DNA of 64,000 bases. It comes from Gaiellales bacterium. GTDB taxonomy: Bacteria > Actinomycetota > Thermoleophilia > Gaiellales > F1-60-MAGs149. The DNA is taken from assembly GCA_038911065.1 (NCBI GenBank), contig JBCKBR010000003.1, forward strand, positions 2,547-66,546, in the 5' to 3' direction. The notes under the pieces were generated by a model. The model ran no database searches. It worked only from the letters and a program-made list of their open reading frames with translations, and was not told where the DNA came from. The translations under genes and the position numbers were made by a program. Below, one piece after another: positions 1-64,000 of this stretch (positions are counted from its first letter, which is position 1; every line of letters starts with the position of its first letter).

Positions 1-569
1 CAGACAGCGTCGAGCAGTTGGCCGCGACTATAGACGCGTCCCGGGCTCTGCATGAGCGTGGCTAGGATCTCAAATTCGACGTAGGTCAGGTCGACGGCGG
101 CATCGTCGACGGTGACGCTGTGACGCGTTCGGTCGAGGACCACGCCGGCGAGTTCGAGGCGCTCCTCCGCTGTTTCGCTGTCAGGGCCGGGAGCTGTCAT
201 GGCGGCGCGGCGCAGAACCGCCCGGACGCGTGAGCGCAACTCGCGCATCCCGAACGGCTTCGTGATGTAGTCGTCGGCTCCGAGTTCGAGCCCCACGACT
301 TTGTCGACTTCGTCATCGAGCGCCGTCAGCATGATGATCGGAACGGTCGAGGTGGCACGGATTATTTTGCAGACCTCGTGGCCCGACTGGTCGGGGAGCA
401 TCACGTCGAGCAGGATCGCGTCCGGCTGCTGATCGGCGAAGGCGGCGAGTCCGGCAGCGGCGGTTCCCGCCACGATCGTGCGGTAGCCGTCGCGTTCCAG
501 TGCGTGCGTCAGCAACTCCTGTAGCGACTCCTCGTCATCGATAATCAATACGACTGGTGGGTTCGGCAC
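1..569 (-). CDS. OmpR/PhoB-family response regulator (3' end runs off the window)
   Basis: My own minus-strand translation from GTG at 569: MPNPPVVLIIDDDEESLQELL...DAILLDVMLPDQSGHEVC...PIIMLTALDDEVDKVVGLELGADDYITKPFGMRELRSRV, followed by the start of a winged-helix domain (VDLTYVEFEILATLMQSPGRVYSRGQLL). Receiver acidic pocket, phospho-Asp and conserved Lys are present. Absent from the ORF track because it is open at the window edge. Confidence 0.85.
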   Translation of the reverse strand, partial: MPNPPVVLIIDDEESLQELLTHALERDGYRTIVAGTAAAGLAAFADQQPDAILLDVMLPDQSGHEVCKIIRATSTVPIIMLTALDDEVDKVVGLELGADDYITKPFGMRELRSRVRAVLRRAAMTAPGPDSETAEERLELAGVVLDRTRHSVTVDDAAVDLTYVEFEILATLMQSPGRVYSRGQLLDAV

Positions 570-2257
570 AGTCGAATGCTACCGTCAGGAGGCCTGTGGT
601 TGACCAGATTGGTACTGTGCATGCGGTTCGAGGTGCCCGAGAACGAGCCGGGCGAGCATTGCGTATTGCGTTTATCGTGCCGCCGTTGTTGGCTCTGGTT
701 GTCTTGCTGGTCAGTGTGCGGACGCCGGTTGGACCGTCCGCGGCGCTGACCGTTGCTCCGAGTTTTGATGGTCCACGCGCCGCGGCGTATGCGCGTCGGC
801 TCGCCGAGCTCTCGCCGGATCGTTCGCCGGGCACGCTGACGGCGAAGCAGGCTGCGGATCACGTGGCTGGTTCGCTGGGCGAGGCGAGTGGCGAGACGGT
901 GCACCGCGCGCAGTTCACCGCGCCGGGTGCTGCGGGTAGCGATGTGACGATGGAGAATCTCTGGGTGGTGGAGCAGGGAGCGTCGAGTGAGGCAATTGTC
1001 GTGGTGGCAAATCGTGACGATGTGTCACCGGGTCCTGGCCTCAACGACAACGGCACGGGAACGGCTGCGCTGGTGGAGCTCGCCAAGGATCTGGCGGGCG
1101 TGGAGCGCTCACGCTCGCTGGTGATTGCTTCGACGGATGGGGGCACGGTTGGTCAGGCGGGCAACATCCAACTGCTGCGTGATCTCCGCAATGAGGGGAT
1201 TCGTCCAGTTGCTGTGGTGTCGCTGAATGCGATTGGAGCAGCCGATCAGACGCTTCCGATTCGTTTTGCTGGGACGGGTGGCGTGCGCACGCCCGCGTTG
1301 TTGTTGAAGGGTCTTGAAGAAGCGTTTGCGGGCCAGCCAGGAGCGGGTTTTGCGGCACCTGAGAGTCCCGTGTTGCAGATTCTCGATCTGATTGCACCCG
1401 TTACGCCAGCAGGAGCGCAGGTGCCGTTTCTCGATGCGGGTGTCGCGGCAATCCAGCTTGGTGATGGTGATGGCGGTGTCGGTGTTGCGGCGATTGACGA
1501 GCGGCGTTTGGGCGCGGTGGGTGCTTCGATCGGCACGCTGCTGGTACGACTTGATGCCGAGCCGCGACCGTCGCCACCGAGCGGCGCCTATATCGCAGTC
1601 TCGGGACGGGTGATCCCGGGTCAGGCGATTGCGCTGCTGGCGATTGCGCTGCTGGTTGGCCCGCTGTTCGTCGCGGTGCGACGCCTGATGGTTGGGCGTC
1701 CATCCCGTACTGGTTGGGCTGCCGCGCTGATGATGGCTGCTGTTGGCACATTCCCCGGCATTGCGACGGTGCTGATCGCTCGCGCGACGCAGCTGGCGGG
1801 TGCTATCGATACGCCGCCTGGGTCGGAGTGGCCGCGTGCTGGCACGCTGGCGGTGGTGCTCGTGCTGGCTGCTGCTTCGCTGGCGGTGTTGGCGGCGGGG
1901 TACTTGGTGATTCGTCGGCTGCAGGCGCCGATGCCGCTGGTCGCATCGCTGATCATTGGGTTGACCGGAGCGGTGCTGTTGTTGGCAGGTAGCGCAGCAG
2001 CGGTCCTGATCGCCGTTCCGGCGCTCTGGCTGTGGACGCTGATGCCACGCCCCGAGCAGGTAGTGTCGCGCGTCGCTTGGAGTTTTGGACCCGTCGCCGC
2101 AATGGGCTTGTTGATCTTTTTGTTGCGTGGGGCAGACCTCGCTTCGTTGATTGGCGCGGTCGGTACGGGGGCGCTCCCTGCAGCACTCGTTGTTGGTAGT
2201 TCTGTACTGGTGGGTGCGGGTGTGGTTGGGGTGTTTGCCGAAACGAGCGAGCGTTAG
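557..2257 (+). CDS. Membrane-anchored M28-family zinc peptidase-domain protein
   Basis: 566-aa ORF. M28 block VVVANRDDVSPGPGLNDNGTGTAALVELAKDL. N-terminal TM helix and a multi-TM C-terminal half. A start at 557 would overlap the divergent regulator start at 569, so the true start is probably downstream (for example the in-frame GTG at 617). Confidence 0.7.
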   Translation: MGSAQSNATVRRPVVDQIGTVHAVRGARERAGRALRIAFIVPPLLALVVLLVSVRTPVGPSAALTVAPSFDGPRAAAYARRLAELSPDRSPGTLTAKQAADHVAGSLGEASGETVHRAQFTAPGAAGSDVTMENLWVVEQGASSEAIVVVANRDDVSPGPGLNDNGTGTAALVELAKDLAGVERSRSLVIASTDGGTVGQAGNIQLLRDLRNEGIRPVAVVSLNAIGAADQTLPIRFAGTGGVRTPALLLKGLEEAFAGQPGAGFAAPESPVLQILDLIAPVTPAGAQVPFLDAGVAAIQLGDGDGGVGVAAIDERRLGAVGASIGTLLVRLDAEPRPSPPSGAYIAVSGRVIPGQAIALLAIALLVGPLFVAVRRLMVGRPSRTGWAAALMMAAVGTFPGIATVLIARATQLAGAIDTPPGSEWPRAGTLAVVLVLAAASLAVLAAGYLVIRRLQAPMPLVASLIIGLTGAVLLLAGSAAAVLIAVPALWLWTLMPRPEQVVSRVAWSFGPVAAMGLLIFLLRGADLASLIGAVGTGALPAALVVGSSVLVGAGVVGVFAETSER

Positions 2258-2261
2258 GTTT

Positions 2262-2322
2262 TGTGATGGGGTTATGACTGGACAAAGGGGTCTGACCCCT
2301 TTGTCCAGTCATAACCCCATCA
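2262..2322. repeat. Perfect palindrome (30-nt arms, 1-nt centre) between convergent genes; probable bidirectional terminator or repeat element (family D)
   Basis: GTGATGGGGTTATGACTGGACAAAGGGGTC-T-GACCCCTTTGTCCAGTCATAACCCCATCAC read directly. The arms are exact reverse complements. It lies between stop 2257 (+) and stop 2344 (-). Confidence 0.85.
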
Positions 2323-2343
2323 CGAACCACCGCCACCGGCAAA

Positions 2344-3747
2344 CTAGTCCGCCAGTGGGTGCGTCATGTCGGCGGGGACGACCCACTCCGCGTACTGCTC
2401 GGGCGTCACCAACTCGAGTGCGGTGGCCGCTTCGATCAGCGTGGTGCCGTCCTGATGCGCCTTCTTTGCGATCTTGGCGGAATTCTCGTAGCCAATGTGC
2501 GTGTTGAGTGCCGTGACCAGCATCAGCGACGCCTCGAGATTACGCGTGATCGTCTCCATGTTCGGCTCGATGCCGATCGCGCAGCGCTTGGTGAAGGAGC
2601 GCGACGCCTCGGCCATCAGCTCGGCCGATTCGATCACGTTGTGCACCATGATCGGCTTGTAGACGTTCAGCTGATAGTCACCTTGGGTGCCGGCGAAGGC
2701 GACGGCCGCGTCGAAGCCGAAGACTTGGACGCAGACCATGGTCAGCGCCTCACACTGCGTCGGGTTGACCTTGCCCGGCATAATCGACGAGCCCGGCTCG
2801 TTCTCGGGGATCGAGATCTCGCCGATGCCGGCGCGGGGGCCCGAGGCTAGGCGACGGACATCATTCGCCATTTTCATCAGCGCGCCTGCGAGGGTGCGGA
2901 GTGCCGCACTGACGTTGACGAGCGCGTCGTGTGATGCGAGTGCGGCGAACTTGTTCTCGGCCGAGACGAACGCGTAGCCCGTTTCTTCGGCCATGTACTT
3001 GGCGGCGAGGTCACCAAACTTTGGATGCGCGTTGAGGCCGGTGCCGACAGCAGTGCCGCCGATCGCGAGCTCGAGCATGCCCTCGATCGAGTGTTTGACG
3101 TTGGCGAGGGCGGCGTCGATCTGCGCAACCCATGCCGAGATCTCCTGTCCGAGCGTGATCGGTGTCGCGTCCTGGAGGTGCGTGCGTCCGATCTTGACGA
3201 CGTCGGCGTAGGCCTTTGCCTTCTGGTCGAGACAGTCGCGCAGTTCGCTGATGGCGGGCACGAGCACCTTGTCGAGGACTTCGACCGCAGCGATGTGCAT
3301 TGCCGTCGGGAACGTATCGTTCGACGACTGGCCGCGGTTGACGTGGTCATTCGGATGGACGGGCGTCTTCGAACCGAGCACGCCGCCAGCCATCTCGATC
3401 GCGCGGTTCGAAATCACCTCATTGATGTTCATGTTCGACTGCGTGCCAGAACCGGTCTGGAAAATCACGAGCGGAAACTCGTCATCCCATTTGCCGCTAA
3501 TCACTTCGTCAGCGGCCTTGATGATCAGGTCGGCGACGTCGTCGGGGATCTGGCCGAGGTCGCGATTGGCGCGGGCAGCGGATTTCTTGAGCACGCCAAG
3601 CGCGCGGATCACGGGGCGATCCCATTGGTACTGCCCGACGCCGATCGGGAAGTTTTCGATCGAGCGCTCGGTCTGCGCTCCCCAATAGCGGTCAGCGGGG
3701 ACCTTGACCTCACCCATGCTGTCCGTCTCGATTCGATACTCCGTCAT
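2344..3747 (-). CDS. fumC: Fumarate hydratase, class II
   Basis: 467 aa. Fumarate lyase signature [16 protein letters not shown]. The N-terminus [29 protein letters not shown] is typical of FumC. Confidence 0.95.
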
Positions 3748-3800
3748 GGCCTGCCTTTGTCGTCTGGGGTCAGTATTGGCACCGTAGCGCGATGTGCGCT

Positions 3801-3889
3801 ATTTCGTGATGGGGGGCGGATGCCACAACCGCGCGGTTGTGGGGTCCGCCCATCCGCGCGGTTGTGGCATCCGCCCCCCACCACGAAAT
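3801..3889. repeat. Family A palindromic intergenic element, compact copy
   Basis: 36-nt arms (3801-3836 and 3854-3889) are complementary at 35 of 36 positions around a 17-nt centre. Core GGCGGATGCCACAACCGCGCGGTTGTGG. Located 3' of moeA and 5' of fumC. Confidence 0.85.
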
Positions 3890-3892
3890 CGT

Positions 3893-5086
3893 TTAGGCCA
3901 GTGGTACGGCGTCGACCGTCGTGCCGGCAAGCAGCTCGCCGTCGCCCATGGGGATCAGCGCGAGTGCATTGGCGCGGGCTGCGCGCGACAGCTGGTGCGA
4001 TGCGCCAGCTCCGAGCTGTTCGAGTTGGCCGTCGCGTAGCAGCATCGGAATTGCGCGTAGTCGTGCGGGCAGTTGGGCGATCGGTGTTGCCAGTTGAGCA
4101 CGGATCGTGACGGGTTCGGGCGTGTCGCCGGTCATCGCCCGCACGGCGGGTGCAAGCAGGAGGTGGAGGCCGACGAGGCACGACAGCGGGTTGCCAGGCA
4201 GGCCTGCGACGAGCGCGCCATTGGGGGCAACGCCGCACCAGACGGGCTGGCCGGGTTGCGTTGCAATGCGCCAGAACAGTTCGGTCACATTGAGGGCGTG
4301 CAGAGCCGGCTTGACATAGTCGCGTGGCCCGACCGAGACTCCACCCGTCGAGACGACGAGGTCGGTGCTACCGATTGCCGCCGCAAACGCATCGTGGGTC
4401 GCGTCAGCGGTATCCGCCACGCTGGCGATCGTGACGATCTCGCAGCCCAGCGCGGCGAGTGTCGCCGCGACGAGGACCGAGTTCGACTCGTGGATCTGGC
4501 CGCGCTGCAGTACCGTACCCGGGGGCACGAGCTCATCGCCCGTGGAGAGCACGGCGACGCGTGGTCGCCGGATACAGACGGCCTCGGTCAGTCCGAGCCC
4601 CGCAATCGCCGAGACGGCAAGCGGTGATAGTCGCGTGCCGGGCAGTAACACGCGATCGCCTTTCTGCACGTCGGCTCCGCGTGGGCGAACGTAATCGCCC
4701 GTCCTGACGACGCCCGAGGCAGTGACGGTTCCGTCGGCCTCGACGACCTGTTCGATCGGGATCACGGCATCCGCACCATCCGGCAAAACGCCACCTGTGG
4801 CGATCGCGGCAGCTGTTGCGGGTGCCAACGGCGCAGGGTTATCGCCCGCCAGGATCTGGGCGCTAATCGTCCACGGACCCGTCGATCGTGCAGCGACCGC
4901 ATAACCATCCATCGCCGAGTTGGCGTGCGCGGGGAGGTCGTGTGGAGCGGTGATTGTTGCCCCAAGGGTTCGCCCAGCAAGTTCGCTGAGTGGGACAGAT
5001 TCTGTTTCTAGGAGCCGCACAGCGCCGATCACAAGCGCTCGTGCCTCGTCGATGGGGACGCGTTTGTGGGGAAGGTCAGTGGTCAT
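3893..5086 (-). CDS. moeA: Molybdopterin molybdenumtransferase
   Basis: 397 aa. N-terminal MoeA motif HANSAMDGYAV. MoCF-binding domain block LVVSTGGVSVGPRDYV. Confidence 0.9.
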   Translation of the reverse strand: MTTDLPHKRVPIDEARALVIGAVRLLETESVPLSELAGRTLGATITAPHDLPAHANSAMDGYAVAARSTGPWTISAQILAGDNPAPLAPATAAAIATGGVLPDGADAVIPIEQVVEADGTVTASGVVRTGDYVRPRGADVQKGDRVLLPGTRLSPLAVSAIAGLGLTEAVCIRRPRVAVLSTGDELVPPGTVLQRGQIHESNSVLVAATLAALGCEIVTIASVADTADATHDAFAAAIGSTDLVVSTGGVSVGPRDYVKPALHALNVTELFWRIATQPGQPVWCGVAPNGALVAGLPGNPLSCLVGLHLLLAPAVRAMTGDTPEPVTIRAQLATPIAQLPARLRAIPMLLRDGQLEQLGAGASHQLSRAARANALALIPMGDGELLAGTTVDAVPLA

Positions 5087-5173
5087 TATTCGGTGAAGGT
5101 CGCGGGCGGCGTTCGCCGGTCATGGTATATAGCCATAGTGTTCTTGTCTGAACTAGTCGCTTAGAAATCGATC

Positions 5174-6262
5174 ATGACTGAACGTATCGCCGGACGCTAT
5201 CGCCCTGTTGCCCCACTGCCCACGCTTGGTGGCGTGCAGCGAGAGCTTGCTGTGGATGAGGTTGCCGATCATCGCGTTGCCGTGGCGTGTCTTGCGGCTG
5301 GCGACAAGGTTGGCGCGGTCGAGTTGTTGTTGCGGACGTTCCAGGCGCTGCGCCATGCGAGCCTTGCGCCCGTGCTCGATGTCGTCTCGCTCGGCGATGG
5401 CACGGTCTTCCAGATCGAGGCGCAGGCCGATGGTCCACTGCTCGACAGCGCGGTGATGATGCCGCAGGCCAGCGTGCTGCTGATCGTGGCCGATATCGCC
5501 GACGCTCTCGGGGTGTTGCACGCGTCGGGCCAGACGCATGGCGGTCTTGTTGACAGCGCGGTTGTGTTGGATGCTTCGGGTCGCCCAGTGGTGATGGGTG
5601 TGGGGCTCGGTGTGGCGCATGCGCTGGTCAGCGGTTTGCCGACGCCGACAGTGTCCGATGACATGCGCGCGCTTGGCGCGATTCTCTACCGCTTGGTGAC
5701 GGGTCACGCGCCGAGCCAGCCGCCCGCCTCGCCCGCCAGCTTGGCCCCCGAGGTGGCGCCGGCCTTGAATGGGCTGATTTTGGCGTTGCTCTCTGATGAT
5801 GCTCGTCGGCCACCACCGCCGGCCGTCCTGGTCGCAGAGCGTCTGCGTGCGATGGCGGGTGTTGATTTGCCGGCGACGTTGGTACCGGCACCGTTGCAGC
5901 AGCCACCGCTGCCGATGATGCCGCGCCGTGGTATCTCGGATGCTGCGCTCGCCGCGATTGTCGGTGCTATCGCGCTGCTGGCGATCGTGTTGGCAATTGC
6001 CGCGGTCAATGGCAGCGATTTCTTTGATGACGGGGATTCGACAGCCTCGCTTGATGTTCCCACGTTTACCTTGCCAGAGCCCGATTCCTTGACGCTGACG
6101 GTGACAGGGGGCGACGAGTTGCCTCTGCCGGGTGTCGTGACGGACTCGATGATCGCGCCGACCGATACCATGCCGGTCGATTCGTTTGAGGTCTTTACGG
6201 ATCCGCCGACGACGGTACCGGAGACGATTGACACGACGGGTGTGACGACGATTTCGGGCTAG
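5174..6262 (+). CDS. Membrane-anchored Ser/Thr protein kinase-like protein lacking catalytic residues (pseudokinase)
   Basis: 362 aa. Kinase-like order of blocks (RYRPV...VAVACL...LHASGQTHGGLVDSAVVLD...MGVGLG...DMRALGAILYRLVTGHAP), but the G-loop, VAIK Lys, HRD, catalytic Asn and DFG are all substituted. One TM helix (ALAAIVGAIALLAIVLAIAAV) followed by a Thr/Pro/Asp-rich tail. Confidence 0.6.
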   Translation: MTERIAGRYRPVAPLPTLGGVQRELAVDEVADHRVAVACLAAGDKVGAVELLLRTFQALRHASLAPVLDVVSLGDGTVFQIEAQADGPLLDSAVMMPQASVLLIVADIADALGVLHASGQTHGGLVDSAVVLDASGRPVVMGVGLGVAHALVSGLPTPTVSDDMRALGAILYRLVTGHAPSQPPASPASLAPEVAPALNGLILALLSDDARRPPPPAVLVAERLRAMAGVDLPATLVPAPLQQPPLPMMPRRGISDAALAAIVGAIALLAIVLAIAAVNGSDFFDDGDSTASLDVPTFTLPEPDSLTLTVTGGDELPLPGVVTDSMIAPTDTMPVDSFEVFTDPPTTVPETIDTTGVTTISG

Positions 6263-6355
6263 GGCGATCCGCTGCCACTACCACCGCGACAGGTCGCCGT
6301 TCGCTGGGTCAGCCGATTGGGTGACAGGGCTACGCGTCTCGCCTACCCTGTTGGC

Positions 6356-7330
6356 ATGTTCCCGGAAAGCCGTCCCCGCCGTAATCGCCGCACGCCCGCC
6401 TTGCGCGCGTTGGTGCGCGAGACCGCACTGACACCAGCACAGTTGATCCTGCCACTATTCGTGCTGCCCGGTGAGGGACGCCGCGAGCCGATCAATGCGT
6501 TACCGGGCGTCGATCGATTGTCTCCCGACCTCGCCGCCGAACGGGCAGCAGAGGCCGCCGCTGTTGGGGTTGGTGGCGTGCTGCTCTTTGGCCTGCCAGA
6601 GGATAAGGATGAGCAGGGCTCGTCGGCGTGGGATCCGGCTGGACCCGTCCCCGCCGCGGTGCGCGCAATCCGTTCGGCTGCGCCCGGTCTCGTTATCGCC
6701 ACCGACGTCTGCCTCTGTCAGTACACCAGCCATGGACATTGCGGTCTACTCGGTCCGAATGGCGAAATCCTCAATGATGCGAGCCTGCCCGTGCTGGCGC
6801 GCGCCGCCGTCGCGCACGCCCAGGCCGGCGCCGATCTTGTCGCACCGTCAGACATGTTCGACGGGCGCGTGGCTGTCATCCGCGACGCGCTGGACGAGGA
6901 GGGCTTTGCCGAGACGACGGGCATTCTCGCCTACTCGTCAAAGTTCGCATCAGCGTTCTACGGACCGTTCCGCGATGCTGCGCACTCGACGCCGTCGCAG
7001 GGCGATCGCCGCTCGCATCAGCTCGACCCAGCCAATCGTCGCGAGGCCGTCCGCGAGGGCCTGATCGACGAAGCAGAGGGGGCAGACATGCTGATGGTCA
7101 AGCCTGCCATCACCTCGCTCGACGTGATCGCCGACCTTTCGGCGGAGAGCGATCTACCGGTCCTCGCTTACCAAGTCTCGGGTGAGTACGCGATGCTACG
7201 GCACGCTGCCGATGCAGGGTCCTTCGCCTTCCAAGATGCATTGCTGGAGTCGCTCATATCGATTCGTCGTGCGGGAGCCCGCGCGACGATCACCTACGGC
7301 GCTGTGGATGTCGCTCGATGGCTGGCGTAG
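6356..7330 (+). CDS. hemB: Porphobilinogen synthase (delta-aminolevulinate dehydratase), Zn-type
   Basis: RPRRNRRTPALRALVRETAL N-terminus, Cys-rich Zn site DVCLCQYTSHGHCG, and Schiff-base Lys in MLMVKPA. The start is taken at the internal ATG 6356 (MFPESRPRR); the ORF opens at 6317. Confidence 0.92.
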   Translation: MFPESRPRRNRRTPALRALVRETALTPAQLILPLFVLPGEGRREPINALPGVDRLSPDLAAERAAEAAAVGVGGVLLFGLPEDKDEQGSSAWDPAGPVPAAVRAIRSAAPGLVIATDVCLCQYTSHGHCGLLGPNGEILNDASLPVLARAAVAHAQAGADLVAPSDMFDGRVAVIRDALDEEGFAETTGILAYSSKFASAFYGPFRDAAHSTPSQGDRRSHQLDPANRREAVREGLIDEAEGADMLMVKPAITSLDVIADLSAESDLPVLAYQVSGEYAMLRHAADAGSFAFQDALLESLISIRRAGARATITYGAVDVARWLA

Positions 7331-7866
7331 GCACCGTCACGCTTGTAGATCGGATTGCGGATCAGGCTGCCGAGAGCAGTAGCGTCTGGGCCCAAGCGGT
7401 GGTCGCCTCGAGCAGGCGCACCGGTGATGCACTGTTTGGTGCGCTCGCGGGTGGTCTCTACGCCGAGGGTGTCGAGACGATCTACGAGGGTTACCTCGTG
7501 CATCACGCTCCCCGTGGTCGCGTGTTTGTCGCACCCGATCGGGAACAAGGACTGCTCCTCGGCGACTACCTCTACGCCACGGGACTCGTCAATGTGTGCC
7601 GTGCGGGTGACGTGGATGCCATTGCCGCACTCGCGGATCTGATCTCGCTCGCTGCGCATCTGCGCGCCGAAGGGCGCTCCGTCGAAGATGGCGCACTCTG
7701 GCTCGCCACGGCGCGGTATCTGGCCGGGCCGCGTGACGACAGTTTGCTGGTCGCCCGCGAGGCGCTGCGCCGCGGCGATTCGATGCCATTGCTCGCGCTT
7801 GTTGCCGACAGTGAGGCTGTCGCTCCACTCGCTGAGCATCGGCGACTGATGGGGGATCCGGCGTGA
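7318..7866 (+). CDS. Hypothetical protein; degenerate polyprenyl-synthase-like fold (inference)
   Basis: 182 aa. ATG overlaps the hemB stop by 13 nt and its stop overlaps the ubiD GTG (GTGA). The segment VETIYEGYLVHHAPRG...LLLGDYLYATGL aligns by eye with VELVHMATLVHDDILDRASLRRG...GDVLFARAF of the polyprenyl synthase at 13597, but the DDxxD motif is replaced. Confidence 0.5.
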   Translation: MAGVGTVTLVDRIADQAAESSSVWAQAVVASSRRTGDALFGALAGGLYAEGVETIYEGYLVHHAPRGRVFVAPDREQGLLLGDYLYATGLVNVCRAGDVDAIAALADLISLAAHLRAEGRSVEDGALWLATARYLAGPRDDSLLVAREALRRGDSMPLLALVADSEAVAPLAEHRRLMGDPA

Positions 7867-9404
7867 ACGGGCCGAAGGATCTGCGCGACTGGATTGCGCA
7901 ACTGCGCAGTGCGGGTGAGCTCGTTGAGATTCGTGATGAGGTCGATCCGTACCTCGAGATTACGGAGATCGCCGACCGTACCCTCAAGGGCGGTGGGCCG
8001 GCGCTGCTCTTCAGCAATGTAAAAGGCTCTCAGCAGGCTCTCTTGATCAACCAGTTCGGCACGGAGCGACGCATGCTGATGGCGCTTGGTGTTGACTCGC
8101 TCGATGCGATTGGTGCGCAGATCGGAGAGCTCCTCGAATTGCGGGCGCCGGATGGTTTGAAAGATAAGCTTCAGGCGCTTGGGCGACTCAAGTCGATTGC
8201 GGATGCGCGGCCAAAAATCGTCAAGAAGGCTGTCTGTCAAGAGGTCATCTGGCCCGAGCCCAACCTCGACCTGCTGCCGATCCAATATCAGTGGCCTGAC
8301 GATGGTGGGCCCTTTATTACGCTCGCCAACGTGATTACCAAAGACCCAGTCACGGGTGGTCGCAACGTTGGCATGTATCGACTCCAGAAGCACGCCAAGG
8401 ACGAGCTCGGACTGCACTGGCAGATGCACAAGGATGCGGCGGCCGATGCGCGTGATGGCGAAGGGCGGATGGAAGTCGCGCTGGCACTTGGTACCGATCC
8501 GATTACGACCTATTCCGGATCGATGCCACTCCCCAAGCACATTGACGAGTACATGGTTGCGGGGTGGTTGCGCGACGAGCCGATCGAACTCGTCCAGTGC
8601 AAAACCGTTGACTTGCAGGTCCCCGCTAACGCCGAAATCATCATCGAGGGCTATTGCATCCGCGGCGAGACGAAGCCTGAGGGCCCCTTCGGCGACCATA
8701 CCGGGTACTACACGCCGGTTGACGATTTCCCCGTCATGCACATCACGGCAATGACATCGCGACGCGATCCGATCTATCCGTCGATCGTTGTCGGTCCCCC
8801 GCCGTGCGAGGATCTCTGGCTCGCGAAAGCAACGGAGCGCATCTTCTTGCCGGCCGTGCGCGTCACGCTCCCCGAGGTCGTCGACTACGACCTGCCATTC
8901 GCGGGTACCTTTCATAATTGCGCGATTTTTTCGATCAAAAAGCGCTTTCCGGGCCACGCACAGAAGGTCATGCACGCAATTTGGGGGACAGGATTGTTGT
9001 CGTTGACGAAGGCGGTAATCATCGTTGATGAGTGGGTAAATGTGCACGACTACAACGAGGTCGTCTGGCAGATGGGCGCCAACATCGATCCGGGCCACGA
9101 CATTCTGCTCTCGTATGGGCCACTCGATCAGCTCGACCACGCAGCCCGCCTCAAGGCACTCGGGGGCAAGATCGGCTTCGATGCGACCGCCAAACTCGAG
9201 GGTGAGGGCTATACCCGCGGGCCGTGGCCCGAGGTCAACCGGATCCCCGACGATGTCAAGGCGCAGGTCGACGCGCGCTGGGCCGAACTCGGCATACCGT
9301 TGCCCGGGTTTAGTGGCGCGTTTCGACAGAGCGGGGCGGCAGCGTCCGGTAGTGGCGAGGGTATGCTGGCGAAGTTGCGTGGTGCGAAAGGCCAGCCGGG
9401 GTAA
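7863..9404 (+). CDS. ubiD: UbiD-family prenylated-FMN-dependent decarboxylase (menaquinone/ubiquinone biosynthesis type)
   Basis: 513 aa. UbiD N-terminus [45 protein letters not shown] and [10 protein letters not shown]. Full-length similarity pattern to 3-polyprenyl-4-hydroxybenzoate decarboxylases. Confidence 0.9.
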
Positions 9405-9409
9405 TACAG

Positions 9410-9808
9410 ATGGGCATCGAGCGAACAGACGATGAGTGGCGCGCGCTCCTGACAGCGGAGCAGTACGCGGTACTGCGCCAGCAGGGAACAGAGCCGCCGT
9501 TTACGGGTGCGTATTGGGACGAGCATAGGCCGGGTGTCTATCTATGTGCTGGCTGCGGCAGTGCACTATTCCGGTCGGGCGACAAGTTCGATTCGGGAAC
9601 GGGCTGGCCGAGTTTTACGCAACCGATTGGCGAGGACATGGTCGGTGCACGTGCTGATAACTCGCACGGGATGCAGCGTAACGAGGTTATCTGCGCGAGC
9701 TGTAGTGGTCACCTCGGGCACATCTTTCCTGATGGTCCGGGTCCGACAGGTCAGCGTTACTGCATCAACTCGTGCTCCCTCGCGCTCGCTGGGGAAGCGA
9801 TAGAATGA
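9410..9808 (+). CDS. msrB: Peptide-methionine (R)-S-oxide reductase
   Basis: 132 aa. Two CxxC Zn pairs ([21 protein letters not shown]), GWPSF, and catalytic RYCINS. Confidence 0.93.
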
Positions 9809-9895
9809 CGGCACCAGAGATTGTGCCATTCGTGGCGACTTTGACAGCAGGCGGGGAGCGCCCACAAGATATGTCGGTGACTGGAGGGAAAGCAC

Positions 9896-10516
9896 GTGGC
9901 TGATCAAGGTTCTGAGCGCGCGGGCGCCTCGTCGTATAGCGACGTCAATGATCCCCGAACTGTGATTAGTCGCAGCAAGTTTCTGACGGGCGCGACCGTC
10001 GGCCTCGGTGGTCTGATCGGTGTTGCGATTGCCGTTCCGGTCGTCGGCTTCATGCTCGGCCCCTCATTCCTGGGGGAGGACTGGTACTGGACGAGTTTCG
10101 GACCGGTCGATAATAAGGACTTCAAAGAGGGTACGTACGAGCCCGTCATCTTCGAGCGTGGCAAGCTCGGCGAGTTGGATCGTCGGGTCGCCTACGTGCG
10201 CCGTGACGGCGCCGAGAAGTTCACGATCATCTCAAACGTGTGCATGCATCTCGGCTGTCCTGTGCAATTCATGGCCACGAACTTTGCCTGCCCGTGCCAT
10301 GGTGGTCAGTACGACGCGGAAGGCATCGTTACCGCGGGCCCACCTGTGCGCCCCCTAAACCGTTTCGAGTACAAAGTCGAAGGCGGGAATCTGCTCGTTG
10401 GACGCCCCTTTGCGACAGAAGACGTCGACGGCAAAATCGTCATGACTGATACCTTCAAGCTACCTGGTCAGCCCGTTGGTGGGCTCCTCGGTTGGCTCTA
10501 CCCCGCACCCGGCTGA
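9896..10516 (+). CDS. qcrA: Rieske 2Fe-2S subunit of menaquinol-cytochrome c reductase
   Basis: 206 aa. Rieske boxes CMHLGCPV and CPCHGGQYD. N-terminal TM helix. GGAGGGA lies upstream of GTG 9896. Confidence 0.85.
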   Translation: MADQGSERAGASSYSDVNDPRTVISRSKFLTGATVGLGGLIGVAIAVPVVGFMLGPSFLGEDWYWTSFGPVDNKDFKEGTYEPVIFERGKLGELDRRVAYVRRDGAEKFTIISNVCMHLGCPVQFMATNFACPCHGGQYDAEGIVTAGPPVRPLNRFEYKVEGGNLLVGRPFATEDVDGKIVMTDTFKLPGQPVGGLLGWLYPAPG

Positions 10517-10530
10517 GGCAGGAGAACCCG

Positions 10531-11244
10531 ATGCCTACACTGTTGCCTCCTGCTGGAGAGATCGCCAAGATCCCCGTCGACTGGGTCGAAGAGCGTTCGG
10601 GCCTGATCTCGTTTGGCAAGTTTATGCTGTTCCGCAATGTCCCCAAGGACATCTCGTGGTTGCAGACGCTCGGTTCGGCACTGATCACGGTCTTCATCGT
10701 GCAGGCGGTGACGGGCATCCTGCTGGCGATGTACTACCAGCCCAATCCGGATACGGCGTGGGCCACGATCAAGTGGATTACCGACGACGCCACGCTGGGC
10801 TGGCTCGTGCGCGGTATGCACAAGTGGGGCTCGTCCGTGATGGTCGTCCTGCTGTTCCTGCACATGGGACGCACGTTCTTGTTCGGCGCCTACAAGTATC
10901 CCCGCGAGATGACGTGGATTACCGGCGCGATCATCTTCATCCTCGTGATGGCATTGTCGTTTACCGGCTACCTGCTGGTCTTCGACGAGCGCGCCTATTG
11001 GGCCACGATCGTTGGCGTCAACATCAACGGCACGGCGCCGATCCTCGGACCGTACCTGTCCTACATCCTGATGGTGGGTCCCGAGATTGGAACGCACACA
11101 CTGTCGCGCTTCTACTCGCTACACATGCTCGTCTTGCCGAGCGCCGTCGGCGGCCTGATCGCGCTGCACCTCTGGCTCGTGATCAAGCTTGGCGTAACGT
11201 CGCCCCCGTGGTCCCGCATGCAGTCGACGGAGAGTGATATCTAA
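10531..11244 (+). CDS. qcrB: Cytochrome b (b6-like short form) of the bc complex
   Basis: Cytochrome b N-terminal domain (GILLAMYYQP, MHKWGSSVMVVLLFLHMGRTFLFGAYKYPREMTWITG). Start taken at ATG 10531, preceded by AGGAGA. Its stop overlaps the next start (TAATG). Confidence 0.88.
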   Translation: MPTLLPPAGEIAKIPVDWVEERSGLISFGKFMLFRNVPKDISWLQTLGSALITVFIVQAVTGILLAMYYQPNPDTAWATIKWITDDATLGWLVRGMHKWGSSVMVVLLFLHMGRTFLFGAYKYPREMTWITGAIIFILVMALSFTGYLLVFDERAYWATIVGVNINGTAPILGPYLSYILMVGPEIGTHTLSRFYSLHMLVLPSAVGGLIALHLWLVIKLGVTSPPWSRMQSTESDI

Positions 11245-12119
11245 TGCCACGCTTTACCGCACGTGAACGCCGCGAGGCGTATCAGCGCGAGTATTCCTTC
11301 CAGAAGCGACACGGTGAGTCGTTCTTCCCGCACGGCATTTTCCACGACACGGTCATGAGCCTGATCGTCGTTGCCCTGATCATCGGCATAACCGTTCTCT
11401 GGTATGCACAGTTTGCTCCGATTCCTGCCGACGCCACAGCCGAGCGGCTGGGTGGCATTCTCGGACCCGCCTACGAAGCTAAGGCCGATCCGGGTGTGCT
11501 CGGCTACCACCCGCGTCCCGACTGGTACTTCTTCTTCCTCTTCGAGTTGTTGCGTATCTTCAAGACACCAGCACTCCTGATCGTCGGCTCGGTCATCATC
11601 CCGACGATCTGGATGGTGCTGCTGATCGGCTGGCCGTTTATTGATCGCAATCCTGATCGGCGACTCTCGCGCCGCCCGATCGCGCTTGCGCTGGGTGTGA
11701 CGGTGCCGATTGTGCTCTTGGCGTTGACGTTCTATGGCTCGAAGGCGCCGGGCGTCGCTGGGTCGGTGTCGGCAGAACCCGGAGCGGCAGCGTTCGCAGC
11801 CGCGTCTTGCGCGACCTGTCACACGTTGGCGAATGCGGGTACGGCCGGCAACGTGGGTCCCGTGCTCGATGACATCAAGCCCGACTATGCCACGGCGCTG
11901 ACGTTCATTACCGACGGCAAGGGGGGAATGCCGGCCTTCAAGGGCACCTATACGGAAGACGAGATTTCGTGCCTAGCCGGCTACGTCGCAACATGGTCAG
12001 GTGCCACGGGCACGACGCCGGGTCCGGGCGCGGATTCTGCAAAAGACACGTATCCAGCATCGTGTAAGAAGGCTGGCGGCTTGTATGCCGGCACGGCTTC
12101 GGCTGCTGCCGGTCCCTGA
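11244..12119 (+). CDS. qcrC: bc-complex subunit IV-like domain fused to a c-type cytochrome
   Basis: 291 aa. Qo-site motif variant PDWYFFFLFELLR in the membrane part. C-terminal haem-c site CATCH with distal GGMPAF. Confidence 0.85.
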   Translation: MPRFTARERREAYQREYSFQKRHGESFFPHGIFHDTVMSLIVVALIIGITVLWYAQFAPIPADATAERLGGILGPAYEAKADPGVLGYHPRPDWYFFFLFELLRIFKTPALLIVGSVIIPTIWMVLLIGWPFIDRNPDRRLSRRPIALALGVTVPIVLLALTFYGSKAPGVAGSVSAEPGAAAFAAASCATCHTLANAGTAGNVGPVLDDIKPDYATALTFITDGKGGMPAFKGTYTEDEISCLAGYVATWSGATGTTPGPGADSAKDTYPASCKKAGGLYAGTASAAAGP

Positions 12120-12148
12120 TGGACCGCGCACAACAATTGAAGAATGTG

Positions 12149-12185
12149 ACGACGGCTGGGTTTTCCCCGGCCGTTGTTGTTTCTG
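12149..12185 (+). terminator. Rho-independent terminator after qcrC
   Basis: Stem ACGGCTGGG (12152-12160) pairs with CCCGGCCGT (12166-12174), including one G-U pair. Loop TTTTC, followed by the T-rich TGTTGTTTCT. Confidence 0.65.
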
Positions 12186-12251
12186 CACCGAAGGGTCTGT
12201 AGGTTGACTATCGCTGCTGCAGTATCCTGCAGCGAGCGTAACCCCTGACAC

Positions 12252-12848
12252 ATGCGAGTTTTCCTCGGAATCACCGGCGCCTCGGGCGCACCGTACGCAG
12301 CCCGCGTGCTCGCGGGGCTCGTTGCTGCAGGTGTAGAGGTCGGCGTCTGCGTCTCGTCTTCCGCAGGCGAGGTGATTGCTTGGGAGATCTACCGCGATCG
12401 GTCGCTGGCCGGGCCCGACGCGATCCAGCGATTCGTCAAAGAGTTTGGCGGCGACACCACGACGCTCTACGAAGAACGCGACTGGTTCTCGCCCTATGCG
12501 TCCGGGTCGGCCAAGGTTGATGCGTATGTGATCTGCCCCTGCTCGATGGCGACCTGCGGCACGATCGCCTCGACGAGCCAAGCCAATCTGATCCACCGCG
12601 CAGCAGGTGTTGCGTTGAAGGAGCGCCGCAAGCTGATCCTCGTGCCGCGCGAGTCGCCCTTATCGCTGCTGCACCTGCGCACGCTGACGACGCTGGCGGA
12701 GGCCGGTGCGGTGATTGCCCCCGCGATGCCCGCGTTCTATACCCACCCGAATCAGCTCGACGATATGACCGATTTTGTTGCGGGTCGCGTGCTCGACCTG
12801 TGCGGCGTCGACAACGAGCTGCTGTCACGCTGGGGGACACAATCGTGA
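12252..12848 (+). CDS. ubiX: Flavin prenyltransferase
   Basis: 198 aa. MRVFLGITGASGAPYAARVL N-terminus and the CPCSMATCGTIA block typical of UbiX/Pad1. Confidence 0.9.
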   Translation: MRVFLGITGASGAPYAARVLAGLVAAGVEVGVCVSSSAGEVIAWEIYRDRSLAGPDAIQRFVKEFGGDTTTLYEERDWFSPYASGSAKVDAYVICPCSMATCGTIASTSQANLIHRAAGVALKERRKLILVPRESPLSLLHLRTLTTLAEAGAVIAPAMPAFYTHPNQLDDMTDFVAGRVLDLCGVDNELLSRWGTQS

Positions 12849-13600
12849 GCACTGACAACCTCCCAGTACCGTACGGCGTCGAAGAAGGCACGTTGTCGCC
12901 CGAGCGGGTCCAGGCCATGTTCGATCGGATAGCGCGCCCGTACGACGCGATGAATCGCGTCATGACGGTGGGCCTCGACGTCCGCTGGCGCAGGCTGGCG
13001 GCCGATGCCACAGGAGTTGGTGCGGGCGCGAGCGTCCTCGACTGTTGCTGTGGAACGGCAGATCTCACGCTCGAGCTCGCCAAGCGCGTCGGCCCGAGCG
13101 GCGAGGTGATCGGCCTCGATTTTGCCGAGCGCATGCTTGATCGTGGGCGCGCCAAGATTGCTAAGAAGGGTGCAGACCAGGCCACACTTCTGCATGGCGA
13201 CGCCCTCGATCTACCGTTTGAGGACGATCGTTTCGCCGCGGCAACCGTGGCCTTTGGCATCCGCAATGTGGCTGACCTTGGGCTTGGAATCCGCGAGTTG
13301 GTACGCGTCGTCCGCCCGGGTGGCAAGGTCGTTTGTCTGGAGATCACGACACCTGAGTCCGGGGTTGCAGCGAAGTTTCATCACCTCTGGTTCGACCGTC
13401 TCGTGCCGAGCATTGGTCGACTCGTGGATAAGCAGGACTCGGCCTACGTGTATCTGCCCGCCTCCGTTCGACGCTTTCCTGGACCGACAACGCTGGCGCA
13501 CGCGATGTACGAGAACGGGCTCAGCGATGTGCGCTTCCGCAAACTCGGTGGTGGCATTGTCGCGCTCCACGTCGGCACAGTGGCTCGAGGTGACGCATGA
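12845..13600 (+). CDS. ubiE: Demethylmenaquinone/ubiquinone C-methyltransferase
   Basis: UbiE/MenG blocks VQAMFDRIARPYDAMNRVMT, the SAM motif VLDCCCGTADL, and FGIRNV. GTG 12845 overlaps the ubiX stop (GTGA); the ORF opens at 12800. Confidence 0.88.
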   Translation: MSTDNLPVPYGVEEGTLSPERVQAMFDRIARPYDAMNRVMTVGLDVRWRRLAADATGVGAGASVLDCCCGTADLTLELAKRVGPSGEVIGLDFAERMLDRGRAKIAKKGADQATLLHGDALDLPFEDDRFAAATVAFGIRNVADLGLGIRELVRVVRPGGKVVCLEITTPESGVAAKFHHLWFDRLVPSIGRLVDKQDSAYVYLPASVRRFPGPTTLAHAMYENGLSDVRFRKLGGGIVALHVGTVARGDA

Positions 13601-14568
13601 GCACGATCAGCTATGCCGATCTCCTCGTCCTGCCCGGCATTCGCGATTACCTCGATCGCGTCGAAGCACGCCTGGCCGACGATGTTGCCTGGGTGGGTGG
13701 TTCGACGTCAGCGACTGCTGCCGCGACTCTTTCGGCGGGTGGCAAGCGCCTGCGGCCCTTGCTCGTGCTGCTGTCGTCCCCCACTGCGAGCCAGTCACGG
13801 ACGAACCTGGTGCGTGTCGGCAGCGCAGTCGAACTCGTCCACATGGCGACGCTCGTACACGACGATATACTCGACCGCGCCTCCTTACGTCGTGGACGGC
13901 CGACCGTTTGGGCCCAGCACGGCGAACGCATTGCCGGTGCTACCGGGGACGTCTTGTTTGCGCGCGCCTTTGCCGTTCTAGCCGAAGCCAATGATATTGC
14001 GAGCCTCGCATTGCTGGCACAAGCTACGCTCGCTCTGTCCGAAGGCGAGGCGTTACAGATGCTGCAGACGCGGGAGCCGGCGACGACGCCCGCACAGTAC
14101 TTCGAGCGCTGCACCCTCAAAACGGGTCGCCTCTTTGCTGCCGCCTGCGCTCTCGGTGGACGGTTCGGTGGCCTTGGCGATGACGACGCGGACGCGCTGG
14201 CCGACTATGGACGTTTGCTCGGGCTGGCCTTCCAAGTTGCCGATGACATCCTCGACTGTGAGGGCTCGGCAGATGCCACTGGCAAGCTGCTCGGCACCGA
14301 TCTGCTTGGCGGCACAGCCACACTTCCGTTGCTCTTTGCCGCGCGCGACGATGCCATGGTGGCCGAGGCGCTGCGTCACGCACCCATGCCCGCTGAGGTC
14401 GCCCCACTACTCGCACGCATCATCGGCACGGGAGCACTCGACGAGGCGCGCGAGGCGGCATACGAACTCGTGCGGGCAGCAGAGGATGCCCTCGATCGCA
14501 TCCACGGTGACCTCGATACCACGCCGCTCCGGATGGTCGTCCGAAGCGTCGTCGACCGCGATACGTAA
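13597..14568 (+). CDS. Long-chain polyprenyl diphosphate synthase (hepta/octaprenyl type)
   Basis: 323 aa. First Asp-rich motif LVHDDILDRASLRRGRPT and second motif FQVADDILD. ATGA overlap with ubiE. Confidence 0.9.
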   Translation: MSTISYADLLVLPGIRDYLDRVEARLADDVAWVGGSTSATAAATLSAGGKRLRPLLVLLSSPTASQSRTNLVRVGSAVELVHMATLVHDDILDRASLRRGRPTVWAQHGERIAGATGDVLFARAFAVLAEANDIASLALLAQATLALSEGEALQMLQTREPATTPAQYFERCTLKTGRLFAAACALGGRFGGLGDDDADALADYGRLLGLAFQVADDILDCEGSADATGKLLGTDLLGGTATLPLLFAARDDAMVAEALRHAPMPAEVAPLLARIIGTGALDEAREAAYELVRAAEDALDRIHGDLDTTPLRMVVRSVVDRDT

Positions 14569-14583
14569 GCTAGGAACTTTCGC

Positions 14584-15696
14584 ATGGCTACCATCATTCA
14601 CACCACCGATCTGCAGGCAATCCGCGAGAAGATCGTGGCGGGCGAGCGTCTCGAGCTCGACGACGGCATCACGCTGCTCGAGTCGCATGACGTGCTCGAG
14701 CTTGGCGCGCTTGCAGACTTGGCACGTCGGCAGCGGGGCGGGAGCGACGAGGTCTACTTCGTCAACAATCTGTACCTCAACCACACAACGATCTGTCGCG
14801 TCAAGTGCAAGTTCTGTGCCTTTGCCCACACCTCGAAGCAGGCCGGTGCGGTGATGTGGGATATCGGCGAGCTCGTTGCCCACGCGCAAGATGTACAGAA
14901 AACGCAGGACTTCACCGAGATCCACATGGTTGGTGGCGAAAACCCACACCTCGACTTCCAGTACTACATCGACATCACGAAGGCACTCAAAGAAGGGCTG
15001 CCGGGTGTCGACCTCAAGCTCTTTACGGCGTCGGAGATCCACCATATGACGCGTCTCTCGGGTCTCAACCACGAGGAGGTGCTGCGGGCCCTGATTGACG
15101 CTGGCCTCGACACGCTGCCCGGTGGTGGCGCCGAAGTGTTCTCGCCGCGCGTCCGCAAGATCATTGCGCCTGGCAAAGAGCCGGGAGCGCAGTGGCTCGA
15201 GACGCACCGCATCGCTCACCGGCTCGGACTCAAGACGCACTGCACGATGCTTTATAACCACGTCGAGACCTACGAGGAGCGCATCGAGCATCTGCTGGCA
15301 CTGCGCGAACTACAGGACGATACGGGGGGCTTCATGGCCTTCATCCCGTTGCCATTTCATCCTCAAAACACCGTCTTCGAGCGGCGTGGCTGGAAGTTCT
15401 CGACCGGCCAGGACGACCTCAAGATGATCGCCGTCTCGCGGCTGATGCTCGACAACATCGAGCATGTTAAGGCGTACTGGATCATGATTTCGACACCAAT
15501 CGCTCAAGTCGCCCTCTCCTTCGGAGCCAACGATATTCAGGGCACCGTGGTCGAAGAGAAGATCGCGCATGCTGCCGGTGCAGTCACTCCGACCGAGGAG
15601 AAGGTCGCGGACCTCGTGCGCGTCATCGAACAGGCCGGCAAGATCCCCGTCCAGCGCGACACGTTCTACAACGAGTTGCGACGGTGGGACTCGTGA
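14584..15696 (+). CDS. mqnE: Radical-SAM menaquinone (futalosine pathway) enzyme, best guess aminofutalosine synthase
   Basis: 370 aa. CRVKCKFCAF radical-SAM cluster. The blocks LFTASEIHH, LGLKTHCTMLYNHVE and LRELQDDTGGFMAFIPL resemble MqnE as I recall it. The MqnE versus MqnC assignment is not certain. Confidence 0.6.
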   Translation: MATIIHTTDLQAIREKIVAGERLELDDGITLLESHDVLELGALADLARRQRGGSDEVYFVNNLYLNHTTICRVKCKFCAFAHTSKQAGAVMWDIGELVAHAQDVQKTQDFTEIHMVGGENPHLDFQYYIDITKALKEGLPGVDLKLFTASEIHHMTRLSGLNHEEVLRALIDAGLDTLPGGGAEVFSPRVRKIIAPGKEPGAQWLETHRIAHRLGLKTHCTMLYNHVETYEERIEHLLALRELQDDTGGFMAFIPLPFHPQNTVFERRGWKFSTGQDDLKMIAVSRLMLDNIEHVKAYWIMISTPIAQVALSFGANDIQGTVVEEKIAHAAGAVTPTEEKVADLVRVIEQAGKIPVQRDTFYNELRRWDS

Positions 15697-16484
15697 CTCC
15701 TCTGCGCGTCGGTCGCGTTGACTTCATCAACACATTTCCACTCGCCTGGTCGCTCCAGCACCGACTCGAGTCGGGCGCGATTACCGAGACCCTCGCCTCG
15801 CCAACGCAACTCAACGCGCTGCTCCTGGCGGGCGACCTCGATGTCGCTAACGTCTCGAGCATCGCCTACGCGCTCGATCCGGAGCAGTACGTCCTGCTGC
15901 CGTCCGTCTGCATCGCATCGCAGGGCGCTGTCGATTCGGTTCAGCTCGTCACGGATGTGCCACTGCCGGCCATGCGGTCGATCTCTGTCACCAGCCAAAG
16001 CGCAGCCTCCGTGGCGCTCGTGCGCGTGCTCTTTCCCTCCGCCGAGATTCGGGCCGAAGGCATACCGGCCGACGCAAAGCTGTTGATTGGCGACGACGCA
16101 CTGCATTCGATGATCAACGACGCAACGCCGCATCACGACCTTGGCGAGCTCTGGTTCGAGCGCACGGGACTACCGATGGTGTTCGCCGTCTGGGCTGCTC
16201 AGCGCACGATCGATCCTGCGCGCCTAGTCGCGCTCGACCATGCCTTTGCATCCGCTGTGGCAGATGCCTCCGAGCATGCGGCGCTGATCGCGCAGGCCGC
16301 CGCGGAGCGCTATGGCTTCCCGGCCGGATTCCTCGCTCGCTACTTCGAGAAGCTGCGCTACCCGTTTGGTGAACAGGAGCGCGCGGGATTGCTGCGATAC
16401 TTCGAACTGGCCGCAGCGGCGGGCATCGTCGATTCGGCACCCGAGTTGGTATTTGCGGGAGCCACGCAAGGAGTGCAGGGCTAG
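15684..16484 (+). CDS. mqnA: Chorismate dehydratase (futalosine pathway MqnA)
   Basis: 266 aa. The LRVGRVDFINTFPL N-terminus is typical of MqnA. An alternative start, GTG 15693, overlaps the upstream stop (GTGA). Confidence 0.85.
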   Translation: MGLVTPLRVGRVDFINTFPLAWSLQHRLESGAITETLASPTQLNALLLAGDLDVANVSSIAYALDPEQYVLLPSVCIASQGAVDSVQLVTDVPLPAMRSISVTSQSAASVALVRVLFPSAEIRAEGIPADAKLLIGDDALHSMINDATPHHDLGELWFERTGLPMVFAVWAAQRTIDPARLVALDHAFASAVADASEHAALIAQAAAERYGFPAGFLARYFEKLRYPFGEQERAGLLRYFELAAAAGIVDSAPELVFAGATQGVQG

Positions 16485-17587
16485 TGGCCGTCATCGATTC
16501 GACTCGCACCGTCACCGAGATTTTGGCTCGCGTGCTGGATGGGGAGCGGCTCTGCGATGCAGACGCGCTGACGTTGATGCAGTCGAAGGATCTCGTCTCG
16601 ATCGGCGCTGCAGCTAATGAGATCCGCAACCGCAAGGCGAATCCCGGCGAGATTACCTTCATCGTCGATCGCAATATCAACTATACGAATATCTGCGTGA
16701 CGGATTGCCATTTCTGCGCGTTCTACCGCAAGCCTGGCGACACGCGCGAGGGCTACACGCTGCCGAAGCCGATTATTTTCGGCAAGATCAGAGAGACAAT
16801 CGCGGTTGGTGGCACGGGCGCCTTGATGCAGGGTGGGCATAACCCCGAGCTCGACATCGAGTGGTACGAGGACATCTTCTCGTCGATCAAGGAGCGCTAC
16901 CCCGCGTTTCATCTGCACGCGTTGTCGCCACCCGAGATTATGTACATCTCGCGTCGCTCCAGTCTGCCGATCGCTACCGTGCTTTCGCGCCTGCGGGATG
17001 CGGGCCTCGACACGCTGCCAGGCGGTGGTGGTGAGATCCTCGTTGATCGCGTTCGCAAGATCATCTCTCCCAAGAAGACCAAGAGCGATGAGTGGCTCGA
17101 GGTCATGCGCCAGGCGCATCGTCAAGGCATGTCGACATCGGCAACGATGATGTACGGGCACGTCGAGACGCTCACAGAACGTGTCGAGCACATGCGCCGC
17201 CTGCGCGATCTACAGGACGAGGTGCCGGGCTTCCGGGCCTTTATCTCGTGGACGTTCCAGCCCGACAACACGATACTCGGCAAGACCATCAACGAGACGC
17301 CAACATCATTTGAGTACCTGTTGGTGCAGGCCATCTCGCGTCTCTACCTCGACAATATTCCGCACATCCAGTCGTCGTGGGTGACGCAGGGGATGAAGAT
17401 CGGCCAGGTCGCCTTGCACTTTGGTGCGGATGATCTCGGCTCGGTGATGCTCGAGGAGAATGTCGTTTCGGCTGCTGGCGTGACACACCGCGCATCGAGT
17501 GAGGATTTCTGTCGCGTGATCCGCAACGCGGGCTACAAACCGATCCAGCGCGACACGTACTACCGCGTCGTCAACGACGACCTGTAG
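16484..17587 (+). CDS. mqnC: Radical-SAM menaquinone (futalosine pathway) enzyme, best guess cyclic dehypoxanthinyl futalosine synthase
   Basis: 367 aa. FIVDRNINYTNICVTDCHFCAFYRKPGD, HLHALSPPEI, FRAFISWTFQ. Start overlaps the mqnA stop (TAGTG). Confidence 0.6.
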   Translation: MAVIDSTRTVTEILARVLDGERLCDADALTLMQSKDLVSIGAAANEIRNRKANPGEITFIVDRNINYTNICVTDCHFCAFYRKPGDTREGYTLPKPIIFGKIRETIAVGGTGALMQGGHNPELDIEWYEDIFSSIKERYPAFHLHALSPPEIMYISRRSSLPIATVLSRLRDAGLDTLPGGGGEILVDRVRKIISPKKTKSDEWLEVMRQAHRQGMSTSATMMYGHVETLTERVEHMRRLRDLQDEVPGFRAFISWTFQPDNTILGKTINETPTSFEYLLVQAISRLYLDNIPHIQSSWVTQGMKIGQVALHFGADDLGSVMLEENVVSAAGVTHRASSEDFCRVIRNAGYKPIQRDTYYRVVNDDL

Positions 17588-17588
17588 T

Positions 17589-17789
17589 GAGCAAAGGGGT
17601 CTGGCTCGGTTTCGTGAGGGGGGCGGACCCCACAACCGCGGGGTTTTGATGTCCGCCCCCCATACTCAACCACGCTCGACAGACGGTTTTAGGGGGCGGA
17701 CATCACAACCCCGCGGTTGTGGCGTCCGCCCAACCCCGCGGATGTGGCGTCCGCCCCCCCTCACGAAACCGAACCAGACCCCTTTGCTC
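17589..17789. repeat. Family A palindromic element, largest nested copy
   Basis: Outer arms GAGCAAAGGGGTCTGGCTCGGTTTCGTGAGGGGGGCGGA and its complement at the right end differ by one substitution and one G-run length difference. Inside are family A hairpin units and the conserved loop CAACCACGCTCGACAGACGGTTT. Confidence 0.85.
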
Positions 17790-18213
17790 AGTTAGCCACA
17801 CGCAGGTCCCCACTACGCCGTAGCAAGCGCAACCGGTGTGCGATCGCTAAGGCGAGGACGCCGAGGCCGACGAGTCCAAGAATTGGTTGGATTGGAGCAA
17901 ACCACGTCAGCGCGCCTGACGCACCGATCGCCAGCACGACCAACTGGTTGCAGGTCGGGCAGCCCACGGCAAGAAAGGTGAGACCCGACCCGACGATCCC
18001 GCTGCGTGTCGCCGGTCGGCAACTCGATGGTCTCGGGATCGCCACGAGGATGCCGACGAGGATGGCTGAGGCAATCGCGACCGGCCAATCCCACCACGTA
18101 ATTGGTGTCATCCGCGAGAAAAGCGGATTCGCAATCAGAGACGTTGGGATCGAGATCGCGAGTAGGGCGAAGACCGCAACCCCAATACCGATACCAAGCT
18201 GGCGAGCATGCAT
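17788..18213 (-). CDS. Hypothetical integral membrane protein with intramembrane CPTC motif
   Basis: 141 aa with about 4 predicted TM helices. GCPTCNQLVV lies within a hydrophobic stretch. Starts 3 nt after the rnd stop on the same strand. Confidence 0.55.
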   Translation of the reverse strand: MHARQLGIGIGVAVFALLAISIPTSLIANPLFSRMTPITWWDWPVAIASAILVGILVAIPRPSSCRPATRSGIVGSGLTFLAVGCPTCNQLVVLAIGASGALTWFAPIQPILGLVGLGVLALAIAHRLRLLRRSGDLRVAN

Positions 18214-18215
18214 GC

Positions 18216-19400
18216 TCAGCGATCCTCGATACGGAGGAATGGGGCAGTCTGGTTGAGCGACAAGCTAATCTTGCCCGCCACGAGTCGCACGAGGTCGTCA
18301 CCCAGCAACTCCTTGCGCCAGCCTTGGCCAAGCGGTAGTGCTGCCAGGTCCTCACCGGCGACGACGGCTTCGAGAAAACGATCAAGGCTCTCACGGTTCG
18401 CCACTAACTCGGGCGCGAGGTCTGCGTCGATGCAGCGGATCCGCGCCATCGGTACGGCCAAGGTGGCGACGGCATCGACCTGCTTGGCGATGGTCTGGGG
18501 CACCGAGCGCTCCGCCGGCGGCGGTGTCCGTTCGAGTCCACGTCCAACGGCTTCCAAGAGGTCTGCACCATCGCGCTCACCGAGACCCTTGCCGATGCCA
18601 CGGATCTGCTGCAGGTCCTCCATCGTGCGGGGTGCGGCTCGCGCGATCTCAACGAGCGTGGGATCTTTCATAATCCAGCTCGAAGGCTGGTCGCGGCGTC
18701 GAGCCGATTGCTCGCGCCATGCAGCTACATCGATCAGGACGGCCTGTGCCTGCGGTGCTAGTCGTCCCCGGCGCTGGACCTTACGCCAGGCGCGGTCCGG
18801 GTCGCCTCCGGCCGCATCGGGGTTGCAGAAGCGGCGCTCAATCTCGGCTTGCGCCCAGTCGGCGCGACCACGTTTGGCGAGCGACACGCGGAGCTCGGCG
18901 ACAAGTGGTACGAGGTAGCGCACGTCGTCGGCAGCATAGAGCGTCTGCGTGTCCTTGAGGGGGCGCCGGCTCCAATCCGAGAACGTCTCATTGTGGTTGA
19001 GTCGAACCTTTAAGACAGCTTCGAGTAGGCGGTCGAGGCTCGCGTTCGCGGTCAGACCGACGAACCCCGCCGCGATCTGCGTGTCGAAGACGTTGGCGGG
19101 GACCGAGCCGAAGTGCAGGCCGAAGGCGATCAGGTCGGCCGACGGTGCGTGCATCAGTTTCTCGACAGACGGGTCGGCGATCAGCTCGCCAAGCGGTGCC
19201 AGCGGTGCGCCGGCGATCGGATCGATCAGCCAGATCTGATCACCAACCGCCAGCTGAGCGAGGCACAGTTGGGGCGCGTACGTCTTCTCCCAGAGGAACT
19301 CGGTATCGAGTGAGCAGCTGCCTGCGGTGCGGGCAGCAGCAAGGACGACGGCGACGCCACTCGCGTCAGTGACGATATGTGGCATCTCCAGCACCGGCAT
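18216..19400 (-). CDS. rnd: Ribonuclease D
   Basis: 394 aa. DEDDy exonuclease motifs LDTEF, HAPSADL and YAADDVRYL. C-terminal HRDC-like region. Confidence 0.85.
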   Translation of the reverse strand: MPVLEMPHIVTDASGVAVVLAAARTAGSCSLDTEFLWEKTYAPQLCLAQLAVGDQIWLIDPIAGAPLAPLGELIADPSVEKLMHAPSADLIAFGLHFGSVPANVFDTQIAAGFVGLTANASLDRLLEAVLKVRLNHNETFSDWSRRPLKDTQTLYAADDVRYLVPLVAELRVSLAKRGRADWAQAEIERRFCNPDAAGGDPDRAWRKVQRRGRLAPQAQAVLIDVAAWREQSARRRDQPSSWIMKDPTLVEIARAAPRTMEDLQQIRGIGKGLGERDGADLLEAVGRGLERTPPPAERSVPQTIAKQVDAVATLAVPMARIRCIDADLAPELVANRESLDRFLEAVVAGEDLAALPLGQGWRKELLGDDLVRLVAGKISLSLNQTAPFLRIEDR

Positions 19401-19441
19401 AGCCTACCGCTCATCCCGACAGCGGCGGTATCCTGCGACAC

Positions 19442-20551
19442 ATGGGCGTACCACTGATGGACTTGCGTGGCCAATGGGAGCCGCATCACGATGCGATCAC
19501 CGCCGCCGTTACTGAGGTGATTAGGAGTGGAGTCTTTATTCTCGGGCCGAACGTCAAGGCGTTTGAGGCCGAGACGGCTGCCGACCTCGGCGTTGGCTAC
19601 GCCGTCGGTGTGGCGAATGGCACCGATGCGCTGATCCTTGCACTGCGCGCCTACGAGATTGGCGTGGGCGACGAGGTCATCTGCCCGGCCTACACCTTCT
19701 ACGCCACGCCCGAATCGATTGCTGCTGTGGGAGCGACGCCCGTCTTCGCGGATATCAATCCCGATACGCTCCAACTGGATCCCGCAGCCGTCGAGGCAGC
19801 GGTTACCGATCAGACGCGCGCGATCATGGCGGTGCATCTCTTCGGCCATCCAGCGCCAATGCGCGAGCTGCGCGAGATCGCCGATCGCAAGCAGTTGGTC
19901 TTGATCGAGGATGCGGCGCAGGCCTATGGCGCGTCGCTCGACGGCAACCGTTGCGGCGCGCTTGGCGATATTGCAGCGTTCTCGTTTTTTCCGACGAAGA
20001 ATCTCGGTGGTTTTGGCGATGGTGGACTGGTCACGACGAACGACGAGGCGATTGCGGATCGCATTCGTGAGTTGCGCTTCCACGGATCGAAGGACAAGCG
20101 CACCTTTACCCAGATCGGGATGAACTCGCGGCTCGACGAGCTCCAAGCCGCGATCTTGCGTGTGCTGCTGCCAGAGCTGGCGGGCTGGAATGCGGCGCGG
20201 CGGGCTGTTGCCGATCGTTATGCCGCACTGGGTCTCGACCGCTTCGTGCAACTCCCTGGGATCGCGCCTGGTGCCGAGCCGATCTATCACCTGTACGTCG
20301 CGCGCTGCGCGGATCGCGGTGCCGTGCAGGCGGCACTCAAGTCGGGCGAGGTCGCATCAGTCGTCTATTACGACGTGCCGCATCACCTCCAGCCGGTCTT
20401 TGCGCAGCTTGGCTACAGCGTCGGCAGCCTGCCCGAGACCGAGCGTGCGGCACGCGAGTGTCTGGCGCTACCGATGTACCCGACGCTCTCGGAGGCGGAG
20501 CAGGCGATCGCTGTCGACGCTCTCGAGGCGTCGCTCGTGCCGACCGCCTGA
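19442..20551 (+). CDS. DegT/DnrJ/EryC1/StrS-family PLP-dependent sugar aminotransferase
   Basis: 369 aa. FILGPNVKAFEAE, GTDALILAL, and FSFFPTKNLGGFGDGG containing the PLP Lys. Confidence 0.88.
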   Translation: MGVPLMDLRGQWEPHHDAITAAVTEVIRSGVFILGPNVKAFEAETAADLGVGYAVGVANGTDALILALRAYEIGVGDEVICPAYTFYATPESIAAVGATPVFADINPDTLQLDPAAVEAAVTDQTRAIMAVHLFGHPAPMRELREIADRKQLVLIEDAAQAYGASLDGNRCGALGDIAAFSFFPTKNLGGFGDGGLVTTNDEAIADRIRELRFHGSKDKRTFTQIGMNSRLDELQAAILRVLLPELAGWNAARRAVADRYAALGLDRFVQLPGIAPGAEPIYHLYVARCADRGAVQAALKSGEVASVVYYDVPHHLQPVFAQLGYSVGSLPETERAARECLALPMYPTLSEAEQAIAVDALEASLVPTA

Positions 20552-20560
20552 GCCTGCGCG

Positions 20561-21568
20561 ATGCGCGTCTGGATCGACCTCACCAACGCGCCGCACGTGC
20601 CGGTGATGGCGCCGATCGTGCGCGTCCTCGAGGCGCGCGGTGACACGGTCGAGTTGACGGCGCGACCGTATGGGCAGACAGTGGAGCTCGCGGCGATGCA
20701 CGGTCTGCGTGTGGAGGAGATCGGCGCCCACGGTGGCCGTTCGCGCTTCGGTAAGGGCCGTGCTGCGGTGGGGCGTGTGCGTGCGCTGCGGCGGTGGGCG
20801 CAGGGGCGCGGCTTCGATGTCGGTCTCGCGCACGGCTCGACGGATCAGCCTGTGGTTGGTCGGCTGCTCGGTATCCCAACGGTGACGATGTTCGATTATG
20901 AGGGCGCCAAACTGCAGCATGGCGTCAATTGCCGTCTGGCATCGCGTGTGCTGGTGCCCGACGCAATCCCGGTGGCTGCGATCACTGCGCATGGGGCGCG
21001 TGCGGCGAATGTGGTGCGCTTCCCGGGACTCAAGGAGGAGTACGCGCTGTTTGGTTTTGTAGCCGACCCGAGTGTGCGCGATGCGCTTGGTGTGCGTCCC
21101 GACGCCTTGTTGGCAGTCATGCGGCCGCCGCCGGAGCTCGCGTTGTATCACCGCACAGACAACCCACTGTTTGATCAGGTGCTCACCGCTCTGTCTGCCG
21201 ACCAGCGTGTCGATCAGGTCGTCTTGCCACGGACCATCGAGCAGGCAGTGGCGATACGTGCTCTCAAGCTGCCACGGGTGATCGTCCCTGAGCGCGCTGT
21301 CGATGCTCGCAGTCTGGTCGCGACTGCCGACCTTGTGATCTCGGCGGGGGGGACGATGAATCGCGAGGCCGTGGTGTTGGGGACGCCTGTCTGGACATCG
21401 TTTGCCGGCACGCTTGGCGCGGTCGACAAGGCGTTGATTGCCGACGGGCGTCTGCGACAACTTGCGCGGGTGGATCAGCTCGTAATCGCGCCGCGTGGGC
21501 CTTCTGCGGCGGCAACGTTGCGTGATCCCGCGCTCCTCGTCGAGCTCGCGTTCGATCGGCTCTGCTGA
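20561..21568 (+). CDS. DUF354-family protein (glycosyltransferase/epimerase-like fold)
   Basis: 335 aa. The N-terminus MRVWIDLTNAPHVPVMAPIVRVLEARGDTVELTARPYGQTVELAAMHGL matches the DUF354 pattern as I recall it. Confidence 0.65.
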   Translation: MRVWIDLTNAPHVPVMAPIVRVLEARGDTVELTARPYGQTVELAAMHGLRVEEIGAHGGRSRFGKGRAAVGRVRALRRWAQGRGFDVGLAHGSTDQPVVGRLLGIPTVTMFDYEGAKLQHGVNCRLASRVLVPDAIPVAAITAHGARAANVVRFPGLKEEYALFGFVADPSVRDALGVRPDALLAVMRPPPELALYHRTDNPLFDQVLTALSADQRVDQVVLPRTIEQAVAIRALKLPRVIVPERAVDARSLVATADLVISAGGTMNREAVVLGTPVWTSFAGTLGAVDKALIADGRLRQLARVDQLVIAPRGPSAAATLRDPALLVELAFDRLC

Positions 21569-21662
21569 TCACCAAATCCGCACCAACGGTGTCGCAATGC
21601 GCAACTGGGTCGGTTGCGTGACCTGCCTGGCGCACCGTGTAGAGCCATTCCGACCGTTCGTC

Positions 21663-21694
21663 CGGACATGATGGGCCCGGGCCCATCATGTCCG
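21663..21694. repeat. Family B palindromic repeat (copy 1)
   Basis: CGGACATGATGGGCCCGGGCCCATCATGTCCG is a perfect 32-nt palindrome. The same core occurs at 43903-43940, and a degenerate copy at 44085-44118. Confidence 0.85.
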
Positions 21695-21729
21695 CGGCTG
21701 CGGGGAACGCAGGGGAATCGCCGGGCACC

Positions 21730-21735
21730 TATAAT
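21730..21735 (+). promoter_or_regulatory. Candidate -10 box (TATAAT) upstream of the CapD-like gene
   Basis: Exact TATAAT in an otherwise GC-rich spacer. No convincing -35 box at 17-nt spacing. Confidence 0.3.
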
Positions 21736-21737
21736 GA

Positions 21738-23630
21738 TTGCTGATATGTGTCGTCCCACCAGCGATTCCTGATATGCGTCTGCCCTCCTGGCATCGACTT
21801 GGTCACTTGGCTGCGGATGCTGCGGTGGCTGCGACGGCCTGGTGGTTAGCGTTCGAGGTGCGTTTCGAGATGGTGCCGATCTGGGCCGGCACGCTGCGCT
21901 GGGCAACGCTGCCCTGGGTCGTGCTGTTGACGGTTGCCGTGTTCGTGATCAATGGGCTGTACGTCCGCTGGTGGCGGTACGTATCGCTGCGCGATGTGCG
22001 GCTCTTGGTGCGCGCCTCCTTGATTGCGGTTGTTGTAGTGGCGCTCTTCACCAACTTGTTCCCACCCGTCGCTGCCACCCCGCCACGTGGCGTACTCGTG
22101 ATCTTTGGTCTCCTGCTCCTGCTTGGCACGGTCGGTGTGCGCGCGATTGCGCGCACGATTCTTGAGGGTCGTGGCACGTTGTTTCCGCGAGGACGCGAGG
22201 TACTGGTAGTTGGTGCAGGCGATGCGGGCTCGGTGATCGTGCGTGAGATGCTTGCCAATCGCGCCTTGCGGATGACTCCGATTCGCCTCTGCGACGACGA
22301 TCCACGCAAGCAAGGCATGCGCCTGCATGGCGTCAAAGTCGATGGCACGACCCATCAATTGGCGGCGATTCTGAAGGATTCACCGCCGGATGAGGTCGTG
22401 ATTGCTATGCCTGGCGCGGACGGTACTGCGCGTCAACGGGTCGTCGAAGCCTGTCGGCGTGCCGGCGTGCCGGTCAAGACGCTGCCCGGTCTCTACGACT
22501 TGCTCGATGGCGATCCGGCTCTGCTGCGTCGGCTCCGCGAAGTGCAGGTCGAAGACATTCTCGGTCGCCCGCCCGTCAACCTCGATCTGGCCTCGATGGG
22601 TGGGTATCTCGTTGGTAAGTCCGTCGTTGTGACGGGTGCGGGTGGCTCGATTGGTTCCGAGCTTGTGCGGCAAATCAGTCGATTATCGCCCGCGCGACTG
22701 ACGCTGATCGACCACGCCGAAGACAACCTCTTCGAAATCGACCAGTGGTTACGCGAACACGACATCACAAACGTCGTTGCCTGTGTTGCCGACGTCAAAG
22801 ACGTCGATCGGATGCGCAAGATCCTCGCCGCAGCCGCACCGAGTGTGATCTTCCACGCAGCCGCGTACAAGCATGTGCCGCTGATGGAAGCCAACCCGTT
22901 TAGTGCGCTGCGTAACAATGCGCTTGCCACGCGCTCGCTCGCCGAGCTTGCTGCGGCCCAGGGCGTCGAGCGATTTGTGCTCGTCTCGACCGACAAAGCC
23001 GTTATCTCGGAGACTGCGATGGGTGCCTCGAAGGCGCTCTGTGAGTACGTCGTCGAAGCCGAAGCGCAACAACACCCGGGCACACGCTTTATCGCTGTGC
23101 GCTTCGGCAACGTGCTCGGTTCGTCGGGTTCTGTGATACCGACTTTTCGTCGACAGATCCTGGATGGTGGCCCGGTCACCGTTACCGATCCGGAGATGAC
23201 ACGCTTCTTTATGACGATCCCCGAAGCCGTGCAGCTAATCGTGCAGGCTGGTGGAGTGGGCCAGTCGGGCGACGTCTTCGTGCTCGACATGGGTGATCCG
23301 GTTCGGATCTGGGATCTCGCGCACGACATGGTGCGGCTGATGGGGCGCGAGCCCGGCAAGGACATCGAGATCTCGGTCATCGGTCGCCGCCCGGGTGAGC
23401 AATTGCACGAGCGCCTGTTTGCCGACGACGAGTCGGTCGAGCGCACACACCACGACAAACTGATGCGCGCACGCCGTGGACGCATCGATGCGGACTGGCT
23501 CAGCACACGCCTCGACGAGATCGATGCCGCGCTCGCGCGTGGCGCTGACGATGAGGCACTGGAGCTCTATTTCGACGCTGCCCAGTCACCGTTGCGCGAG
23601 ACCGTGGCGACACCCAGGGTGACGGACTAG
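21738..23630 (+). CDS. Membrane-anchored nucleotide-sugar 4,6-dehydratase (CapD/PglF/WbpM family)
   Basis: 630-aa ORF with four N-terminal TM helices. Rossmann motif VTGAGGSIGSEL and Polysacc_synt_2-type blocks (FHAAAYKHVPLME, VLVSTDKAV). The start is ambiguous: TTG 21738 or ATG 21774. Confidence 0.88.
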   Translation: MLICVVPPAIPDMRLPSWHRLGHLAADAAVAATAWWLAFEVRFEMVPIWAGTLRWATLPWVVLLTVAVFVINGLYVRWWRYVSLRDVRLLVRASLIAVVVVALFTNLFPPVAATPPRGVLVIFGLLLLLGTVGVRAIARTILEGRGTLFPRGREVLVVGAGDAGSVIVREMLANRALRMTPIRLCDDDPRKQGMRLHGVKVDGTTHQLAAILKDSPPDEVVIAMPGADGTARQRVVEACRRAGVPVKTLPGLYDLLDGDPALLRRLREVQVEDILGRPPVNLDLASMGGYLVGKSVVVTGAGGSIGSELVRQISRLSPARLTLIDHAEDNLFEIDQWLREHDITNVVACVADVKDVDRMRKILAAAAPSVIFHAAAYKHVPLMEANPFSALRNNALATRSLAELAAAQGVERFVLVSTDKAVISETAMGASKALCEYVVEAEAQQHPGTRFIAVRFGNVLGSSGSVIPTFRRQILDGGPVTVTDPEMTRFFMTIPEAVQLIVQAGGVGQSGDVFVLDMGDPVRIWDLAHDMVRLMGREPGKDIEISVIGRRPGEQLHERLFADDESVERTHHDKLMRARRGRIDADWLSTRLDEIDAALARGADDEALELYFDAAQSPLRETVATPRVTD

Positions 23631-23632
23631 CT

Positions 23633-24583
23633 GTGGATACCAAGCAACTTACCGCCCTCGTCGCTGTTGTGGATCGCTCCAGCTTCTCGCAGGCCGCCGA
23701 ACAACTTGGCGTGACACAACCCGCAGTGTCGCTGGCAATTCGCTCGCTCGAGAAACGCCTCGGCTGCCAGTTGATTGATCGTTCTGGTCGTGTCGTAGAG
23801 CCGACCGAGGCCGGGCAGGTGGCGTATCGCCACGCGCAGCGCGTGCTCGCTGCAGAGCGCGATCTTTTTCGAAGTCTCGAGGATGAGGGGGACGACCTCT
23901 CGGGCCATCTGATCGTTGGCGCTTCGACGGGTCCAGGCGAACGTGTTTTGCCTGCACTGCTCGGTGCCTTTCATCGCGAGAATCCAGAAGTGGTCGTGTC
24001 GCTGCGCGTTGATGACACGGAGACAATCGTGGATCGCGTACTTGATCGCCAGTTAGAGTTCGGCATTGTTGGCGCCGAGCGGACACATCGCTCGCTCGTT
24101 TTCGAGCCGTTTCTTCGTGACGAAGTCGTGCTCGTCGTGCCGGTCGATCACCCGTTCGCGGGGAAACAGATCACGATGGATGATCTACTCCGCGAACCCC
24201 TCGTCGTCCAGCAGGAGGGCGCCGGGGTCCGCACCGTCATCGAACGCGAACTACGTGCCCAAGGGGTGCGTATCCGCGATCTCAACATTGTCGCCGAACT
24301 CGGATTGCAAGAATCGGCGAAATCGGCTGTTGAGGCGGGGCTGGGGATCACGTTTCTCTCGAGGCTTGCTGTGGAGCGCGAACTTGATCAGGGATGGCTC
24401 GCATCCGCGACGGTCGAGGGTCTCGCGGCTGGGCGCCTGTTCTACTCCGTCCGCAGTGCCGCCCGGACACCGAGCCGGTTGGTGGCATCGTTTGTTGCCT
24501 TCTCGCGACTCTCGCTGGGCGAGCGTGCGGTCTTTCCGGATGAGGTGCGCGAGCGCCCGATCCGCGGCGGTCGTGTCGGCTAG
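23633..24583 (+). CDS. LysR-family transcriptional regulator
   Basis: 316 aa. HTH LTALVAVVDRSSFSQAAEQLGVTQPAVSLAIRSLEKRLG and a LysR substrate-binding domain. GTG start lies 3 nt after the dehydratase stop. Confidence 0.9.
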   Translation: MDTKQLTALVAVVDRSSFSQAAEQLGVTQPAVSLAIRSLEKRLGCQLIDRSGRVVEPTEAGQVAYRHAQRVLAAERDLFRSLEDEGDDLSGHLIVGASTGPGERVLPALLGAFHRENPEVVVSLRVDDTETIVDRVLDRQLEFGIVGAERTHRSLVFEPFLRDEVVLVVPVDHPFAGKQITMDDLLREPLVVQQEGAGVRTVIERELRAQGVRIRDLNIVAELGLQESAKSAVEAGLGITFLSRLAVERELDQGWLASATVEGLAAGRLFYSVRSAARTPSRLVASFVAFSRLSLGERAVFPDEVRERPIRGGRVG

Positions 24584-24590
24584 CAAGGAC

Positions 24591-24720
24591 TTCGTGATGG
24601 GGGGCGGACGCCACAACCCCGCGGATGTGAGGTCCGCCCCCACGCACAACCACGCTCGGCAGACGGTTTGGGGGCGGATCTCACATCCGCGGGGTTGTGG
24701 CGTCCGCCCCCCATCACGAA
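24591..24720. repeat. Family A palindromic element, archetype copy
   Basis: 51-nt arms (24591-24641 and 24670-24720) are complementary at 50 of 51 positions. The 28-nt loop contains CAACCACGCTCGGCAGACGGTTT. Confidence 0.9.
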
Positions 24721-24771
24721 ATCCTCGCCAGTCGCGCCTCACGCTTTCGCCTGCCGCTACCCTCTCCAGCA

Positions 24772-26757
24772 ATGCCTGAAGTCGTCGCCTTCGATGCTGA
24801 TGTCATCGGTCGTCATCGGACGGGTGATGAGACGGTGGCCACTGGGTTGCTGACTGCGCTGGCAGCGCGCGATGACCTGCCGTTCTCGGTGATCGCGTAT
24901 GTGCGTGACCCATCACTGGTTTCGGAGGCGATTACTGCCTCCGGCGTGGTCCATCCGGTCGCTGTCCGGGTGGGCTCGAACTACCGCCGTGTGGCGGTTA
25001 GCCTGCCGGCGCGCCTCCGGGCCGACCGTCCTGCGCTCTACCACGGCAACTATGTGCTGCCGCCGGGTCTTAGCTGTCCCGGCGTGGTCACAGTCCACGA
25101 CTCGTCGTATCACTTCGCACCCGAGTTGATGCCGCGTGCCGACGCACTCGCTTTTGGCCGCTTCGTACCCTGGTCGATTCGTCGTGCCGCACGCGTCGTG
25201 ACTGTTTCGGAGCACGCGCGACGCGACGTTCTCGCATCGGTGGCTGGCCTCGATCCCACCCACGTCGTGACGATTCCGAATGGCGTCTCGAGTGCGTATG
25301 CGCCCGACCCGACTGCGGCAGAACGCGTCCGTGCGCGTCACGGCATCGAGCCCGGCTACGTGCTCTTTATCGGCGCATTACAACCACGTAAGAACCTGTT
25401 GCGTCTGCTCGAGGCGTACGCGCGTGTCCGCGATGGACGCGTCGACATGCCACCGCTCGTGCTCGTTGGCAACGCGAAGCAGGACGAGCACGATCTCGCC
25501 GAGCACATTGCGACGCTTGGTCTCTCCCGCGTCGTGCACCGGATTGGCTACGTGGCGGGGGAGGAGGCACTGCGCGACCTCTATTGCGCGGCCAGCGTCT
25601 TCGCTTTTCCATCGCTCTACGAAGGCTTCGGTTTGCCCGTAGCCGAAGCAATGGCCTGCGGTACACCGGTATTGACGGCCGACACGACAGCGCTGCCGGA
25701 GGTCGCGGGCGGAGCCGCAGTGCTCGTCGATCCACTCTCCATCAGCGCTATTGCGGACGGGTTGGCGCGGCTCCTCGACGATCGGGCACTCCGCGAGCGG
25801 TGCAGCACAGCCGGCATTACCCGCGCGGGAGAACTGACGTGGAAGGGGGCAGCTGATCGCCTCGTCGAGGTCTGGCAGGACGTCATCGCCGAGTCGCCGC
25901 AGCCGCAGCGCAGCGTGCGTCGCGTGGCAGCGGGCCCGCCGGCAGCGGTCGTTGCGGCGCTCACCTCGACCGGGCAGGCGGACGACCTCCCAGCTGCGAT
26001 CGCCGGTCTGCGGCAGCAGGGGCTCGCTGACCGACTGACGATCGTGGTCGTGGCGAATCGTCCCGGCGATGGCACGGTCGAGTTAGTCGAGGCGAGTTAT
26101 CCCGACTGCATCCTCGTGCAGCAGCAGGAGACACGCTCGTACGCGGAAAACCAAGCAGTCGCGTTTGCGGCGGCACCCGGCGACTACCTCGCGATCGTCA
26201 ACCCCGACGCGATCGCTCAACTCGATTGCCTGTCCACGCTCGTGCGCTTCATGGAGCAGCACCCACGCTGCGGGCTGGTTGCGCCAACACTGCGCAATCT
26301 CGACGGCTCGTACCAGGAGGCCGCGCGCCGCTTTCCTGAGCCACTCGGCTCGATTTTGCGCCGCACACCACTACGGCGGGTGTTGTCCCCCGCACGCTTC
26401 GCCGCCGACCACTACCTCGGCGAGCCCACCGCCCCGCGCATGATCGACTGGTCATTGGGTGCGTTTTTGTTGATCCGGCGCGCCGCGTGGGATGACGTAG
26501 GCGGCTTCGACGAGGCCTTCGCGCCACTCTATGTCGAGGAGATCGAGCTGCAGTGGCGTCTCTGGCAGCGTGGTTGGGAAATCTGGCAGGAGCCGGCTGC
26601 CGAAGTCGTCCACGCGCATCAGGCGGCCTCCGATGCGGCCTTTATTGACAAGCGAACGATCTGGCATTTGCGTAATGTCGGGCGCTTCATTTGGCGCCAC
26701 CCAACGGTACTCAGAGGCCAGAGTCCTGGTCTCGCACCATCACAGCAGGGCGACTAG
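24772..26757 (+). CDS. Bifunctional glycosyltransferase (N-terminal GT4 domain fused to C-terminal GT2 domain)
   Basis: GT4 part: FIGALQPRKN, FAFPSLYEGFGLPVAEAMACGTPV. GT2 part: IVVVANRPGDGT...AENQAVAFAAAPGDYLAIVNPD...EEIELQWR. Start taken at ATG 24772; the ORF opens at 24697 inside the repeat. Confidence 0.85.
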   Translation: MPEVVAFDADVIGRHRTGDETVATGLLTALAARDDLPFSVIAYVRDPSLVSEAITASGVVHPVAVRVGSNYRRVAVSLPARLRADRPALYHGNYVLPPGLSCPGVVTVHDSSYHFAPELMPRADALAFGRFVPWSIRRAARVVTVSEHARRDVLASVAGLDPTHVVTIPNGVSSAYAPDPTAAERVRARHGIEPGYVLFIGALQPRKNLLRLLEAYARVRDGRVDMPPLVLVGNAKQDEHDLAEHIATLGLSRVVHRIGYVAGEEALRDLYCAASVFAFPSLYEGFGLPVAEAMACGTPVLTADTTALPEVAGGAAVLVDPLSISAIADGLARLLDDRALRERCSTAGITRAGELTWKGAADRLVEVWQDVIAESPQPQRSVRRVAAGPPAAVVAALTSTGQADDLPAAIAGLRQQGLADRLTIVVVANRPGDGTVELVEASYPDCILVQQQETRSYAENQAVAFAAAPGDYLAIVNPDAIAQLDCLSTLVRFMEQHPRCGLVAPTLRNLDGSYQEAARRFPEPLGSILRRTPLRRVLSPARFAADHYLGEPTAPRMIDWSLGAFLLIRRAAWDDVGGFDEAFAPLYVEEIELQWRLWQRGWEIWQEPAAEVVHAHQAASDAAFIDKRTIWHLRNVGRFIWRHPTVLRGQSPGLAPSQQGD

Positions 26758-27809
26758 ATCAGCTGGCGATAGAGTGCGACGTAGTGCTCGGCCGCCGCCG
26801 CCCACGACGCTCCCTCTGCTCGTGCCCGCCCGGCGGCGATCAGCTCGTCGCGACGCATCAAGGCTTCGTCGATCCCAGTGGCAATGCTGCGGACGTCGAA
26901 CGGGTCCACAAGAATCGCGGCATCGCCACACGTCTCCGGTAGCGCGCCGGCACGCGCGGCGACAACGGGCGCGCCTGCTGCAAACGCCTCGAGCACTGGC
27001 AGTCCAGAACCCTCGTGGAGCGATGGAATCGCAACCACGGCGGCATAGTGGTAGAGGCTGCGCAGTGCGCGATCATCGACGCGGCCGAGTCGACGGAGCC
27101 ATTGGACGTTGGGCAGATCGTCGGCTCCCCAACCGTCTGCGCCAACCAGTACGAGTTGCTCGGTCGCGCCCGCATCGTGGCGCCGCTGCATCGCCTCGAC
27201 GAGTCGGCGCAGATTCTTGCGTGGCTCAGGCGTGCCCACAGCCAGCACGTACGGTTCGGCGATCGCGGCCGGATCTGGCGTACCCGCCCAGAACGGGTCG
27301 ACACCGTTACGTACCACGTGGATGCGATCCGCGACGCTCGGAGCGAACGCGCAGACGTCGGCGGCAGTATCCTCCGAGACCGCCACGACTGCATCGGCAG
27401 CAGCGAGTACACGCCGGATGGTGCGCCGTGTGTAGTGCCGATTCCAGCGGTGGAGGGTCTCGGGATAGCGCACAACGGCGAGGTCGTGCACGGTCACGAT
27501 CGTTGGTGGTTGGCCCGACCTGAGCGGCCCGCGTGGCAGCGGTAGATGCAGCACGTCAGCGCCGCGTGCCAGGGCCTCGCGTCGTGCCCCGCGCGGGTAC
27601 CACTCGAGATCAAGACGCAGAGCAAGCGCGCGCCGGGCCGAACTGCCGGGCGTGGGCGAGGAGCCGATGCCGAGTCGCAGTAGATCGACGTCGGTGCGCG
27701 CGTCGAGGGCGCCGGCGAGTTGCAGCGTCGTGCGGGCCACACCGGCCTGGCCGAGGCGCGTCGCCGAAACATCGAGCGCGATCCGCAGGGGACGCGCCGC
27801 TTGGCTCAT
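26754..27809 (-). CDS. Glycosyltransferase family 4
   Basis: 351 aa. VGTPEPRKN and IPSLHEGSGLPVLEAFAAGAPVV. Its ATG overlaps the proA stop (ATGA). Confidence 0.85.
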   Translation of the reverse strand: MSQAARPLRIALDVSATRLGQAGVARTTLQLAGALDARTDVDLLRLGIGSSPTPGSSARRALALRLDLEWYPRGARREALARGADVLHLPLPRGPLRSGQPPTIVTVHDLAVVRYPETLHRWNRHYTRRTIRRVLAAADAVVAVSEDTAADVCAFAPSVADRIHVVRNGVDPFWAGTPDPAAIAEPYVLAVGTPEPRKNLRRLVEAMQRRHDAGATEQLVLVGADGWGADDLPNVQWLRRLGRVDDRALRSLYHYAAVVAIPSLHEGSGLPVLEAFAAGAPVVAARAGALPETCGDAAILVDPFDVRSIATGIDEALMRRDELIAAGRARAEGASWAAAAEHYVALYRQLI

Positions 27810-29047
27810 TCGCGAATCTGGCCCGAGCCGATGACGATGTACTTCGTCGTCGTCAGATCCTCGAGCCCAATCGGGCCACGGACATGCAGGCGCGCCGTCG
27901 AGATGCCGACCTCGGCACCCAGGCCGTACTCGCCACCATCCGTAAAGCGCGTCGAGGCATTGACATACACGCAGGCCGAATCGACGCTGTCGGTAAAGCG
28001 GCGTGCCGCCTGCAGCGAATCAGTCACGATCGCCTCGGAATGTCCCGTCGCATGCTGGTCGATGTGGGCCAGAGCGGCATCGAGATCGTCCACGACGCGG
28101 ATCGCGAGGATCAGGTCGAGGTACTCCGTGTCCCAGTCCGCAGCGGTGGCCGCGACGAGCTCGAGGTCGACAGCAGCACGCGTGCGCTCGCATCCACGCA
28201 ACTCAACGCCGGCATCCTGCAACGCGCTCAGCACGGGCTGGAGTAGGTCGGTGCGGTCGGCGTGCACCAACAGGGTCTCAACGGCGTTGCAGGCGCTCGG
28301 GCGCTGCACCTTCGCATTCAGCACGATGGCGACCGCCATGTCGGCATCCGCATCGCGATCGAGATAGACGTGGCAGTTACCGCCTGCTGCTGCTAGTACT
28401 GGGATGCGGCTGCGCTCGAGGAGGAAGTCCTTGAGCGCCTCGCCACCACGCGGCACGACAATGTCGGCAGTGCTGGCATCGGCGACCAGGTTGCCGAGAT
28501 CCTCACGCGAGCACTCAATCGAGATCACTGCATCCTCGGGCAGCCCCGCCTCGACCAAGCCAGCCCGCACGGCATCGCCGAGTGCGGCATTCGTGTTGCT
28601 CGCAGAGGCAGAGCCGCGCAATAATGCGACGTTGCCCGACTTGATGCAGAGCGCAGCAACATCGACGGTCACGTTTGGGCGTGCCTCGTAGACCACGAGC
28701 ACGCGCCCGATCGGCACACGCACCTTGCTCAGCTCGAGTCCGTTGTGCAGGCGTCGATCGTCGATCACATGCCCAACGGGATCGGGCAGGCGCGCGACAT
28801 CGCGCACAGTTTCCGCCAGTGCCACGAGTCGCTGGTCGTCCAGCGTCAGTCGATCAACGAGCGCCGCAGACGTGCCGTCAAAAACGGCGGCGGCGACATC
28901 GGTGGCATTCGCAGCAAGGATCGCTGCGGCGTGCGCCTCAAGCTGGCGGGCGATCGCCTGCAGCGCAGCATCGCGCAGGTCCGTGTCGACGCTGCGTAGC
29001 GCGCGGGCCGCGATGCGGCCGCGGCTGCTGATGTCTCCGTGCGTCAT
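27806..29047 (-). CDS. proA: Gamma-glutamyl phosphate reductase
   Basis: 413 aa. ALDH-type blocks VYEARPNVTVD, LLRGSASA, ACNAVETLLVH, HIDQHATGHSEAIVT, VYVNASTRFTDGGEYGLGAEVGIST. Confidence 0.92.
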   Translation of the reverse strand: MTHGDISSRGRIAARALRSVDTDLRDAALQAIARQLEAHAAAILAANATDVAAAVFDGTSAALVDRLTLDDQRLVALAETVRDVARLPDPVGHVIDDRRLHNGLELSKVRVPIGRVLVVYEARPNVTVDVAALCIKSGNVALLRGSASASNTNAALGDAVRAGLVEAGLPEDAVISIECSREDLGNLVADASTADIVVPRGGEALKDFLLERSRIPVLAAAGGNCHVYLDRDADADMAVAIVLNAKVQRPSACNAVETLLVHADRTDLLQPVLSALQDAGVELRGCERTRAAVDLELVAATAADWDTEYLDLILAIRVVDDLDAALAHIDQHATGHSEAIVTDSLQAARRFTDSVDSACVYVNASTRFTDGGEYGLGAEVGISTARLHVRGPIGLEDLTTTKYIVIGSGQIRE

Positions 29048-29077
29048 GCACAGAGGATACCCGCTGCGCGGCGACCG

Positions 29078-30160
29078 TTACGTCGTTGGCTCAGAATCGA
29101 CCAGCACGAGTCGATCCCGATGCACGGCGGGATCTGCGCCACGCTTGCCAATCTGGCTCTTCAACTCAGTGTTGCTCAACTCGGCAACGCCGCGTGCAAA
29201 GACGCTGCCACTCGCATCGACCAGTTCCACGCCATCGCCCGCGCTAAAGCGACCCGTCACGCCACGAATGCCGACGGGGAGGAGCGACGCACCCTCCTGT
29301 TCGAGAGCCTTGCGGGCGCCGGGATCGACTTCGATGCGACCCGACGTCGGCAGGCCGTGTCGCAACCAGAGCTTGTACGCGGATGGCGCATCGCCACGCG
29401 CCGGAAAGCGTGTGCCGACTGATTCGCCGGCGACGGCTGCCGCAATCGCGCCGCTACGACCGCCATTGGCGATCACGCAGGCAGTACCGCCAGCCCGAGC
29501 CAGCTCGGCCGCGGCGACCTTCGACTGCATACCGCCACTGCCCCAGGCAGAACCCGTCGCGGTGGTTTCGGTCGCGGCTAGCGCCGAGCGATCGGGTACT
29601 TCGCGCACCAGCGCGGCATCCGGGTGTTTTGGATCGTGCGTGTAGAGCCCTTCCTGGTCGGTTAGCAAGACCAGTAGGCGTGCTCTCAGCAGCACAGCAA
29701 CCTGTGCAGCGAGCGCGTCATTGTCACCGAACGTAATCTCCTGGGTCGCAGTCGAGTCGTTCTCGTTGACGATTGGCGTGATATCCCAGCCGAGCAGTGT
29801 CTCGAGTGTGTGGCGGGCATTGATGTACGACTCGCGACGCTCAAAATCGCCAGCTGCAAGCAGTACCTGGCCTGTCGCGCGGCCCGAGCGCGCAAGCGAG
29901 CGCTGCCACGCCTGCTGGAGCACGGCTTGGCCGACTGCAGCGGCAGCCTGTAACTCGGCGACCGAGCTGGGGCGATCCCCGCGCGCCAGTCGGCCCAGAC
30001 CCAAGGCGATGGCGCCCGATGAGACGACGCAAATCGGATTCGTACGTGCGACCGCCGAGATTTCGTCAGCGATACGGTCGAGTCGACTGCGTCGTAGCCG
30101 GCCGCGCTCATCCACGAGCGTGGAACTACCGAGCTTGATGACGACGGGACGGCGAGGCAC
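29078..30160 (-). CDS. proB: Glutamate 5-kinase with PUA domain
   Basis: 360 aa. VVIKLGSSTLVD N-terminus, FGDNDALAAQVA, GSGGMQSKVAAA, and a C-terminal PUA-like region. Confidence 0.92.
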   Translation of the reverse strand: MPRRPVVIKLGSSTLVDERGRLRRSRLDRIADEISAVARTNPICVVSSGAIALGLGRLARGDRPSSVAELQAAAAVGQAVLQQAWQRSLARSGRATGQVLLAAGDFERRESYINARHTLETLLGWDITPIVNENDSTATQEITFGDNDALAAQVAVLLRARLLVLLTDQEGLYTHDPKHPDAALVREVPDRSALAATETTATGSAWGSGGMQSKVAAAELARAGGTACVIANGGRSGAIAAAVAGESVGTRFPARGDAPSAYKLWLRHGLPTSGRIEVDPGARKALEQEGASLLPVGIRGVTGRFSAGDGVELVDASGSVFARGVAELSNTELKSQIGKRGADPAVHRDRLVLVDSEPTT

Positions 30161-30162
30161 CG

Positions 30163-30459
30163 CTATCGCAGCGGCCGGTCCCGACCGGCGAGCTTCCGCA
30201 CCGTGTCGGCATCCTCGCCGTGGCAGATCAGCTCGTAGATCGTCTTATCGCTCTTGAGTGTCTTTCGCGTTGTCAACCTGCCGACAATCAGGCCCATGCG
30301 CTGGCAGAACGTCAACAGACGATCGCGGTCAACGCAGAGGAGACGCCAGACCTCTTCTTGCAGGTGTCGATCAAAGTCTGGCGCCATACCGACCTCGCCC
30401 GTCAAGGCGACGTCTATCGCCGCGCGATACATCGCTGCTGCATCATCGATTTCTGTCAT
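30163..30459 (-). CDS. Hypothetical protein (98 aa) embedded in the proBA operon
   Basis: ATG overlaps the upstream aminotransferase stop. Its own stop is 2 nt before the proB start. Third codon positions are mostly G/C in this frame. No family recognised. Confidence 0.5.
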   Translation of the reverse strand: MTEIDDAAAMYRAAIDVALTGEVGMAPDFDRHLQEEVWRLLCVDRDRLLTFCQRMGLIVGRLTTRKTLKSDKTIYELICHGEDADTVRKLAGRDRPLR

Positions 30460-31766
30460 GCGGCTCCAATCGCGTCAGACAATCGATCCAGGATCAGATC
30501 GATGTCAGTAGAGGTGATGTTAAGGGGAGGTGCCAAGAGCACCGATTCGATCACTCGAGAACCGAGTGCTGTCGGACAGGAGTAGATCATCAACTGCTGG
30601 TCGCGGGCGGCGGCAGCCACGCGAGCGGCGGCGCCGGGACGCGGTTCGAGTCTTTCGCAATCCTCGACAAACTCGATGCCTTGCAAGAGACCGAGACCGC
30701 GAACCTGACCGATCTGCGGGTTGCCAGATGCCAGTTGATCGAGGCCTGCGCGCAGGCGATCGCCCATCACCCTAGCATTCGTCAGCAGGTCCTCGTCGCG
30801 AATAATGCGCACCATCTCGGCAGCCACCGCACAGCCGAGTGGATAGCCCGAAAACGTGTGTCCAAGCGGAAAACCATCGGGTGAGGCCATCAACACGTCC
30901 GCGACGACACCTGCCACGAGCATGCCCGAGAACGGCACGACACCACTTGTCACGCCCTTTGCGAAGGTGATCACGTCGGGAGCCACCCCCCACTGTTCGA
31001 TACCGAACCACGTACCAGTCCGACCAAAACCGGTGATCGTTTCGTCGCAGATCATCAGCACGTCGTGGCGCGTACAGAGCTCACGCACCGCTTGCATATA
31101 GCCCGTCGACGGCACAACAGCCGCACCGCTGGCGCCTGTCACCGGTTCGAGAAACACTGCCGCAACCGTCTCGGCGCCGCGTTCCACGATGGCATCCTCG
31201 AGCTCCTTCACTGCAAAAACGGTTTCTTCTGCGTCCGTCCGCCGGGCACGAATGTCCGCATTTGGTGTCTGCGCGACCGCGTTCTTCTCGAGCATCACTT
31301 CGAAGGCAGCGCGCCGCGACGTGCCCGACAACCCGAGTGCGCCCACCGTCGACCCGTGATACGACGGGTAGCGCGAAACAAACTCGACCTTGCGTGGCTG
31401 GTCCTGCAACTGCCAGTAGAGCATGCTCAGGTGCATCGCAGATTCGACGGATTCTGAACCAGACGAGTTGAAGAACGCCCACGACCGCTGCATCGGCGAG
31501 ATCTCGCGCAAGAGTTCGGCCAGTTCGAGCATCGGCTCGTTCGAGAACGAGAAACGGTACGTAAACGTGACCTCGTCGGCCTGCCGTTTGAGTGCGGCAA
31601 TCAGGCGAGGGTGGCAGTGGCCAAGGCTCATCACCATCGCACCACCGCAGGCATCGATGTACTCGCGCCCGTCCGCCGTCCAAATCCGGCAGCCTTGCGC
31701 ACGTACCGCGACCGGGAGTTGCCGCCCCGGCGTGGCAGTCAAGGAGTAGTCCGCGATCGTCGCCAT
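30456..31766 (-). CDS. Class III (omega) aminotransferase, PLP-dependent
   Basis: DGREYIDACGGAMVMSLGH, YPSYHGSTVGALGLSG, LMICDETITGFGRTG, and ITFAKGVTSG containing the PLP Lys. Start taken at ATG 31766 (MATIADY); the ORF opens at 31934. Confidence 0.85.
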   Translation of the reverse strand: MATIADYSLTATPGRQLPVAVRAQGCRIWTADGREYIDACGGAMVMSLGHCHPRLIAALKRQADEVTFTYRFSFSNEPMLELAELLREISPMQRSWAFFNSSGSESVESAMHLSMLYWQLQDQPRKVEFVSRYPSYHGSTVGALGLSGTSRRAAFEVMLEKNAVAQTPNADIRARRTDAEETVFAVKELEDAIVERGAETVAAVFLEPVTGASGAAVVPSTGYMQAVRELCTRHDVLMICDETITGFGRTGTWFGIEQWGVAPDVITFAKGVTSGVVPFSGMLVAGVVADVLMASPDGFPLGHTFSGYPLGCAVAAEMVRIIRDEDLLTNARVMGDRLRAGLDQLASGNPQIGQVRGLGLLQGIEFVEDCERLEPRPGAAARVAAAARDQQLMIYSCPTALGSRVIESVLLAPPLNITSTDIDLILDRLSDAIGAA

Positions 31767-31834
31767 CGTGCTGATAGTGTGCCGCACCCGCCCCAACCCG
31801 TGCGGGGAGGCGTCAGGCACGGCATGATGCGTAT

Positions 31835-32920
31835 GTGGGCACGGGGATTCGACGATCGCGGAGCATACGCGTAGCGGGCTGCCTACTGGCAGTGGCCCTG
31901 CTCGCTGGCTGTGGCTCGTCGGGTGGAGCGACAACGAGCGGAGAGACCGTTGTCGACCCTCTCACCGAGACTGTCCCACCGTCGCGGATCAATGCGGCAC
32001 TCACTCCCGAGACAGGGATGTTTCGGCTCGTCGGCGCACCATCGTTCGCGTTGCGACTTGTTCGCGTTGCTGCCGCTCGCGGATTCATCGGCAGCGAGGG
32101 GCTCAGTCTGCGGATCCGCGAGGTGGCCTCAGTCGAGGCAGTTGCGACGGCATTCGAAACGGGTACAGCCGATGCCGCCGTTGTCTCGTCCGCAGAGGCA
32201 CTCGAACTCGTCGCACAAGGCATCCCCTTACGGATCGTGCTGCTGATGACTTCCTCGGCCTCAGAACTATCGATCCTTAGTACGGAAGCGGTTTCTGATA
32301 TTGCCGGACTCGCAGGACTGCGGGTCGCTGTCACGCCCGGCTCGGAAGCCGATCTGCTGCTGCGCGGCGCGCTCGCAGAGAGCGGCATGGAACCCGGATC
32401 AGTCACGATCGTGCCAACCGTCGGAATCGATCCCGGAGCGATGTTGACTCGCGGAGAGGCTGACGCTGCAGTTGTCTCCGGCCAGCAGGCGACCGCCGCA
32501 CTCCTACGCGACCCGACGCTACGAACACTCTACGCCGCCGGCGACCACCCGGGCTTTATCTCGCAGGTCCTCGTCGTACGCGACAGCATCTTGCACTCCA
32601 AGCCGGGCCAGATCCTCGCGATGGTGCGCTCTTGGCGTGACGTCTACGGCTTCGCCCGCGATCAACGCGACGTCGTAATCGCCGATCTTGCGGCGCACGG
32701 CAAGCAGGATCCTGTCGCGACGACCAGCGACTTCGACGGATTCACGCTCTACGACATCGAGGCCAATGCGGTCGATTTACTGCCGGGCGGCGAGTACTAC
32801 GACGCAACGATCGGCGAGATCGAGGCAGCACTCGTCGAGGCGGGACGCGTCAACGGTCTCGATAATCTCAAGGCGCTCGTCGATGGTGCTTTTGCACAGG
32901 CCGTCGCCAGTGCGCGTTGA
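31835..32920 (+). CDS. ABC-transporter substrate-binding lipoprotein (NMT1/THI5-like, nitrate/sulfonate/taurine type)
   Basis: 361 aa. Signal peptide with lipobox LLAGCGSS. The periplasmic-binding-protein-like pattern is only a general resemblance. Confidence 0.6.
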   Translation: MGTGIRRSRSIRVAGCLLAVALLAGCGSSGGATTSGETVVDPLTETVPPSRINAALTPETGMFRLVGAPSFALRLVRVAAARGFIGSEGLSLRIREVASVEAVATAFETGTADAAVVSSAEALELVAQGIPLRIVLLMTSSASELSILSTEAVSDIAGLAGLRVAVTPGSEADLLLRGALAESGMEPGSVTIVPTVGIDPGAMLTRGEADAAVVSGQQATAALLRDPTLRTLYAAGDHPGFISQVLVVRDSILHSKPGQILAMVRSWRDVYGFARDQRDVVIADLAAHGKQDPVATTSDFDGFTLYDIEANAVDLLPGGEYYDATIGEIEAALVEAGRVNGLDNLKALVDGAFAQAVASAR

Positions 32921-32964
32921 TAGTGCGATGGCTCTCGACGCCGCTTCTGGAGGACCGTTCGCCG

Positions 32965-33585
32965 TCAGTCGATGCGCGCGATGCAGACCTCGCCGTCACT
33001 AATCGAGATCGCCCCACCATCGTCGATCTGTAGCGTGTCCTGTTCGCCCAAGACGTGCTCGTCACCATCAACCTCGATCGTCGCCGACGTGCCGAGCGCG
33101 ATTGCAAAGACAATATGTTCTTCGATGTGCAGCGTGTCGCCAACCTGCAAGATGTCGACGATGGCGGTGGCGCGTGTGCGGTCCCACATCAGGTTGAGAT
33201 TACGACCCGCCTGCGACGCCATCGTCAAACTTGTCGGCACGTCGCCCGCAAAGGCAATCGCCTCGTGCTCGCCCAGCGGCTCGGGTGCCGCCCCCGCGAT
33301 GGTCAACTCGACTCCATCGCCCTCAATCAAGACAAGGATGCGATCGACGTCTGGAATCTCCGAAAATGGACCATCGCCTGCAAGGTCCGCCATCGAAAGG
33401 CGCCAGAGGAACGGCGCCTGCGAGTCTCCAAGCGTGTCGTCAATCGCGATCTGATGCGTTGTCCCCGCGCCATTGCGCCACGGCATCGCCTGATAGTCCG
33501 AATTCGGCAGGTGTGTGACAAGAGCCACTGCGGTAAGTATGCGCACACCGACGGATCCGTGTATCCCATGTACCATCCCCGCCAC
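32965..33585 (-). CDS. HutD/Ves-family protein
   Basis: 206 aa. The LPNSDYQAMPWRNGAGTTHQIAI motif is characteristic of HutD. Start uncertain: ATG 33585, ATG 33576 or GTG 33546. Confidence 0.65.
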   Translation of the reverse strand: MAGMVHGIHGSVGVRILTAVALVTHLPNSDYQAMPWRNGAGTTHQIAIDDTLGDSQAPFLWRLSMADLAGDGPFSEIPDVDRILVLIEGDGVELTIAGAAPEPLGEHEAIAFAGDVPTSLTMASQAGRNLNLMWDRTRATAIVDILQVGDTLHIEEHIVFAIALGTSATIEVDGDEHVLGEQDTLQIDDGGAISISDGEVCIARID

Positions 33586-33599
33586 AGCACAACCTGCCG

Positions 33600-34703
33600 A
33601 TGAACACCCTACCCCGCGTCACTCAAACCCGCCTCCCCTCCGAGGTATTCGACCTGCCGATCGATAAGATCCGCTCGGGCTACTACTCTGACGCGTACTT
33701 CAACTTCACCCAGAAGGTGTTGGAGCGCGAGGATCATCGCCCCCGCGTCCTCGTACAGGTCTTTCAACGCGGCCTGTCCGTACTCGGCGGCGTCGACGAG
33801 GCAATCGCGGTCCTCCGCGAGTGCGCCGGCCTTGTACGCGACGACGGCGACTGGGAATCTGGCTGGGAGAGCCTCAGCGTCCACGCTCTCTACGACGGCG
33901 ACGAGATCGAGCCATGGGAGAGCGTGCTGACGATCGAGGGCGACTACGCCTACTTCTGCCACCTCGAGACGGTCTATCTCGGCAGCCTCGCGCGCCGCAG
34001 TCTCGTCGCGACCAATGTGCGCGAGGTCGTGCAGGCCGCGGCACCGAAACCAATCATGTACTTCCCCGCCCGACACGATCACTATCGCGTGCAGACCGGT
34101 GACGGCTATGCCGCCCACGTCGCCGGCGCGATCGGTGTCTCGACAGACGCGCAGGCCGACTGGTGGGGCGATCGCGGCCTCGGCACGGTGCCGCACGGCC
34201 TGATCGCGACGTACGGTGGCGACACGGTCGCTGCCGCCGAGGCGTTTGCGCGCTGCTCAGACCCCGACCAGAACCTCGTGGTACTCGTCGATTACGACAA
34301 CGATTGCGTGACGACCGCACTCCGTGTCGCCGACGCTCTCGGTCCGCGCCTCTGGGGCGTCCGGCTCGACACTTCCGGAACGATGGTCGACCACTCGCTG
34401 TGGGACAGCATGGGACGTTTCGACCCGCGTGGCGTCAACCCACAACTCGTCTGGAACGTACGCAACGCTCTCGATGCGGCCGGTCATAGCGCCGTGCGCA
34501 TTGTCGTCTCGGGTGGATTTAACGCCGACAAGATTCGCGCCTTCGAGGCCGCTGGCGTTCCGGTCGACTCGTATGGTGTCGGCTCGGCGCTGATTCGCGG
34601 GCAATGCGATTTTACGGCCGATGTCGTCATGGTCGACGGCAAGGCGGGGGGCAAGCGTGGCCGCGACCCACTGCCGAACCCACGCCTCGAGCGCGTCGTC
34701 TAA
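33600..34703 (+). CDS. Nicotinate phosphoribosyltransferase-like (type II PRTase, short archaeal-like form)
   Basis: 367 aa. YYSDAYFNFTQKVL N-terminus and the later block VRIVVSGGFNADKI. Family level only. Confidence 0.7.
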   Translation: MNTLPRVTQTRLPSEVFDLPIDKIRSGYYSDAYFNFTQKVLEREDHRPRVLVQVFQRGLSVLGGVDEAIAVLRECAGLVRDDGDWESGWESLSVHALYDGDEIEPWESVLTIEGDYAYFCHLETVYLGSLARRSLVATNVREVVQAAAPKPIMYFPARHDHYRVQTGDGYAAHVAGAIGVSTDAQADWWGDRGLGTVPHGLIATYGGDTVAAAEAFARCSDPDQNLVVLVDYDNDCVTTALRVADALGPRLWGVRLDTSGTMVDHSLWDSMGRFDPRGVNPQLVWNVRNALDAAGHSAVRIVVSGGFNADKIRAFEAAGVPVDSYGVGSALIRGQCDFTADVVMVDGKAGGKRGRDPLPNPRLERVV

Positions 34704-34728
34704 GCCTCCTCGGATACGATGCCCAACT

Positions 34729-35154
34729 GTGTTCGGCGCACTCGGCATCCATCACCTCGGCATTGCCGTCACGGACCTCGAGGCCGCCGCTGCGCGGTAT
34801 GCACTGCTGATCGGAACTACGATCGATCACGGCCACGACTCCGAGCAGTTGGGCACGCGCGCACTCGCGATCCGCACGCCACAAGGCCCGATGATCGAAC
34901 TCGTCGCTCCGTATCGAGACGACACGCCGGTCGGGCGGTTTATCGCCAAGCGGGGCGAAGGCATGCACCACATCGCCTACGAGGTCACGGACATCGACGC
35001 CGAAGTTGCGAGGCTGCTCGCCGAGGGCGTAGAGATGATTGATGAGGTTCCGCGGGCGGGACTATTTGGTCTACAAGTTGCATTTATTCACCCGGACGCC
35101 GTTCGTGGCGTTCTCCTCGAACTCGTCCAATCCGAAGGGAATCAGCATGGCTGA
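34729..35154 (+). CDS. Methylmalonyl-CoA epimerase (VOC/glyoxalase fold)
   Basis: GIHHLGIAVTDLEAA, GEGMHHIAYEVTDIDAEV, and C-terminal FIHPDAVRGVLLELVQ. Start GTG 34729, after the upstream stop. Confidence 0.8.
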   Translation: MFGALGIHHLGIAVTDLEAAAARYALLIGTTIDHGHDSEQLGTRALAIRTPQGPMIELVAPYRDDTPVGRFIAKRGEGMHHIAYEVTDIDAEVARLLAEGVEMIDEVPRAGLFGLQVAFIHPDAVRGVLLELVQSEGNQHG

Positions 35155-35362
35155 GAGCGTGCGCGTTGAGATCGGTTTTGTCGGTGGGGGCTCAACCTCC
35201 GCGACGTTGTCAGATGCGGCCTGGAAGAAGCTCTTGAAGGCCGTTGAGAAGAGCGATGAGGGTGTCCTCGAACTCGCATCAGAAGCAGGCGACCTGTTCG
35301 TGCGCGCCAACCACGTTGCCTTTATGCGCGTCCAACCGAAAGAGGTTCGTGTCGGCTTCTAG
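35147..35362 (+). CDS. Small conserved hypothetical protein (DUF3107-like, tentative)
   Basis: 71 aa, MAESVRVEIGFVGGGSTSATL...LFVRANHVAFMRV. GAAGGGA lies upstream of the ATG. It overlaps the epimerase stop by 8 nt. Resemblance to actinobacterial DUF3107 proteins is from memory only. Confidence 0.5.
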   Translation: MAESVRVEIGFVGGGSTSATLSDAAWKKLLKAVEKSDEGVLELASEAGDLFVRANHVAFMRVQPKEVRVGF

Positions 35363-35888
35363 TCGCCTCGCCGATGCGGTTACAGCCGCCGACGAGACGC
35401 TGCTCGTGGCGGCTGCTGGTCTGCGGCGCCCCGACCTCGATCGTGGTGTGCGCGCGTACTCGCGCCTTGGCAATCACGGTGTTGGTTGGGTTGTCTTGGG
35501 TGGCGTCGTGTCGCTCGCTCGGCGCGACGTGCGGCCCGTTGTGGCAACGGCTGCAGCTGTCTGGGGAACGCTCGCCGTCAACTATGGCGTCAAACTGGTC
35601 GTCAGGCGCGAGCGACCGAATCTCGACGACGCTCCACAATCTATTAAGCCACCGAGCTCGACGTCGTTTCCTTCGGCGCACGCCGCCATGTCGTCCGCGG
35701 CCGCACTCGCGCTCGGTAATGCCGTCCCGATCGCGCGGGTTCCGCTGCGCATCGCGGCCCTCGCCATGACGTACTCGCGTGTGCATCTCGGCGTGCACCA
35801 CCCGAGCGATGTCGTTGTCGGCTACACCCTCGGAGCGGTGACGGGTCGTATTGCCCGCGCGCTTTATCCGGCGCGGCGGCGCGGCTAA
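35349..35888 (+). CDS. PAP2-family phosphatase (membrane)
   Basis: The three PAP2 motifs KLVVRRERP, PSAHAA and SRVHLGVHHPSD. Start guessed at GTG 35349; the ORF opens at 35244. Confidence 0.8.
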   Translation: MSASSRLADAVTAADETLLVAAAGLRRPDLDRGVRAYSRLGNHGVGWVVLGGVVSLARRDVRPVVATAAAVWGTLAVNYGVKLVVRRERPNLDDAPQSIKPPSSTSFPSAHAAMSSAAALALGNAVPIARVPLRIAALAMTYSRVHLGVHHPSDVVVGYTLGAVTGRIARALYPARRRG

Positions 35889-35916
35889 CCGGCGACCCCG
35901 GATATCGTCACGTCTT

Positions 35917-36999
35917 GTGGCGAGTCTCGAAATCGGAATCATCGGTCTGCCGAACTGCGGCAAGACCACCATTTTCAACGCTTTGACGGGCGCCGGCGTT
36001 GTCGTCGCACCGTATGCGGCGACCGAAGTATCCGTCAACACGGGCGTGGCGCAGGTGCCCGACGAGCGGATGGCGCCGCTGGCGAAGGTCGAAGATTCGC
36101 AGCGGCTCGTGCCGCCGACGGTGCAACTTGTCGATGTCGCTGGCTTGCAGCGCGGCGCGGGACGCGATGGTGGTCTGAGCGGCGAGTTCTTGCAGGCACT
36201 GCGCGCCGCTGACGCACTGATCCACGTGGTGCGCACGTTCGAGGATGACGCCGTTTTCCATGTCGATGGTCGCATCGATCCGGCAGGAGACGCCGAGGGC
36301 GTTGACCTCGAGTTGTTGTTCGCCGACGGGATGCTGGTCTCGAAGCGTTTGGAGCGTCTCGAGCGCGCCGTCAAGGTTGGGCAGAAGGATGCCAAGGCCG
36401 AGGCGGACCTGCTCGCCGAATTGGCGACGCATCTCGATGCGGGTGCCACCGCCCGGACCTATGCGAAGGCGAAGGATCTGTCGGCGGAAGTGCAGTTGGA
36501 GTTGCTTACCCTCAAGCCGATGATGTACGTGGCGAACACGTCCGAGTCGGGTGATGCCGCTGGTGTCGCGGCGCTCCAGGCCTATGCAGGCACTGCCGAG
36601 GTCGTCGCGGTTACCGGCCGCTTCGAGGCGGACCTCGCTGAGATTGAGGACCCAGAGGAGCGAGCGATGTTCCTCGCGGAGATCGGGCAGGAGGAGCCAA
36701 GCGCCCCGCGTGTCGCGGCCGCCGCCTTCCGCATGCTCGAGCTGATTACCTTCTTTACGGCCGGCCCGAAGGATGTTTGGGCGTGGACGATTCGCCAGGG
36801 CAGCAACGCGGTCGAGGCGGGCGGCAAGATCCATACGGATATCGCCCGTGGCTTTATTCGTGCCGAGGTGATCAACTGGAAAGACCTCGTCGATGCGGGC
36901 TCGCGTGCCGAGGCCACCAAGCTCGGTCAGCTACGCGTTGAGGGCAAGGATTACATCGTCCAAGACGGCGATGTCCTGAACGTGCGCTTCAATATTTAG
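35917..36999 (+). CDS. ychF: Ribosome-binding ATPase YchF
   Basis: GIIGLPNCGKTTIFNALT P-loop, and a C-terminal TGS-like end GKDYIVQDGDVLNVRFN. Start at GTG 35917. Confidence 0.92.
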   Translation: MASLEIGIIGLPNCGKTTIFNALTGAGVVVAPYAATEVSVNTGVAQVPDERMAPLAKVEDSQRLVPPTVQLVDVAGLQRGAGRDGGLSGEFLQALRAADALIHVVRTFEDDAVFHVDGRIDPAGDAEGVDLELLFADGMLVSKRLERLERAVKVGQKDAKAEADLLAELATHLDAGATARTYAKAKDLSAEVQLELLTLKPMMYVANTSESGDAAGVAALQAYAGTAEVVAVTGRFEADLAEIEDPEERAMFLAEIGQEEPSAPRVAAAAFRMLELITFFTAGPKDVWAWTIRQGSNAVEAGGKIHTDIARGFIRAEVINWKDLVDAGSRAEATKLGQLRVEGKDYIVQDGDVLNVRFNI

Positions 37000-37017
37000 C
37001 CGACGGTTACGTCGCTA

Positions 37018-37055
37018 GAACTGCACAAAAGGACCCGGGTCCTTTTGTGCAGTTC
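37018..37055. repeat. Family C palindromic repeat (copy 1), probable bidirectional terminator
   Basis: GAACTGCACAAAAGGACCCGGGTCCTTTTGTGCAGTTC is a perfect palindrome between convergent ychF and leuD. A near-identical copy lies at 63169-63208. Confidence 0.85.
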
Positions 37056-37068
37056 AGGCCCGCCGAGG

Positions 37069-37659
37069 TCATCCCAGCGACAGCGTGCTCGGACCGTTGC
37101 GCTCGCGTGTCCGCTCGTACTCCGCCAGCTTGTCTTCGCGTAGTAGCGTCAGCGCGATGTCATCCAAGCCGTTGAGCAGGTTCTCGCGCGTCTTGTCATC
37201 GACCGGAAATTCGATCGTCCGACCATCCGGCATCACGATCGTGCAGGCCTCGAGATCGACCGTGATCTCCGCCGGCGCGGCATCGAGCAACTCGCGTACC
37301 TCAGCCTCCGACAGCTGCACCGTCAAGACACCAATCTTGGCGCAGTTCGAACGGAAGATGTCGCCAAAGCTCGGCGCGATGATGACGCGGTAACCCCAAT
37401 CTTGCAGGCCCCACGGCGCGTGCTCGCGCGACGACCCCGAGCCGAAATTCGGCCCAGCGACGAGGATCGGAGCGTTGCGAAACTCGGGGCGCTCGAGCAC
37501 GAAGTTCTCCTCGTCCTGACGCCAGTCGAAGAACAGGAACTCGCCGAACCCGGTGCGCTCAATGCGCTTGAGGAACTGCTTCGGCATGATCTGGTCGGTG
37601 TCGACATTGGCGCGGTCGAGCGGCGCAGTCGAACCGGTAATGCGGATAAACGGCTCCAT
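37069..37659 (-). CDS. leuD: 3-isopropylmalate dehydratase small subunit
   Basis: 196 aa. DTDQIMPKQFLKRI and GPNFGSGSSREHAPW. Confidence 0.95.
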   Translation of the reverse strand: MEPFIRITGSTAPLDRANVDTDQIMPKQFLKRIERTGFGEFLFFDWRQDEENFVLERPEFRNAPILVAGPNFGSGSSREHAPWGLQDWGYRVIIAPSFGDIFRSNCAKIGVLTVQLSEAEVRELLDAAPAEITVDLEACTIVMPDGRTIEFPVDDKTRENLLNGLDDIALTLLREDKLAEYERTRERNGPSTLSLG

Positions 37660-37663
37660 GGTG

Positions 37664-39022
<1,359 letters not shown>

Positions 39023-39088
39023 CGCAGTGCTCCTTCGGCGTGTGTTGTAGCGGAACCTTATCAACGTCGAGGCCGTATCCTACCTAGT

Positions 39089-39367
39089 ATGTCCACGCAG
39101 CAGCCATCGCGTCTAGTTCGACGCTGGGAGAGCTTGGAGATGGGGTTGCAGTTTCTGATCGCCTACCCAGTACTGCTTATCGTGATCACCTTCATTCACC
39201 TCACAGCGCTTAATCAGTCACCCCTGCGCGGCACAGTCTACGGATTCTTCTGGGCCTTGCCCGCAGCTTTCCTCGTCGCGATCGCATCGCAGAATGAGGC
39301 GCGTAAGCGCCGCGAGCGCTCCGTGGCGGAAAACGCTTCCGAGTCGTCCGACTCGGTCGAGTCTTGA
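39089..39367 (+). CDS. Small membrane protein (92 aa), hypothetical
   Basis: Two hydrophobic helices (LQFLIAYPVLLIVITFIHL, FFWALPAAFLVAIA) and an acidic/Ser tail. Its stop overlaps the possible start of the downstream MFS gene. Confidence 0.5.
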   Translation: MSTQQPSRLVRRWESLEMGLQFLIAYPVLLIVITFIHLTALNQSPLRGTVYGFFWALPAAFLVAIASQNEARKRRERSVAENASESSDSVES

Positions 39368-40941
39368 GCCGCACCGCAACGCCCGACCAGCCTGCTCAGA
39401 CCAATCGTCGCATGTGGTTGACGCTGTTTGCGATGTGTTTCGCGCTGTTCATGATCATGCTCGACAACACCGTCGTGAACGTCGCGCTACCGACGATCCA
39501 GCAGGATCTCCAGCCAACACCGAGCGGTCTGACGTGGATCGTCAACGCCTACATCCTGGTCTTTGCTGCGCTGATTCTTTTGGGTGGCAAGCTCGGCGAC
39601 CGCTTTGGGCGAAAAAAGATGTTCCTCGTTGGTCTCGTTGGCTTTACCGTCTGGTCGGCGGCCTGCGCACTCTCCACGACAACGGACCAGTTGATCGTGT
39701 TTCGCGCACTGCAAGGCACGGGTGCGGCACTGCTTAACCCCCTCTCCTTGTCGATCCTCGTCGCGACATTTCCGCGCCCCAAATTGCCGCAAGCAATTGG
39801 TATCTGGGCTGGTGTCTCGGGCCTCGGCCTCGCGCTCGGGCCGCTTGTCGGCGGCTACCTGACGGACCGTGTCGGCTGGAGCGCCGTCTTCTGGATCAAT
39901 GTCCCGATCGGCATCATTGCCGTGCTTGTCGTGCTGTTCGCGGTGCGCGAGTCGGTGGATCCGACCGTCAAGAGCCTCGATATCGTCGGCACGATCCTCG
40001 TGACGGCGGGGCTATTTGGTTTGACGTACGGGCTGATTGGTACAGGTGACAACGGCTGGCTGTCACCACGCACGCTGATCGTTTTGGGCGTCGCAATCGT
40101 CTTGCTGGGCGTGTTCGTTTGGTGGGAGTCGCGCCACGACCAGCCGATGGTGCCACTCGGGTTCTTCAAGAATCGCGTCTTCTCGACCTCGATCATTGTT
40201 GCTGTGCTGGTCGGGTTCGGCCTCTACGGCTCGTTATTCGTGATCACGCTCTACATGCAGAACATCCGCGGCTACGACGCAATCGGTGCCGGCATCCGGA
40301 CGCTGCCGCTGACGATGGCCGTGATGTTTGTCGCGCCGCTGGCCGGCAAGCTCAATGCGCGACTGGGATCGGCAAAGCTGATGGGTACGGGCATGGTGAT
40401 GGCGTGCGTTGCAATGCTCGGGCTGCGCCTCTTGACGATCGATAGTCCGTACTCGCAGATCTGGCCGTTCTACGCGATCCTTGGCGCTGGTATTGCATTA
40501 ACGATGCCGGCGATGAGTGCAGCGGCGATGGGCGCGATCGATCCACGTAAGGCTGGCGTCGGATCGGGTGTGCTGAACGCTGCGCGGCAGGTCGGTGGCG
40601 CGATGGGGATCGCGGTGCTCGGCTCGGTGTCGGCTGCCATCACTGTTAAGACGTGGACCGAGGAGACGCAGGGCATGGGTGGCATCATCGCTGCCAAGCC
40701 CGACCAGCTTAGGCAGCTTGTCGAGGGTGCCCAGTCGCGTCTGCTCAACGAGCTTGCAGGACCCGCGATTATGCGGCTTGGGCAGGAGGCGTGGATGACG
40801 GGCTTCCATGCTTCTGTGGTGGCGGGTGCCGGCCTGATGGGAGCCGCAGTGGTGGCCGTGATTATCGGTTTCCGGGGCGTACAGAAGCCGCAGGCGCTGG
40901 ATTCGTCTGATCCGCCGCCACCCGTTGTTTTTGAGTCCTAG
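39364..40941 (+). CDS. MFS transporter, DHA2 (EmrB/QacA, 14-TMS) drug-efflux type
   Basis: 525 aa. LDNTVVNVALPTIQQDL, GKLGDRFGRKKMFLVG and many TM helices. Start is either TTG 39364 or ATG 39412. Confidence 0.85.
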   Translation: MSRTATPDQPAQTNRRMWLTLFAMCFALFMIMLDNTVVNVALPTIQQDLQPTPSGLTWIVNAYILVFAALILLGGKLGDRFGRKKMFLVGLVGFTVWSAACALSTTTDQLIVFRALQGTGAALLNPLSLSILVATFPRPKLPQAIGIWAGVSGLGLALGPLVGGYLTDRVGWSAVFWINVPIGIIAVLVVLFAVRESVDPTVKSLDIVGTILVTAGLFGLTYGLIGTGDNGWLSPRTLIVLGVAIVLLGVFVWWESRHDQPMVPLGFFKNRVFSTSIIVAVLVGFGLYGSLFVITLYMQNIRGYDAIGAGIRTLPLTMAVMFVAPLAGKLNARLGSAKLMGTGMVMACVAMLGLRLLTIDSPYSQIWPFYAILGAGIALTMPAMSAAAMGAIDPRKAGVGSGVLNAARQVGGAMGIAVLGSVSAAITVKTWTEETQGMGGIIAAKPDQLRQLVEGAQSRLLNELAGPAIMRLGQEAWMTGFHASVVAGAGLMGAAVVAVIIGFRGVQKPQALDSSDPPPPVVFES

Positions 40942-40954
40942 TCACGGTTGCGGT

Positions 40955-41068
40955 GGGCGGACCCCACATCCGCGGGGTTGTGATGTCCGCCCCCCGACAC
41001 CACCTTTACAACGGTTGTGGCCTCCGTGGGGGGCGGACATCACAACCCCGCGGATGTGGCGTCCGCCC
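40955..41068. repeat. Family A palindromic element (copy with a different loop)
   Basis: 41-nt arms (40955-40995 and 41028-41068) are complementary at 40 of 41 positions. 32-nt loop GACACCACCTTTACAACGGTTGTGGCCTCCGT. Confidence 0.85.
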
Positions 41069-41823
41069 TAGACCGACGGGTGGAGTGCGGTCTGGAGCCG
41101 CTGGCGGTACTTGATCGCGAGTGGATCACCGCTAGACCGCACGGTCATGATGCTGGCGAAGATACGCATGATCACGTCTTGCCGCTCCTGATCCGCCGTG
41201 GGGAGCAGGGCGAGCATCCCATCGAGACAGCCTTCGATGTCGTCGTAGCGTTGGATGCAGGCGCGAAGTTCGGGGTCGGACGACGAGTCGCCAAGCAGTC
41301 GAGCGCGCTCGTAGAGGCCACCGCCGAGTGGGTGGCTGCCGACTGTCATCAAGAGCACAGCGGCCTGTTCGTATTCCCCTCGGTCGAGGAGTAACTCGCC
41401 GAGTGCGAGCGTGGCTGGCACGTCGAATGGGGTTTCCGCGATGATGGCGCGCAAGGCCGACTCATCCGTTTTGTCGAGCACTGCGAGTCGTGTTGCGGCG
41501 AGCGTTGTTGCGACGCATTGCTGGAGTTCGTCCTGCGTGGTGCTGCCATCGAGTGCGGCTTGGAGGATGCCGAAGCGCACCATGCGGATCGCGGGTACCA
41601 GCTGGATGCCGAAGACGGCGACGCTATCTGGATTCGCATCAGCATCGATCTGGACAACCGTCAATGAGTCGCTGTGCGTCGTTGCGATGGCCTCGACGAG
41701 CGGGCGGACTTCCTGGCACGGCTCCGAATCAACGAGTGTAAACACGACCATAATCGGGCGCGTATCGGAAGCGTCAGTGACAGCGTTTTGGAACGTGGCA
41801 TCGGTAACAGCGAGGATGGTCAT
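41068..41823 (-). CDS. Thioredoxin-fold plus TPR-like protein with degenerate active site (YbbN/CnoX-like)
   Basis: 251 aa. Thioredoxin-like N-terminus, but SEPC sits where WCGPC is expected. The helical C-terminal half is similar to the upstream paralog. Confidence 0.65.
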   Translation of the reverse strand: MTILAVTDATFQNAVTDASDTRPIMVVFTLVDSEPCQEVRPLVEAIATTHSDSLTVVQIDADANPDSVAVFGIQLVPAIRMVRFGILQAALDGSTTQDELQQCVATTLAATRLAVLDKTDESALRAIIAETPFDVPATLALGELLLDRGEYEQAAVLLMTVGSHPLGGGLYERARLLGDSSSDPELRACIQRYDDIEGCLDGMLALLPTADQERQDVIMRIFASIMTVRSSGDPLAIKYRQRLQTALHPSV

Positions 41824-41837
41824 GGGTTCTGTGGGTC

Positions 41838-42584
41838 TTAGAACAGTGCCGAGGCGAGACGCTTGCGATAGGTCAGCACGATTGGATCGTCGACGGGGCG
41901 TTCGGCGAAGACGCCAATCATCACGCGTCGAACGCGGTCTCGGCGAGCCTCATCAGCGCCGGGTAGCAGGTCAAGCATGGCCTGCAGCGACCCTTCGGGA
42001 TCACCGGCGAGTGTGGTGAGCGCGGCGGCGATCTCTGGATCAAGGTCGGGATTGAGCACGATTTCGGCGCACGCCAACAGGCCATCGGCTTGGGGCGCGT
42101 GACGAATCGCTTCGAGGACCTGCGTCGCCTCAGACGTGTCGCCGCGGGCGAGCAGAATGCGGGCGAGCGCCATGCCGGCGTCGACGTCCGTCTCATCCTC
42201 TGCGAGCAGCGCCCGAAGGGACGGTTCGTCGACGGCAGCGATCACAACTTCTGCTTCGCTCGGCACGAGCTGGTCGAGGAACGCTTCGATTTGGGCGGGC
42301 GGTACGACGCCGGTAAACTCAGCGACGACCTGGCCGTTGACGAAGCCCTTGACGGCCGGAATGCCTTGGACGTTGAAGCTCTGGGCGAGTTGCTGATTCG
42401 CGTCGGTATCGACCTTGACGAGCTTGATGGCGCCGTTGCGCGATGCCACGGCGGCCTCGATCATGGGCGCGAGTTGCTTGCACGGGCCGCACCATTCGGC
42501 CCAGAAGTCGACGACGATGGGCGTCTGGTGCGAGGCGTCGATGACTTCGCGTTGGAAGTCGGCTGCGTTTACGTCGTTGGGCAT
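41838..42584 (-). CDS. Thioredoxin-domain protein with C-terminal TPR-like domain (YbbN/CnoX-like), intact WCGPC
   Basis: DFQREVIDASHQTPIVVDFWAEWCGPCKQLAPMIE and an Ala/Leu-rich helical repeat C-terminus. Start taken at ATG 42584; the ORF opens at 42794. Confidence 0.8.
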   Translation of the reverse strand: MPNDVNAADFQREVIDASHQTPIVVDFWAEWCGPCKQLAPMIEAAVASRNGAIKLVKVDTDANQQLAQSFNVQGIPAVKGFVNGQVVAEFTGVVPPAQIEAFLDQLVPSEAEVVIAAVDEPSLRALLAEDETDVDAGMALARILLARGDTSEATQVLEAIRHAPQADGLLACAEIVLNPDLDPEIAAALTTLAGDPEGSLQAMLDLLPGADEARRDRVRRVMIGVFAERPVDDPIVLTYRKRLASALF

Positions 42585-42680
42585 ATGCTCATCGTTGCAG
42601 ATATCGGGTCTGCGTTGCGTGTGCGTGGTTGAGAAGGGCGTCTGACGCTTGGTCCGTGCGTAAACCCGTACCCTGACCGT

Positions 42681-43886
42681 GTGGTCAGTACGCGTGCAGC
42701 GATTCGGCGGTTGAGTGTTGCGCGCGCGATTTCGGTGACGGGTTCGCAGGTCGCGTTGATCGCACTCACGTTCCAGATTTACGAGATGACGCATTCTGCG
42801 GTGTGGGTTTCGGGCGTGTTTTTGGTGACGTTCGCGACGATGGGGATTTTGACGCCGATTGGTGGTTGGCTTGGCGATAGTTTCGATCGACGCTTGGTGA
42901 TGATCATTTCGGATCTTGGCGCGGCGCTTGTGTTTGCGGTCCTCGTGTTTGCGGATCAGCCGTGGGTGCTGCTTGTGCTTGCGTTGCTGGCGACGGTGTG
43001 TGAGGTGCCGTTCTTGCCTGCGTCGCAGGCGGCGATTCCGAATCTTGCGGCGGACGAGGACCTTGCGTGGGCGAATGGTCTTGTGTCGCAGGCGTTTAGC
43101 GTTGGGATCACTGTTGGCCCGCTGATTGGCGGCGTGCTGGTTGGTGCTGTTGGGATGGGAGCGGCGTTTGGAATTAACGCCGTGTCGTTCCTTGTTTCGG
43201 CTGTTTTGGTGTGGAGTGTGCGCGGACGTTTTCAGGAGCAGCGCTACCAGCGGTCGGCGCTGAACAGGGACCAGCCGAAGCTGCCGTTTACTGAGGGTCT
43301 GCGTGTGGCGTGGCAGTCGCGGGTGTTGCGGATTTTGATTTTGTCCGAGGTGGTGGCGTACAGCGTGGTCGGTTGGGCGATGGTGTCGGATGCGCCGCTG
43401 GCTGAGTTGTTTGGTACGGGTGCGATTGGTTTTGCCGCTCTGATTTCTTTTTGGGGGGCCGGCATGCTGATTGGGTCGTGGATGACGGGGCGGTGGATGG
43501 GGGAGCGGCGGATTGAGGTGAAGCTCTACTTCGCTGCATTTTTGATTGGTGGTGTGGCGATTGCGGTGATGGGTTTGAGCCCGTGGTTCATTCTGATTCT
43601 TGTTGTTAGCGTGATTGGTGGTGCGGGTTCTGGCGTGGGCAACGTGGCGCGTCAGACGCTGCTGCAGCGTGCCGTTCCCGATCGCATTCGTTCGCGCGTG
43701 TTTGCTGTTGCTGAGGTCACGTCAACGGCGTCGTTTACGCTCGGGTTGGCGCTCGCCGGTCCTGCGATCGCTCTGGTGGGCGTTCGTCACGCCTACGTCT
43801 TGTCGGGTGTCGTTTTTCTCTTGGGCGGTCTGATTCTGTTGCCGCTCCTGCGGCATCCAGAACAGGTTGTGGTTGAGGACGACTGA
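42681..43886 (+). CDS. MFS transporter (12-TMS, EntS/DHA3-like)
   Basis: 401 aa with 12 hydrophobic segments. GGWLGDSFDRRLVMI is an MFS loop 2-3 motif. Confidence 0.8.
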   Translation: MVSTRAAIRRLSVARAISVTGSQVALIALTFQIYEMTHSAVWVSGVFLVTFATMGILTPIGGWLGDSFDRRLVMIISDLGAALVFAVLVFADQPWVLLVLALLATVCEVPFLPASQAAIPNLAADEDLAWANGLVSQAFSVGITVGPLIGGVLVGAVGMGAAFGINAVSFLVSAVLVWSVRGRFQEQRYQRSALNRDQPKLPFTEGLRVAWQSRVLRILILSEVVAYSVVGWAMVSDAPLAELFGTGAIGFAALISFWGAGMLIGSWMTGRWMGERRIEVKLYFAAFLIGGVAIAVMGLSPWFILILVVSVIGGAGSGVGNVARQTLLQRAVPDRIRSRVFAVAEVTSTASFTLGLALAGPAIALVGVRHAYVLSGVVFLLGGLILLPLLRHPEQVVVEDD

Positions 43887-43902
43887 CTCCGCTGGACACG
43901 AT

Positions 43903-43940
43903 GGCCGGACATGATGGGCCCGGGCCCATCATGTCCGGCC
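43903..43940. repeat. Family B palindromic repeat (copy 2)
   Basis: GGCCGGACATGATGGGCCCGGGCCCATCATGTCCGGCC is a perfect 38-nt palindrome, 17 nt after the MFS stop. Confidence 0.85.
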
Positions 43941-44084
43941 TTAACAGGTGCGTTGGGTCGTAGCATCCGCGCGCGGACGCACAGCTTGCGCGCATGCGCA
44001 GCGTGCGCAGCAAGATTTGCGCGCCGCGCGTGCGGGGCATGCGGAGTACGTGTCAGAGCGCGCGGATGTTGGCACGAAAAGTGG

Positions 44085-44118
44085 GCGGACATGGTGGGCC
44101 CGGGCCCATAAAGTCCGC
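44085..44118. repeat. Family B palindromic repeat (copy 3, degenerate)
   Basis: GCGGACATGGTGGGCCCGGGCCCATAAAGTCCGC has the same GGGCCCGGGCCC core, with arm mismatches. Confidence 0.7.
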
Positions 44119-44153
44119 AGCGGCTCGCAGCGAGCTTTGATTTCCACAACAGG

Positions 44154-44171
44154 TGTGCGAGTATTCGCACA
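44154..44171 (+). promoter_or_regulatory. Candidate TetR operator overlapping a candidate promoter of the acyl-CoA dehydrogenase operon
   Basis: TGTGCGA-GTAT-TCGCACA has perfect 7-bp inverted arms and lies 24 nt upstream of GTG 44195. TTGATT (44137-44142) and AGTATT (44160-44165) are spaced 17 nt apart. A TetR gene ends the operon. Confidence 0.45.
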
Positions 44172-44194
44172 TCCGTGCGACAAAGGGGTTCGTT

Positions 44195-45343
44195 GTGGCT
44201 ATAACACCGACCGATATTCAGGACGAACTCGTGGCACTCGCGCGCGACTTCGCCGCCAAGGAAATCCGGCCGGTGGCGGCACACTACGACGAAGCGGAAG
44301 AGACGCCGTTCGAGCCGTTCTACAAGGCGGCGGAGATCGGGCTCACCTGCTACGACCTGCCGGAAGAGTTCGGTGGCGGCGGCATCCACGACCTCACCAC
44401 CTGCACGCGCATCCATGAAGAGTTGACGTATGGCGACGCCGCGATCGGCAACTTCATCGGCTCGGCCTCGTTCTTTGGTGGCGTCATCGTCGAAATGGGG
44501 ACGCAGGCGCAGAAGGAGCGCTGGATCACGCCGCTCTGTGGTCCAAGGCCCAAGTTCGGCGCCCTCGCCACAACGGAGCCCGAAGCAGGCTCGGACGCCA
44601 GCGCGATCACGACGCACGCCGAACCGATCGACGGCGGCTACCGCCTGAACGGCTCGAAGACGTGGATCTCGAACGCCGGCGTCGCCTCGTATTACATCGT
44701 CTTCGCAACGGTCGCCCCGGGCACGCGCAGCAAGGGCATCACCGCCTTCATCGTCGAAGATGGCGATCAAGGTTTCGAAGTCGGCACCAAGCTCTACAAG
44801 CTCGGCCAGCGCGCGATTCCGACGCACGAGATCTTCTTCAACAACGTCTTCCTGCCAAAGGATCGCCTGATCGGTGAGGAGGGCAAGGGCTTCAGTGGCC
44901 TGATGCGCAAGTTCGATGAGTCGCGCGTCGTGCTCGCCGCGGGTGAGTGCGGCATCGGTCGCGCCGCCTTCGACTACGCCGTCGAGTACGCCACGGAGCG
45001 CAAGGCGTTCGGCGCACCGATCCACGTTAACCAGGCCGTCTCGTTCCGCCTTGTCGACGTCAAGATGAAGCTCGATCAGGCACGCCTGCTGGTCAAGCAC
45101 GCAGCGCTGCTCGCCGACTCGGGCCAGCCATTCGCAACGGAGGCTGCGATGGCCAAGCTCGCCGCGTCGGAGGCTGCCTGGTTCTCTGCGTGGGCCTGCT
45201 GTCAGACGCTCGGCGGGTACTCCTATTCGCGCGAGTATCCGGCAGAGCGCTGGCTGCGCGATGCCAAGCTCGAGGAAATCTGGGAGGGCACCAGCGACAT
45301 CATGCGCCTGATCATCTCCCGCTCCATGTTCCCCCGCGTCTAA
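44195..45343 (+). CDS. Acyl-CoA dehydrogenase
   Basis: ATTEPEAGSDASAI, and C-terminal AKLEEIWEGTSDIMRLIISR containing the catalytic Glu region. Start at GTG 44195 after AAAGGGG. Confidence 0.9.
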   Translation: MAITPTDIQDELVALARDFAAKEIRPVAAHYDEAEETPFEPFYKAAEIGLTCYDLPEEFGGGGIHDLTTCTRIHEELTYGDAAIGNFIGSASFFGGVIVEMGTQAQKERWITPLCGPRPKFGALATTEPEAGSDASAITTHAEPIDGGYRLNGSKTWISNAGVASYYIVFATVAPGTRSKGITAFIVEDGDQGFEVGTKLYKLGQRAIPTHEIFFNNVFLPKDRLIGEEGKGFSGLMRKFDESRVVLAAGECGIGRAAFDYAVEYATERKAFGAPIHVNQAVSFRLVDVKMKLDQARLLVKHAALLADSGQPFATEAAMAKLAASEAAWFSAWACCQTLGGYSYSREYPAERWLRDAKLEEIWEGTSDIMRLIISRSMFPRV

Positions 45344-45355
45344 CCCCAGGAGTCG

Positions 45356-46534
45356 ATGATGGATCTGAACCTTTCTGCGCACGAGCTGGAGATCCAGCAG
45401 CGCTCCCGTCGCTTCTGCGACGAGCACCTGCTGCCGCTCGAGGTGCAGTGCGACGAGCAGGACGGCCTCACGCCCGAGCAGCTCGCCCCGACCTATCAGG
45501 GCGTCCTCGCCGCGAGCCTCAACGCCGTCAACATGGCGGTGGAGTGGGGTGGGCAGGGCATGACGCTCTTCGAGCAGGTCCTCTCGCAGGAGCAGCTCGG
45601 CCGCTCGACGAACGCGCTCTGGGACGTCGTCTGGCGCCCCGCCAACGTGCTCAAGTACTGCACGGAGGAGCAGCGCGAGCGCTGGCTGCTGCCCGAGATC
45701 GCCGGCAAGCGTCGCTCCTGCTACGCCATCACCGAGGCCGACGCGGGCTCGGACCCGTCGGTGCTCGCGACGAAGGCTGTGCGCGATGGCGACGGCTTCG
45801 TGCTGAATGGCGAGAAGTGGTACGTCACCGTCGGCGACGTCGCCGATTACCAGATCGTTGTAGCCGACGTCCCGGGCGATGGTCCGACGTCGTTTCTGAT
45901 CGACCGCGATCTGGAGGGCGTGGAGCAGTTCCGCGTCCCGCGCTACATGCACCACTTCGTCTACGAGCACCCGATCTTTCGCTACCACGACGTACGTGTC
46001 GGCCCCTGGGCCGTGCTCGGTGATGTTGGTGAGGGCTACAACCTCACCAAGGAGTGGTTCATGGAGGAGCGTCTGATGATCGCGGCGCGCTGCCTCGGCG
46101 GTGCCGAGCGCTGCCTCGAGGACGCCTTCGGCTACGCCTTGGAGCGCGAGCAGTTCGGCGAGCGCATCATCGAGTTCCAGGGCGTGTCGTTCCCTCTGGC
46201 CGAGGCCGTCGCTGATATCGCGGCGGCGCGCGCCGTTACCTATCAGGTGGCGTGGGAGGTCACGCAAGGCAAGATCGACCCGAAGACGCTGCATGCGAAG
46301 GCCTCGGCGATCAAGCTGTTCGCTTCGGAGATGGCCAATCGCGTCGTCGACTCGTGCGTGCAGGTGCTCGGTGGGCGCGGCTATATGCGCGAGAACGCGG
46401 TTGAGCGCTTCTACCGCGACCTGCGTGTCGATCGCATCTGGGAGGGTACGAGCGAGATTCAGAAGGTCGTCCTCGTCAATGAGATGCGCAAGCGCGGCAC
46501 GCACGCAGTCGCTGCGTGGCCGCGGGCGGACTGA
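45356..46534 (+). CDS. Acyl-CoA dehydrogenase (second paralog)
   Basis: 392 aa. ITEADAGSDPSVL and DLRVDRIWEGTSEIQKVVLVNEM. Confidence 0.9.
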   Translation: MMDLNLSAHELEIQQRSRRFCDEHLLPLEVQCDEQDGLTPEQLAPTYQGVLAASLNAVNMAVEWGGQGMTLFEQVLSQEQLGRSTNALWDVVWRPANVLKYCTEEQRERWLLPEIAGKRRSCYAITEADAGSDPSVLATKAVRDGDGFVLNGEKWYVTVGDVADYQIVVADVPGDGPTSFLIDRDLEGVEQFRVPRYMHHFVYEHPIFRYHDVRVGPWAVLGDVGEGYNLTKEWFMEERLMIAARCLGGAERCLEDAFGYALEREQFGERIIEFQGVSFPLAEAVADIAAARAVTYQVAWEVTQGKIDPKTLHAKASAIKLFASEMANRVVDSCVQVLGGRGYMRENAVERFYRDLRVDRIWEGTSEIQKVVLVNEMRKRGTHAVAAWPRAD

Positions 46535-47151
46535 TGCCGCGGGCGTCGGTTGAGGCGCTGCGGCGCAATCAGATCATCAATGGCGCGATTCGGCTGATTG
46601 CGCGTCAGGGCTATGAGGCGACGACGATGCGTGCGCTGGCGGCCGAACTTGATGTCTCGACGGGCACGATTACCCACTGGTTTGCGACGAAGAATCAGGT
46701 GCTGGGTGCTGCGCTCGAAGAGGTTGCCGATCGCGTCGCGCGGCGTAGCGATGACGCGATCGCAGGGCTAACGGATCCACGAGAGATCCTGATTGCGCTT
46801 GGTGATGCTTCGATCCCTGAGGGGCTCGAAGCATTTGAGGAGCAGCGGGTCTGGCTCGAGTTAGCGGCGCGCGCGTCGAGGACTCCCGAGTTGGCGGAGC
46901 GTCACGAGCGTCTCTACGACGCGTGGCGCAAGCGCATGGAGCGCACGGTTCGGGCGGGCATCACGGTCGGCGATTTTCCTGATTTGAATGCGGCTGAGTG
47001 GGCCCGTAGCTATGCGGCGTTGATCGATGGGCTCGCGTTGCATGTGCTGTTGCATCCGGGAGCTGTCACGCCTGCGGCGGCGCGCGACGCCATTCGCGCA
47101 CACGTTGCGGCGTGCTCGCGCCCGAGAGTCCCACGAAGGCGTGCGAAGTGA
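46534..47151 (+). CDS. TetR-family transcriptional regulator
   Basis: HTH region IINGAIRLIARQGYEATTMRALAAELDVSTGTITHWF. ATG 46534 overlaps the upstream stop by 1 nt (TGATG). Confidence 0.88.
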   Translation: MPRASVEALRRNQIINGAIRLIARQGYEATTMRALAAELDVSTGTITHWFATKNQVLGAALEEVADRVARRSDDAIAGLTDPREILIALGDASIPEGLEAFEEQRVWLELAARASRTPELAERHERLYDAWRKRMERTVRAGITVGDFPDLNAAEWARSYAALIDGLALHVLLHPGAVTPAAARDAIRAHVAACSRPRVPRRRAK

Positions 47152-47161
47152 CACTCGGGCG

Positions 47162-48352
47162 TTAGCGGTATCCGTCGGCGAACTGGCGCGCCGTGCGCGC
47201 CGACAGGCCGTGGCCTTGCACGGCAAAGCGCATGGCAGCTGCCTCGAACGTGGGCGGTAATGCTCCGATCCGATCGCCGACGAGCTTGCGGCAGATTGCG
47301 AGGTAGGCCGCCTTGTCCTGGCGTTCGAACCGGATGCGGCGCCCGAAGCGGGCGGCCAGCGCCACCTTCTCGCCCACCGTTTCTGCCGCATCAACATCGT
47401 CGGCTCGCTCGGCGTGTGAGGAGTGCATCAGGTTGAGGCGGTTCGAGGTCGCCCACACCACGACGTTCGGCGGGCGTTGTGCGACGCCGCCATCGAGCGT
47501 GGCACGTAGCGTCCGGTCGAGCCGCTCGCCGTCGTCAATCACGAGGTCGTCGAGGAACAGGATCGTGGGTGGGCCCTCTCCGCGCAGCGCTGCCAGCGCG
47601 TTCTCGACATCGTCGAGCTGGTCGCGCTCGACCTGTACGAGTCGCACGCCCTGCCCGGCGAAGGCGTCGGCACAGGCGCGTACCGCAGCAGACTTGCCGG
47701 TGCCAGGGAGTCCGTAAAGCAACGCATCGTTGGCGGGACCACCATTGACGAAGGCGGCGAGATCCTCGAGCAATGGCGCGCGCTCGTCCTCATTACCGAC
47801 GAGGCCGTCGAGCGAGATTCGATCCGGCGCATCGACTCCGACGAGCTCTCCATCGAGCCAGCGCAGCACGCGATAGACGGCGAGTGCTCCCACGCCCTGT
47901 TTGGCATGGAAGTCCGCGAGAGTGGAGGACTGCTGTGCCCAATCCGACGACCCGGCAAGCACCTCAGCAAGGCCGAATGCAGCGGGCGGCATGGCATGGC
48001 GCACCGCGTCCGACAGGGGTTGCTCACCAATCGCACCGTCGAGGCCGTGTCGCGCCAGCAGGCGCGCCGCATCGCCATGGGCGAGCACGGCGAGCCGCGC
48101 GAGCTCGGCTGCGGCTAGCGCGATACGGGGGTCGTCGACCGCCATGCCTTCGCGCGCGGCGAGTGCGAACGGGCCCTCCGATGCCAGGACGGCAAGCGCA
48201 ACGGCCAGCACGAATGGACGGTCGAGGGCCATGGCCGCCCGCGCAGCTTCGGCAGCAACGATCTCATCGTCAGGAATCTCGGCGAGATCGAGCAGCGGGC
48301 CGATTAGGGCATCCTCGTGCAGATCGGCGTACGCGACGAGCGGAGTCGTCAT
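47162..48352 (-). CDS. DUF815-family AAA-type ATPase
   Basis: 396 aa. P-loop LLYGLPGTGKSAAVRA, Walker B ILFLDDL, then VVVWATSNRLNLM. An extra N-terminal region of about 170 aa has no recognised family. ATGA overlap with the upstream gene. Confidence 0.7.
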   Translation of the reverse strand: MTTPLVAYADLHEDALIGPLLDLAEIPDDEIVAAEAARAAMALDRPFVLAVALAVLASEGPFALAAREGMAVDDPRIALAAAELARLAVLAHGDAARLLARHGLDGAIGEQPLSDAVRHAMPPAAFGLAEVLAGSSDWAQQSSTLADFHAKQGVGALAVYRVLRWLDGELVGVDAPDRISLDGLVGNEDERAPLLEDLAAFVNGGPANDALLYGLPGTGKSAAVRACADAFAGQGVRLVQVERDQLDDVENALAALRGEGPPTILFLDDLVIDDGERLDRTLRATLDGGVAQRPPNVVVWATSNRLNLMHSSHAERADDVDAAETVGEKVALAARFGRRIRFERQDKAAYLAICRKLVGDRIGALPPTFEAAAMRFAVQGHGLSARTARQFADGYR

Positions 48353-49350
48353 GGGCGTTCGTGTTGGGCTGAACGACCTGCATGACGGAGCGCAATGCCG
48401 TTGAGGGCTTCGAGGATCGTGCGCTGTCCCGCCATCGCCGTCACGTCTGCGTGATCGTAGGGTGGCGAAACCTCAACGAGGTCGAAGGCTGCGATATCGA
48501 GTTCGCTTGTGATGGTCCGGACTGCACGGAACAGTTCGCGCGTTGTCAGGCCGCCGGGCTCTGGGGTGCCGGTGCCTGGGGCATAGGCCGGGTCGAGCAC
48601 GTCGATATCGACGGTCAGGTACGTCCGTGGTGCCCGGGCGCGAGCATGCTGAATGGCCTCGCGCACCACATCCATAATGCCGCGATCCTCGACCTCATCC
48701 ATCGTCGCCCACTGCATGCCCTGCTCGCGCATCCACTGGAACAGCTCGGGACCGGGCCAGGTACCGCGCAGACCAATCTGAAAGATGTTTGCACCATTGA
48801 GGTGACCCTTTTCGATTGCGGCGCGAAACGGGGTGCCGTGTGGCGGCTCGCCCTGCTCGGGGATACCCGTATCGGCGTGCGTGTCGAAGTGGATCACCGA
48901 GTAGCCGTCCGCGCCGAACTGCCCGTGCATCGCTTGGAGCATCGCGTGCGAGAGCGAATGATCGCCACCGATCACGACCGGGATCGTGCCCATCGCCAGC
49001 GCGGCACCGGTGGCTTCCACCAGCAGCGCGTGTGAGCGAGGCAGGTTGCTCGCGATCACGTCAATGTCGCCCCAGTCAACGATCTTGAGTTCGGCAAGTG
49101 GGTCGATGCCGGCGTGCATGCTCGGGCGCTCGCCGGTCTGGTTAACGTCCTCGGCCGTACGGACGGCCTGCGGCCCAAAGCGCGTACCGGGACGATAGGA
49201 AACGCCCTCGTCGAAGGGCGCGCCGATGATCACGACATCAGCGGCTGCAACCTCTTCGCGGGTTGACGCCAGCGGGACGCCGCAATAGGTGCGGACGACG
49301 CCATAGAAGGCGTGATACGAGCCGTGGACAGGATCCGTCTGGTCACTCAC
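48349..49350 (-). CDS. speB: Agmatinase/ureohydrolase (arginase family)
   Basis: 333 aa. Mn-site motifs GGDHSLS, FDTHADT and VDIDVLDPAYAPGTGTPEPGG. Substrate cannot be determined (agmatine versus guanidino acids). Confidence 0.8.
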   Translation of the reverse strand: MSDQTDPVHGSYHAFYGVVRTYCGVPLASTREEVAAADVVIIGAPFDEGVSYRPGTRFGPQAVRTAEDVNQTGERPSMHAGIDPLAELKIVDWGDIDVIASNLPRSHALLVEATGAALAMGTIPVVIGGDHSLSHAMLQAMHGQFGADGYSVIHFDTHADTGIPEQGEPPHGTPFRAAIEKGHLNGANIFQIGLRGTWPGPELFQWMREQGMQWATMDEVEDRGIMDVVREAIQHARARAPRTYLTVDIDVLDPAYAPGTGTPEPGGLTTRELFRAVRTITSELDIAAFDLVEVSPPYDHADVTAMAGQRTILEALNGIALRHAGRSAQHERP

Positions 49351-49790
49351 TGCTCAGAGATGTCCCAATCGTTCTGGACCTCGGCACTTGTGGACGCGGA
49401 GATGAAGCAGTCGCGCTCGGCCTTGCCGATCAACTCGCGGGCCTGCTCGGCATGGCCCGCAGCAACCACGACCGTCGGGCGCTGATGTACGTGGACGAAG
49501 GCGTACCGACCATCCTCGACCCGCCGCATCACGGTGCCACCAATCTCGGAGGAGTAGTCGATCACTTCAACGCCCTTGTGTTCGGCGTGTGCGAGGTACG
49601 AGATCATCGTGCACGATGCGAGACTGCCAAGAAAAAGATGTTCTGGGCTCCACCGATCCACTTCGCCCATCGGAAAGTCGGCGGGTGGCCCCGACAGGAT
49701 CGTGGGACGACCATCTGTCGAAAGGGACGATGCGCGTCGCCCATCCCACGCCAAACCAACCTCGTATTGGAAGCGTTTCTGATTCGGCAC
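49347..49790 (-). CDS. OsmC/Ohr-family peroxiredoxin-like protein
   Basis: 147 aa. SPEHLFLGSLASCTMISYL and the second Cys block ERDCFISAS. GTGA overlap with the agmatinase start. Confidence 0.75.
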   Translation of the reverse strand: MPNQKRFQYEVGLAWDGRRASSLSTDGRPTILSGPPADFPMGEVDRWSPEHLFLGSLASCTMISYLAHAEHKGVEVIDYSSEIGGTVMRRVEDGRYAFVHVHQRPTVVVAAGHAEQARELIGKAERDCFISASTSAEVQNDWDISEQ

Positions 49791-49934
49791 AGAGCCATTC
49801 TACTCATGTCGCGGGGAGCGCCGCCGAGTCGCGCCTGTCATGCCATGCTTCCGGCTGCGCGGGGAACCTTCGCCGCAAACGACCGGGCTCCAATCGGATC
49901 CCGACCGAATCGCATTCTCCTGAGGAGACGCACC

Positions 49935-50387
49935 GTGGAAGCCTCGAACACCGAACCCGATACCGAAACTGAAACCGAGCCGACGGCAGAGGCCGCGAGC
50001 GACGCCGTCGAGGCGGTTGCCAGCACCGAAGCAGAGGTTGTAGCTGAGGCAGAAGTCGCCGCCGCCGGTGAGGCTGAGGTCGAAGCGGTGCTGGTCGTGG
50101 ACAACCCGGAGATGGACGTCGCCGGCGTGGCCGCCGAGGAGTACGACGTTGCAGAGGCCGCAGTGGCTGTTGCAGTTGCTGAGGCTCCCAGCGTGGCCCG
50201 CGTCTACATCTGCAAGCACGGTCACCGCACCGTCTCGCTCTGGTCCGTCCCCGAGACCTGCCTGCGCCGCGTCAAGGGCCACATCTGCGGCGAGGCCGTT
50301 GTACCGCTCGCGGACGCCCCGGCAGACGCCAAGGAAAAGATGCTCAACCCGCTGAAGGCCTCCAAGAAGGCCGCGAAGAAGTCGTAA
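49935..50387 (+). CDS. Hypothetical protein: acidic Ala/Glu/Val-rich N-terminal region plus Cys/His cluster and basic tail
   Basis: 150 aa from GTG 49935, preceded by GAGGAG. C-terminal ICKHGHRTVSLWSVPETCLRRVKGHICGE could bind metal. Tail KASKKAAKKS. The upstream part of the 374-aa ORF is antisense to OsmC and agmatinase and is rejected. Confidence 0.5.
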   Translation: MEASNTEPDTETETEPTAEAASDAVEAVASTEAEVVAEAEVAAAGEAEVEAVLVVDNPEMDVAGVAAEEYDVAEAAVAVAVAEAPSVARVYICKHGHRTVSLWSVPETCLRRVKGHICGEAVVPLADAPADAKEKMLNPLKASKKAAKKS

Positions 50388-50653
50388 TGGCGATGCCAGA
50401 ACTGACGGACTCCCGCTCGTTCAATTGGACCACAGCGCTTTCCGATGACGAGTGCTCCCGCATCGTCCTCTCGCCTTCGGGTGAGATGCTCGACGACGGT
50501 GATTGGTACCTCGACGCGACGAGTCCGAATCGCGGCCCGGTGCTTGCGCTCGAGGGTGAGTTCGTGCCGTTGCAGGGCGTGTACATTCGCCGCTCGAAGA
50601 ATGGCGAAGAGCTGTGGGGCCGGTTGACACTTGCCGCTTCCGGCAAGCTCTAG
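50387..50653 (+). CDS. Hypothetical protein (88 aa)
   Basis: ATG overlaps the upstream stop (TAATG). Coding-like third-position G/C. No family recognised. Confidence 0.45.
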   Translation: MAMPELTDSRSFNWTTALSDDECSRIVLSPSGEMLDDGDWYLDATSPNRGPVLALEGEFVPLQGVYIRRSKNGEELWGRLTLAASGKL

Positions 50654-50742
50654 TTGTAGTCGCGCATCTCGGTGATCCGCCGGAGCGCGTTTTTCTACGA
50701 TATGGCGCGTACGAGTTCTGACCCCGAAGGAGTTGCCCCCGC

Positions 50743-51504
50743 ATGAGCACTGCTGCCGCGTTTAGCGCCACCAAGACGGGCACTGACGATGTTGTTGTTG
50801 CAACGGACCTGACCAAGATCTACGGCGAAGGCGATTCTGAGGTCCGCGCGCTCGACGGCGTCTCTGTCTCGTTTCCGAAGGGTCAGCTCGCCGCTGTGAT
50901 GGGCCCATCTGGCTCGGGCAAGTCGACGTTGCTGCACATTCTTGCCGGGCTCGATCACCCGACCTCAGGCAGCGTGATGGTGGATGGCACGGAGCTCTCC
51001 GGCCTCAACGATCAGAAGCTGACGCTGCTGCGTCGTGACAAGATCGGCTTCGTCTTCCAGTTCTTCAACCTGTTGCCGATGTTGACGGCCAACGAGAACA
51101 TCGAGCTGCCAATGAAGATCGCGGGCACGAAGCCGGATGCCGCGTGGCAGGCCAAGCTGATTGAGGCAATCCATCTCGGTGATCGGCTCTCGCACAAGCC
51201 GGCCGAGCTGTCCGGTGGCCAGCAGCAGCGCGTTGCCGTGGCACGGGCCCTGCTTTCCAAGCCAGCCGTCATCTTTGGTGACGAGCCGACCGGTAACCTC
51301 GATTCGAAGACCAGTGGCGAGGTGCTTGCGCTACTGCGCCGCGCCGTCGAGGAGTTCGGGCAGACCGTGATCATGGTCACACACGATGCGAGCGCCGCTG
51401 CCATCGCTGACCGCACGCTGTTTCTGCGCGACGGCAAGATTGTGCGCGACGCAGGGCATCTCTCGGCCGGTGAGATTCTCGACACCATCAAGACGCTGGA
51501 GTAG
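50743..51504 (+). CDS. ABC transporter ATP-binding protein (MacB/LolD/FtsE-like)
   Basis: Walker A GPSGSGKST, signature LSGGQQQRVAVARAL, Walker B VIFGDEPTGNLD. GAAGGAG lies upstream. Confidence 0.92.
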   Translation: MSTAAAFSATKTGTDDVVVATDLTKIYGEGDSEVRALDGVSVSFPKGQLAAVMGPSGSGKSTLLHILAGLDHPTSGSVMVDGTELSGLNDQKLTLLRRDKIGFVFQFFNLLPMLTANENIELPMKIAGTKPDAAWQAKLIEAIHLGDRLSHKPAELSGGQQQRVAVARALLSKPAVIFGDEPTGNLDSKTSGEVLALLRRAVEEFGQTVIMVTHDASAAAIADRTLFLRDGKIVRDAGHLSAGEILDTIKTLE

Positions 51505-51506
51505 TC

Positions 51507-54062
51507 ATGGTTGCTCTCGTACTCCGAGGGCTCGCAACGCGCAAGTTGCGTTCGGCTCTCACCGCGGTCGCCATCTTGCTCGGTGTCACGATGATCTCGG
51601 GCACGCTGGTATTGACCGACCAGATCGATCGCGCATTCGTGCAGATCTTCGAGCAAGGGAATGCAAAGATCGACGTCGTCATCAAGCAGAAGCCGCCGTT
51701 CAAGGACCATCAGACGCCGGTATATCTCAAGTCCAACATCGTCGATCAGGTACGGCTCGTGCCGGGCGTGCGACTGGCAGAACCGTTTATCCAGGCCGGG
51801 GGCTATCTGATCGCTGACGGTAAGCCGCTCGACCAGGCTGGCGGTGCACTCGCCTTCGTCTTTAGCAACCTGCCTGAGTCGCTCAACCCGTACACGCCAA
51901 TCGCGGGCCGCCTACCAACCGCGCCCGGCGAGGTTGCGATCGCCAAGGATATCGCGCAGCGCGGCAACGTCAAGGTTGGTTCGGCGCAGAAACTGGCGAC
52001 GCAGGATGGCATCAAGCCCGTCACCGTGGTTGGGATCCTTGAATATGGTGATGGCTCGACCTCGCTCGGGGGCTCGACGACGGTGCTCGCGACGCTGTCG
52101 GATGTCCAGCAATGGTGGGCGCTCGAAGGACAGGCCAGTGCTATCTATGTGAAGGCAAACGACGGTGTTTCGGCCGACCAGCTCAAGAGCGCGATGCGTC
52201 AGGCGCTGCCGCAGAAGGACCTGACCGTGCAGACGGGTCGGGAGGAGGCCGACGAGCAGGCCGGCGTTCTCAACGGCATCATCGGCAAGCTGATCCGCTA
52301 CGCGTTGCTGGCGTTTGCCGGCGTCGCCGTCCTCGTCGGCGCGTTCATCATCTACAACACGTTCTCCATTACCGTCGCCCAGCGCACGCGTGAGTTCGCG
52401 ATGCTGCGCACGATCGGTGCATCGCGTCGGCAAATCCTGTCGACGGTGATTGGTGAGGCGATCATGATTGGGCTGGTCGCATCGGTGCTCGGCATCGTGC
52501 TCGGCCTCGGCCTCGCTTGGGCACTCGTCAAACTGTTTAGAGCGGTCGGGTTTAGCCTGCCGTCGACAGGGCTGATCCTGTCGTGGCAGACGGTCGTTGT
52601 CTGCCTCGCGGTCGGGGTGGGCATTACTGCGCTTGCAGCGATCTTCCCTGCGCTGCGCGCGACGCGCATTGCGCCGATAGCTGCATTGCGTGAGGGCGCG
52701 ACGCTGCCGGTGGGGCGTTTCCAGCGTCTGTCGCCGTTCGTCGCCACCGTTTTTGCCGTGCTCGGTGCCGCGGGGATGATCTACGGCCTGACGAGCGATG
52801 CCGGTGCGACCAGTCGCCTGTTGACATTGGCGGCCGGAGCGATTCTGGTCTTCATTGCCGTCGCGATGCTTGCCCGCTTCATCGTGCGTCCCGTCGTGCG
52901 CGCACTCGCGGTGCCGATCGGCGCGGTTGCCGGTAGTGTGGGGCGGCTCGCGTCGGAGAACGCGGCCCGTAATCCTGCTCGCACAGCCGTTACTGCGGCA
53001 GCACTGATGATCGGCATCGGCCTGGTCGTATTCGTGACGATCTTCGTTGGTGGGTTGAAGGCGTCGTTTACGGGAGCGATCGACACGTCGTTGAAGAGCG
53101 AGTTCACGGTCAGTGCCAGCGGCTTTGGTGGTCAGCTTCCGACGGGCGTGTTTGCTGCTCTCAAGGGCGCTCCGGGTGTGCAAATCGCATCGCCCATTGG
53201 CGGCACGGCGGTCCAGGTCGACCGCCAGAGCTTCGCTCTGATCGGTGTTGATTCTGCGACGATCACCAAGGTCTATGCGTTCGACTGGACCAGTGGGAGT
53301 GACGCACTGCTCGCGACGCTTGGGACGAATCGAGCGTTGATGGAGCAGGGTGTGGCGACGAGCCTCAAACTCAAGCTTGGCGACACCTTCACGACGCAGT
53401 CGATCAATGGCACGAGTGCGACATTTACTCTCGCGGGTACGTACAAGGACCCAACGCTGCTGAATGGCATCGTTGTCGATCAGCCCGCCCTCGTGCCGCT
53501 CCTGCAGTTGAACGCGACGGGGCTCAACACGGTCTTCGTCAAGGAGGATCCAGCGGCAGATCCCAACACGGTCCAGGCCGACATCGAGCAGGCGCTGGCG
53601 CAATACCCGACCGCCAAAGTGCAGTCGAATGCGCAGCAGATGGAAGAGGTTGCCTCGAGTGTCAATACGATCCTGATGATCTTCTATGCGCTGCTGGCGC
53701 TGAGCGTCGTGATTTCGTTCTTTGGTATTGTCAATACGCTCGTGCTGTCGATCTTCGAGCGCACGCGCGAGATCGGCATGCTGCGCGCGGTTGGTACCAC
53801 GCGCCGCCAACTGCGCGCGATGATCCGTTGGGAGGCGGTCATCACGTCGATTATTGGTGGCGTGCTCGGCGTGGTGCTTGGGATCCTCTTCGGCTGGGCT
53901 GTCTGCAAGGGGTTGGAGAGCGATGGCCTCGTCTTCGTTTTCCCGACGCTGCAGATCGCCATCTTCTTGGCGCTCTCGATCGTGGCCGGCTTATTGGCTG
54001 CGATTCTGCCGGCGCGCCGAGCGGCCAAGCTCGACGTGCTCGCCGCGCTGCAGTACGAGTAG
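51507..54062 (+). CDS. ABC transporter permease with two FtsX domains (MacB-type)
   Basis: 851 aa with two repeats of the FtsX-like 4-TM module (REFAMLRTIGASRRQI and REIGMLRAVGTTRRQL), each preceded by a large extracytoplasmic domain. Confidence 0.88.
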   Translation: MVALVLRGLATRKLRSALTAVAILLGVTMISGTLVLTDQIDRAFVQIFEQGNAKIDVVIKQKPPFKDHQTPVYLKSNIVDQVRLVPGVRLAEPFIQAGGYLIADGKPLDQAGGALAFVFSNLPESLNPYTPIAGRLPTAPGEVAIAKDIAQRGNVKVGSAQKLATQDGIKPVTVVGILEYGDGSTSLGGSTTVLATLSDVQQWWALEGQASAIYVKANDGVSADQLKSAMRQALPQKDLTVQTGREEADEQAGVLNGIIGKLIRYALLAFAGVAVLVGAFIIYNTFSITVAQRTREFAMLRTIGASRRQILSTVIGEAIMIGLVASVLGIVLGLGLAWALVKLFRAVGFSLPSTGLILSWQTVVVCLAVGVGITALAAIFPALRATRIAPIAALREGATLPVGRFQRLSPFVATVFAVLGAAGMIYGLTSDAGATSRLLTLAAGAILVFIAVAMLARFIVRPVVRALAVPIGAVAGSVGRLASENAARNPARTAVTAAALMIGIGLVVFVTIFVGGLKASFTGAIDTSLKSEFTVSASGFGGQLPTGVFAALKGAPGVQIASPIGGTAVQVDRQSFALIGVDSATITKVYAFDWTSGSDALLATLGTNRALMEQGVATSLKLKLGDTFTTQSINGTSATFTLAGTYKDPTLLNGIVVDQPALVPLLQLNATGLNTVFVKEDPAADPNTVQADIEQALAQYPTAKVQSNAQQMEEVASSVNTILMIFYALLALSVVISFFGIVNTLVLSIFERTREIGMLRAVGTTRRQLRAMIRWEAVITSIIGGVLGVVLGILFGWAVCKGLESDGLVFVFPTLQIAIFLALSIVAGLLAAILPARRAAKLDVLAALQYE

Positions 54063-54075
54063 GCGGAGATACCCG

Positions 54076-55068
54076 ATGATGTCGGGCATGAAAGACACGA
54101 TTCTCGTGACAGGAGCCACCGGCTTTCTCGGGCAGGTGCTTGTGCCTGCGCTGCTCGCGGACGGGCACTCGCTGCGGGTGCTCGAGCGGACGCAGTGCGC
54201 CGTGTTCGATGCGCTCAACGTCGAGCGCGTGCGTGGCGATGTTGGCGATCCGGCGTCGCTCGCTGCTGCCTGCAAGGGCGTGGCGCGTGTGATCCACATG
54301 GCCGGGCTCGTGTCCCATGCTGAGGCCGATCGCGAGCGTCTGATGCGCATCAACGTGACGGGTACGGAGAACCTGCTGGCGGCCGCCCGCTTGGCACGGG
54401 TCGGGCGTGTTGTGCACGTCTCCAGCATCGCCGCGGTCGGCACGACGGACGATCCCGAGGTGCCGCTGGACGAGGGTTCGCCCTACTCGCGCACGGCGGC
54501 AGCGTTTCCGTACTCACTGTCGAAACGCCTTGGCGAGCAGGCTGCGTTGGCGGCTGCTGCGACCGGACAGGATGTGGTTGTTGCCAACCCGGGGCATGTG
54601 CTGGGGGCGGGGGATGTCAACGGTATCTCGACGTTCCATATCAAGAAGATGCTGACGGGCGAGCTGCGCATGACGCTGCCGGGTGGCATCAGTTACGTCG
54701 ATGTCAACGACGTGGTTCTTGGCATCCAGCTCGTGCTCCATCAGGGCGAGCGTGGCCGCCGCTACATTCTCGCCACGCCCGACGGCTCGCTCTCGCATGT
54801 CGAGCTGAACCGTCGCGTCTTGCAGATGGCGGGGATCGATCGCCGCACCGTGCACCTGCCGGGTGGTCCGGTGGCGTTTGTGGGCAAGATTGCCTCGAAG
54901 CTGCACATTCCGTTGCCGGTCGATGCCACCGAGCTGGACTCGGCGCGGTATTTCTGGTTCTGCTCCAGCGATCGCGCGATCAGCGAGTTGGGTTACGCGC
55001 CACGGCCGATCGACGAAGCGATTCGTGCCACGATCGACTGGTATCGCGAGCGCGGCGACGTTGCCTAA
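54076..55068 (+). CDS. NAD-dependent epimerase/dehydratase family (extended SDR)
   Basis: ILVTGATGFLGQ Rossmann motif and YSLSK (YxxxK). Start at ATG 54076; the ORF opens at 53854 inside the permease gene. Confidence 0.8.
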   Translation: MMSGMKDTILVTGATGFLGQVLVPALLADGHSLRVLERTQCAVFDALNVERVRGDVGDPASLAAACKGVARVIHMAGLVSHAEADRERLMRINVTGTENLLAAARLARVGRVVHVSSIAAVGTTDDPEVPLDEGSPYSRTAAAFPYSLSKRLGEQAALAAAATGQDVVVANPGHVLGAGDVNGISTFHIKKMLTGELRMTLPGGISYVDVNDVVLGIQLVLHQGERGRRYILATPDGSLSHVELNRRVLQMAGIDRRTVHLPGGPVAFVGKIASKLHIPLPVDATELDSARYFWFCSSDRAISELGYAPRPIDEAIRATIDWYRERGDVA

Positions 55069-55110
55069 GCCAGCGGCCGTGACGAGCGCAGTGGGCGGGA
55101 ACGAGGTCGT

Positions 55111-56031
55111 ATGCCAGGCGCGATGATCGCGGTGCTCTGGGGTGCCTCGTTTGCCGTGGGCATCTGCTGGCAGTGGCGCTCGCCGCAGACTGCCGCACTG
55201 TGGAACAAGCGGATCTTCTACTTCTACTTTCACTTGCTGGCTCCGGTTGTTGTGCTCTTTGCCTACACGGTGGTGCCTGCCAATCGTGCGACGCTGATGG
55301 GGCTTGCTGCGGTGATTGTTGCGTCGTACGCCGTCCTTGGTATTGGCTTGCTCTATGCCCGCAAGGCTGGTCGCACGCGTGGTGAGCAGGGCGTGCTCGC
55401 CCTCGGCAGTGGCTTTACCAACACGGTCACGCTTGGCTATCCCGTGATCAGCGCGGTGTTTGGTCCCGCCGGGCTGGCACTGCAAGTGCTGTTTGGGCAG
55501 TTTATGTACCTGATCCCAATCGTCTCGATCTCGACCACGATTGCCGCGCACTTTGGTAATGGTTCGAGGCCGCGAACCTGGCTCGGCATCTTGCGCCAGA
55601 TCATCAATGTGCCGCTGATTTTCGCGGCGATTGCCATCACCATTCGGGCCCTCGGGTTCGACCTCGCTCCGTACGTGACGGAGCCGTCAAATTGGGTCGT
55701 CTTTGCGATGGGCCCGATCGGGTTCCTCGAGCTTGGTCTGGCACTTCCGCTCAACCGGCCCTCGCACGATTTTGGGGATCTGTGGCGCGCGGCCGGACCG
55801 ATTCTGATTCGTCTCTCGATCGCGCCGGCCATGCTCTATCTGGTCGATCTGGCGATGGGTGCTGACGTCCCGCAGGTCTACTACCTCGCGATCATGATGC
55901 CCGCCGCATTCCACACGCTGATTCTCGCCCGCGTCTATGACCTGCCCGGGCAGATGATGCGGCTGATTGTCGTGATGTCGACGGTGATCATGATTGCCGG
56001 CATCGTGGTCGGTCTTGCGTTCTACGGGTAG
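55111..56031 (+). CDS. AEC-family (auxin efflux carrier-like) membrane transporter
   Basis: 306 aa with about 10 TM helices. GSGFTNTVTLGYPV resembles the AEC motif. Family-level call only. Confidence 0.6.
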   Translation: MPGAMIAVLWGASFAVGICWQWRSPQTAALWNKRIFYFYFHLLAPVVVLFAYTVVPANRATLMGLAAVIVASYAVLGIGLLYARKAGRTRGEQGVLALGSGFTNTVTLGYPVISAVFGPAGLALQVLFGQFMYLIPIVSISTTIAAHFGNGSRPRTWLGILRQIINVPLIFAAIAITIRALGFDLAPYVTEPSNWVVFAMGPIGFLELGLALPLNRPSHDFGDLWRAAGPILIRLSIAPAMLYLVDLAMGADVPQVYYLAIMMPAAFHTLILARVYDLPGQMMRLIVVMSTVIMIAGIVVGLAFYG

Positions 56032-56060
56032 GACGCCACAACCGCGCGGATGTGGCGTCC
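56031..56060. repeat. Family A solo hairpin unit, probable terminator between convergent genes
   Basis: GGACGCCACAACCGCGCGGATGTGGCGTCC is palindromic except for one A/A position. It starts at the last base of the AEC stop codon. Confidence 0.75.
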
Positions 56061-56079
56061 GCCTTCCTGCGGATCAGCG

Positions 56080-57255
56080 TCAGCCCGTAGCAGGGGCGTA
56101 GAAGCTTTCGGGCAGCTGGCGCAGCTGCTGCGCGCAGTCGGTGCCCTTGACTTTGCGGCGCCAGTTATTGCCCATCATCGCGGCCTGGTCACGCAGCGCT
56201 TGCGCCTGTTGGTCCGAGAAGTTTGTGCCCCACTTATCGAGCTTGGGGTTATACGTGTCGTTGCCAAACTCAAACGCGGGGCCCTTTAGAAACACGCGAC
56301 GATCCGGCGCCATGCCGGGTCCGGCGATCGTCACGGAGTAGATGCCCTCCTTCGACAGACCGGTTTTGCCTTTCGAGCCGCCTTTCGGCGAGAACTCGTA
56401 GCAGAAGGTACCGTACGGCTTCTGCGTCAGCACACCGACATTACGACGCCAGCCCCTGCCGTAGTCTGAATTCCACGAATCAATGTATGCGTTACGACCA
56501 AAATCGGTCGTCGGCGCACCGTACTTATTGCCCGGACCCCAGACGCCGGGGCCGCCATAGCTGAACGACCCGAACAGGTACGGAAAATGCTGTTGCCGGA
56601 GGTAGCCCTTGTAGCCGCCGGGGCTAAACTTCGACCAGCGCAGGTACGAGAGCAGCGTCGGGAAGCCGTCGAAGATTTGCGGGCCGAGCGGAGCCAGGTT
56701 GTATTGCGACTGCAGGCTTCCGCCGTCAGGGTTCGCGCCTGCTGGCCCACCGGTTGGAACGCCATTCAACGGTACTGACGACAGTCGTACCGAGTACGAG
56801 TCAGCGATTGAGCCACCAAAATCCGGCGAGAACTGAGACCACATCTGCAGATACCAGACGGTAGTACCGATTTCGCAGACCATCGTCAAAAAGGGATTTT
56901 CTCTACTATAGGAGGAGAGATCAACGCCTGACGGTTGCACCAAGCCCCCGACGAACAGGCGGTAGCTCGAAAGTAAATTGTCGCAACTGGACGTACGGAT
57001 CCCTGCGTGAGCGTCAGTCGAAAAGTACCGAGGTTGCTTGCCGGGGGTAACATGGACCCACTGCCGATCAAGCTCCTCATTCCAAAATTGGAATGCGAAG
57101 TCACCCGTTGCTGTCTGACCTATGAATAGCGGCTTGACCGCCGTTCGACCAATCAGGATGCTTGCGCCAGCGTTTGTTGCTCCCGCTCCCAGCACGAACA
57201 TCGCACAGATCAGCACGAGCAGTAAGCGGCTTCGCGAATGCATCGTCACGGTCAA
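56080..57255 (-). CDS. Secreted hypothetical protein (orphan)
   Basis: 391 aa. Signal-peptide-like N-terminus (SRSRLLLVLICAMFVLGAGATNAGA). Gly/Tyr/Trp/Pro-rich mature part. No family recognised. Confidence 0.6.
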   Translation of the reverse strand: MTVTMHSRSRLLLVLICAMFVLGAGATNAGASILIGRTAVKPLFIGQTATGDFAFQFWNEELDRQWVHVTPGKQPRYFSTDAHAGIRTSSCDNLLSSYRLFVGGLVQPSGVDLSSYSRENPFLTMVCEIGTTVWYLQMWSQFSPDFGGSIADSYSVRLSSVPLNGVPTGGPAGANPDGGSLQSQYNLAPLGPQIFDGFPTLLSYLRWSKFSPGGYKGYLRQQHFPYLFGSFSYGGPGVWGPGNKYGAPTTDFGRNAYIDSWNSDYGRGWRRNVGVLTQKPYGTFCYEFSPKGGSKGKTGLSKEGIYSVTIAGPGMAPDRRVFLKGPAFEFGNDTYNPKLDKWGTNFSDQQAQALRDQAAMMGNNWRRKVKGTDCAQQLRQLPESFYAPATG

Positions 57256-57274
57256 AAGCTACACGGAAGTCGCG

Positions 57275-58348
57275 CTACGTCATCGGGATGTGCCGCAGGA
57301 TATGCGGCTCGACGCGCTCGAAGATCTCGTTTAGCGTCTCGCCCGTAATCGTCAACCCGTGGTTCTTGAGGCCGATAATGGCGTGTGCTGGATCGGGCTG
57401 CACGCGTACGAGATCGGCCACGGCGTCGGCCAATTCGGCCGTCCCGCATGGGTAGTTGATCTCCGTGGCGTCAACGCCCTCGACCCAGGCGTGCACGTGG
57501 ATAATGGCGCCCACAGTCGGGTGCTCCATGTAGATCTTCCAGTGCTCGATTGCGTCGACGGATACGCGGCGCGGCTCGATGCCCGGCGGCACCGACATCA
57601 CCATGGCCTGCTTGGCCTGGTCGTAATCCGTCACCAGCAGCATGTCGCGGCCGATGTCGTGCAGATTCGACTTGTCGACGCCGGAGGCGCTCATCCAGAA
57701 GCGGGTCGCATCCTTGCGGGCCGACAGGTTGCCGTAGGACAGGCCGCCGATCGAGTAGAGGCGCTTGACGTGCTCGAGGTCGCGCTTATTGAGGTAGTTC
57801 TCGATCGGGAACGGTGCGGGGAGCAGGTCCATGGCATCGAGACGCTCGCCCGCTGCCGTCAGCGCTGCCGTCACCTCGTCGCCATCCCAGAGTTCGGCTT
57901 CGAGATCCGTATTCCAGATGTTGTCGATCACGAGATGGCTTTCGGCGAGTGGTGCGAGACGCTCAGCGAGCTTGTCGTAGAACGCGCCCGAGCCATCGTC
58001 GACAACGGCGTAGTTGCCTTGCTCCATCGTGCCGAAGCGCGCCTCCGTGCCCGGCACGACGCGCATCGAGACGTTCGAGAGGGCGCGGACGAGCACGGGG
58101 TAGTAATCGCCGATTGCCTCGCCAAAGTCGGCGGGCGGTGCGTCACCCTCATAGATAGCGGCACAGAATGTCGTTGCGCTCTCGCGTCGGTAGGGACGCA
58201 CGTTCTCGCGATCCACGAAGTTGCAGACGAGGTTCGCGGTGCCGAGATCCTCGGTTCGCTCGTAGCCACGCGCCACGAGTGCGGCGCTGAGTCGGTCGGC
58301 AAAGGTCGAGAGGGTGTCGGAAATGTTCCCGTAGAAGGCAAATCGCAT
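57275..58348 (-). CDS. Class II aldolase/adducin-domain protein with extra N-terminal domain
   Basis: 357 aa. The C-terminal half has aldolase_II-like blocks (GVDKSNL, MLLVTDYD, AIIHVHAW, LKNHGLTITGETL). The N-terminal part, about 150 aa, is unassigned. Confidence 0.65.
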   Translation of the reverse strand: MRFAFYGNISDTLSTFADRLSAALVARGYERTEDLGTANLVCNFVDRENVRPYRRESATTFCAAIYEGDAPPADFGEAIGDYYPVLVRALSNVSMRVVPGTEARFGTMEQGNYAVVDDGSGAFYDKLAERLAPLAESHLVIDNIWNTDLEAELWDGDEVTAALTAAGERLDAMDLLPAPFPIENYLNKRDLEHVKRLYSIGGLSYGNLSARKDATRFWMSASGVDKSNLHDIGRDMLLVTDYDQAKQAMVMSVPPGIEPRRVSVDAIEHWKIYMEHPTVGAIIHVHAWVEGVDATEINYPCGTAELADAVADLVRVQPDPAHAIIGLKNHGLTITGETLNEIFERVEPHILRHIPMT

Positions 58349-58497
58349 GTGCTGAGGTTAGCACTCGGCTCCGAACCGACGGGCACGCGCGACGCAGTGC
58401 GCTACATTTAAAGCACGGTGCCGATGGGCATCGACGATTCACGTCTCGACAGCCGACCAGTGGTCGTGCCAGCGTCGAGAGGTGTTTGGAGGCGTGA

Positions 58498-61400
58498 ATG
58501 CTCGAAGCCGGCAATACGGCTACAGGCAAAGAGTTTGTAGATTTGATGGGTCACCTGCCGCTACCTGACGTGGAGCGGTGGATTGGCGAGAGTATTCTGG
58601 CGCCCGATGATACCGGTGGAATTCGCGCGGGCACGCTCTGGGCGAGCGCGTATCTCGATGCCGTCGAGGAGATGGAGCGAGGACTCGCTAGCCCATCGCC
58701 GGAGTATCGCCGCCGCTACGCCCTGCCACTTGGCCTCCAGCGCATGCTGGCCGTGGACGAGCCGCACCTGCAGTCGGGGCTGGCGTTGCGGCCACACCAG
58801 GTCGATGCGCTTGCGGGCATGCTTGCGGCGGTGATCGGCGACTTCGAACGGTCCGACCAAGACGAGCCGGAGATCGCAGATGAAAGCGCGCCGCGACTCG
58901 CCGACGAGAGCACGGCCGTGGTTGGTGATTCTGCCGACGATGACGACGATGACGAGTTCGACGATGACGACGATGACGCGCTGCCACCGATCGTCGACGA
59001 GCCGGTCGCCCGCGTGGCGCTTGCCGGCACCGACGACGATGATGGCGATGACGATGACGGTGAAGACGATGACGACGGCACCAGTGACGAGCCGATCGAT
59101 GACCCGGGCGCAGTACGCCGCTACCGCTTCAAACACCCGACTGCATCGGGCAAGACCGTCGCCGCTGCGGCGTTCGTGGATGCTGCGCGCATCACGGGCG
59201 TTCTGATCCTCACCCATCGCCGTCTGCTGGTCGACCAGTTCGAGCGTGATCTCAAGGAGCAGGGCTACGCCCATCGGATCAAGGACCCCGTGTTGGGTGT
59301 TGCCAAGGCGCCGCTGGTGCCGCCGATCACGATCGAGACGTACGCGTGGTTTATCAAGAATGCGGATCGCCTTAGTCGCGATGTCTACGGCGTGATCCTC
59401 TGTGACGAAGCCCATACCGCGTTGGGTGAGCGCACGTCGGCGGCGATCCGACGCCTCGATACGCCGACCTACATCGGCATGACGGCGACGGATCAACTGC
59501 TGCAGAAGCATGTTGGCGATGTCTTCCCCGCGGAGATCGCGGACTTTCCGCTTGACGAAGCCGTGCTCAGTGGTGTCGTCGCCCCGCTCCGCGCCGTGCG
59601 TGTGCCCCCAGGGGCATCGCTCAAGCGCGTGCGTCTCGTGGGTGGCGATTACGATCAGGCCGAGCTCGCAAACGTACTCGACCACGACGCCGTCAACATG
59701 GCGGCTTCGCTCTATTACCTCGACATGTTTGGTCAGCGGCCGGGCATCGTCTATGCCGCCGGTGTCGACCACGCCATCCGTGTCGCTGCGGCGATGCGCG
59801 CCGTGGGGTTGAAGGCCGCCGCAGTCTCTGGGCGCACGCGGCCGCGCGAGCTGGCCGAGACGCTCGCCGCCTACGAGCGTGGCGAGGTCAACGTGCTCGT
59901 CAATGCGCAGTTGCTTGCAGAGGGGTGGAACGCGCCGCGCGCGACCGTTTGCATGCATCTCGCTCCGACCGCGAGTCGCCGCGTCTATCAGCAGCGCGTT
60001 GGGCGTGTCATGCGCCTACATCGACGCAAGGAGTCGGGTGTCGTTGTCGACTTCGCCGAGGCCGCCGCCCCGCATACCGATCGCACCATCACGCTGCACT
60101 CGCTGCTCGACGTCGATACATTCCAGCCGGGCGCGCTCGTCACGCCCCGACCGCCACGCGTGCGTCGCCGCTGGCGTCGTCTACCGAAGGCACTCGTGCG
60201 CGAGGCTCCGTGGGTCGTGCCCGTCACGCCCGATCCCGCACGCCGCGCGCAGGTGATTCGCGACAACTGGAAGACCGTCGCCGTCGATCGTCTGCCACTC
60301 GACGAGCAAGAGTTGTGGGCCGAGCATGCGGCTGAGCGTGCGCAGCCCAAGGATCTTGAGAAGCTCGCGCGCGTGCTTGTGGCGGTGCCGCGCGAGGCGC
60401 GGATGCGCTTCTTCGCCAAGTGCGCCGCCGAGAATCGCCATCGTCAGCTGCGCCTCGAGGCGCTACGTGATCTTGCGCAGAGCGGACCGGGCACGAATCT
60501 GTTTGAGCAGGCCGTACGGCTCGTGGAGCGCGCGCCGACGTGGCGACAGGATCGTCAGCAGGGGGCACGCACGCTGCTGCTCGCGCTCGGCGATGGCTTT
60601 GGTGAGGCCTCGGACCATTACGTCAGCGCGTGGGCGTGGCGTCTGGCTGCTACGTCGCACGATGCCCAGCAGCGACGGGTAATCATGGGCATTGAGGGTG
60701 GCCGCGAGCTCGTGCGGAGCCTATCGGGCCGCTCGAATGGCGAGGCGCGTCAACAGGCCAAGGTGATCGTCGCTATCGCTGAGGAGCAACCGCTCGATGT
60801 TGGCGCAGCGCTGCTTAGCTGCGTGCGCACGTCCGAGCTGGGCGCGGAGCGTGAGCTTGAGGATGCGCGCATCCGCCTGTCGGTCGAGCCGCGTGCGCTG
60901 GCTGCAGCGCTCGGCGCAAACGTGCCGTTGCCGCGGGGTGTCAAGCGACCGCCGCGTTCGCGCGTGTCAGCGGCGGCGTTGCAGGGGTCGGTGCTGCCAT
61001 CTTCGATCGGTGCCTTACCCAACGAGGCGGCGCACGAGGAGCCGAAGAAGCGTCGCCGGCGTCGTAAACGTAAGCGCAATGGCGACGCGGTTGTTGGCGA
61101 TCCGACGCTCGCGACGATCGGCGCGGTTGGTGGCGCGATCGTTGCGGGTGATGACGAGGCGATTGTGGTGGCGACAGTGGCTGCTCCCGACCCACACGCC
61201 AATGGCGAAGCGCCCTCTGGTGAGGCTCCTGTGATGCCAAAGCGTGGTCGCCCACGCAAGCTCAAGGTTGTCGACAGGTCTGACATCGAACCAGTACCGA
61301 GTCTGGCTCCAGCGATCGTCGACGAGCCGGTAGAGAAACCAAAGCGAGGTCGGCCCCGTAAGGTCAGGCCGGTCACCGACGAGTCCGCTGTCGAGCCTCA

Positions 61401-61611
61401 GCCAGAGCCCACGCCTGTCGTTGAGTTCGCCGCCGATGGTCGACGCAGAGTGGTCATCGATGACGAGACGGGAGGCGCCTCGTTCTCGTCGGATGGTATG
61501 TCAACGAAGCGTCCGCGTGGGCGCCCACGCAAGACGACGCCGAAGCGGTCGACTCCGCCGCTGCGTGAGACCCCAACGGCGGTTGATAACGGTGAGATCC
61601 CCGAGTGGTAG
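58498..61611 (+). CDS. Superfamily-2 DEAH helicase (ResIII-like) with poly-Asp insertion and C-terminal AT-hook repeats
   Basis: 1037 aa. LRPHQVDAL, motif I PTASGKT, motif II ILCDEAH, motif III GMTAT, motif VI QRVGRVMR. Acidic insert DDDDDDEFDDDDDD...DDDDGDDDDGEDDDDG. Three GRP cores (KRGRPRK, KRGRPRK, PRGRPRK). Confidence 0.85.
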   Translation: MLEAGNTATGKEFVDLMGHLPLPDVERWIGESILAPDDTGGIRAGTLWASAYLDAVEEMERGLASPSPEYRRRYALPLGLQRMLAVDEPHLQSGLALRPHQVDALAGMLAAVIGDFERSDQDEPEIADESAPRLADESTAVVGDSADDDDDDEFDDDDDDALPPIVDEPVARVALAGTDDDDGDDDDGEDDDDGTSDEPIDDPGAVRRYRFKHPTASGKTVAAAAFVDAARITGVLILTHRRLLVDQFERDLKEQGYAHRIKDPVLGVAKAPLVPPITIETYAWFIKNADRLSRDVYGVILCDEAHTALGERTSAAIRRLDTPTYIGMTATDQLLQKHVGDVFPAEIADFPLDEAVLSGVVAPLRAVRVPPGASLKRVRLVGGDYDQAELANVLDHDAVNMAASLYYLDMFGQRPGIVYAAGVDHAIRVAAAMRAVGLKAAAVSGRTRPRELAETLAAYERGEVNVLVNAQLLAEGWNAPRATVCMHLAPTASRRVYQQRVGRVMRLHRRKESGVVVDFAEAAAPHTDRTITLHSLLDVDTFQPGALVTPRPPRVRRRWRRLPKALVREAPWVVPVTPDPARRAQVIRDNWKTVAVDRLPLDEQELWAEHAAERAQPKDLEKLARVLVAVPREARMRFFAKCAAENRHRQLRLEALRDLAQSGPGTNLFEQAVRLVERAPTWRQDRQQGARTLLLALGDGFGEASDHYVSAWAWRLAATSHDAQQRRVIMGIEGGRELVRSLSGRSNGEARQQAKVIVAIAEEQPLDVGAALLSCVRTSELGAERELEDARIRLSVEPRALAAALGANVPLPRGVKRPPRSRVSAAALQGSVLPSSIGALPNEAAHEEPKKRRRRRKRKRNGDAVVGDPTLATIGAVGGAIVAGDDEAIVVATVAAPDPHANGEAPSGEAPVMPKRGRPRKLKVVDRSDIEPVPSLAPAIVDEPVEKPKRGRPRKVRPVTDESAVEPQPEPTPVVEFAADGRRRVVIDDETGGASFSSDGMSTKRPRGRPRKTTPKRSTPPLRETPTAVDNGEIPEW

Positions 61612-61621
61612 CGCGCTACCG

Positions 61622-61840
61622 CTACTTGTAGCGGTAGGTGATGCGGCCGCGTGTGAGGTCGTATGGGCTGAGCTCGACCTTGACACGGTCGCCGGGCAAG
61701 ATGCGGATGTAGTGGCGCCGCATGCGACCCGAGATGTGGCCGAGCACCTCATGCCCGTTATCGAGCATGACGCGGAACATGGTGTTCGGAAGCGACTCCG
61801 TCACCTCGCCCTCGACTTCGATCTTCTCTTCCTTCGTCAC
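61622..61840 (-). CDS. infA: Translation initiation factor IF-1
   Basis: 72 aa from GTG 61840: [72 protein letters not shown]. Canonical S1-fold IF-1 sequence. Confidence 0.95.
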
Positions 61841-61916
61841 CAGCACTCCGTCGTTTGACTGCCCCAGAGGGTACAGGAATAGCCGCTCCGGCAGTCCCGG
61901 CGCTAACGTACGCGCC

Positions 61917-63155
61917 ATGACTGTGATGACAAATGACGAGCTCGGACGGTATGCGGACGCCGTCATCTCCACCTGCCTGCACATCAAGAAGGGCGATGTT
62001 GTTGGGATTCATGGCGAGACGGGGCAGCGACTGTTTGTGATCGCGCTGACGGAGGCCGCCTATCGTGCGGGCGCGCGCTATGTGGATGCGATGTACGTCG
62101 ACCCAGCGATTCGGCGCGCGCGTGTCGTTGGTGCACGCGATGTTTCGACGCTTGGTTCGGCTCCGAAATGGCACCTGGCACGGATGAGGGAGTTGCTGGC
62201 GGCCGATGCCTCCTTGATCTCGATCGCGGGTGAGGCGGATCCGGGCTTGATGAAGGGCGTCGATCCGATGCGCGCAGTGCTCGAGTTGACGGCGCGCATG
62301 CCGGGTCGCGAGGCGTACCTCAAGGCGGTGGCGGCGGGCACGGCGCGGTTCTGCGTTGTCGCCTATCCGGCACCGGGCTGGGCCAAGCAGGTGTACCCGA
62401 AGCTATCGACGGATAAGGCGATGCGGGCACTGGCGAAGGACCTCCTCTCGTTTACGCGCATTGGAATGGGTGACGCTCCGGATGCGTGGGCGCGCCATGT
62501 CGACACGCTCGTCAAGCGTGCTGCAGCGGTCACGCGCCAGAACTTCACCGAACTGGAGTACCGCGCACCGGGGACCGATCTGCGGGTTGGCTTGGCAGCC
62601 AAGACGCGCTTTTGTGCGGCCGAGATGAAGACGCCAAATGGGCGCCGCTGGTGCGCGAACCTGCCGACGGAGGAGGTCTTTGCGAGCCCCGATTATCGCT
62701 TTACGGAGGGGCATTTCGCGTGTACGCGTCCGCTCTCGCTGGATGGGCAGATGTTCGACGGCATCAAGGCCGAGTTCGCGGGTGGACGCTTGCAGAAGAT
62801 CCAGGCGAAGACGTCGAAGCAGCGCGACTATTTGGCGGCATATTTCGCGCGTGACACGGGTGCGGGCAGATTGGGTGAGGTGGCGCTTGTCGATCGCGCC
62901 TCCCGCATCGGTCAGGCGAATCGTGTCTACCACACGACGCTGCTCGACGAGAATGCCGTCGCCCATGTCGCGTTTGGTTCGGCCTACTCGATGACACGCA
63001 CGCCGGATGCCCGCATCAAGGGCGACCGGGGCCTCAACGTCTCGAAGATCCACGTCGATGTGATGATCGGCTGCGACGACCTCGAAGTCGTTGGCGTGAC
63101 GGCCAAGGGGCAGCGCGTGCCGGTGCTGACCGCCGGCACTTGGGTCTTGCGCTAA
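61917..63155 (+). CDS. Aminopeptidase, M29 (AmpS/PepS) family
   Basis: [22 protein letters not shown]-terminus, and C-terminal [16 protein letters not shown] and IHVDVMIG blocks. Start at ATG 61917. Confidence 0.8.
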
Positions 63156-63168
63156 CGCGATCGGCGTC

Positions 63169-63208
63169 GAAACTGCACAAAAGGACCCGGGTCCTTTTGT
63201 GCAGTTTC
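63169..63208. repeat. Family C palindromic repeat (copy 2)
   Basis: GAAACTGCACAAAAGGACCCGGGTCCTTTTGTGCAGTTTC is a perfect palindrome. Its 36-nt core AACTGCACAAAAGGACCCGGGTCCTTTTGTGCAGTT is identical to 37019-37054. Confidence 0.85.
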
Positions 63209-63440
63209 AGGCGTCGTCGAGGATCACGAGACGAAGACCCCACGCCTCGCCCGCGGCGAACAAGGCGTCGGCATCGACTTCATCTTCCCACCCAATCACG
63301 TGCGGCGTCGGCTGCTCTGCCGTGCAACCGAGCACGGCTTTGCGCTTCGGTAGCGCCTTCTCTGTCGGGCCATCCGCCATCCGTTCGCGCGCCTCTTCGG
63401 CGGCCTCGACGGCCGGCCCCTCTGCATAGCCCTTGCCCAT
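63207..63440 (-). CDS. Hypothetical small protein (77 aa)
   Basis: Frame shows G/C-rich third positions. It lies 10 nt downstream of the HhH-GPD gene on the same strand. Its stop codon sits in the arm of the family C palindrome. No family recognised. Confidence 0.4.
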   Translation of the reverse strand: MGKGYAEGPAVEAAEEARERMADGPTEKALPKRKAVLGCTAEQPTPHVIGWEDEVDADALFAAGEAWGLRLVILDDA

Positions 63441-63450
63441 AGGACGAAGC

Positions 63451-64000
63451 CTACTTAGGTGCGGCGCGACGCTTCGCCAATTTCGCTGCGCGCTTGCCTG
63501 CCTGATACGTCGCGAGCTCCTCCGCCGTACGCACGTCGCCTAGCGTCTGATGCTCGGGCATCATCGCCGCGAGACCAGGCAAATCTACGCCGAACTGGCG
63601 GTGCAGCAACACCATTAGCGTCCGCACCTTCATCGCCCCAAACCCGGGGAGTGCCCCGAGTCGCTCTGCGAGATCGGCCGCATCCGTTGCCTGCGACCAG
63701 ATCCGAGACGCATCGCCAGCGTAGTGGTCGCTAATCACGGCGCAGAGATCCTGTATTCGCGCCGCCATCGTGCCAGGAAATCGGTGGACCGCTGGTTGCT
63801 CACGACAAATGGCGAGAAACGCATCCGCATCCATCGCAGCAATCTGCTGCGGGTCGAGTTGGCCGAGTCGCGCCCGCAGCGTTGCCGGCCCAGCAAATGC
63901 CTTCTGGACGGTGATCTGCTGATCCAGCACAAAGCCGATCAGGAGCGCATTCGGATCAGACGCGATCAGTCGGTCTGCTGCCTCATCGCCCGTCCATGGC
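63451..64000 (-). CDS. HhH-GPD-family base-excision-repair-like protein (5' end off window)
   Basis: The reading frame continues past the listed Met to the window edge (PWTGDEAADRLIASDPNALLIGFVLDQQITVQKAF...). LGALPGFGAMKVRTL is helix-hairpin-helix-like. Confidence 0.65.
   Translation of the reverse strand, partial: PWTGDEAADRLIASDPNALLIGFVLDQQITVQKAFAGPATLRARLGQLDPQQIAAMDADAFLAICREQPAVHRFPGTMAARIQDLCAVISDHYAGDASRIWSQATDAADLAERLGALPGFGAMKVRTLMVLLHRQFGVDLPGLAAMMPEHQTLGDVRTAEELATYQAGKRAAKLAKRRAAPK

Follow-up and report, generated by a model that had tools for sequence, protein, structure and literature searches.

Organization of the 17.6-kb locus

We analyzed a 64-kb stretch of DNA, the whole of which is called the window here. 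At 17.6 kb the window contains mqnC, the gene for cyclic dehypoxanthinyl futalosine synthase, and a convergent ORF for a hydrophobic protein of 141 aa (Table 1). The MqnC assignment is based on TIGR03699 (486 bits, cut-off 428). The 141-aa protein had no family match in a profile search, and its ORF is syntenic in two related loci (L077 and L078). Using an inverted-repeat search, we identified a nested, near-perfect palindrome at 17588-17790 between the two genes. The outer arms (17588-17623 and 17755-17790) are 36 nt long and 97% complementary, and the inner arms (17621-17660 and 17692-17731) are 40 nt long, 95% complementary and separated by 31 nt. The mismatches of the outer arms are GGCTCGG versus GGTTCGG and a G-run of 6 versus a C-run of 7.

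A first-pass annotation had described this region as a nested palindrome of 201 nt, in which a second inverted repeat surrounds a core with two family A arms, and had noted a C/T substitution and a 6-versus-7 G-run between the outer arms. All of these features are present in the alignments. The annotation had also placed the stop codon of the convergent gene within the right arm, where it lies at 17788-17790, and the mqnC stop ahead of the left arm, which is correct except that the gap is 1 nt and not 2 nt. The extra partial unit that it reported at 17731-17754 is present at 17732-17756, so that its ends were right to 1-2 bases.

The loop core CAACCACGCTCGACAGACGGTTT (17667-17689) has a related copy in the window that is identical at 22 of 23 positions, with one A/G difference; the annotation had given the same identity, but its coordinates (24648-24670) are off by one from the observed 24647-24669. 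The number of loop-core matches expected from shuffles is 0.00. A prediction of the folding energy, which had been proposed as a check, gave −164.3 kcal/mol for the RNA of 17580-17800 (221 nt), compared with −84.0 ± 4.4 for shuffles (z = −18.2), and −97.3 kcal/mol for the DNA (z = −18.1). The minimum-free-energy structure of the region is a single long hairpin.

Family A is a 38-nt imperfect hairpin, GGGCGGAY-NN-CACAWCC-(GCGG/CCGC/GCGC)-GGWTGTG-NN-RTCCGCCC, with an 8-bp stem, a 2x2 internal loop, a 7-bp stem containing one A·A or T·T mismatch, and a tetraloop. The 17.6-kb locus holds 2.5 of these units. The outer inverted repeat around them is built from two repeated modules, M1 TTTCGTGATGGGG and K (CTG)GACAAAGGGGTC. 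With uppercase and lowercase letters for modules, the grammar of the locus reads K S M A a O A a a m s k, and the commonest arrangement among module clusters is MAaOAam.

Table 1. Coordinates of the palindrome modules at 17.6 kb, the flanking genes and the other repeat loci of the window
Feature	Position	Strand	Remarks
Standalone M1-K-K'-M1' palindrome	2260-2326		33-nt arms, 97% complementary; outer-arm family without a family-A insert
Collapsed copy, 1.5 units between M1 feet	3801-3889		Ortholog L059 (95% identical) has full doublet and loop
mqnC (cyclic dehypoxanthinyl futalosine synthase)	16484-17587	+	TAG stop at 17585-17587, 1 nt before the palindrome
Outermost left arm, K module GAGCAAAGGGGTC	17589-17601		Left half of second palindromic repeat family; K-module matches at 2280, 2294, 17589, 17777
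Left linker S TGGCTCGG, family form TCAGGCTCG	17602-17609		GGGGTCAGGCTCGATTTCGTGATGGGG at many loci; module grammar
Left M1 module TTTCGTGAGGGG	17610-17621		Foot flanking nearly all family-A elements
Inner-left REP unit GGGCGGAC CC CACAACC GCGG GGTTTTG AT GTCCGCCC	17621-17658		38-nt imperfect hairpin
Spacer/loop, 35 nt	17659-17693	+	AACC/GGTT paired, about 13 nt left unpaired
Inner-right REP unit	17694-17731		Reverse complement of inner-left unit at 36/38 positions
Truncated outer REP half AACCCCGCGGATGTGGCGTCCGCCC	17732-17756		Also read as AACCCCGCGGATGTGGCGTCCGCC(C); left partner absent in window copy
Right M1 module CCCCTCACGAAA	17757-17768		M1 repeat search
Right linker S' CCGAACCA	17769-17776		Arm comparison; module grammar
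Outermost right arm, K module GACCCCTTTGCTC	17777-17789		Overlaps stop codon of convergent gene (17788-17790)
Convergent ORF, 141-aa hydrophobic protein	17788-18213	−	Stop (TCA on + strand) at 17788-17790, within right arm
Second copy, beta subfamily, M1 - unit - loop - unit - M1	24577-24734	+	Arms 66 nt, 92% complementary; core 24647-24669; between tandem + strand genes
Third doublet, type-2 spacer (…CACCACCTTTACAACGGTTGTGGCCTCCGTG…)	40955-41068		Between convergent genes
Single degenerate REP unit	56027-56064		Stop codon of upstream gene (56029-56031) inside unit

Copies in the window, in relatives and in metagenomes

We found five family-A loci in the 64-kb window. All are intergenic and adjoin a stop codon, with convergent genes around three of them and tandem genes around the other two. 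In one of the tandem pairs, the copy sits about 40 nt upstream of the start codon. In GTDB representative genomes, true members of the family were hit by the unit pattern in Gaiellales/Thermoleophilia MAGs alone, where most are doublets. Among JGI metagenome contigs, 42 stretches contain the exact loop core, representing about 40-44 distinct sites once orthologs are merged. Each of the 42 matches is enclosed by two inverted family-A units, with unrelated sequence beyond. The related contigs, 386 kb in total, hold about 80 module clusters. In L038, L054 and L040, copies immediately follow tRNA and 5S rRNA genes.

One of the related contigs (L059) is 95% identical to window positions 1-3851, indicating that the metagenome contigs come from populations close to the source of the window. 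Three Gaiellales/Thermoleophilia loci are about 79% identical to the window with gene order conserved across the mqn cluster, which places the organism among uncultured relatives of Thermoleophilia; in agreement with this, MqnC homologs are labelled "Thermoleophilia bacterium" and "Gaiellales bacterium". Neither the loop pattern nor the unit pattern had a match in viral contigs, and a phage origin was dropped on this ground.

About 40 unrelated sites share the combination of 38-nt unit, doublet, conserved spacer and M1 feet, and copying involves the doublet and not the singlet. This agrees with the first-pass annotation, which had argued from two copies that the arm-loop-arm unit is copied as a module and had proposed loop conservation in other copies as a check: the loop always lies between two inverted family-A units, and its exact core recurs with unrelated flanks. 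Copying of the whole arm-loop-arm unit is the published concept of the REPIN (PMC3116915), a name absent from the annotation, and the family-A features fit published REP/REPIN definitions (PMC3116915, PMC2817692, PMC5581495). The annotation had further considered that the outer repeat might be a simple duplication unique to this locus, which is not the case, as both of its modules recur elsewhere.

Co-variation of the arms

Within the same element, the left arm and the reverse complement of the right arm match at 97.6% of positions (median 100%), compared with 90% between elements. Alignment of 35 distinct elements gave a long-hairpin consensus of 43 pairs, 10 of which have changes on both sides while almost none is broken. 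Examples of compensatory pairs are GC 19 / CG 16, UA 18 / AU 16 and UA 18 / GC 16; the copies are related by descent, and these counts represent a few events. Common compensatory changes are also reported in published REPIN work. The variable positions are exactly those left unpaired in the fold of a single unit, and the stems are invariant.

Three subfamilies (alpha, beta and gamma) can be told apart by their combination of arms, loop flanks and feet; the copy at 17.6 kb belongs to alpha and that at 24.6 kb to beta. A rare TTTTG variant of the 17.6-kb copy is common to four other loci (L042, L049, L061 and L070).

Every shell of the elements is a perfect mirror image, including the segments that vary between sites; the outer 12-nt segments, for instance, are always exact reverse complements though they differ from site to site. 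Mirror-image shells imply some process of arm homogenization or fold-back copying.

Unit tips are found in both orientations (L048 vs L075, and alpha vs beta), and one element (L071) carries its loop flipped relative to the arms.

The outer repeat and nesting

The M1 module has 10 matches in the window versus 1.7 expected, including the pairs 2259/2315, 3802/3876, 17610/17756 and 24590/24709. It flanks almost every family-A element and also a different palindrome, at 2260-2326. The K module GRRCAAAGGGGTC is also found by itself, as the hairpin CTGGACAAAGGGGTC-W-GACCCCTTTGTCCAG, at about 13 sites. At 17.6 kb the REPIN, with its linker and M1 feet, is positioned exactly at the symmetry center of the K hairpin, and the order K - linker - M1 - units - loop recurs at an unrelated site (L048 6413-6641).

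Hairpins of the outer kind occur empty as well. Such M1 hairpins are present at L075 8729-8817, where L048 carries a REPIN with the type-2 spacer. In another orthologous pair, L075 has a single unit and L048 an alpha REPIN nested within that unit. Because the inner and outer palindromes are each found alone elsewhere, we infer that nested insertion into hairpin tips is the most economical reading.

A more specific junction model, similar to that of IS608, was rejected. In this model a mobile unit made of a 12-nt apex and the doublet inserts 3' of CAC in a REP unit; independent donor and target junctions would not give 12-nt side segments that are exact reverse complements and at the same time variable between sites.

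A REP-associated transposase in relatives

The window contains no RAYT gene, and one RAYT locus was found in the 386 kb of related contigs and the window taken together. It is an ORF of 239 aa (L048 10688-11407) that matches Pfam Y1_Tnp with 26.5 bits (cut-off 23) and the NCBIfam model of the REP-associated tyrosine transposase (NF047646) with an E-value of 3e-17 and 62.7 bits, below the curated cut-off of 80. Against PDB 4ER8, the E. coli TnpA-REP, the E-value is 7e-6, with the HxH and Y-x-x-x-NPVK motifs aligned. The protein has a short HTH-like C-terminal tail. Its gene is bracketed by two arrays of four family-A units each in direct orientation (L067 is the same locus), unlike the inverted orientation described for REPs flanking RAYTs (Nunvar et al. 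2010).

Homologs of this protein form a small family of about 240 aa, one of them labelled Thermoleophilia and one labelled RayT by JGI. The gene of a 92%-identical homolog in GCA_039743995.1 (L075) is flanked by family-A units in mixed orientation. In a Thermoleophilia MAG (L076), the gene of a 62%-identical homolog precedes pyrR-pyrB-pyrC-carAB; the REP that flanks it, GGAGGACATGACAAACCCCGGTTTGTCATGTCCTCC, has diverged and is in inverted orientation (CCCCGG upstream vs CCGGGG downstream). The neighborhood of a 283-aa ORF, the RAYT gene and pyrR is kept across the 92% and 62% homologs. A single syntenic transposase gene with a REP that diverges along with it is the published signature of REP-RAYT systems. 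The family-A repeats are accordingly read as a putative REP/REPIN-RAYT system, for which the link to the transposase comes from the sequence of relatives at about 95% identity.

We propose, with a probability of roughly 0.8, that the 17.6-kb region is a REPIN (a non-autonomous element of two inverted REP units and a spacer) belonging to a REP-RAYT system of Thermoleophilia related to Gaiellales, and that it sits at the apex of an older K palindromic repeat. The REPIN and the K palindrome together occupy the whole convergent gap from mqnC to the small membrane-protein gene. REPINs are a known type of element; what is new is their occurrence in a lineage where they are not described in the papers searched, as the core REPIN/RAYT papers among these make no mention of Actinobacteria.

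In the mechanism that we envisage, the RAYT would excise and re-integrate the element as single-stranded DNA, as in IS200/IS605, at which stage the long palindrome would fold into a hairpin. The exposed tips of existing palindromes would be favored landing sites, giving rise to concentric shells. Copies would then decay by deletion between their many short direct repeats, a process that may have taken the left outer half-unit here and the loop in the closest relative. In its primary role the repeat would be a non-autonomous element, selfish or commensal, that depends on the RAYT for movement.

Alternative explanations

It is conceivable, but unlikely, that the loop is the functional part, either as a binding site for a protein, comparable to the IHF site of BIME-1/RIB, or as the apex of a small structured RNA, and that the arms merely present it. 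The loop core is common to all three arm subfamilies, which differ at 4-6 arm positions, and Nunvar et al. draw the analogy to BIME-1 for REP doublets with an embedded sequence. Loop conservation is 99% in the sample, and conservation of the spacer equals or exceeds that of the arms; both values are inflated, at least in part, by selection of the metagenome loci through an exact loop match. The window and the by-catch copies are free of this bias, and the by-catch elements include loop variants with 1-5 mismatches. Moreover, a second discrete spacer type, AAGGCACCACCGATGCAACGGTTGTGGCCTCCGTG, unrelated to the first, serves equally in otherwise identical doublets, at 40955-41068 in the window and at L042 714, L048 9294, L059 9309 and L045 10009, and the spacers of Gaiellales relatives are variable. 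The orientation of the loop is not tied to the direction of transcription (9 vs 6 among tandem sites, p = 0.6). A strand-specific RNA thus finds no support at these 15 sites, a number too small for a firm negative. In Rfam, the whole window has 0 matches at the gathering score, and an E-value threshold yields only generic long-hairpin models of miRNA precursors far below their cut-offs.

We consider it quite unlikely that the repeat is a bidirectional terminator or mRNA-stabilizing hairpin selected by the host, in which case similarity between copies would reflect selection for the stem and not copying by a transposase. The position of the palindrome exactly between convergent stop codons, its very stable fold and the copies that directly follow tRNA and 5S rRNA genes are in keeping with such a role. 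So is the gene context of 35 sites (17 convergent, 15 tandem, 3 divergent), with an enrichment of convergent sites (p = 0.002 against 25% expected) and a depletion of divergent ones (p = 0.014); the family is thus enriched at 3' ends of genes. However, a scan of 17300-18100 for intrinsic terminators returned 0 sites, and no promoter-like site. On the + strand the sequence after the hairpin is AGTTAGCC, and on the − strand CTACAGGT; neither is a U-tract, so the hairpin does not qualify as a canonical intrinsic terminator. Identical unpaired loop, bulge and foot sequences at about 40 sites are not accounted for by selection on a stem, nor is the presence of family-A units on both sides of a Y1 transposase gene, and the two window copies within tandem gene pairs, including the one shortly before a start codon, also speak against it.

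In E. coli, REPs form 3' hairpins that block 3' exonucleases, protect upstream mRNA and limit read-through. A terminator-like side effect is plausible here too, but not as the origin of the element: the hairpin of about 90 bp at the 3' end of either convergent transcript is probably a barrier to 3' exonucleases and to read-through, and, starting 1 nt past a stop codon, it may impede terminating ribosomes.

That the repeat derives by deletion from an insertion sequence of the DDE type and moves, as a MITE, by cut-and-paste at its terminal inverted repeats is highly improbable. The elements are palindromic, short, multi-copy and intergenic, and the L041 copy abuts the end of a DDE-type IS, but that IS interrupts the unit and has no termini in common with it. 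Target-site duplications at the palindrome borders are absent from 38 of 39 sites, and the outer boundary varies between sites, falling at M1, S or K. The interior REP hairpins are identical to those flanking the Y1 transposase.

State of the locus in relatives

Many alpha copies (L039, L042, L047, L068, L069 and L070) have a mirror-symmetric outer layer of two 25-nt truncated units, of which the 17.6-kb copy keeps only the right one. By comparison with these loci, the partial unit of the window appears to be a remnant of this layer.

In the closest relative (L077, MqnC 98% identical), the same K, S and M1 shells are found at the same locus. Its K arms differ from those of the window by compensatory changes (GCAAAG/CTTTGC vs ACGAAG/CTTCGT), and the mismatch in S is swapped between the arms. 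The interior consists of the left outer half and one unit, without the loop. The states of the 17.6-kb copy and of L077 can both be explained by an ancestor in which the two halves were present and which then underwent different deletions between its abundant short direct repeats; an inversion of the interior is a possible alternative.

The gap holds other sequence in more distant relatives. In L078 (MqnC 90%), it contains an unrelated 84-nt spacer, and the Gaiellales MAGs at 79% identity have their own REP doublet with a different spacer, in which the mqnC stop lies inside the REP. A pristine K hairpin (…AAAGGGGTC-W-GACCCCTTT…) at the mqnC locus was not found among the relatives L077-L080.

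Orthologous sites differ in content, with interiors gained, lost or collapsed, between the window at 3.8 kb and L059, between L048 and L075 (two sites), and between the 17.6-kb locus and L077. Among the orthologous sites compared we found no clean pair of a filled and an empty site, and all of these polymorphisms could be deletions or rearrangements and not insertions.

We also put forward, as a tentative and rather doubtful extension of the REPIN reading, that palindromic repeats of this lineage may grow as concentric shells, with the RAYT integrating preferentially at the single-stranded tips of extruded hairpins and hairpin-templated copying or repair mirroring any changes. The shells may then be ordered as a REPIN in a REP unit, in an M1 hairpin, in a K hairpin. 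In this proposal the near-invariant 13-nt loop would be a working site, for nicking or recognition or for binding of a protein (cf. the IHF site of BIME-1), and not a passenger. If true, it would explain the perfectly mirrored 12-nt segments, the flipped unit tips and the one flipped loop. The flipped tips and loop resemble the flip/flop isomers of rolling-hairpin replication.

Relation to known repeat systems

The closest match is to the REPIN-RAYT systems, such as GI-GIII of P. fluorescens SBW25 and the E. coli REPs with TnpA-REP/YafM (4ER8). The similarities are a short, imperfectly palindromic REP, inverted doublets that form a long hairpin with a spacer, compensatory changes in the arms, singlets that look like decayed doublets, and higher-order clusters. 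Both are extragenic without target duplication, and both have a syntenic Y1 HUH transposase, here apparently single-copy, that is flanked by its own REP and diverges together with it, a feature seen here in relatives. The system described here differs in its deep-branching actinobacterial host, in a RAYT of about 240 aa with an HTH-like C-terminal tail, in the extra conserved foot M1 and in the frequent concentric nesting within other palindromes. Published REPIN spacers are less conserved than the REPs, whereas here, in a sample chosen by exact loop match, the spacers are as conserved as the REPs and fall into two discrete types.

E. coli BIMEs (BIME-1 or RIB/RIP, with a conserved L motif that carries an IHF site) are likewise mosaics of short motifs around inverted REPs with a conserved central segment, located at 3' ends of transcription units. 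They have no sequence relationship to family A, whose mosaic is mirror-symmetric and concentric, not linear. IS200/IS605 elements, for example IS608 with its TnpA, are similar in using an HUH/Tyr single-strand transposase that recognizes subterminal imperfect hairpins and makes no target duplication. They differ from the present repeats, which have no transposase gene of their own, and the gene found in relatives is syntenic and apparently single-copy, not multi-copy.

MITE-like repeats (Correia/NEMIS of Neisseria, ERIC of enterobacteria, BOX and RUP of pneumococci) are also short, multi-copy, intergenic, hairpin-forming and modular, and affect neighboring transcripts. However, they have defined terminal inverted repeats, and Correia and RUP have target duplications linked to DDE transposases; neither was found here. 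Actinobacteria also contain candidate palindromic terminators of the "I-shaped" type that lack a U-tract, such as TRIT of M. tuberculosis, which are described as terminator-like motifs without an associated transposase. Family A shares with them a GC-rich, conserved palindrome without a U-tract, located between convergent genes of a high-GC actinobacterium, and differs in the RAYT association seen in relatives.

Work on REPIN-RAYT systems, which are rare examples of vertically inherited, long-lived intragenomic replicators, has been almost entirely on Proteobacteria, and a clear case in uncultured Thermoleophilia would widen the host range. The repeats also offer an unusually legible record of nesting, symmetrization and decay: palindromes of three families lie one inside another, spacers come in two discrete types, and orthologous sites at 95-98% identity are found in different states. 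The stop codons of several genes are provided or overlapped by the repeats, which is relevant to annotation and possibly to expression of the menaquinone (mqn) genes. The repeats explain contig breaks in MAGs of the Thermoleophilia group, and at the mqnC locus the contigs of L079 and L080 end within the repeat.

Position relative to genes

Stop codons of genes are supplied by REP units at L019 4085-4150, L002 1060-1000 (reverse strand) and window 56027-56031. The mqnC gene of the Gaiellales MAGs extends 16 codons into the REP and terminates at a TGA within GGTTGTGA. In the window, a TAG that arose within a degenerate REP unit (GGTAGGAC) closes the gene that ends at 56031. Genes for stable RNAs are also found directly upstream of elements, on their right flanks, with tRNA gene 3′ ends in the related contigs L038/L056 and L054 and a 5S rRNA gene 3′ end in L040.

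Palindromic repeat families and rearranged copies

The K family, a second family of REP-like type, stands alone at about 13 sites in related contigs. One member is a palindrome in the window that extends over the end of an ORF on the minus strand (see table). Contigs L079 (2605-2676) and L080, from a relative with 87% identity, stop 24-70 nt past mqnC, and their ends fall in K-like repeats (TTAGCGAWAGGGGTCTGG, twice). Short-read assemblies appear to be broken by these palindromes.

Two copies of a third family, at 43.9-44.1 kb, are spaced 180 nt apart, and its motif also adjoins a family-A element in L039. The AACTGCACAAAAGGACCCGGGTCCTTTTGTGCAGTT palindromes may constitute a fourth family; the L033 element is flanked by TTGCACAAAAGGACC, a half-palindrome related to it.

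The tandem modules of L053 indicate that the M1-plus-linker module can form short arrays. In L041, around 10361-10424, a DDE-type insertion sequence has entered the left unit of a REPIN and now stands in place of that REPIN's left half; the C-terminus of the insertion sequence's transposase reads …TPIEFEQAHYATLNREPQPV before the stop.

Repeat features and RAYT-like genes in the window and in other contigs (L0xx)
Feature	Contig	Coordinates	Description
K palindrome, standalone	window	2260-2326	67 nt; M1 - TTATGA - CTGGACAAAGGGGTC / GACCCCTTTGTCCAG - TCATAA - M1'
Third palindromic family	window	21663-21701; 43903-43944; 44085-44124	CGGACATGATGGGCCCGGGCCCATCATGTCCG
Perfect palindrome	window	37019-37054; 63171-63206	AACTGCACAAAAGGACCCGGGTCCTTTTGTGCAGTT; 36 nt, two identical copies 26 kb apart
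Tandem modules	L053	16-130 (reverse strand)	four 23-nt ATTTCGTGATGGGGTCAGGYTCG, then family-A unit
RAYT-like gene	L048	10688-11407	
RAYT-like gene	L067		
RAYT-like gene	L075	10001-10720	
RAYT-like gene	L076	2906-3682	
GAC/GAT-rich repeat run	window	58933-59092	9- to 15-nt repeats (GACGACGATGAC…), within long ORF 58498-61611

RAYT-like gene

The RAYT-like protein carries an HTH-like C-terminal tail (weak HTH_23/GerE matches) that is absent from E. coli TnpA-REP (165 aa). In three genomes its gene is flanked by pyrR on one side and by a conserved ORF of 283-306 aa on the other.

Database labels and unrelated repeats

The records containing L015 and L019 (CAMAWJ01…) are titled 'MAG: Bifidobacterium breve isolate MaH-09apr19-181', a title mismatched to their content. 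Because L019 is syntenic with the mqn region of the window and 76-79% identical to it, as are Gaiellales MAGs, this label is probably wrong.

A segment of about 130 nt is nearly the same in four Verrucomicrobiota-labelled MAG contigs (L001, L007, L016 and L022), and the match to the unit pattern within it is due to chance; it is another multi-genome repeat or mobile element with no relation to family A. The GAC/GAT-rich repeats, lying within an ORF, imply an Asp-rich low-complexity segment.

Follow-up and report, generated by a model that had tools for sequence, protein, structure and literature searches.

E. coli BIMEs, known for their binding of IHF or gyrase, are mosaics of a few modules in which units of alternating orientation are joined by conserved linkers into hairpins with conserved mismatches, and this mosaic build and the conserved mismatches recur in the element described here. 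REPINs are defined as inverted pairs of REP sequences, ~71 bp long, which form a hairpin, undergo compensatory changes and occur in proximity to a RAYT gene (PMC3116915); a fixed syntenic locus, at which enzyme and hairpin co-diverge, is the pattern of RAYTs and REPs (PMC5581495, PMC6006769). In the E. coli REPtron, the REPs are inverted pairs and cleavage is guided by a GTAG tag (PMC6006769), and TnpA-Y1 subclasses 2.2, 2.4, 2.5, 2.7 and 2.8 likewise go with canonical REPs, which carry a GT[AG]G tetranucleotide 5' at the base of their hairpin. The TIRYTs or TIRtrons of TnpA-Y1 subclass 2.1 encode a longer RAYT-like protein with a C-terminal HTH-type extension, lack the GTAG tag and carry one pair of long TIRs (Di Nocera et al. 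2013, PMC3733652; Quentin et al. 2018, PMC6006769), and no REP-like sequences were reported beside subclass 2.1 genes (Quentin et al. 2018, PMC6006769). Actinomycetota are absent from the REP-bearing phyla named in PMC3733652.

In the window, that is, the whole 64-kb stretch of Gaiellales DNA that was analysed, an initial annotation had singled out an intergenic double palindrome and likened it to REP/BIME or MITE-type elements. The first half of this comparison stands, the element being multi-copy, extragenic and associated with a RAYT; the second is disfavored, no target-site duplication having been found at the three sites checked. We conclude that the element is most probably a REPIN, made of two inverted 36-nt REP hairpins, a conserved spacer and inverted end modules, whose cognate RAYT resides at one conserved locus outside the window. 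It is a new family of the known REPIN/BIME kind with a cognate RAYT and not a new class of element. Of the traits by which a REPIN is recognized, the following were observed: a multi-copy extragenic unit, an inverted pair forming a hairpin, compensatory changes, a RAYT carrying the same REP (in related contigs) and differences in occupancy between relatives.

With the REPINs and Group 2/3 RAYTs of Pseudomonas and Enterobacteria (Bertels and Rainey 2011, PMC3116915; Bertels et al. 2017, PMC5581495), the new family shares the inverted pair of imperfect REPs (70–78 nt apart here, 71 bp in SBW25), the long hairpin with compensatory changes, the extragenic multi-copy distribution, and a Y1 transposase flanked by its own REP at one syntenic locus across diverged relatives. 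It differs from them in its unrelated sequence, in the absence of a GT[AG]G tag, in its actinobacterial rather than proteobacterial host, in the direct orientation of all gene-flanking REPs and in the further palindromic layers that surround many doublets; relative to Group 2/3 RAYTs, the protein has ~90 extra C-terminal residues folded as a three-helix HTH-like tail. Its best match in both sequence and fold is E. coli TnpA-REP (PDB 4ER8; Ton-Hoang 2012, Messing 2012 via PMC6006769), although the units beside the gene are direct here and inverted in the REPtron, and the 5' tag that marks canonical GTAG-tagged REPs is lacking. The longer RAYT-like protein, the putative C-terminal HTH-type extension (suggested here by a weak HTH_23 match) and the missing GTAG tag recall the TIRYT/TIRtron elements of subclass 2.1; the E-module core GGGGTCAG also fits the TIRYT repeat motif GGGGWSAS, a match so short that it may be due to chance. 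However, three to four self-complementary direct units lie on each side of the gene in place of one pair of long TIRs, and the RAYT has, unlike the genes of the subclass 2.1 survey, an abundant REP/REPIN population. Finally, the HUH/Y1 fold, the same-orientation subterminal imperfect hairpins on both sides and the lack of target duplication are common to IS200/IS605 elements (IS608, ISDra2), from which the present system departs in that the gene is fixed at one syntenic locus and the hairpin, not the gene, is multi-copy.

Anatomy of the Palindrome at Site S3

The composite palindrome at site S3 (24577–24734, not assigned to a strand) lies downstream of the stop codon of a LysR gene and upstream of a glycosyltransferase gene. 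Between weakly paired outer flanks, it contains two E arms, two REP units and a central loop, in the order E arm, A-form unit, loop 1, T-form unit, E arm. Reread directly, its inner arms (24591–24641 and 24670–24720) match as reverse complements in 50 of their 51 positions and enclose a 28-nt loop, exactly as first described, and a repeat search extended the inverted repeat to 66-nt arms (24577–24642 and 24669–24734) that are 92% complementary. Each arm is itself an imperfect hairpin, which had also been pointed out, with 19-nt half-arms that are 84% and 79% complementary (3–4 mismatches).

On the forward strand, the left arm of the E module (24590–24602; cTTCGTGATGGGG) fits the E consensus TTTCGTGATGGGG and is followed by REP unit 1 (24603–24638), an A-form unit (CACAACC-CCGC-GGATGTG) with an A.A mismatch and a 2x2 internal mismatch. 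The spacer (24639–24672, same strand) consists of CCC, the 28-nt loop 1 (ACGCACAACCACGCTCGGCAGACGGTTT) and GGG; loop 1 (..CAACCACGCTCGRCAGACGGTTT..), which 49 doublets share in conserved form, is the sole asymmetric part of the element. REP unit 2 (24673–24708, forward strand) is a T-form unit (CACATCC-GCGG-GGTTGTG) that differs by one base from the unit flanking the RAYT gene at the related loci L079, L132 and L134–L136, and the right arm of the E module (24709–24721, forward strand; CCCCATCACGAAA) completes the structure. The E consensus is common to S1, S2, S3, the nested palindrome at 2259–2327 of the window and 28 distinct doublets among the loci listed.

Folding predicts a single long hairpin, both as ssDNA (-84.1 kcal/mol, z -16.4) and as RNA (-142.4 kcal/mol, z -18.0). 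Direct reading found no T-tract 3' of the S3 stem and a terminator scan returned no site at the element, which does not qualify as an intrinsic terminator and indeed lacks a U-tract, as had been noted. The initial annotation did not recognize the sequence as a described family, and Rfam agrees with this: the whole window gave no match at the gathering threshold, and a permissive threshold applied to the element yielded only far-sub-threshold matches to miRNA-precursor hairpins, on both strands.

Units and Sites in the Window

The core of each arm is a 36-nt imperfect palindrome of the form GGCGGAC-NNN-CACA[A/T]CC-SCGS-GG[A/T]TGTG-NNN-GTCCGCC. It exists in two mirror forms, the A-form (CACAACC..GGATGTG, with an A.A mismatch) and the T-form (CACATCC..GGTTGTG, with a T.T mismatch), which have the 2x2 internal mismatch in common; a perfectly paired variant also occurs. 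The 64-kb window contains eight full units (at 3815, 17622, 17695, 24603, 24673, 40956, 41032 and 56028) and two half units (3851–3875 and 17731–17755), distributed over five sites, each of which lies between long ORFs and adjoins at least one gene 3' end according to ORF and Pfam data. The related copies listed at the outset (3801–3889, 17589–17789, 40955–41068 and the solo unit at 56031–56060) all proved real by blastn and census.

The other sites are likewise without assigned strand. S1 (3801–3893), between the MoeA stop codon and the fumarase start, has E arms around a full unit (3815–3850) and a half unit (3851–3875). S2 (17589–17789), downstream of the CofH/MqnC stop codon, has an outer B-like stem (GAGCAAAGGGGTCTGG / CCAGACCCCTTTGCTC) and E arms, inside which a unit (17622–17657), loop 1, a second unit (17695–17730) and a half unit (17731–17755) follow one another. 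S4 (40955–41068), which convergent MFS and thioredoxin-TPR genes flank, is a doublet of the opposite arrangement without E arms: a T-form unit (40956–40991), loop 2 and an A-form unit (41032–41067). S5 (56028–56063) is a solo A-form unit with two convergent gene ends around it; the GTAG present at S5 arises only from the upstream stop codon. A related nested palindrome (2259–2327, no strand), in which E arms enclose a palindrome of family B (CTGGACAAAGGGGTCTGACCCCTTTGTCCAG), occupies the interval between the 3' ends of ORF 557–2257 and of the fumarase gene, hereafter the fumarase 3' site.

Distribution and Placement of the Family

Related MAGs and metagenome contigs contain hundreds of copies of the unit; the window's fumarase itself has an identical protein in two NCBI MAGs. 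Among 185,579 species representatives, a degenerate unit pattern retrieved nine loci only, in MAGs labelled Actinomycetota, Thermoleophilia or Gaiellales and in one labelled Bifidobacterium breve, a label that looks mistaken. In metagenomes, the same pattern was found at at least 120 loci, often several per long contig. The loci listed contain 255 units that fit the exact pattern, with a peak of start-to-start spacing at 70–78 nt. At their two variable positions, these units read AT (85), TT (82), AA (79) or, rarely, TA (2). In 54 of the 66 non-redundant doublets from these loci, the two units are exact reverse complements of each other, whereas only 13–14 of 16 positions pair inside a single unit. 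We conclude that the family is an extragenic multi-copy repeat of an uncultured, freshwater-associated, Thermoleophilia-like actinobacterial lineage.

These counts bear on the account of S3 as a single inverted duplication of recent, local origin, or as a palindrome produced by chance. Although the 50/51 arm-to-arm identity at S3 is what such a duplication would produce, its probability is now practically nil: zero chance matches are expected (0.00 for the 42-nt arm core in 100 shuffles), the same architecture recurs at dozens of loci in independent assemblies, and the copy census refutes it.

Mapping of the copies placed 158 of 164 sites outside long ORFs among the loci listed, and 42 of 115 classifiable sites between convergent genes, versus 143 of 680 adjacent gene pairs at the same loci, figures that indicate a broad trend only because they come from a crude ORF/GC3 gene caller that mis-called at least S1. 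The early observation that all copies are intergenic and abut a gene 3' end is true of all five sites of the window, but it is weak evidence because most intergenic regions do likewise. The placement signal proper is enrichment between convergent genes rather than contact with gene 3' ends.

Pairing between and within Arms

Within-arm pairing being poorer than arm-to-arm pairing at S3, two readings had been offered, upkeep of the long-range complementarity and a recent origin of the inverted duplication. We addressed this issue with an alignment of 49 distinct doublets containing loop 1, S3 included. Arm-to-arm pairing amounts to 99.7% across these doublets, and 9 of the 36 pairs have changed on both sides (111 cells). 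The covariation between arms reaches 0.174, compared with 0.051 in shuffled alignments, none of which (0/500) was as high. A model of two local hairpins, on the other hand, leaves only 87.8% of positions paired, 489 of 500 shuffles score as high, and the within-arm mismatches are conserved across the 49 doublets. Because arm-to-arm pairing is 99.7% and local pairing 87.8% in the same 49 doublets, the long-range complementarity belongs to the family as a whole and is not the trace of one recent duplication, which resolves the alternative at the level of the family. Many of the copies may be orthologous, coming from sister samples, and are then not independent, so the covariation counts exceed the number of events; in addition, perfect arm symmetry could result from copying alone.

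Only 10 of the 1,764 arm-to-arm cells are not Watson-Crick pairs, 4 of them G.U and 6 non-pairs. That G.U is as rare as mismatches is what is expected neutrally, and this points to upkeep of the palindrome in DNA rather than to selection on an RNA. The alternative is that the hairpin acts above all as a transcription signal or functional RNA (a terminator that works in both directions and is devoid of U-tract, an mRNA stabilizer or a processing hairpin) whose RNA pairing is selected. The strength of the RNA fold (-142 kcal/mol, z -18), the convergent-gene enrichment of the sites and the covariation of the stem would suit such a role, and REPs affect termination and mRNA stability (PMC3733652). 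Yet the stem is near-purely Watson-Crick on both strands, G.U being no better tolerated than mismatches (4 vs. 6 of 1,764), the asymmetric loop 1 can face either way with respect to transcription (10:4, not significant), there is no T-tract, orthologous sites are empty or differently filled in close relatives, and the transposase linkage is left unaccounted for. We therefore regard a primary RNA function as quite improbable; an RNA role of the hairpin may be a secondary effect of a palindrome that is kept, according to the REPIN interpretation, at the DNA level.

Occupancy of Orthologous Sites and Nested Layers

Comparison of orthologous intergenic regions, which had been suggested at the start, revealed differences in occupancy at S3, S1 and the fumarase 3' site. 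L004 (~78% identity) lacks S3, and 3 nt separate its LysR stop codon from the glycosyltransferase start; S3 is rearranged in the 96% relative L071, which has kept the right E arm and the right flank alone. S2 is also occupied in relatives at 75–79%, with a different spacer. At S1 and the fumarase 3' site, relatives of 95–98% identity could be compared. The E arms of S1 are constant, and four states of the site were found: a bare E hairpin (L140, L143 and L145), E with a unit fragment (L001), E with 1.5 units (the window) and E with a full doublet (L123). The fumarase 3' site also exists in four states: a lone E right arm without palindrome (the MAGs L140–L142, L144 and L146, whose fumarase is 98% identical to that of the window), E around B (the window, 2259–2327), E around E and a unit (L002) and a full doublet (L001). 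That close relatives differ in occupancy at orthologous sites suggests, from sequence comparison, that the element is mobile. No target-site duplication was detected at the three sites checked (S1, S3 and the fumarase 3' site), which is the outcome that Y1/HUH transposition predicts.

Among distinct sequences, 28 have a doublet inside the E module, 9 a single unit, 10 another E, 4 palindrome B and 3 no more than a short loop. The palindrome can reach 55 nt past the units, and the complementarity outside them consists mostly of added layers of the same modules. We had considered that the outer flanks might be copy-specific covarying or duplicated target DNA, a possibility that was dropped since they are mostly such extra layers. 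We also considered insertion into pre-existing terminator hairpins, with E nested in B; S2 of the window is the only example, and a strict pattern retrieved no case. In some pairs of contigs whose flanks are 100% identical, one member has lost the tip of the hairpin, the loss falling between short direct repeats, and these size variants may reflect real instability of the palindrome or collapse of short-read assemblies.

The allelic series raises the question of whether spread and diversification proceed mainly by host recombination, that is, by ectopic gene conversion or template switching between copies with E arms and G4/C4 junctions in common, and by deletions that the palindromes provoke, without any current role of the RAYT. 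At S1 and the fumarase 3' site, the E arm or arms are constant and the interior varies between relatives of 95–98% identity; interiors (doublet, single unit, E, B or nothing) are interchangeable; tips are lost between short direct repeats; and the CCTGA loop of the bare E is missing from the filled alleles, so that simple insertion fails to explain the series. Such a process leaves unexplained, however, the arrays of units on both sides of a conserved Y1 gene and the joint change of hairpin and enzyme in L133 (see below), and new sites such as S3, absent in L004, would still require insertion. Host recombination as the main agent thus seems unlikely to us.

Still less likely is a MITE in the classical sense, derived by deletion from an insertion sequence of the DDE type, with TTTCGTGATGGGG / CCCCATCACGAAA as TIRs. 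Most copies do have conserved terminal inverted repeats around them, and ~130–170 nt is a typical MITE size. But S1, S3 and the fumarase 3' site lack target-site duplications, the linker variation of the E[B] copy of the window is mirror-symmetric (TTATGA/TCATAA) and not a direct repeat, and the E arms also occur as a solitary 35-nt hairpin and nested in each other. Moreover, the RAYT-like ORF alone matched in the 1.1 Mb of element-bearing DNA, in a search with a Y1 transposase query. Taken together, these observations make a MITE very improbable.

A RAYT Gene Flanked by the Same Unit

A RAYT, sought on the suggestion of the initial annotation, was found flanked by the same unit in related contigs. 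In the window, tblastn (E ≤ 10) and a scan for HUH/Tyr motifs detected no RAYT-like ORF. The probable link between the element of the window and the enzyme is drawn from MAGs that belong to the same accession series and from metagenome contigs of the sample series that also yielded window orthologs at 95–96% identity. By using tblastn with a RAYT-like consensus and the HUH/Tyr motif scan, we identified one Y1 ORF in the 1.1 Mb of element-bearing loci listed; this lead was then submitted to Pfam, NCBIfam, PDB and structure tests. The ORF (L079:10688–11407) encodes 239 aa, with the motifs HYHLL and RYIPRNPVKAGL. It matches Pfam Y1_Tnp (PF01797) at 26.5 bits, above the cut-off of 23, and its single NCBIfam match is REP_Tyr_transpos (REP-associated tyrosine transposase, NF047646; 62.7 bits, E 3.4e-17); the equivalog cut-off of this family being 80 bits, the protein is a divergent relative and not an equivalog. 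HYHLL, Y121, N125, P126 and V127 are invariant in 25 homologs, and E. coli W94/Q95 align to F/G in the L079 protein.

E. coli TnpA-REP (4ER8) is the best PDB sequence match, and it also ranked first in Foldseek with the AF2 model (4er8_A; E 9.3e-7, target TM 0.66), followed by ISDra2 and IS608 (~2e-4). In this model (pLDDT 91.5), the predicted fold is nearer to that of TnpA-REP than to those of IS200 transposases, and an extra C-terminal three-helix bundle (helices 199–236) is predicted. HTH_23 matches the C-terminus weakly (E 0.0019; 18.4 bits, below the cut-off of 24.6). Homologs match PF13384 or PF08299, with HTH_23 on several of them and Bac_DnaA_C on more distant ones.

The flanks of the gene tie it to the repeat. 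Four units precede the L079 RAYT and four follow it; they share one orientation and differ from the right arm of S3 by no more than one or two bases, and the last four codons and the stop codon of the gene fall within a unit. The same orientation is found in L132, with 3+1 units (the contig ends there), and in L134–L136, with three to four units on each side, and these units differ from the S3 right arm by at most one base. The locus is constant, L133 included, with an ORF of 283–306 aa on one side and pyrR-pyrB on the other: RAYTs are 62–92% identical, yet the synteny ORF-RAYT-pyrR-pyrB is the same, a pattern that would fit vertical inheritance. In L133, a Thermoleophilia MAG, the RAYT is 62% identical and lies in the order ORF-RAYT-pyrR-pyrB-pyrC-carA, flanked by a different but related hairpin (GAGGACATGACAAACCCCGGTTTGTCATGTCCTC). 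As for a 5' GT[AG]G tag, neither GTAG nor GTGG abuts the stem GGCGGA in the RAYT-adjacent units, which are preceded by ..CCAAGG, ..CAGGG, ..GAAGG or ..GTAGGG.

Proposed Mechanism and Significance

By analogy with the biochemistry of IS200/IS605 and TnpA-REP, the RAYT would recognize the local hairpin, with its mismatches, where the DNA is single-stranded, as at replication forks, and would cut and rejoin beside it without generating target duplications, so that units could be dispersed, rearranged or exchanged. The mirror symmetry of all layers would then originate from the making or repair of copies in DNA, one arm being regenerated from its partner or converted by another copy, and not from selection on RNA. 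A likely side effect would be that transcripts reading through the element fold into a perfect duplex of ~65 bp, which may act as a block or be cleaved, and that the LysR and glycosyltransferase genes would in this way be uncoupled.

More tentatively, we put forward the possibility that this is the first case, and one in Actinomycetota, of a REPIN population linked with a Y1 transposase of the subclass 2.1/TIRYT type, which bears an HTH and is independent of GTAG, and that it shows a "socket and cassette" behavior, in which module E would stay fixed at a site while its interior swaps between a bare loop, a REP unit, a REP doublet, another E and a second palindrome, each layer keeping its mirror symmetry. 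If true, such behavior would imply insertions targeted to the apex of hairpins, or regeneration of arms during copying.

These data show that an uncultured, freshwater-associated, Thermoleophilia-like actinobacterial lineage has a REP/REPIN-RAYT system, and they connect hairpins of an abundant family with a RAYT relative that has an HTH-like tail and is devoid of GTAG-recognition features. For the genomics of this lineage, the elements explain contig breaks and length variants in its MAGs, and they mark fast-evolving intergenic sites that are usable for strain typing. For the family, the re-establishment of a symmetrical REPIN was left as an open point in PMC3116915, and the allelic series that leads from a bare E hairpin to a full doublet, with no target duplication, offers material on how REPINs are gained and lost.

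Modular architecture of the repeats

At S1 (window 3801-3893) and S2 (17589-17789), the 3' half of a full REP unit, a 36-nt imperfect palindrome, is repeated in tandem directly behind the unit; these 25-nt copies (period 25) are located at 3851-3875 and 17731-17755, respectively. A layer made of a unit plus a half unit is also found symmetrically around many doublets, in which two inverted units flank a spacer, in the loci fetched from related MAGs and metagenome contigs (e.g., L019, L041, L060, and L097). A weak unit-like stretch, GCCGACGCCACAGCCGAGCGGCTGGGTGGCAT, lies within a long ORF at window 11426-11455, and is either a chance resemblance or a degenerate intragenic copy.

The end module E, a pair of inverted arms that can enclose REP units, also occurs on its own as a minimal 35-nt hairpin, GATTTCGTGATGGGG-TCWGA/CCTGA-CCCCATCACGAAATC (L048:4776-4806, L085:~494, L098:~2307, and L140:113-150). 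The loop bases of this solo hairpin are missing from alleles in which REP units lie between the same E arms, so bare and filled alleles are not linked by simple insertion or deletion. Other interiors occur as well: at window 2259-2327, distinct from the REP sites and between the 3' ends of the ORF 557-2257 and of the fumarase gene, the palindrome CTGGACAAAGGGGTCTGACCCCTTTGTCCAG is nested inside the E arms TTTTGTGATGGGG and CCCCATCACGAA through linkers that are mirror images of each other (TTATGA/TCATAA). At this site, five MAGs whose fumarase is 98% identical carry a single E arm only, with a 24-nt gap, and the interior in L002 differs from that of the window.

Other hairpins and palindromes

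Family B is a perfect palindrome of ~31-37 nt, (TGA)CTGGACAAAGGGGTC[T/A]GACCCCTTTGTCCAG(TCA), which recurs many times, in some cases as pairs ~70 nt apart (window 2281-2305; L024:3320, L027:8072/8586/8652, L034:826/896, L035:7527/7600, L082:2331/2400, and others). Its layout of A-tract, GC stem, and T-tract looks like that of a bidirectional terminator, and it may constitute a second repeat family within the genomes that bear REP units. Another hairpin, GAGGACATGACAAACC-CCGG-GGTTTGTCATGTCCTC, related to yet distinct from the REP type, flanks a 62%-identical RAYT (REP-associated tyrosine transposase) gene in the Thermoleophilia MAG locus L133 (2750-2920 and 3670-3710). A similar one, GGACATGACAAG..CTTGTCATGTCC, adjoins a GGCGGA-type unit at L010:2494-2570, so two hairpin types can be present together.

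Differences between relatives and possible effects on neighboring genes

L005-L008 are CAMAWJ01 contigs of a MAG with 64-66% GC that is labelled Bifidobacterium breve; both the window and contigs from Actinomycetota/Thermoleophilia MAGs are orthologous to L005, with 75-79% identity, and the label is probably wrong. In the 96% relative L071, the sequence to the right of S2 (about 13540-13640, reverse strand) includes two features absent from the window: one more hairpin, a remnant reading GTGTGGCTAACTGAACAAGGG-AGCCAGA-CCCCTTCGTTCAGTTAGCTACAC, and a duplication of a AGCCAGACCCCTTCGTT segment.

Coding sequences can run into the units: in L079 (11397-11432) the RAYT gene ends within a REP unit, which contains its final four codons as well as its stop codon, and in ~78%-identity relatives (L005:4080-4140; also L004 and L059) the CofH/MqnC ORF continues into the first unit for ~14 codons and then stops at TGA. 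At S3, the main element, the LysR-family and glycosyltransferase genes are separated by ~190 nt in the window's lineage (24583-24773), made up of the element and ~50 nt of unique sequence, whereas only 3 nt separate them in L004 (1093-1114). This difference in spacing suggests that insertion of the element may have split a LysR-glycosyltransferase pair that would have been co-transcribed.
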